Assembly (NCBI GenBank): GCA_018304385.1
Contig: JAGVWJ010000021.1
Span: 1 to 17,212 of the forward strand
Length of the DNA: 17,212 nucleotides
Source: Candidatus Micrarchaeota archaeon
GTDB taxonomy: Archaea; Micrarchaeota; Micrarchaeia; Anstonellales; Bilamarchaeaceae
Direction of reading: 5' to 3'
Both the position numbers and the translations under genes were made by a program. This document shows, one piece after another, positions 1-17,212 of this stretch. How positions within the stretch are numbered: the stretch's first letter is position 1; each line of letters begins with the position of its first letter. Below the pieces are notes generated by a model. The model saw nothing but the letters and a program-made list of their open reading frames with translations, was not told the origin of the DNA and ran no database searches.

Positions 1-1
1 A

Positions 2-259
2 CCAAAGGCAGGTGTGCTTGCAGAAGAAGAGGCAAAGGTTGTGGCACATAATATTATTGCAGAGATAAATGGAACTGAAAAGATATCATTCAATGGAAAG
101 GGATATTGTTTTGTAGAAACAGGAGATGGAAAGGCAGCTTATGCTGAAGGAGATTTCTTTGCTGAACCATCCGCAAGTGTAATAATGCAAGAGCCATCTG
201 AAAAGTTCCTATTAGAGAAGATAGAATTTGAGAAGAAAAGGTTGAAAGAATGGTTTTAG
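2..259 (+). CDS. 3' end (partial) of sulfide:quinone oxidoreductase-like NAD(P)/FAD-dependent oxidoreductase
   Basis: The frame is open from base 2 and reads PKAGVLAEEEAKVVAHNIIAEING...FNGKGYCFVETGDGKAAYAEGDFFAEP...KIEFEKKRLKEWF*. PKAG, GxCF-ExG and K-xx-FEK are typical of SQR-family C-termini. The N-terminus lies outside the window. Confidence 0.8.
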   Translation, partial: PKAGVLAEEEAKVVAHNIIAEINGTEKISFNGKGYCFVETGDGKAAYAEGDFFAEPSASVIMQEPSEKFLLEKIEFEKKRLKEWF

Positions 260-366
260 TAACAAACGAAAATTATCTGTGGAAAAAATTATCTGAAGAA
301 TCCCTAAGAAGAGCATGGGAAAAAGAAGATAAAATCTGGGATAAAATTGCAAAAAGGATAAAATAA
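250..366 (+). CDS. small 38-aa ORF, possible antitoxin-like fragment
   Basis: Manual translation: MVLVTNENYLWKKLSEESLRRAWEKEDKIWDKIAKRIK*. The ATG overlaps the last 10 nt of the upstream gene. It is below the ORF-track length cut-off. Confidence 0.4.
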   Translation: MVLVTNENYLWKKLSEESLRRAWEKEDKIWDKIAKRIK

Positions 367-399
367 AGTGATCACGTGTTTAATCTGTCCTCAAAATCC

Positions 400-416
400 C
401 GTGTCCTTCGGACACG
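400..416. terminator. GC-rich hairpin between convergent genes, candidate terminator or RNA-stability element
   Basis: CGTGTCC-TTC-GGACACG is a perfect 7-bp stem with a 3-nt loop, in an AT-rich intergenic gap between convergent ORFs. It has no clear U-tract. Confidence 0.35.
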
Positions 417-433
417 ATCTCTCGATGAAATTT

Positions 434-646
434 CTATTTCATCAAGAACTTTGGCCCTAATTTATCTTTTTTACCTTTAACCTCAAACCCCTCTGCTTTT
501 TTTCCTGCCCAAACTTCATATACAGATAGCGTGCCCCGCTTGTTCTCTATTATATTTGTCTCGTAGCCTTGTGCTTCAAAGCGATCTGCAATTTGTTTTG
601 CCTCTTCTATGCTAAATGTACGGGCAACGCAACGCATAAATGACAT
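434..646 (-). CDS. small hypothetical protein (70 aa), predicted beta-alpha-beta-beta pattern
   Basis: The ORF has protein-like composition, fills the gap between neighbouring genes and has a TATA-like element (669-676, minus strand TATAAAAA) 22 nt before the ATG. An alternative start is at 637. Confidence 0.65.
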   Translation of the reverse strand: MSFMRCVARTFSIEEAKQIADRFEAQGYETNIIENKRGTLSVYEVWAGKKAEGFEVKGKKDKLGPKFLMK

Positions 647-668
647 AACAAAATTAGCAAATGCAGGA

Positions 669-688
669 TTTTTATATTTATATGGTGA
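669..688. promoter_or_regulatory. putative bidirectional archaeal promoter (TATA boxes) plus SD
   Basis: TTTTTATA at 669-676 lies 21 nt before ATG 698, and GGTGA at 684-688 is an SD-like motif. The same AT tract reads TATAAATATAAAAA on the minus strand, ahead of the 646 start. Confidence 0.45.
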
Positions 689-697
689 ATGCTTTTT

Positions 698-964
698 ATG
701 CGCTTAATCATTTTTGGCATAATAATTGCAATGTTGGTATTCGGATGTACATCCCAGATAAAAGAGGAACCAATTACTGAAAAACCAAAAACAGAAATTA
801 AAAATGAAACAAAGATTGAACCTGCCTCTCCAATTGAACGAACGCCAAAAAAGGAGCCAGAAAAGTACATACCTAAGACTGAGGATGGCATTACAAAAAA
901 TCAGTGCGAAACAGCTGGCGGAAGATGGGACGAATGCGGAAGCGCATGCAGAGGGGCAGCGTAA
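698..964 (+). CDS. N-terminal fragment of a frameshifted lipoprotein (lipobox, low-complexity linker, start of Cys-rich domain)
   Basis: Hydrophobic signal ending in LVFG-C (archaeal lipobox), a K/E/P/T-rich linker, then CETAGGRWDECGSACRGAA* stopping mid-motif. An alternative start is at 689. Confidence 0.65.
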   Translation: MRLIIFGIIIAMLVFGCTSQIKEEPITEKPKTEIKNETKIEPASPIERTPKKEPEKYIPKTEDGITKNQCETAGGRWDECGSACRGAA

Positions 965-2304
965 TTTATTGTGAATGCGGAACTTGGAACAATATGCAAT
1001 GTCCAGATGGTTTCAGTTGCGAAGATTTAATTCCTCCACAAGCTGGATATGCAACTGGTATATGCAAAAGAATAGAACCGCTTGATATTAAAACGCCAGA
1101 AGAATTGGAAAAAGAAGTAGAAGATGCACTAAAGGTTGAAGGAAAATTAGAAATTAAGCCAGATATAACTGAAGCGAAATTTACCATGCTTAATAAAACG
1201 CTTCTTTTCACTGGTGGATATGCAGATGCATCCGTGATTCAAATAAATGGAAGATATCTAATGTATCTAAACAAGTTTGGTCAAGCAAGCGCAACAGGGG
1301 TATTTGTTCTTAGTTCGCAAGATGGATTATCCTGGAAAGAAGAAACAGATGTAATATTAGACGGAGTTGCAGTTGCACGCGCAGTTCGTTTTTCAAATGG
1401 AGTTCGCGTTTATTACCATCAACCACCTATGAAGAATGAGGATAAGGGTGCAATAGTTAGTTCTTTTTCATCTGATGGCCTAAGCTCTTGGCAATATGAA
1501 GGAGTTAGGATAAGACCACGTTCTGGTTATGATGCTGCTGGACCAACAGTTATCCAGTTAGATAATGGAACTTATAGAATGTTTTTCTATGAAATAAAAG
1601 AAGGTACAGACGCACCTCCTAATGTTCCAGCAGCAGAGATATATGGTGCATCATCCAAAGACGGATTAACATGGAATAGAGATGCAAAAGCAACTATTGT
1701 TTCTGAAATGAACGTTGAAGGAGACGCGATTCCAACTGTCAGACATCCAATGGCTCTTAAATGGAAAGATGGTTATCTGATGTTTTATTGGACACACCAA
1801 AAGATTTATGCTGCCTATTCCCAAGATGGATTCAGCTGGAAAAAACTAGGTTATACTGGGATTAAAGGCGCTGACCCTGATGCAATACCACTTTCTGAAG
1901 GAAACATTAGATTATATTTTGGTGGAGAATGCATCCCAAGTGAACAAGATTGCTCTAAGGTTTTACCTGGGCCAGGAAATGTACATACTACTATACTAAA
2001 AATTGAATGGTCAGCTGAACAAAAAAAGAAAGAAAGGCCGCCTGGCTTGCTATTTGAAGATGGAAAATATATATTAGTATTAAATGATATTGCACTTGAC
2101 CAAACTGTACCTGCTGGTGCCTGTGCCTTGATTGAAATTGTTAAAATTGAGAGCGAAGCGAGCTTACAAAAAGGAAAGATTTGTAAGGGAAGTGATTATT
2201 CTTGGGTTTCACCAGAAGGCAAGCAATTTAAAATTAGATTATTAGATATTGCGCCTGGATATAGTGGTGGCGCTAAGTGGGCTAATTTTTTGATTTTTGG
2301 TTAA
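904..2304 (+). pseudogene. C-terminal part of the same frameshifted lipoprotein: Cys-rich domain, five-bladed beta-propeller (GH43/32/68-like fold, Asp-box-like repeats) and C-terminal beta domain
   Basis: Meaningful coding starts at about 961 (VIYCECG...QCPDGFSC...GICK). There are four SxDGxxW motifs (SSQDGLSW, SSDGLSSW, SSKDGLTW, YSQDGFSW) and five blade starts (ADASV, AVARAV, AAGPTV, VRHPMA, ADPDAI). It has no signal peptide of its own. The ORF-track N-terminus (904-960) is an off-frame read of the upstream fragment. Confidence 0.65.
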
Positions 2305-3338
2305 TGCGTATGCTGCGAACTTCGCATATATGCTTCATTCGCTTGGGTAACGAGACCGGCTTCTAAAAGCGCATCATAAGGAGAACCTTTGTAATAGTTT
2401 CCTACTAACCCACCTAATCCATTATTGTTAAAATCATCTTGGATTATGTCTTTAGGATCTTTCTTTAATTTCCAAACTAGCCATTTACAAGCAGCTATCC
2501 TAATTTCTTTATCAGAATAAATAAGTGGAGCGTTTTTAATTTCCCAAGGATAGATCTTATCAGTTTTAAATTGTCCATTTTGTTCTTTTATTTCATCTTC
2601 AGGATACGCATAGCCTGCTTCCACCAACGCCAAATAAGGAGAGTTTTTGTAATGATTCATTAATCCAGATAATCTATTATTATTAAAATCATCTCCACTG
2701 ACTCTTCTAATCCTTCCTAAATTTCTTCTTATTTCATCCAAAACTTCTTGCATTCTTTTTGCATCAGTTTTTTCTTCTCTTGCAGATTGTAAAATAAGCT
2801 GATCTAGTTCTTCTCTTGATTCATCAAGTCTAGCAGGACTAGCTCCTAGAAATTCTAATAGTTTTTTTATTACTGTTACTCTAATTTGTTTGTTGCTCCA
2901 TGCAATATGATAAGAACGATCAATTAATTTATTATTATAAAGTTCTTCAGCCTTTCCTTCTCTAAGCATTTGTCCTACTTTTGAATTTACTGCTTCTTTA
3001 ATTTCTGATTTAGTTAACGGTCTGGTTATTTCTCTTTTGGTGCTTCTTTCTCTTGCAGAATCATGCTCTCCAAAATGAGTGTCTTGTCTTTCTATATCTG
3101 GAGCTAGCTCAGCATAACCTTTATCTGTTATTTTGTATTTTCCTCTTTCTATAAAAAATAAAGCTAGCCATGTCCTGAATTGTATTTTCTTATCTATTGT
3201 CTGACCGCTTTCGTGTTTTAGATCCTCAGGTTCTAGTTTATAATGAGCTAACCCACCGCAAATTAACCGAAATCTTCGTTCTGGTGCAGGCTGTTGGTAT
3301 TCTTGAAGTGGATGTGCTAAATTAAGTTTAGTCATCAT
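2301..3338 (-). CDS. hypothetical repeat protein, DUF4046-like C-terminal repeats
   Basis: 345-aa ORF with two copies of DDFNNNxLxGL...(Y)YKxSPYxALxEAG 85 aa apart, plus YPWE and KWLV motifs that resemble DUF4046-type repeats as I recall them. An alternative start is at 3335. Confidence 0.7.
   Translation of the reverse strand: MMTKLNLAHPLQEYQQPAPERRFRLICGGLAHYKLEPEDLKHESGQTIDKKIQFRTWLALFFIERGKYKITDKGYAELAPDIERQDTHFGEHDSARERSTKREITRPLTKSEIKEAVNSKVGQMLREGKAEELYNNKLIDRSYHIAWSNKQIRVTVIKKLLEFLGASPARLDESREELDQLILQSAREEKTDAKRMQEVLDEIRRNLGRIRRVSGDDFNNNRLSGLMNHYKNSPYLALVEAGYAYPEDEIKEQNGQFKTDKIYPWEIKNAPLIYSDKEIRIAACKWLVWKLKKDPKDIIQDDFNNNGLGGLVGNYYKGSPYDALLEAGLVTQANEAYMRSSQHTH
2416..2694. repeat. intragenic direct repeat (24 nt, 22/24 identical) at 2416-2439 and 2671-2694
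   Basis: AATCCATTATTGTTAAAATCATCT vs AATCTATTATTATTAAAATCATCT. The offset is 255 nt, equal to 85 codons. Confidence 0.8.
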
Positions 3339-3357
3339 TTTATTGTGTTAGCAAGAG

Positions 3358-3442
3358 TATAAAAAGGTTCTGAATGTACATTGACAAACTCTTTAAATTT
3401 GTTGTTATTTATAATAAATTCTAGATTCTTCTAATTCGAGGT
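3358..3442. promoter_or_regulatory. divergent archaeal promoter region
   Basis: Minus-strand TTTTTATA (3365-3358) lies about 20-22 nt before ATG 3338/3335. On the plus strand, TTTATAAT is at 3408-3415 and SD-like GAGGT at 3438-3442 precedes ATG 3449. Confidence 0.5.
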
Positions 3443-3448
3443 CAATTT

Positions 3449-4129
3449 ATGCCAGTTTTATTAATAAGAGAGATCCAAAGAAAGGGTGCTGTACCTCTAG
3501 CTCAACCCATGGAAGAAGACAAAAGAGAAAAATATGAAAGAGCGCTTGCACTTTTAGCTAATGTTGCAGCGAAGACTACTGGATTCAGTACTTATAAAGA
3601 AAAGCTTGACAATGGAGTTTCTTCAATAATTGGATTTGTAGAAGCTAGAGAAGAATGCCTAAGAAACATAAGAAGAAGAGTTGACGAGCATCTTTCCCAA
3701 ATAAGAGGCAGTTTGACACGCCCAGCAGCATTAAACGGAAATACAAAACAAAGAATACTAGAAAATATGAATCAATTATTAGAAAATGCATTCTACCAAA
3801 TGCAATATCATATTGCGGGAATAGAAATGCCTGAAGAACATCCACAAACTATGGTTAGAATAGCTGCATTTAGCGAGCCTCGTGTATTTAGACCTAATGG
3901 ACAAATTAATCAAAAATTAGCTGCGTTTTTAGCATCGATTGGCGTTGGTAATAGGGATTTTATGGATGCAGTTGAAACAATACGAGATTCCTTACTACCT
4001 GTAAGCGATAAACAAGATGAGTGGAACGCATGCAAGCTAAGATTAAAAGAAATTGCAACAGCAATCGCTAGCGCATACATTGATTTTCATTTAACTGGGC
4101 AACCAATGATAGAAGGACTACAAAGATAA
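3449..4129 (+). CDS. hypothetical, predicted mainly helical protein (226 aa)
   Basis: Long ORF with SD GAGGT and a TATA-like element upstream. I recognise no family motif. Confidence 0.7.
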   Translation: MPVLLIREIQRKGAVPLAQPMEEDKREKYERALALLANVAAKTTGFSTYKEKLDNGVSSIIGFVEAREECLRNIRRRVDEHLSQIRGSLTRPAALNGNTKQRILENMNQLLENAFYQMQYHIAGIEMPEEHPQTMVRIAAFSEPRVFRPNGQINQKLAAFLASIGVGNRDFMDAVETIRDSLLPVSDKQDEWNACKLRLKEIATAIASAYIDFHLTGQPMIEGLQR

Positions 4130-4150
4130 AATTAAAAGTATATAAGTAGA

Positions 4151-5347
4151 ATGCTAATTATGGCCACTCCCAAATTACTATTAGCTTTAATCTTATTATC
4201 GAGTTTAATCTATTCTGCTACTGATATAGAAAAAGCGATAATACTGAACGAACCTGCAATAGTGGATGTAATAGTTGAGATAAAATCTACGCTTACTATT
4301 GAGAGTGATGTTTTGCCAAGCCTAAAAGAATTGGTTAGCAGAAGCTATGTGCTCTCAGCCAATAAATCAATAGATGGCGCAATTATAAGCGCGGATGGAT
4401 ATATAATAACAAATAATAATGTAATTGAGAATGAGACTATAATAAATGAAACAATAGTATTTGCTGCACCCCTAATAGCAAATGATGCTGGCAAAATTGA
4501 TCATCTTAAAAGATTTGGAAAGGAAATTGATGATAAAGAAGCAAATGCGTATAAGGAGTATTTATTTGGAATTTATGATGGTGCTACTGGATTCAATAAA
4601 AAAATATCTAGTGATTATGCTGATGGCATAATCTCTATAAAAATAGATAAAAAAGAAGCGTATGTTAAACTTTCTGGCTACGCTAAGCCAATAAATGCAC
4701 AATTCATAGATGCTAAGGATGGCATGGCACTGCTGAAAATAGACAAAAATAATCTGCCAGTTGTAGAATTAAAAAATGCAACAATGCAAAGCGGCGACCA
4801 AGTTTATATAATAAACACTGATAAAAATAAAACTGAGACAAACCTTATCAAAAATAGCGAATCTGGCAAAAAATACGAACTACTGAGTAATGATGAAAAT
4901 CAAAATGAAATAAATATAATTAGTGATAAAGAAGGAAGCCTAGTTGGACTAGAGTTAAACGACGAGGTAGTGACTAAAGATGATATAAACAGCGTATTAG
5001 CAGAGAACAGTATAACAGAAAAACCTTCAATAACAAATGCAGAATTTCAAGAGGCATTAGATAGCTATGATTCTGGCAATTACACTAATGCTAAACAAAA
5101 ACTGGAAACAACATTAACGTTTTATCCTGAGCACGAGCAAGCAAAGGAACTACTTAAAAAAATTGAAATGAAAAAACCAGAAGCTAATGGATTAAATGAA
5201 TGGATAGCGAATATAAAACTATTTTTCAAAAATATACTAAATAAAATACCAAACGAAGCAAAGACTATTGGGTTAATAGCATTAATATTGATGCTTTCAC
5301 TGTATGTAGTTAGTAAATTAAGAAAAAAAGATAGAAGAAGAGACTAA
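4151..5347 (+). CDS. secreted, C-terminally membrane-anchored trypsin-like (S1C/HtrA-type) fold protein with TPR-like motif; catalytic motifs degenerate
   Basis: N-terminal signal peptide; SIDGAIISADGYIITNNNV (cf. GSGFIISxDGYIVTNxHV); GMALLKID (cf. DxALLKI); DKEGSLVGL (cf. NxxGEVVGI); TPR-like FQEALDSYDSGNYTNAKQKLETTLTFYPEHEQAKELL; C-terminal TM helix followed by KLRKKDRRRD. Confidence 0.7.
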   Translation: MLIMATPKLLLALILLSSLIYSATDIEKAIILNEPAIVDVIVEIKSTLTIESDVLPSLKELVSRSYVLSANKSIDGAIISADGYIITNNNVIENETIINETIVFAAPLIANDAGKIDHLKRFGKEIDDKEANAYKEYLFGIYDGATGFNKKISSDYADGIISIKIDKKEAYVKLSGYAKPINAQFIDAKDGMALLKIDKNNLPVVELKNATMQSGDQVYIINTDKNKTETNLIKNSESGKKYELLSNDENQNEINIISDKEGSLVGLELNDEVVTKDDINSVLAENSITEKPSITNAEFQEALDSYDSGNYTNAKQKLETTLTFYPEHEQAKELLKKIEMKKPEANGLNEWIANIKLFFKNILNKIPNEAKTIGLIALILMLSLYVVSKLRKKDRRRD

Positions 5348-5368
5348 TAATTTTAATAAAAGATTTTT

Positions 5369-6883
5369 ATGAAAGTAATAATAACAGGTAAAGACCTAAC
5401 TATAGAAAAAGTAGTGAACGTTGCCCGACAGTTTGAAGAAGTTGAACTTTCACAAGAGGTTATAAAGCACATCGAAGATTCAGCCTCATTAGTGGACCAG
5501 TTTATTAAGAACAAAAAAAAGTTGTATGGGATTACAACTGGCTTTGGTGCATTAGCTAATTCTATAATACCTCAAGACAAGATTCATGAACTACAATATA
5601 ATATTATAATAAGCCATGCAACAGCTGTTGGAGATCCGTTTCCTACAGAAATTGTTAGAGCCGCGATGCTATTGAAATTAAATACACTTGCGAGTGGATG
5701 CTGTGGTGTAAGACTAAAAACTGTAAAAATGCTAATAGATATGCTAAACAAAAGGATCCACCCGATTATTCCAAGTAAAGGTTCGTTAGGTGCAAGCGGG
5801 GATCTTGCTCCATTGGCTCATATGGCACTTGTTATGATAGGAAAGGGAACTGCAGAATATAATGGAAATATTATTTTAGGTAGTGAGGCACTTAGACTAG
5901 CTGGATTAACTCCATTAGAACTAGAAGCAAAAGAAGGATTATCACTAGTAAACGGTACTCAGATTATGGCCGCAATAGGCGCTTTGGCGATTTATGATAC
6001 GGAAACATTGCTAAAAAACGCAGATATTGCAGCAACGATGACTGCTGAGGCATTAAAAAGCAATGAAGCGCCTTTTGATGAAGAGGTTCATAAACTTCGA
6101 CCACACCCAGGGCAAATAAAATGCGCAAGGAACATAAGGAAATTAATTAAAGAAAGTAAACTAATTGGTTCAAATGGCATTACTCAAGATCCGTATTCCA
6201 TAAGATGTATTCCGCAGGTCAACGGAGCAGTAAAGGATACTATCGAGTTTTGTAGAAAAATAATGGAAACAGAGATTAATGCTGTAACAGATAACCCAGT
6301 GATATTATTAGAAAGCAAACGAATACTATCGTGTGGACATTTTCACGGTGAATACCTTGCATTTGCTTTAGATTTTTTGGCAATAGCAATAGCTGAACTT
6401 GCAGACATCGCAGAGAGAAGAATTGCACGATTAGTAGACCCAAAATTAAGTGGATTGGCTGCGTTTCTTATAAATGAGGCAGGTGTTAATTCTGGATTCA
6501 TGATACCACACTACACTGCTGCCGCCCTGGTTTCAGAAAATAAAATATTGTGCCATCCTGCTTCTGTTGATTCAATACCTACTTCTGCAAATCAAGAGGA
6601 TCATGTAAGCATGGGAGCAACAGCTGCGAACAAGCTACTGCAAGTAATATTCAACGTACAAAATGTAATATGTATAGAATACATATGTGCTGCTCAAGCA
6701 CTTGATTTAATAAACGGAAAACAAGGTATTGGAACTAATGCTGCTTATAAAACTATAAGAAAAAAGATAAAATTTCTTGAAAAAGATGAAGAACTCCATG
6801 GTTATATAATGAAAAGCTTTGAACTTGTAAAAAATGGAGAGATTGTTAGAGACGTTGAAACCGCTATAGGAGGATTGGAATGA
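5369..6883 (+). CDS. hutH: histidine ammonia-lyase
   Basis: YGITTGFG, the SH motif (IIISHA), the MIO-forming GASGDLAPLAH, NGTQ, QDPYSIRCIPQ, DNP, GHFHG and SANQEDHVSMG. Confidence 0.97.
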   Translation: MKVIITGKDLTIEKVVNVARQFEEVELSQEVIKHIEDSASLVDQFIKNKKKLYGITTGFGALANSIIPQDKIHELQYNIIISHATAVGDPFPTEIVRAAMLLKLNTLASGCCGVRLKTVKMLIDMLNKRIHPIIPSKGSLGASGDLAPLAHMALVMIGKGTAEYNGNIILGSEALRLAGLTPLELEAKEGLSLVNGTQIMAAIGALAIYDTETLLKNADIAATMTAEALKSNEAPFDEEVHKLRPHPGQIKCARNIRKLIKESKLIGSNGITQDPYSIRCIPQVNGAVKDTIEFCRKIMETEINAVTDNPVILLESKRILSCGHFHGEYLAFALDFLAIAIAELADIAERRIARLVDPKLSGLAAFLINEAGVNSGFMIPHYTAAALVSENKILCHPASVDSIPTSANQEDHVSMGATAANKLLQVIFNVQNVICIEYICAAQALDLINGKQGIGTNAAYKTIRKKIKFLEKDEELHGYIMKSFELVKNGEIVRDVETAIGGLE

Positions 6884-7860
6884 AATATCTCAAACCTAGC
6901 AATGTGGATATTTACGAACCTGTACGTGATGAGAATGACATTAGAATTAAGAACATAATACGGAATTACAAAGAAGATGAGGAATGTAATATTGGAATAA
7001 TTGGTGTACCTTTTGATTATGGTGTTGAGCTTAGCAATGGAAGAGTTGGAGCAAAAGAAGGGCCGAATGCAGTTCGAACTGCGCTTAAAAGATATGGTTC
7101 GATTTATAATGTAGAAAAAAACATCAATATTAGCGATTTGAAAATTTGCGATTTTGGAGATGTTGAAGTTGTTGAACGAGATTCACAAGAAACACATGCA
7201 CGTGTTAGCGAAACTGTTTTCGAACTAGTAAAGAAAGATGTTTTACCTATTGTTATCGGAGGCGGGCATGATATAAGCTTTGCAAATGTGCGTGGTCTTT
7301 GTAATGCTTTTGATGGAAAGATTGGCGGGATAAACATAGATGCACATTTTGATGTTCGTATTGTTAAGAATGGAAAAAATTCTAGTGGAACATCTTTTAG
7401 GCGAGTTTTGGAAGAATTGGATGGCAAGGTTTTAGGAAAGAATTTTGTTGAGATTGGTTGCCATGATAATTTGAATTCAAAAACTTATTATGAATATTTA
7501 CTTGCAAAGAAATCGAATATTATTACACTAAGTGAAGTCCAGAAAAAAAGAATGAAGAAGATTATGGTGGGTGCATTAAAGATTGCGAATGCTGCAACGA
7601 AAGCGAGTTTTGTCAGTGTTGATATCGATGCAATGCCACAGCATGTTGCCCCAGGATGTAGCGCGCCAAGCGCAAGAGGAATTCAAGCTCATGATATTTT
7701 AGAGGCTTGTTTTATTGCTGGTGTTAATTCTAAGGTAAAACTATTTGACATCATGGAACTAAATCCAAGATATGATGTTGATAATAGAACTGCATTGCTT
7801 GCTGCCACCATGATTGTGAGCTTCTTGGAGGGATTTGCTATGCGGAATAAAAGTAAGTGA
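6880..7860 (+). CDS. hutG: formimidoylglutamase (arginase/ureohydrolase family)
   Basis: [34 protein letters not shown] and SVDIDA metal motifs. It sits within the hut cluster with an ATGA overlap with hutH. Confidence 0.9.
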
Positions 7861-7864
7861 GAAA

Positions 7865-9547
7865 ATGCGCCCAATGTATTACGAAGAAAAACCAAAAGAG
7901 AAAATTCGTGCGCCTAGAGGAAATGATCTACATTGCAAAAATTGGGATGCTGAAGCTGCAATGCGTATGCTAATGAATAATCTGGATCCAGAAGTTGCTA
8001 TTGATTCAGATGAGCTTATTGTTTATGGTGGCACAGGAAGAGCTGCAAGAAATTGGAGAGAGTACAATAGAATAATCAAAGCACTTCTTAAGCTTGAGAA
8101 TGATGAGACGCTTTGCATACAAAGCGGAAAACCTGTTTATGTTGCGCCTACTAACCTAGAGGCACCACGCATTATTTTGGCGAATTCTAATATTGTTCCG
8201 AAATGGTCTACGCAGGAGAACTTTGATAAGTATGATGAGATGGGGCTTACAATGTATGGTCAAATGACTGCAGGAAGTTGGATTTACATCGGCACCCAGG
8301 GGATAATACAAGGAACATATGAAACATTTGCAGCCCTAGGTAAGAAAGATTTGAAAGTTGATTCACTAAAAGGAAAACTTATTTTAACTGCTGGAATGGG
8401 CGGGATGAGCGGTGCTCAACCTTTAGCAGCAACAATGAATGATGCAATAATCCTGAATGTTGAGGTTAGAAAGGAAAGAATAGAAAGAAAAGTTAGAGAA
8501 GGATATTGCGATAGAATAACTGAAGATTTAGATGAAGCACTAAGGTGGATTGAGGATGCAAAAAAGAGAGGAGAGGCAGTTTCTATTGGATTAATTGGTA
8601 ATGCTGGAAACATTTATCCTGAGCTTGTTAGAAGAAATATAACACCTGATATAGTTACAGATCAAACACCTGCGCACAATTTACTGAGCTATGTTCCTAC
8701 GGGGAATTTAAAGGAATTAGATGAAATAAGAGATAAAAATCCTAACGAATATAAACGCAAAGCACTTGAGTCAATAAAAAAACATGTTGATGCAATGCTG
8801 GAAATGCAAAAGCGTGGAGCGATTGTATTTGATTATGGAAATAATCTACGTGCGCAGGCAGAATTAGCAGGATTAGATATACGTAAAAAAGATGGTTCGT
8901 TTAAATATCCTGGGTTTGTTCCAGCTTATATCCGACCGTTATTCTGCATTGGAAAAGGACCATTTAGGTGGGCAGCACTTTCTGGTAATACAGAGGATAT
9001 TCACAAAATTGACAAAATGCTTATTGACTTATTTCCAGAAGATAAGGCATTAAAACGCTGGCTCGAGTTAGCTTCTAAGAAAATCCCATTTACTGGATTA
9101 CCAGCACGTATCTGTTGGTTTGGATATGGTGACCGTGCTCTTGCTGCAATAGAAATAAATAAAATGGTAAGAAAAAGAGAGATTGAGGCACCTATTGTAA
9201 TTGGTAGAGACCATCTAGATTGCGGTTCTGTTGCTTCACCTGATAGAGAAACTGAAGGAATGAAGGACGGCAGTGATGCTATAGCAGATTGGCCTTTGCT
9301 TAATTTCGCTTTAAACACTTGTAATGGCGCGAGTTGGGTAAGTTTTCATAATGGTGGTGGCGTGGGCATAGGAAATTCATTACATGCGGGTATGGTAATT
9401 GTTGCTGATGGAACAATAGAAAGAGAAAAGCGCCTTAAACGGGTCTTAACTGTTGATCCAGGTATCGGAATAGCTAGACATGTTGATGCAGGGTATGAAG
9501 AAGCAATAGAAACTGCTAAGAAAAAAGGAGTGAATGTTCCTAAATAA
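7865..9547 (+). CDS. hutU: urocanate hydratase
   Basis: [77 protein letters not shown] and HNGGGVGIG. The start is placed at ATG 7865 (or 7874), after the hutG stop, rather than at 7835. Confidence 0.97.
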
Positions 9548-10816
9548 ATGGAGACAATTATGATTACTGCTGATTTAGTAATAAAAAACGCATCCGAATT
9601 GCTTACTATCAAAGGCGCATCAAATAAACCAAAAGTTAAAGAACAATTGAGTAATTTAGGAATAATAAACAATGGAGCGATAGCGATAGCTGGCGAGAGT
9701 ATTGTATGGCTGGGGGGAAGTAATGAGATAAAAGATAACATTAAGATAGATAAAAAAACTAGAATTATTGATGCGAAAAACAAAGTTGTTATGCCTGGAT
9801 TTGTTGATTGTCATACTCATTTAGTCTTTGCTGGCTCACGGGAAAAAGAGTGGGTTGATAGAATAAATGGAAAGGATTATTTGGAAATACTAAAAAACGG
9901 AGGGGGGATTTTAAGCACAGTTAATGCAACTCGCAATGCGGGCGAAGAAGAATTATTGAATAGAGCACTTCATCATCTTGGTAATATGCTAAATCATGGT
10001 ACTACCACGATAGAGGCTAAAAGCGGATATGGTCTTACAATTGACTCCGAGATAAAGATATTAAGATTACTAAAAAAGCTTGCTAAAAAACAGCCAATAG
10101 AAATAGTTTCAACGTTTCTTGGCGCGCACGCAGTTCCACCAGAGTTTGCGAATAGTGCAGTATATGCAAAATTCATAATTGAAAAAATGATTCCAGTTGT
10201 TGCAAAATTAGCTGATTACTGCGATGTATTTTGCGAAAAAAGTGCATTTTCTGCTGAAGAAACAAAAAGAATTTTATTGGCTGGAAAAAAATATGGACTT
10301 AGGCCACGCGCTCATATTAATGAGTTCAACGAAATAGGTGGAACTGAAATTGCGAAAGAGGTTAAAGCAATAGCAGTAGATCATTTGGATGTTGTTTCTG
10401 ATGATGGAATTAAAAACATAAGAGAAGCAGGCAGCATTACTGTTTTGCTCCCAGGCGTTCCATTCTTTTTAGGAACTGAAAAGTACGCGCCAGCTAAAAA
10501 AATTATACATGCTGGCATTCCTATAGCAATTGCTACTGATTTTAATCCTGGTTCTTGTTATTGTGAATCAATGCCTTTTATTATAAGTTTAGCATGTATG
10601 AAAATGAAACTAAGCCCAGCACAAGCAATAAACGCTGCAACTATAAATGCAGCGCATGCGATTGAAAGTGCAAATAATATTGGAAGTATTGAGGTAGGAA
10701 AACAAGCGGATATCTTGATTTTAGATGTTGAACAGCATACTCAGATTCCTTATCACTTAGCTGCAAATCCTGTAAGGATAGTAATAAAAAAAGGTAGGAT
10801 TGTAAAAAGAAATTAG
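9548..10816 (+). CDS. hutI: imidazolonepropionase
   Basis: PGFVDCHTHLVFAG, GGGILSTV, GTTTIEAKSGYGL, FLGAHAVP, DVFCE, DHL and ATDFNPG. The ATG directly follows the hutU stop. An alternative start is at 9560. Confidence 0.96.
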   Translation: METIMITADLVIKNASELLTIKGASNKPKVKEQLSNLGIINNGAIAIAGESIVWLGGSNEIKDNIKIDKKTRIIDAKNKVVMPGFVDCHTHLVFAGSREKEWVDRINGKDYLEILKNGGGILSTVNATRNAGEEELLNRALHHLGNMLNHGTTTIEAKSGYGLTIDSEIKILRLLKKLAKKQPIEIVSTFLGAHAVPPEFANSAVYAKFIIEKMIPVVAKLADYCDVFCEKSAFSAEETKRILLAGKKYGLRPRAHINEFNEIGGTEIAKEVKAIAVDHLDVVSDDGIKNIREAGSITVLLPGVPFFLGTEKYAPAKKIIHAGIPIAIATDFNPGSCYCESMPFIISLACMKMKLSPAQAINAATINAAHAIESANNIGSIEVGKQADILILDVEQHTQIPYHLAANPVRIVIKKGRIVKRN

Positions 10817-10843
10817 AATATAATAAATATTGGGGTGGATTTT

Positions 10844-11512
10844 ATGGATGTCATTGAGGAGATAGATAAAAGAATTCAGGAAAGAAGTATATTAAAACAT
10901 CCTTTTTATCAGAGCTGGAAAATGGGAAAGCTAACTCGTGAGATGTTACAAGAGTATGCAAGACAATATTATAAGCATGTTGCTGCTTTTCCACAATATC
11001 TAAGCGCAGTGCATACACAGATGGATAATGCGACTGACAGAAGATTGGTATTACAGAACCTAATGGATGAGGAAAACGGAGAAAACAACCATCCAGAGCT
11101 TTGGCTAAGGTTTGCTGAGGCAACTGGAGTAATAAGAAATGATATTGGTACTGTACCTACTGCAGAAACAGAAGATTTCATTAAAAACTTTATGAAACAC
11201 TGCAAAAACAGTATTGTAGAGGGCATCGCAGCACTTTATGCATATGAATCCCAAATACCAAAAGTCAGCGAGGAGAAAATTAATGGATTAGTAGCGCATT
11301 ATGGAGTAACTAGCGATTCAGGCTTAGAATATTTCAAGGTTCATATGACTGCTGATGTTGAGCATTCTGCTGCTGAACGCGAGCTTATTAGAAAATATGT
11401 TACAGATGAAGAAACTAAAAAGAAAGTGCTTGAGGCTGTAAGCAACACGCTTGATGCTTATTGGAATATGCTAAGTGGGATAGAAAAAATATGTAAAATG
11501 GAATGTAGTTAG
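10844..11512 (+). CDS. CADD-family (Chlamydia CT610-like) heme-oxygenase-like diiron protein, putative self-sacrificing p-aminobenzoate synthase
   Basis: HPFY, YARQYY, AFPQYLSAVH, NLMDEENG.NH, AALYAYESQIP..SEEKI.GL and H...DVEH match CADD motifs. The SD-like GGGGTGG at 10832-10838 favours ATG 10844 over GTG 10835. Confidence 0.88.
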   Translation: MDVIEEIDKRIQERSILKHPFYQSWKMGKLTREMLQEYARQYYKHVAAFPQYLSAVHTQMDNATDRRLVLQNLMDEENGENNHPELWLRFAEATGVIRNDIGTVPTAETEDFIKNFMKHCKNSIVEGIAALYAYESQIPKVSEEKINGLVAHYGVTSDSGLEYFKVHMTADVEHSAAERELIRKYVTDEETKKKVLEAVSNTLDAYWNMLSGIEKICKMECS

Positions 11513-12114
11513 CTAGTCAACCCATCCAAAATCTCATACGCTCTTGCAGTATCTGCCTGCTTTATTACCAAGAGAGTATCAGTATAACAAGAAACAAACT
11601 CTGCTATATTTATTCCTTCTGCTGAAAGCGCATCTAAGATATGCGCAATTACCCCTGGAACTTCTTCAAGCGCTGGCGGACTGTGGATTGTTATTAAGTT
11701 AAGATTAGTTTCGGTATGAAGTACATTCTTTGATTTTCGTACGTTTTCTAGTTCCTTTTCTTCCACCACATACGTAATGGTATCTTTGCTTTCTACATAA
11801 GAGAGATATTTTAGTTGTTCTATCTCTCGCGCACTAATAACAACTGCTACTTTGCTCTTTAGCGATATTGAACTGTCCTTTAGTACTTTCAGTATCTTGC
11901 TTTCCAAATCTTCTTCTTTTTCCCTAATCTTTGATGTTAAACGCACTAATGCCATTTTTATAGCGTTCTGGTGCTTTTTGCTTCCAAACACTTCTATAGA
12001 AATTTTTCTGGCTAAAGCTGAGTAATTTACTATGCCTTCACGCACTATTTCTTTCAAGAAGGGTCTTCGCTTTATGTAAAGCCATACGAGTTCGCTTATG
12101 TTTTCTTTTTTCAT
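11509..12114 (-). CDS. putative amino-acid-sensing transcriptional regulator: N-terminal HTH-like region plus C-terminal ACT domain
   Basis: N-terminal VNYSALARKI...AIKMALVRL (helix-turn-helix-like) and C-terminal PGVIAHILDALSAEGINIAEFVSCYTDTLLVIK (ACT). It is divergent from argF. ATG 12114 is preferred over TTG 12123. Confidence 0.75.
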   Translation of the reverse strand: MKKENISELVWLYIKRRPFLKEIVREGIVNYSALARKISIEVFGSKKHQNAIKMALVRLTSKIREKEEDLESKILKVLKDSSISLKSKVAVVISAREIEQLKYLSYVESKDTITYVVEEKELENVRKSKNVLHTETNLNLITIHSPPALEEVPGVIAHILDALSAEGINIAEFVSCYTDTLLVIKQADTARAYEILDGLTS

Positions 12115-12137
12115 ATTTCTCAAGGCTCATTGCTATA

Positions 12138-12202
12138 TGTTACATTTGGAACAATTAAATATATAAATGTAACATTTATTACGCAATGTTTAAATATAAA
12201 GT
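12138..12202. promoter_or_regulatory. divergent promoter/operator block, copy A (argF operon on +, ACT regulator on -)
   Basis: TGTTACA-TT-TGGAACA (12138-12153), a 14-nt spacer holding the minus-strand TATA TTTATATA (12167-12160), TGTAACA-TT-TATTACG (12168-12183) and TATA TTTAAATA (12189-12196) 22 nt before ATG 12219. It is near-identical to 16519-16583. Confidence 0.8.
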
Positions 12203-12218
12203 AACGCGTAACAAACTT

Positions 12219-13133
12219 ATGAAAAATATACTTAGTGATTTTGATCTCTCCGGGCAGGAAATAGAAGATTTGTTAGGTCTAGCAACAAAAATAAAGGCAG
12301 CTCCAGCATCATTCAAAGATTCATTAAAAAACAAAATTTTAGGTATGGTATTTCAAAAACCTTCCACACGTACCAAAGCATCATTTGAAGCAGCTATATA
12401 CCAACTTGGCGGGCATGCAATATTTCTAGATTCTACTAACAGCCAGATAAGCAGAGGGGAATCGTTGGCTGAAACTGCTAAAATCTTATCAGGATATACA
12501 AATGGAATTGCTGCTAGAGTATACTATCAGGCAGATTTAGAAGATATGGCCATGGCAAGTAAAGTACCAATAATAAACGCATTAACCGATAAATATCATA
12601 CGTGCCAGATTTTATCTGATCTGCTTACAATAAAAGAGAAAAAAGGCAAGCTAGCTGAGTTAAAATTAGTCTATTTTGGGGATGCAGGAAACAACGTAGC
12701 CCACTCTCTGATCATTTCTTGTTCTAAGGTTGGCATAGATGTTACTATTGCCTGCCCGCAAAATGAAAAATATCAACCTTCAAAGGATATTCTTGTAAAA
12801 GCAAAGAGAGATGTACTTGGAAAAATAGAAATAACAGAAAACTGGAATGCTGCAGCAAAGGATGCAGACATTCTTTATACTGACACCTGGGTAAGCATGG
12901 GAATGGAAAAAGAAAAAAACGAAAGAATAAATGACCTAATGGATTACCAGATAAACTCAAAGACACTGGAAAAAGCAAAGGCAGACTGCATTGTCATGCA
13001 TTGCCTACCTGCTTACACCGGGTATGAGATATCTGAAACTGTTTTGAAAGGCCCAAAATCAGTTGTATATGAGCAAGCAGAAAATAAAATGCACATGCAG
13101 AAGGCAGTACTTTATCAACTTATGAAAGATTAG
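12219..13133 (+). CDS. argF: ornithine carbamoyltransferase
   Basis: FQKPSTRT, INAL, HTCQ (HPCQ variant), GDAGNNVAHS, YTDTWVSMG, HCLPA and QAENK. The start is placed at ATG 12219 (MKNILS...) because the 12186 extension would run through the TATA box. Confidence 0.95.
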   Translation: MKNILSDFDLSGQEIEDLLGLATKIKAAPASFKDSLKNKILGMVFQKPSTRTKASFEAAIYQLGGHAIFLDSTNSQISRGESLAETAKILSGYTNGIAARVYYQADLEDMAMASKVPIINALTDKYHTCQILSDLLTIKEKKGKLAELKLVYFGDAGNNVAHSLIISCSKVGIDVTIACPQNEKYQPSKDILVKAKRDVLGKIEITENWNAAAKDADILYTDTWVSMGMEKEKNERINDLMDYQINSKTLEKAKADCIVMHCLPAYTGYEISETVLKGPKSVVYEQAENKMHMQKAVLYQLMKD

Positions 13134-13142
13134 GTGTCAAAC

Positions 13143-14444
13143 ATGAAAGAAACGATGATGAAAATTCTAAAGAGTTTTGGACTGGACAAGGAATTAGACC
13201 TTTACTTACAGCTATTCCATAAGACACCAGCAACTAAATTTGCAGTAGTTAAAATAAGCGGTAACACATTGGAAGAAAAACTATTGGTTGTTGCAGAGGA
13301 TCTGGCATTTCTTTCTAAACTTGGTCTTACGCCAATCGTAGTCCATGGTGGTGGCAAACAGATTGATAAACAACTAGAAAAAAATGGACTCGCAATCAAA
13401 AAAGTTTCAGGCCTTAGAATTACGGATAAAGAAACCATGAAAATAGCCTACAAAGTAATGAATAATATTACAAATAAACTCGTAAAGGCTATAACTAATG
13501 AAGGTGGACATGCAATCAATGCAAATGGATTAGAACTAATTGAAGTGGAGAAAAAACCGCCAGTTAAAGGTATAGATCTCGGGTTCGTAGGTGACTTAAC
13601 AAAAATAAAAACTGATAAAATAACTGAGTTATGCCAATCAGGTTATATCCCAATTTTGGCTTCAATAGGCCACAAGGAGGATGTTGCTTATAATCTAAAT
13701 GCGGACACGCTTGCAAGCGGATTTGTTAAAAGGCTAAAACCAAAAAAGTTTATATTAATCACTGAAACAGGAGGAGTTCTTGATAAAAACGAACAGATAA
13801 TATCAACAATAGACATTAGTACTGATCTGCCCGAGCTGATAAAACAGAATGTAATTACTGAAGGAATGCTTTTGAAAGTAAAGGAAATAGAAACACTTTT
13901 GGAGAAAGCGCCAACTACAGTTGTGGAAGTGTGCTCAGCTGAGAATCTTCTACAAGAACTATTTACCGTAAAAGGAAGTGGAACTTTCATAAGATATGGC
14001 GGGAATTTTATCATTAGAAAAAGTTTCAAAGGACTAAACACAACTAAGATAAAAAAACTACTTGAAGAAAGTTTTGGTAAGGAGCTTGTGCCAGGATATT
14101 TTTATAAAGCTGTTGACAGCGTCATAACAGACAAAGACTACTCTGGAATAATGATTGTAAAAAAGATAAATGGAGTGCCTTATCTGGATAAATTTGCAAT
14201 AACGAAAAGCGCGCAGGGCAATGGGTTGGGAAAAGCAATGTGGACTTTTGTAAAAAATCACTACCCAACGCTTATATGGCGTTCTTCGATAACCAATCCT
14301 ATAAATAACTGGTACTTTAAAAATTGCGATGGCATCCAGAAAAGCAATGGGTGGATAATTTTTTGGTATAATGTAAGCAGAACAAAAGCAACAGCATTAA
14401 TACCAATTATATCAAAAATACCAAAAACACTGGTGAAAAAATGA
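13143..14444 (+). CDS. argB: acetylglutamate kinase fused to DUF619/GNAT domain (Xanthomonas/fungal-type, probable bifunctional N-acetylglutamate synthase/kinase)
   Basis: AAK domain: FAVVKISG, PIVVHGGG, GLRITD, NLNAD, TGGVLD, ELFTVKGSGT. GNAT domain: LLEESFGKELV, YLDKFAI...AQGNGLG, WRS...N.INNWYF..CDG, FWY. SD AGGTG lies 6 nt before ATG 13143; the alternative is GTG 13134. Confidence 0.9.
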   Translation: MKETMMKILKSFGLDKELDLYLQLFHKTPATKFAVVKISGNTLEEKLLVVAEDLAFLSKLGLTPIVVHGGGKQIDKQLEKNGLAIKKVSGLRITDKETMKIAYKVMNNITNKLVKAITNEGGHAINANGLELIEVEKKPPVKGIDLGFVGDLTKIKTDKITELCQSGYIPILASIGHKEDVAYNLNADTLASGFVKRLKPKKFILITETGGVLDKNEQIISTIDISTDLPELIKQNVITEGMLLKVKEIETLLEKAPTTVVEVCSAENLLQELFTVKGSGTFIRYGGNFIIRKSFKGLNTTKIKKLLEESFGKELVPGYFYKAVDSVITDKDYSGIMIVKKINGVPYLDKFAITKSAQGNGLGKAMWTFVKNHYPTLIWRSSITNPINNWYFKNCDGIQKSNGWIIFWYNVSRTKATALIPIISKIPKTLVKK

Positions 14445-15580
14445 TAACTAAAGATGGACAAAATTACATAATGAATACTTACAAGCGCTATCCGATTACT
14501 TTAAAAAACGGCAAAGGATGCAATGTTTACGATCATGAAGGAAACGAATATCTGGATATGATTTCTGGAATTGCCTGCTGTCCGCTTGGCCATTCAAATG
14601 AAGCAATAAAAAAAGCGATAATGGAAAGTGCGGATGGGTTTACCAACATCAGCAATCTGTTTTACACTGAACAACAAGTAAAGCTGGCAAAGAAACTAGT
14701 TGAAGTATCAGGCATGGAAAAATGCTTCTTTGGAAACAGCGGCACTGAAGCAAACGAAGCTGCCTTAAAGCTCGCGATTGCAAATACAAAGAAACATGAA
14801 TTCATTGCATGTAAAAATGCATTCCATGGAAGAACTTTTGGAAGCTTGTCTGCGACATGGGAGAAAAAATACCGCACAAAATTTAAGCCATTGGTTTCAA
14901 AATTTAAATTTGTTGAATATGGAAATACAAACGCAATTGAAAACACCATATCTGATAAGACAGCTGCAGTCATCATTGAGCCGATACAAGGTGAAGCAGG
15001 CATTATTGTTCCTCCGGAAGATTACCTGAAAGAAGTGCAAGAGATATGCGACAAAAAAGGAGTACTCCTGATTATAGATGAAGTGCAGACTGGGAATGGA
15101 AGAACTGGGACCTACTTTGAGTACCTTTCACATTCTATAAAGCCAGACATTGTAACTACTGCAAAGGGACTTGCTAATGGATTGCCAATGGGAGTAGCAA
15201 TTGCAAAAGGAATAGACTTTGAGCCAGGCGACCATGCTTCTACTTTTGGAGGCAATTCATTTGTTTCTTCTGTTGCATTGACTACTATTGAAACTATATT
15301 CAAAGAAAATTTAATGGAAAATGCAAAGAACATTGGAGAATATATAAAAAATGAAATACAAATGCTAAATAAAAAATCTATTAAGGATATTCGTGGTAAG
15401 GGCTTAATGATTGGCATAGAGCTAAGAAAAAATGCAAAGGAAAAAGTAGCTGAATTTATATCAAAAAAGATATTGATATCTGTTGTACATGAAAAAACAA
15501 TCAGATTACTGCCCCCGCTCATTATCAACAAGGGTGAGGTAGAAAATTTCATATCTTCATTCAACGAGGTAGTAAAATGA
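14441..15580 (+). CDS. argD: acetylornithine (or ornithine) aminotransferase, class III PLP enzyme
   Basis: YLDMISGIA...LGH, SNLF, NSGTEANEAALK, FHGRT, EPIQGEAG, DEVQTG.GRTG, TTAKGLANG and HASTFGGN. ATGA overlap with argB. Confidence 0.9.
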   Translation: MITKDGQNYIMNTYKRYPITLKNGKGCNVYDHEGNEYLDMISGIACCPLGHSNEAIKKAIMESADGFTNISNLFYTEQQVKLAKKLVEVSGMEKCFFGNSGTEANEAALKLAIANTKKHEFIACKNAFHGRTFGSLSATWEKKYRTKFKPLVSKFKFVEYGNTNAIENTISDKTAAVIIEPIQGEAGIIVPPEDYLKEVQEICDKKGVLLIIDEVQTGNGRTGTYFEYLSHSIKPDIVTTAKGLANGLPMGVAIAKGIDFEPGDHASTFGGNSFVSSVALTTIETIFKENLMENAKNIGEYIKNEIQMLNKKSIKDIRGKGLMIGIELRKNAKEKVAEFISKKILISVVHEKTIRLLPPLIINKGEVENFISSFNEVVK

Positions 15581-16479
15581 ACATAAATGTTGCAATACTT
15601 GGAGCGTCTGGCTATGGAGGAAACGAACTGATAAAGATACTTGCAAATCACCCAAAAGTAAAAATAAAGTATGCCCAAAGCAGAAGCAGTGAAGGAAAAA
15701 TGATAAATGAGATTTATTCTGATTCAAATCTGGAAATAAAATACTCAAACCCTTCGGTTGAACAAATAAATTCATGTGACGCGGTTTTTCTTGCATTGCC
15801 CAAAGAGGAAGCTGCTTCAATAGCAACTAAGATAAAAACAGTTATAATAGATTTGAGTCCTGCGCATCGCTTTGATTCAAAATACGTTTATGGCCTTCCT
15901 GAAATAAACAAGGAAAAAATCAAAAAATCAAATTTCATAGCAAATCCAGGGTGTTATGCAACTGCTTGCATCTTGGGCATATTGCCAATAGCTGGTAAAA
16001 AAATCAGTGCAATTGCATTCGATTGTAAAAGCGGTTATTCGGGTGGAGGGAAGAACAAGAAATATGAATTTGAAGAAAATGTAATCCCTTACTCATTGAA
16101 GGATCATTATCAAAAGCCTGAGGTTGCCAAGTTCCTAAGAATACCGTTTTCATTCGTTCCTCATGTTGTAAATGCATTTAGAGGGTTAATAGCAACTATC
16201 CATATTTTTGGGGAGATTGAATCCAAAGATTTCGAAAAACTTGAAATGATTTATAAAAAGTTTTATGAAAAAGAACCTTTGGTTAGAATTATAAGTGAGG
16301 TTCCAGACTTTAGTAAAGTAAATAATCAACCAGGTTGCCTAATTGGCGGGTTCTCTAAATCCAAAGATCATATAGTTATAGTAAGCGCTATTGATAATTT
16401 ACTAAAAGGTGCTGCATCGCAGGCAGTACAAAACATGAATATAAAATTTGGATTTAAGGAAACTGAAGGACTGAGATAA
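15577..16479 (+). CDS. argC: N-acetyl-gamma-glutamyl-phosphate reductase
   Basis: GASGYGG, VFLALP, IDLS..HR, YGLPE, IANPGCYAT (catalytic Cys), SGYSGGG, FVPHV..FRG and IDNLLKGAASQAVQNMN. ATGA overlap with argD. Confidence 0.95.
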   Translation: MNINVAILGASGYGGNELIKILANHPKVKIKYAQSRSSEGKMINEIYSDSNLEIKYSNPSVEQINSCDAVFLALPKEEAASIATKIKTVIIDLSPAHRFDSKYVYGLPEINKEKIKKSNFIANPGCYATACILGILPIAGKKISAIAFDCKSGYSGGGKNKKYEFEENVIPYSLKDHYQKPEVAKFLRIPFSFVPHVVNAFRGLIATIHIFGEIESKDFEKLEMIYKKFYEKEPLVRIISEVPDFSKVNNQPGCLIGGFSKSKDHIVIVSAIDNLLKGAASQAVQNMNIKFGFKETEGLR

Positions 16480-16518
16480 ACTAAAGAATGCAGTTGATGA
16501 TTCGGGCATCTTCTAATA

Positions 16519-16583
16519 TGTTCCATTTGTAACATCTATTTAAATATTTGTAACATATATTACGCAATATTTAAATATAAAGT
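16519..16583 (+). promoter_or_regulatory. promoter/operator block, copy B (upstream of deiminase-family gene)
   Basis: TGTTCCA-TT-TGTAACA (16519-16534), a 14-nt spacer, TGTAACA-TA-TATTACG (16549-16564) and TATA TTTAAATA (16570-16577) 22 nt before ATG 16600. 54/65 identical to copy A without gaps. Confidence 0.8.
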
Positions 16584-16599
16584 TTGACGCGATAGATAC

Positions 16600-17212
16600 A
16601 TGAATTTACACATAACAGCAAAACTACCAGTAAAACCTGGCTTAAGAAAAAGAGATGCGAAAGCAATTTTAGCTACTAGATTGTTACTAGATACACTAAA
16701 AGACCATCCAAAAGTAAAAATAGTTGAAGTGGCAGATGTATCAAAACGACAAGTTAATTGTACTAGCGAAAAAGGAAAGCTAAGTTCTGCAATAGTCTCA
16801 TTACCAACTTATCTTGATTGGGCAGAACCCATAAACGTTGCTGAGCTTGCGAACATGGGCAATAAACCAAATCGTGCAACTGCAGTTATAGAACACATTC
16901 AATTTCTATTAACATTATTATCACATGGTGTTGAATTAACATTGGTAAAACCGTCAGCGGATACGTTAGAAGGAGTTTATACGCGTGATATTGCAGCAGT
17001 TATAGGACATAAATGCATACTTGCGAATATGGTTGCAGAACCGCGCTGGCCCGAGGAAAAAACAATAACTGGAGGGATAATCCCACCTAGTGAAGTTAAA
17101 CTCGAGGGCGGAAATGTAATAATTGATGGAGATGTTGTATTTATAGGAGTAGGCGACAGAACTAATATTGAAGCAGTAGTTTGGTTGCAAGAAGTAGTTG
17201 GCACAGCATTTC
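16600..17212 (+). CDS. amidinotransferase / arginine deiminase / dimethylargininase superfamily protein (partial, runs off the window; absent from ORF track)
   Basis: Manual translation with no stop: MNLHITAKLPVKPGLRKRDAKAILATRLLLDTLKDHPKVKIVEVADVSKRQVNCTSEKGKLSSAIVSLP...AVIEHIQFLLTLLSHGVEL...EGVYTRDIAAVIG...KLEGGNVIIDGDVVFIGVGDRTNIEAV... SE-G-L, TRD, EGG(N)V and GxxxRTN are family motifs. Confidence 0.85.
   Translation, partial: MNLHITAKLPVKPGLRKRDAKAILATRLLLDTLKDHPKVKIVEVADVSKRQVNCTSEKGKLSSAIVSLPTYLDWAEPINVAELANMGNKPNRATAVIEHIQFLLTLLSHGVELTLVKPSADTLEGVYTRDIAAVIGHKCILANMVAEPRWPEEKTITGGIIPPSEVKLEGGNVIIDGDVVFIGVGDRTNIEAVVWLQEVVGTAF

Follow-up and report, generated by a model that had tools for sequence, protein, structure and literature searches.

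A DUF7523 and double-ACT protein as a candidate autoregulated switch for arginine genes in Micrarchaeota

To our knowledge, the control of arginine synthesis in archaea that lack ArgR is largely unknown, and the locus described here, in which a small ACT protein is encoded head to head with arginine genes in a Micrarchaeota genome, raises the question of whether that protein could exert it. Our search of the literature on the DUF7523 family, on arginine in Micrarchaeota and on archaeal arginine regulators returned no study and no characterised member, and the sources name the family merely "ACT domain-containing protein" or DUF7523. From the arrangement and conservation of the sequences we put at roughly 70% the probability that the protein, a DUF7523 domain joined to a pair of ACT units, is an autoregulated, amino-acid-responsive transcription factor that controls the arginine gene cluster and belongs to a distinct archaeal family.

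Two promoter blocks in an arginine gene cluster

The window, by which we mean the whole 17.2-kb stretch of DNA analysed, is one complete contig (C49) of a 1.53-Mb assembly (65 contigs, 36.5% G+C, 89% completeness), assigned to Micrarchaeota (DPANN) by its protein matches. It opens with unknown genes, followed by hutH-hutG-hutU-hutI, a CADD/PqqC-like gene and, on the minus strand, the gene of the DUF7523 and ACT protein; the plus strand then carries argF, a fused argB/NAGS gene, argD and argC and, after a 120-nt gap, a gene of the deiminase family, Table 1. In related loci this last gene is followed by argG-argH, and neither argG nor argH was found in the 1.53-Mb, 89%-complete assembly to which the window belongs. 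The same genome encodes a paralogue of the protein on another contig (C33), with a different upstream region and without an arg neighbour. We place the true start of argF at the ATG at 12219, the NCBIfam alignment beginning at residue 11-14 of the longer open reading frame, so that the spacer to the ACT gene (12115-12218) measures 104 nt, in agreement with the first-pass annotation, which had described a gene divergent from argF across a spacer of this length with TGTWACA-type boxes.

The heptamer TGTWACA occurs seven times in the window against 2.2 copies expected, a number that none of 200 shuffles reached, and four of the seven (at 12138, 12168, 16528 and 16549) fall in two short promoter regions. 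Nowhere else in the whole assembly do two exact copies lie within 80 nt of each other, exact matches to TGTTNCANNTGNAACA are likewise confined to these two regions, and the three 1-mismatch palindromes that we checked in this genome are all located inside genes. The TGTWACA blocks are real and lie far beyond chance.

Table 1 Features of the candidate regulator locus (positions in the window; promoter elements are read from the sequence)
Feature	Position	Strand	Remark
Gene of the 201-aa DUF7523 and double-ACT protein, candidate regulator	11509..12114	-	alternative TTG start at 12123
Putative operator palindrome O1, TGTTACA-TT-TGGAACA	12138..12153	.	between the TATA box and the start of the DUF7523 and ACT gene
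Putative TATA box TTTATATA of the DUF7523 and ACT gene	12160..12167	-	read from sequence
Putative auxiliary operator box TGTAACA	12168..12174	.	between the two back-to-back TATA boxes
BRE-like TTACGCAA, then putative TATA box TTTAAATA of the argF operon	12179..12196	+	inferred from position
argF - fused argB/NAGS - argD - argC operon	12219..16479	+	genes abut or overlap by 4 nt
Second putative operator palindrome, TGTTCCA-TT-TGTAACA	16519..16534	.	
Second putative auxiliary box TGTAACA	16549..16555	.	again 21 bp from the palindrome
BRE-like TTACGCAA and putative TATA box TTTAAATA of the deiminase-family gene	16560..16577	+	identical to the argF block
Amidinotransferase/DDAH/arginine-deiminase-superfamily gene	16600..17211	+	cut by the contig end

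On the ACT gene's own strand, the first block runs from the reversed argF TATA box through the TTGCGTAA box and TGTTACA to the gene's own putative TATA box TTTATATA, and continues after 7 nt with the palindrome TGTTCCAAATGTAACA, 23 nt and the ATG; counted on this strand, the auxiliary box lies 21 bp from the palindrome start. The earlier view that the TATA box (12167-12160) is flanked by boxes thus holds, with the palindrome downstream and the auxiliary box upstream. The second of the two pairs of heptamers that had been proposed is better read as a single operator box (TGTAACA) together with the arg BRE/TATA. At argF and at the gene starting at 16600 alike, the distance from TATA box to ATG is 22 nt, a spacing from which we take the argF mRNA to be probably leaderless or to have a very short leader. 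Between the two blocks (12125-12225 and 16505-16605), 71 of 101 positions are identical in an ungapped alignment. No operator was found upstream of the hut operon or of the CADD gene, and since the hut genes lack one, histidine, which the first-pass annotation had listed among the possible ligands, is unlikely to be the signal.

Conservation of the locus within and beyond the phylum

Hundreds of Micrarchaeota sequences retain the protein at 50-86% identity, filed for the most part as "ACT domain-containing protein", in a few JGI records as "aspartokinase" and in a single case as "arginine repressor". We compared 66 loci from other species, 64 of them with upstream DNA, and searched 150 nt of DNA upstream of each ACT gene for the consensus TGTTNCA-N2-TGNAACA with at most two mismatches. 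The palindrome is present in 55 of the 66 loci, in line with the co-occurrence of family and TGTWACA-type motif that the first-pass annotation had set as a check, and exact palindromes are about 350-fold commoner upstream of the ACT gene than in the 857 kb that make up the rest of these loci. The end of the palindrome lies 1 nt before the ATG in 19 loci, a position that falls between the TATA box and the first nucleotide of a leaderless transcript. When the 55 sites are aligned, the consensus retains the entire operator architecture: a third box with at most one mismatch to TGTTACA is found in 47, its distance upstream of the start of the palindrome being 21 bp in 38 cases and 20 bp in 8 (two helical turns), and 27 sites have a TATA-like octamer no more than 30 nt upstream of the palindrome, 20 of them at one shared offset.

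The neighbourhood is conserved along with the motif. In 47 of the 64 loci the gene immediately divergent from the ACT gene, at a distance of no more than 450 nt, belongs to the arginine pathway: it is argG in 18, an argA/B-type gene (full NAGS/K, stand-alone NAT domain or argB) in 17, a deiminase-like gene in 7, argH in 3, and argF and argE in one each; in eight further loci arg genes are no more than a few kb away. Internal arg promoters in three loci (L002, L017 and L039) carry full extra copies of the operator, as at 16519 in the window. The palindrome is kept at the promoter of the ACT gene even where no arg gene adjoins, as in locus L008. In an Anstonella genome the ACT gene is not linked to arg genes, and there the sole exact palindrome in 1.3 Mb lies about 20 kb away, upstream of argG, complete with third box and TATA. 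Another genome (L072) has a palindrome within an ABC-2 permease gene, probably by chance. Operator conservation, linkage to arg genes and the Anstonella argG palindrome together support the earlier suggestion of a candidate cognate regulator of the arg and deiminase promoters.

Among 60 sampled genomes of the phylum, 11 have both the regulator and argG, 5 the regulator without argG, 1 argG without the regulator, and 43 neither; given the relatedness of the genomes, these counts and those of the loci are descriptive and do not represent independent events. In the single genome that has argG alone, no site within one mismatch was found near argG. We saw no conserved second regulator gene accompanying the related loci.

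A profile search extends the family well beyond these close relatives, to 1,619 cluster representatives at E <= 0.001, including 691 at E <= 1e-10; among the 150 representatives listed, most are 190-260 aa long and match over their full length, and the cluster names of the distant ones are uninformative. Three distant members, in the range of 26-35% identity, are found divergent from argG-argH, inside a LysW-type arginine cluster followed by argG-argH-carA-carB, and divergent from an amino-acid ABC transporter, respectively. One distant relative is followed by genes for aspartokinase and aspartate-semialdehyde dehydrogenase. Of 151 sampled Thermoproteota genomes, 57 have a family match at E <= 1e-12. 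Taking the 30 best loci, we find argG next to the family gene in 9, carA in 10 and a transporter binding protein in 6, while the other 5 have none of the three as a direct neighbour.

The Thermoproteota members also allow the protein and the putative operator to be compared side by side. Where a helix of the IVNYSALAR type is kept (loci L123, L134, L138 and L156), a palindrome of the TGTTACA-N2-TGTAAC type stands just before the start, and members with an ANYSSVAR or ANLSAMAR helix are accompanied by other inverted repeats, such as TGGTCA...TGACC or CCAATTTTGG...CCAAAATTGG. From this match, read by eye from 33 loci, the operator type appears to co-vary with the putative recognition helix across phyla, which constitutes the best available argument that the protein itself, as opposed to an unlinked factor, reads the operator.

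Domains and predicted structure

The 201-aa protein passes the gathering scores of two Pfam families, DUF7523 at the N-terminus (PF24367, aa 14-71, 31.0 bits, cut-off 27) and ACT_7 at the C-terminus (PF13840, aa 139-196, E 3.8e-10, 39.9 bits, cut-off 27), and a sequence search of solved structures returned nothing meaningful. In the AF2 model (pLDDT 88), helices at 6-15, 18-26, 31-43 and 49-79 precede a beta-rich unit and then a canonical ACT unit, which we read as two ACT units. About residues 72-201 of the predicted model superpose on the double-ACT regulatory domain of aspartokinase, the best match being the threonine-bound enzyme of M. jannaschii (3c1n; Z 14.5, rmsd 1.9, 123 residues), and several aspartokinase beta subunits or regulatory domains follow at Z 13-14 (Foldseek E 5e-8). 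The first-pass annotation had likened the protein to CASTOR1, a structurally fair comparison (arginine-bound form, Z 10.0, rmsd 2.8, 122 residues), with aspartokinase the closer of the two. Judged by the model, the C-terminal part is an aspartokinase-type double ACT sensor; its closest structural matches bind threonine or lysine.

The most conserved residues of the family sit in the N-terminal domain, where P18, N30, L34 and A35 never vary and S32, R36, K53 and R58 hardly ever do, in a sequence rich in lysine and arginine. Modelled alone with AlphaFold, the first 80 residues form a three-helix bundle of short helices followed by the long helix (pLDDT 93). DUF7523 is matched by all 31 N-terminal domains scanned and is the only Pfam family that they match at E <= 1, no HTH family being found at that threshold; Foldseek gave no match for the domain at E <= 0.001, and a wide VIA-align structural search gave weak and mixed matches (best Z 5.8), in which homeodomains and other DNA-binding proteins scored Z 4-5 alongside helical proteins unrelated to them. 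Given these results the HTH label stays tentative: of the HTH-like N-terminus and ACT C-terminus proposed earlier, the ACT part is borne out by both Pfam and fold, and the HTH part stands only in so far as a three-helix bundle is predicted, without a Pfam match to an HTH family. A tri-helical, homeodomain-like DNA-binding head is a plausible reading of the modelled domain.

Proposed mechanism, alternatives and known systems

Since the gene lies head to head with arginine genes and is accompanied by a conserved 16-bp palindrome in at least two phyla, the protein is probably a gene switch for the arginine pathway in archaea that lack ArgR. We infer, from the sequence comparisons and from analogy, that it binds DNA and represses at the arg promoters. 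The composition of the predicted regulon makes arginine a candidate ligand, and as the obvious choice from that regulon L-arginine is also the most likely one.

A mechanism can be proposed in which a dimer, formed via the long helix and/or the ACT pair, would read the 16-bp palindrome TGTTNCA-N2-TGNAACA, with the helix that carries the invariant N-x-S-x-L-A-R motif making the contacts. Because the palindrome lies between the regulator's TATA box and its transcription start, we propose autorepression, in which occupancy of the site would block RNA polymerase. The third box is exactly two helical turns away, between the back-to-back promoters and abutting the arg BRE/TATA, and a ligand-bound ACT pair could bring more subunits onto it, whereby argF-argB/A-argD-argC would be shut off. 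The duplicated block would do the same for the deiminase-family gene and probably for argG-argH beyond the contig end. Co-regulation of the deiminase-family gene with biosynthesis would be odd if the enzyme is catabolic.

One could also imagine that the ACT protein is itself a member of the arginine regulon, acting as an amino-acid-sensing subunit that modulates an enzyme, after the model of the aspartokinase beta subunit or the acetolactate synthase small subunit, and that the palindrome is bound by an unlinked transcription factor. This would sit well with a C-terminal two-thirds that is structurally an aspartokinase regulatory subunit, with the aspartokinase and aspartate-semialdehyde dehydrogenase genes beside one distant relative, and with an N-terminal domain for which no known DNA-binding fold was matched significantly. 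We consider it unlikely, however, given that the palindrome is kept at the ACT gene promoter even where no arg gene adjoins, that the operator type appears to track a conserved helix of this very protein across phyla, that these loci contain no other conserved regulator gene, that no site lies near argG in the argG-positive genome without the ACT gene, and that the N-terminal domain, rich in lysine and arginine, includes four invariant residues. The notion that the two blocks merely reflect a recent local promoter duplication devoid of operator function, for which their ungapped identity within a single contig might speak, is contradicted by the recurrence of palindrome, spacing and box in 55 of 66 loci from other species and in Thermoproteota relatives, and we give it hardly any weight.

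It is also conceivable that the protein is the transcription factor of this operator and that it activates the arg promoters, or senses citrulline, ornithine, lysine or glutamine. The boxes of the arg promoters are placed upstream of the BRE/TATA, a position typical of archaeal activators such as Tar, Ptr2 and TFB-RF1 (PMC6737238), which makes activation a live alternative there; the threonine or lysine bound by the closest structural matches, and the carA or amino-acid transporter genes adjoining some relatives, would allow for a different ligand. Set against this are a regulon that is almost wholly arginine-specific (argG, argH, argF, argA/B, argE and the deiminase-like gene) and a third box that abuts the BRE, so that an assembly of the TrpY type would occlude TBP/TFB. 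Neither point is decisive, and we regard this variant as improbable. The reading that we prefer is still that of an arginine-responsive, autoregulated repressor.

The analysis supplies a concrete candidate protein, a precise putative operator (the 16-bp palindrome with a box at 21 bp from it) and a predicted regulon that is small and clean, which renders the hypothesis directly testable with recombinant protein, even for uncultured DPANN archaea. In Thermoproteota, about a third of the sampled genomes encode the family, by argG or carA, and genetics may be possible there. One could go further and speculate that DUF7523 and double-ACT proteins are a widespread archaeal counterpart of ArgR, arginine-sensing repressors in at least Micrarchaeota and Thermoproteota, in which a new helical DNA-binding head is fused to an aspartokinase/CASTOR-type sensor and lineage-specific operators co-vary with the recognition helix. 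To this broader proposal, drawn from the comparison of loci, we assign somewhat less than even odds; if true, it would answer how most archaea control arginine synthesis.

As regards known systems, the likeness to ArgR/AhrC is one of presumed function, in that the protein would, like them, respond to arginine, regulate its own gene and control arg biosynthesis and deiminase-type genes from palindromic operators overlapping promoters. The ARG-box operators of ArgR are paired 18-bp palindromes of the TGAAT...ATTCA type, unlike the consensus TGTTNCA-N2-TGNAACA with an additional TGTTACA. No Arg_repressor domain of Pfam or NCBIfam was found in the 201-aa protein, and AhrC as a whole chain superposes weakly on the predicted model (Z 7.0, rmsd 4.2). 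Lacking these domains and having a different operator, the protein is not a member of the ArgR/AhrC family. A search of the 89%-complete genome, with a control that matched in 8 bacteria, gave no hit to PF02863, the C-terminal domain of ArgR, in agreement with the earlier suggestion that the regulation is ArgR-independent.

Archaeal Lrp/AsnC proteins (FFRP) such as LysM join an HTH head to an amino-acid-binding tail of beta-alpha-beta-beta-alpha-beta topology, regulate amino-acid genes, and are often autoregulated and often oligomers. The plan of a head and a putative amino-acid-binding tail is shared, the tail being a double ACT of the aspartokinase type instead of a RAM domain, and membership is ruled out since neither HTH_AsnC nor AsnC_trans_reg is matched. 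A separate Lrp gene stands within the same cluster at the locus of one distant relative. In aspartokinase and CASTOR1 the ligand binds at the ACT-ACT interface. The beta domain of aspartokinase and human CASTOR1 have the double ACT fold in common with the predicted model, at 14-18% identity; there is no kinase domain and no GATOR2-type partner here, and the DUF7523 domain takes the N-terminal place instead. If our reading is correct, the family would be a prokaryotic DNA-binding relative of the amino-acid sensors of the aspartokinase/CASTOR1 type.

The closest parallel is found in TrpY, an HTH and ACT protein. A TrpY orthologue divergent from trpE in Methanobacteriaceae matches NCBIfam TrpY_fam (NF053754) at 5.8e-65 and 218 bits, and the 201-aa protein shows no match to this family at E <= 0.01; hhalign aligns the two over 24 ACT columns only, with a probability of 4%, and in five Methanobacteriaceae genomes our family profile finds aspartokinases only. 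The homology to TrpY that we had expected, and with it membership of the TrpY family, is rejected on these three grounds. According to the account in PMC6737238, which summarises Xie and Reeve (2005), TrpY of Methanothermobacter thermautotrophicus binds TRP boxes in the overlapping trpY/trpE promoters, inhibiting trpY without tryptophan and both promoters with it, such that autorepression blocks the start site and repression of the operon is ligand-dependent and takes place at the TATA box. As far as that account describes it, TrpY is likewise a small archaeal protein in which a helical domain at the N-terminus precedes an ACT sensor. The genetic arrangement is similar in anatomy, in which respect alone we compare it: a gene divergent from a biosynthesis operon, with short boxes, TGTACA-like at TrpY in the same account, in overlapping back-to-back promoters that include its own start region. 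The differences are that operator and pathway are others here, and that TrpY has one ACT unit in about 167 aa where the present protein has an aspartokinase-type pair in about 200 aa. That the protein works like TrpY while standing outside the TrpY, ArgR and Lrp families is in our view the best reading of this analogy, and if true it would provide a second, independent case of TrpY logic. The comparison suggests that what is new is a separate ACT-sensing family whose operator and pathway are both new, and that its kind is a known one, that of the TrpY-type autoregulated archaeal regulators.

Genes flanking the ACT gene and composition of the predicted regulon

On the left side of the ACT gene, hutI is followed by a CADD-family gene that is convergent with the ACT gene, the stop-codon ends of the two ORFs sharing 4 nt. 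This 1.5-Mb DPANN genome encodes a complete hut operon, upstream of which no TGTWACA-type operator was found. Among the three ORFs farther left, the 466-aa one has a weak BNR-like match.

The predicted regulon regularly includes a gene of the deiminase/DDAH/amidinotransferase superfamily, usually placed ahead of argG-argH; its scores lie far under the cut-offs of both the arginine deiminase and the dimethylargininase models. Whereas acetylglutamate kinase and NAT are fused in the window, the NAT domain stands alone (~170-195 aa) in many other Micrarchaeota, where its gene is the first one divergent from the ACT gene and is followed by argG-argH.

Coordinates of the features discussed
Feature	Position	Strand	Remark
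Three ORFs (466, 345 and 226 aa)	window 904-4129		family matches absent or sub-threshold only
Histidine-utilisation operon (hutH, hutG, hutU, hutI), complete	window 5369-10816	+
CADD-family putative folate/pABA protein gene	window 10835-11512	+	NCBIfam TIGR04305, E 1.2e-82
Fused acetylglutamate kinase + NAT (NAGS) gene	window 13134-14444	+
Deiminase/DDAH/amidinotransferase-superfamily gene	window 16600-17211	+
Same superfamily, related Micrarchaeota loci	L056:6914-7912; L060:6979-7902
Stand-alone NAT-domain gene, Micrarchaeota examples	L045:7404-7913; L039:7326-7913
ACT-gene paralogue, same genome (G000)	contig C33:34256-34885 (= L067:5251-5898)		28% identity
Pyruvoyl-dependent arginine decarboxylase gene	L067:2838-3404		~2 kb from paralogue
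Lrp/AsnC gene, locus of a distant relative	L127:1688-2104		among lysW/argB/argC genes of LysW-type arginine cluster

Paralogue and relatives elsewhere

The paralogue in the same genome matches DUF7523 and ACT_7, both below cut-off; its upstream sequence is unlike that of the ACT gene, and no arg gene adjoins it. In a carA-adjoining subfamily (Thermoproteota loci L143-L153), the putative recognition helix differs (ANYSSVAR or ANLSAMAR), and so do the inverted repeats upstream: TGGTCA...TGACC or CCAATTTTGG...CCAAAATTGG immediately precedes the start codon. Three longer proteins (P0227, P0246 and P0251; 477-485 aa) contain 2-3 stretches matched by the family profile, the best one in the C-terminal half, and may represent tandem duplications or fusions of the module. 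Since the L127 cluster carries an Lrp/AsnC gene besides its DUF7523-ACT gene, there are two candidate regulators at that locus.

Follow-up and report, generated by a model that had tools for sequence, protein, structure and literature searches.

The window analyzed here is the whole of a 17,212-nucleotide stretch of a contig from a Candidatus Micrarchaeota archaeon; Micrarchaeota are tiny DPANN archaea. In this window, a gene for a protein with tandem ACT domains (hereinafter the ACT gene, minus strand) and argF, the first gene of an arginine operon, face each other across 104 nt, and the operon is followed by a gene of the guanidino-modifying superfamily (hereinafter the deiminase-fold gene), for which the Pfam and NCBIfam matches are far under the specific cutoffs. 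Two similar blocks, denoted copy A (12138-12202) and copy B (16519-16583), precede argF and the deiminase-fold gene, respectively (Table 1).

Table 1. Genes and predicted regulatory elements at the locus (window coordinates)
Feature	Position	Strand	Basis
Candidate regulator gene, 201 aa, DUF7523 head and tandem ACT	11509..12114	-	Pfam ACT_7 and DUF7523
Copy A, putative distal operator, 16-bp dyad TGTTACATTTGGAACA	12138..12153	+	Conservation in 58 blocks
Copy A, spacer; minus strand reads TTTATATATTTAAT, predicted TATA box of the ACT gene	12154..12167	-	Spacer conservation
Copy A, putative proximal operator: TGTAACA (12168-12174), N2, weak half TATTACG	12168..12183	+	Conservation
Copy A, core promoter: BRE-like CGCAATG, then TATA box TTTAAATA	12182..12196	+	Comparison with promoters of the genome
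35-nt segment, 33/35 identical to 16549-16583	12168..12202	+	Pairwise block comparison
Copy A operon	12219..16479	+	Pfam and NCBIfam assignments
argF	12219..13133	+	Copy A operon
NAGS/K fusion	13134..14444	+	Copy A operon
argD	14441..15580	+	Copy A operon
argC	15577..16479	+	Copy A operon
Copy B, putative distal operator, dyad TGTTCCATTTGTAACA	16519..16534	+	
Copy B, spacer TCTATTTAAATATT, without divergent gene	16535..16548		
Copy B, putative proximal operator TGTAACATATATTACG	16549..16564	+	
Copy B, core promoter: BRE-like CGCAATA, then TATA box TTTAAATA	16563..16577	+	
Copy B gene, guanidino-modifying superfamily enzyme (DDAH / arginine deiminase / arginine dihydrolase), truncated by contig end	16600..17212	+	

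Aligned without gaps, the two copies are identical at 54 of the 65 positions, namely 47 of the 51 outside the 14-nt spacer and 7 of the 14 within it; the coordinates, letters and counts are those given by an earlier examination of the letters without database searches (hereinafter the sequence-only reading). Among the direct repeats of the window, this pair ranks first (68 nt, 84% identity, 12135-12202 versus 16516-16583), and the best ungapped 65-nt match, 54 identities in the real window, reached 39 to 41 in eight dinucleotide shuffles; two occurrences of the 16-mer TGTWNCAWWTGNWACA were counted in the window, versus 0.12 expected. At both copies, the dyad starts exactly 81 nt ahead of the ATG, and the end of TTTAAATA is separated from the ATG by 22 nt (12189-12196 and ATG at 12219; 16570-16577 and ATG at 16600), as the sequence-only reading had stated. 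This TATA-ATG geometry is common to 144 other promoters of the genome, with 22 nt being the commonest distance (73 of 146). The genome was searched for further copies with the proximal 20-mer (up to 4 mismatches) and a degenerate 16-mer (up to 2 mismatches), and no third intergenic copy was found in the 1.53-Mb, 89%-complete assembly, in which the carB promoter is unassembled and carB starts at a contig edge. The additional matches to the two queries lie within coding sequence only and were discarded as chance matches. A search of the whole window against Rfam matched no family.

A scan of the order for the dyad-N14-TGTAACA pattern, with at most 1 mismatch allowed, detected it in 55 of the 176 genomes, in 1 to 4 copies each, compared with 2 matches for the reversed-pattern control, which sets the motif far above background. 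The elements follow in a fixed order: the 16-bp dyad TGTTnCAwwTGnAACA, 14 nt, TGTAACA, another 14 nt that end in a BRE-like CGnAA, the TATA box and, about 81 nt after the dyad begins, the ATG. Both 14-nt spacings are invariant across the blocks, the distance from the dyad to the target TATA box is constant across the class, and 29 of the 61 blocks have the ATG at +81 to +83 relative to the beginning of the dyad. The dyad is centered at about -73 and the proximal site at about -43, that is, 30 bp center to center; relative to the TATA center, the two sites lie approximately 47 and 17 bp upstream. The proposal of the sequence-only reading that the blocks are protein-binding operators joined to promoters is supported.

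Among the 58 blocks used for the estimate, conservation amounts to 1.39 bits per position for the dyad, 1.69 for TGTAACA, 1.55 for the CG and 1.0 for the TATA box, versus 0.27 for the spacer, which is thus not conserved to the same extent as the dyad and TGTAACA. The 7 nt that follow the N2 of the proximal site fare differently from TGTAACA: apart from the terminal CG, they carry 0.29 bits per position, so that of the two heptamer pairs originally described, the dyad and TGTAACA are strongly conserved and the second proximal heptamer, TATTACG, weakly so, except for its CG. The proximal site is asymmetric (TGTAACA-N2-tnTTACg), the consensus T.TTAC being the palindromic partner of GTAA.A. The proximal 16-mer stops 5 nt ahead of the TATA box and shares its final 2 nt with the BRE position. 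Full second dyads are confined to distant relatives (L189 and L194), and that of L189 has the same placement, 5 nt short of the TATA box and with 2 nt in the BRE position. The AA at -4/-3 is general among the promoters of the genome, and the CG at -7/-6 is block-specific; it fits the textbook BRE consensus and could be simply a strong BRE. Judged by its elements (CGnAA, TTTAAATA, 22 nt, ATG), the module promoter is a complete leaderless-type archaeal promoter.

Copies that are not adjacent to an ACT gene (hereinafter orphan copies) keep both sites undiminished, with 1.35 bits per position in the dyad and 1.59 in TGTAACA. The 3' half of the spacer differs between the two groups: in ACT-adjacent copies, it is TATA-like (0.61 bits per position, 7.2 of 8 positions A/T), whereas the orphan copies have no TATA-like conservation there (0.18 bits per position, 5.9 of 8 A/T). 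The copy A spacer probably carries the ACT gene's own TATA box and would therefore not be neutral. The argument of the sequence-only reading that divergence concentrated in the spacer points to selection on the binding sites is not borne out by the A/B comparison alone: the similarity of copies A and B in the dyad (14 of 16) and in the spacer (7 of 14) is typical of unrelated copies in different genomes (spacer mean 5.5), and the only outlying part is positions 30-64 of the block. Here copies A and B share 33 of 35 positions, a level reached by 0.18% of the pairs, versus a between-genome mean of 21.4 (sd 3.2), with other within-genome pairs sharing at most 26; recent copying or conversion (homogenization) of the promoter-proximal 35 nt is the implied cause. 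The dyads of the two copies, in contrast, appear to be similar through shared function only.

The genes downstream of the module are mostly arginine-related, in agreement with the earlier suggestion that the blocks define a small arginine regulon. In other genomes, the module is always ahead of a gene, usually an arginine gene, and the first downstream genes of the 60 unique copies include argG (16) and genes for a NAGS-type acetyltransferase (15), the deiminase-fold enzyme (GME; 8), an amino-acid kinase (6) and a GNAT protein (5-6), as well as argH (2), M20 (2) and argC (1). We also considered the module as an argF-linked element and rejected this option: upstream of the argF orthologues of 30 relatives, which are mostly in other contexts, the dyad was detected in two cases only (L020 and L029), and the module tracks instead the ACT gene and a variety of arginine genes. 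In the present, 89%-complete assembly, argG was not found and argH is represented by a sub-threshold match only, so it is uncertain for this genome in which physiological direction the regulated genes work and, with that, what the effector logic would be.

Homologues of the ACT protein are encoded in 179 of the 401 genomes of the phylum. The dyad (at most 1 mismatch) adjoins the start of the ACT homologue in 26 of 30 and in 55 of 62 loci, and the divergent arrangement is retained in the same numbers of the relatives' loci; in this genome, the start codon of the ACT gene is 23 nt from the dyad, unlike most relatives, in which the two abut. At 33-45% protein identity, a TGTnnCA-NN-TGnnACA dyad is still present, facing argG, GNAT and LysW-like genes, and a genome labelled Iainarchaeum has the dyad as well, facing carB. 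The AlphaFold model of the 201-aa protein (pLDDT 89.8) consists of an N-terminal four-helix head, which corresponds to DUF7523, and a C-terminal portion of about 150 aa that matches the amino-acid-binding regulatory (tandem ACT) domains of aspartate kinases with E of about 1e-8; searched against PDB sequences, the family profile retrieved weak aspartokinase ACT matches only. DUF7523 is also matched in Haloferax volcanii but not in the two methanogen control genomes. For the head, Foldseek returned nothing with E < 5, and the best VIA-align match had a Z score of 5.7, which is at the noise level for helical bundles, with homeodomains and winged helices among the matches; no Pfam HTH family was matched, the head being covered by a DUF only. 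With fold matches this weak and non-specific, assignment of the head to the HTH class can be only tentative. Helices 2 and 3 of the head contain invariant basic and polar residues (K15, R17, N30, S32, R36, K53 and R58), and an N-[YF]-S-x-L-A-R motif is conserved in the putative recognition helix (the fragments compared end at the helix start). The divergently encoded DUF7523-ACT protein is most probably the binder and would sense arginine or a pathway intermediate; in line with the sequence-only reading, it is the best candidate for the factor. Taken jointly, it is quite probable that the two blocks are copies of a composite operator-promoter module conserved as part of an arginine regulon in Micrarchaeota, and that the ACT protein is its regulator. 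The comparisons directly show the module, its conservation, its fixed geometry, the genes that it precedes and its association with the ACT gene; the binder, the effector and the sign of control are inferred.

The mode of action that we propose is as follows. The regulator, proposed to be oligomeric, would occupy the strong 16-bp dyad. At copy A and in most relatives, this dyad takes up the stretch that separates the ACT start from the predicted ACT TATA box, which lies in the spacer on the minus strand, so that the regulator would repress its own gene. Binding of an effector to the ACT domains would lead to cooperative recruitment of a second dimer to the weaker proximal site, where this dimer would compete with TFB/TBP at the BRE/TATA and turn off both the argF-NAGS/K-argD-argC operon behind copy A and the deiminase-fold gene behind copy B. 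This appears to be the best explanation overall, and we give it, effector-dependent repression included, an even chance of being correct. With respect to the sign of control alone, the balance is close, with a slight lean toward repression of the target promoters rather than activation. Pointers to repression are the consensus TATA box, the block-specific CG at the BRE position, the second dyad of L189 and the precedent of TrpY. Both operator sites are located upstream of the BRE/TATA, the usual place for activators, and activation is therefore nearly as likely. The sequence-only reading had seen the geometry of archaeal activators here, and the location of the sites, upstream of and adjacent to the BRE/TATA, is compatible with this, but the near-consensus promoter and the BRE overlap fit repression equally well or better.

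Under the leading alternative, which is a real possibility although a less probable one, the module and the regulator are the same but the protein is an activator that, at low effector levels, would recruit TFB/TBP, the divergent gene being repressed by the same binding. Arguments against such a function are a core promoter that is already near-consensus (TTTAAATA, AA at -4/-3), activated promoters usually having weak core elements, the 2-nt overlap between the proximal site and the BRE position, and co-repressor feedback being the commoner design for biosynthesis. It is favored by the placement of both the dyad (about -73) and the proximal site (about -43) upstream of the BRE/TATA, by the equal conservation of the far-upstream dyad in orphan and ACT-adjacent copies at a constant distance from the TATA box, and by the example of Tar, which acts from a palindrome upstream of the BRE/TATA (PMC6737238).

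A further scenario, in which the operators are real but their binder is a different transcription factor with its gene elsewhere, appears unlikely; the ACT protein would then be a sensor or a regulator of enzymes that does not bind DNA and shares the divergent promoter. The lack of a significant match between the head and any known DNA-binding fold or Pfam HTH family speaks for this scenario, as do the orphan copies, which would function without an adjacent ACT gene; against it, the dyad adjoins the ACT start over a range of 33-77% identity and under two or more phylum-level labels, a hallmark of DNA-binding proteins that regulate their own genes, helices 2 and 3 of the head retain the invariant basic and polar residues, and a conserved 80-aa helical head would be needless in a small ACT-only protein. 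Finally, it is highly improbable that the blocks lack a dedicated regulator and merely reflect a promoter fragment duplicated recently or a small mobile element: some recent copying did happen, the 33/35 identity at positions 30-64 being far more than function alone explains, but pure duplication is contradicted by the recurrence of the same architecture with fixed spacings in 55 genomes, ahead of arginine genes, and by the conservation of the dyad and TGTAACA around a variable spacer, and a MITE-like element by the presence of two copies only in the genome, neither of them intragenic and each exactly 81 nt ahead of a start codon, with no terminal repeats and no target duplications.

To our knowledge, archaea mostly lack ArgR, and our literature search retrieved no account of an arginine regulator or operator in DPANN archaea, nor one that involves the DUF7523-ACT protein family. 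The candidate regulator and the regulon recur over dozens of uncultured genomes and provide a handle on ArgR-less arginine control. The module can be used as an annotation marker for arginine-controlled genes in Micrarchaeota metagenome bins, and it singles out the guanidino-modifying enzyme, the function of which is unassigned, as a member of the arginine regulon that is conserved. It is also a synthesizable cis element with defined sites, spacings and predicted starts, so that the hypothesis is wholly testable in vitro. More speculatively, the DUF7523-ACT protein together with the 30-bp-phased two-site module might be the long-missing general arginine regulator system of ArgR-less archaea, with a LysR-like logic so far undescribed in Archaea, in which a single bound oligomer would repress the divergent regulator gene and at the same time activate the arginine promoters, and the deiminase-fold enzyme might be an unrecognised, conserved member of the pathway; we consider this doubtful.

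Among the known systems, bacterial ArgR with its ARG boxes is similar in the repeated operators, the pair of sites per promoter and the coordinated control of arginine genes, and differs in the motif and in the fold of the candidate regulator. ArgR (PF01316, PF02863) was not found in the 89%-complete genome, whereas the controls match in 8-9 bacteria. The 18-bp ARG box TNTGAATWWWWATTCANW (up to 3 mismatches) has no match in 12100-12220 or 16480-16600 and is at background in the window (20 versus 20.6 expected), in accord with the original view that the sites are not ARG boxes.

TRP boxes, with TGTACA as the box sequence, offer an archaeal parallel: the TrpY regulator gene is divergent from the amino-acid operon that it controls, with one shared intergenic promoter region and several short boxes. 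One TRP box is placed to block initiation of the regulator gene itself; here the dyad sits, by geometry, between the predicted ACT TATA box and the ACT start. In the TrpY arrangement, a box also overlaps the operon BRE/TATA so that the effector-bound regulator would keep TBP/TFB out; the proximal 16-mer, with its 2-nt overlap at the BRE position, might act in a similar way. Unlike the TRP boxes, the present module has a rigid layout (16-bp dyad, 14 nt, 7-mer, 14 nt, TATA box), the amino acid and the regulon are different, and the orphan copies make it a multi-promoter regulon. TrpY of Methanothermobacter thermautotrophicus represses its own gene and, when bound to the amino acid, also the operon (Xie and Reeve, 2005, as summarized in PMC6737238). 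Tar (TK0271) of Thermococcus kodakarensis is a proven, MarR-like activator that binds TGGACA-N8-TGTCCA and for which no amino-acid effector was found, and its authors consider a palindrome upstream of the BRE/TATA the typical placement for archaeal activators (PMC6737238). The present module resembles Tar in such a palindrome being repeated ahead of several operons of one amino-acid pathway, with the regulon defined by the palindrome that its promoters share, and the archaeal upstream activators in general (Tar, Ptr2, GvpE and LysM) in that its sites are upstream of and adjacent to the BRE/TATA; Tar has one palindrome per promoter, whereas the present module combines two sites in fixed phase with an ACT sensor domain in the candidate regulator.

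The logic of the activator alternative would resemble that of bacterial LysR-type regulators or of archaeal Tar, Ptr2 and LysM. In LysR-type promoters, the recognition dyad is located near -65 and the activation site, which is weaker, near -35; the regulator gene is divergent and autorepressed. The transcription machinery here is archaeal and the protein fold is unrelated, but by analogy the module would share with these promoters a strong upstream dyad and, some three helical turns closer to the promoter, a weaker site, together with a small-molecule sensor and a divergent regulator gene under its own control.

Comparison with related genomes indicates that the 65-nt blocks upstream of argF (copy A) and of the deiminase-fold gene, GME (copy B), represent a conserved module rather than a private duplication. 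Upstream of homologues of the adjacent ACT-domain protein from other genera (55-77% identical), the same layout was found at 26 of 30 loci: a dyad TGTTnCAwwTGnAACA (distal site) beside the ACT start codon, 14 nt, TGTAACA (proximal site), 14 nt ending in CGnAA, a TATA box and the divergent gene. The pattern dyad-N14-TGTAACA (up to one mismatch) is present in 55 of the 176 genomes of the order, in 1-4 copies each, versus 2 matches to the reversed control pattern in the same genomes, which speaks against a motif at background frequency. At 62 named loci, the dyad was detected in 55 and the full pattern in 43. Across 58 blocks, the spacer carries 0.27 bits per position versus 1.39 in the dyad and 1.69 in TGTAACA, so that it is not conserved to the same extent as the heptamers; the 7 nt after TGTAACA carry 0.29, CG 1.55 and TATA about 1.0. 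The distance from dyad start to start codon is 81-83 nt in the largest class of blocks and likewise in the window copies.

The window is an entire contig of a 1.53 Mb genome (36.5% GC, 89% complete) with an SSU rRNA that fits the archaeal model (1269 bits) better than the bacterial one (978); its named relatives are Candidatus Micrarchaeota, Bilamarchaeaceae among them. The SSU rRNA gene (contig C3, 28631-30388) spans 1758 nt versus the 1478 positions of the archaeal model, which suggests an insertion of ~280 nt, possibly an rRNA intron. The complete histidine-utilisation cluster, with an arginase-fold hutG-like gene, and the TenA/haem-oxygenase-like gene form an amino-acid catabolic island (5369-11512) within this small DPANN genome, directly upstream of the ACT gene; the TenA-like gene adjoins the ACT gene in a same-genus genome (L035) as well.

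Features of the window
Feature	Position	Strand	Remark
Gene	2301-3338	-	no Pfam match
22-nt overlapping palindrome	3360-3395		contains TGTACA; intergenic between divergent genes
Gene	3449-4129	+	no Pfam match
hutH, hutG-like, hutU, hutI	5369-10816	+	
TenA/haem-oxygenase-like gene	10835-11512	+	
ACT-domain protein gene	11509-12114	-	201 aa
Copy A	12138-12202		between ACT gene and argF
TATA-ATG interval, copy A	12197-12218		
argF	12219-13133	+	
NAGS/K fusion	13134-14444	+	
argD	14441-15580	+	
argC	15577-16479	+	
Copy B	16519-16583		between argC and GME
TATA-ATG interval, copy B	16578-16599		
GME	16600 to contig end	+	DDAH / arginine deiminase / arginine dihydrolase superfamily enzyme

Re-reading of the two blocks reproduced the coordinates, the sequences and the ungapped identity first reported (54/65; 7/14 in the spacer and 47/51 in the remainder), as well as the promoter spacing, with TTTAAATA ending 22 nt before the ATG (12219 and 16600) in both. 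The copies form the longest direct repeat in the window (68 nt, 84%); the best 65-nt pair in eight dinucleotide shuffles has at most 41 matches. Given that TATA lies 21-23 nt before the ATG at 146 promoters of the genome, most commonly at 22 nt, both have the geometry of ordinary leaderless-type promoters. The genome-wide search yielded no copies beyond A and B; contig C13 breaks off at the start of carB, so the carB promoter is absent from the assembly and falls outside this count.

The similarity of A and B is unevenly distributed. The 54 matches over 65 nt compare with a between-genome mean of 39.9 (sd 4.6) and with 31-47 in other within-genome pairs. The dyads match at 14/16 positions (between-genome mean 12.9; 38% of pairs reach 14), the spacers at 7/14 (mean 5.5; 31% reach 7), positions 30-64 at 33/35 (mean 21.4, sd 3.2; 0.18% reach 33) and the next 16 nt at an ordinary 5/16. 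In this lineage, recent copying or homogenisation was confined to the proximal site, BRE, TATA and the 6 nt that come next; the likeness of the dyads is functional. The sequence-only reading attributed the concentration of mismatches in the spacer, which under uniform change has a P of about 0.001, to selection on binding sites; such a mosaic explains the clustering better than selection since a 65-nt duplication.

The distal site is a clean palindrome, and the left half of the proximal site, TGTAACA, is the best-conserved element of the 58 blocks. The right half is weak, with a consensus T.TTAC that is the palindromic partner of GTAA.A and a strongly conserved outer C. In some distant relatives a second, complete dyad follows the first after exactly 14 nt (in L189, TGTTTCATTTGAAACA and, 14 nt on, TGTTTCTTTTGAAACT, whose end is 5 nt before TATA; L194 is similar), so the two heptamer pairs originally proposed represent the ancestral design, of which the proximal half has degenerated in the window's family. 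In another relative (L174), the dyad is a variant, TGTATTATTTGATACA, and the layout, 16-14-7-14-TATA, is unchanged. The CG at -7/-6 from TATA occupies the BRE position; since 144 general promoters of the genome have the AA at -4/-3 and no CG, it is module-specific, whether as operator, unusually good BRE, or both. The TATA-ATG interval of copies A and B and of related blocks contains a weak G/C-containing element (..atTt.g..gCaa; 'gC' about 1 bit, near -10) that was not seen in the 144 general promoters and may provide a third contact or act as an initiator feature.

The 3' half of the spacer is TATA-like on the minus strand in ACT-adjacent copies (0.61 bits/position, 7.2 of 8 A/T) and not TATA-like in orphan copies, those with no ACT gene beside them, such as copy B (0.18 bits/position, 5.9 of 8 A/T). 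The copy A spacer is therefore not neutral and holds a predicted minus-strand TATA signal. In the many relatives whose ACT start codon abuts the dyad, this TATA lies ~23 nt from the start, so that the stretch between TATA and start of the regulator gene is taken up by the dyad, the classic geometry of autorepression.

The ACT protein family is present in 179 of the 401 sampled genomes of the phylum. The confidently predicted structure (pLDDT 89.8) comprises four N-terminal helices (6-15, 18-26, 31-43 and 49-79), and then a domain that matches aspartate-kinase regulatory domains of the tandem-ACT type (E about 1e-8). A fold search with the N-terminal DUF7523 head alone (pLDDT 92.4) gave no significant match; the best hits (Z up to 5.7) include homeodomains and winged helices among many helical bundles. 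Invariant head residues are K15, R17, N30, S32, R36, K53 and R58. The main argument that the ACT protein binds the dyad, as we infer, is their persistent pairing: a TGTnnCA-NN-TGnnACA dyad abuts the ACT gene start even at 33-45% protein identity, and likewise, facing carB, in an Iainarchaeum-labelled genome. The window's genome has a second, divergent DUF7523-like ORF (contig C33, ~34249-34890, +; 24 bits), which lacks an upstream TGT...ACA dyad and may encode a paralogous regulator of different specificity.

Tallied over 60 unique blocks from other genomes, the gene directly downstream is argG (16), NAGS-type NAT (15), GME (8), an amino-acid kinase (argB, NAGS/K; 6), GNAT (5-6), a HEAT-repeat protein (3), argH or M20 peptidase (2 each), or argC, an ankyrin protein or a radical-SAM protein (1 each). 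Membership of GME in the arginine regulon is thus conserved; these genes (window 16600-17212; L075:1582-2577; L112:837-1811) score far below every specific NCBIfam cutoff. Genes without an obvious arginine link that follow the module encode HEAT/PBS-lyase-like repeat proteins (L077, L079, L080), the radical-SAM protein of a same-genus genome (L093:2024-2995) and the ankyrin protein (L100). In the window's 89%-complete assembly, tblastn found no canonical argG (best PF00764 match 32.9 bits, a 291-aa ORF at C35:20185), and the argH-type match (ASL_C2 at C33:19097) is below cutoff, so the genes regulated here may not form a complete biosynthetic route, a caveat for the effector logic. A second ornithine-carbamoyltransferase-like gene (C53:19800-20877; 41% identity with argF) follows a small ORF whose two CxxC pairs recall LysW-type carrier proteins.

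The sites are in fixed phase, with 30 bp separating their centres and the proximal centre lying 17 bp from that of TATA. An ACT protein dimer would occupy each site, with the ACT domains sensing arginine or an intermediate and mediating dimer-dimer contacts; the strong dyad would confer autorepression, and effector-dependent occupation of the weak proximal site would exclude TFB/TBP from target promoters. Activation from the same sites, as first suggested from their geometry, has real support: both lie upstream of BRE/TATA, as does the Tar site (PMC6737238), and conservation of the far dyad extends to orphan copies. These are common and keep both sites at full strength, so both serve the downstream promoter and not autoregulation alone. 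Repression of the target promoters is nevertheless slightly favoured, given the consensus TATA, the overlap of the proximal site with BRE, the graded affinities of the two sites and the precedent of TrpY, as summarised in PMC6737238.

As the sequence-only reading surmised, the blocks do not resemble the ArgR ARG box. Their promoters contain no ARG box, and no ArgR match was found in the 89%-complete genome. The literature searched contained no mention of DUF7523 or of such an operator; what is new here is the composite module, its two sites at fixed spacings, together with its orphan copies and the regulon tally, the ACT-side TATA within the spacer and the analysis of how A and B resemble each other. 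Among working analogues, TrpY with its TRP boxes and also Tar come closest to the module.
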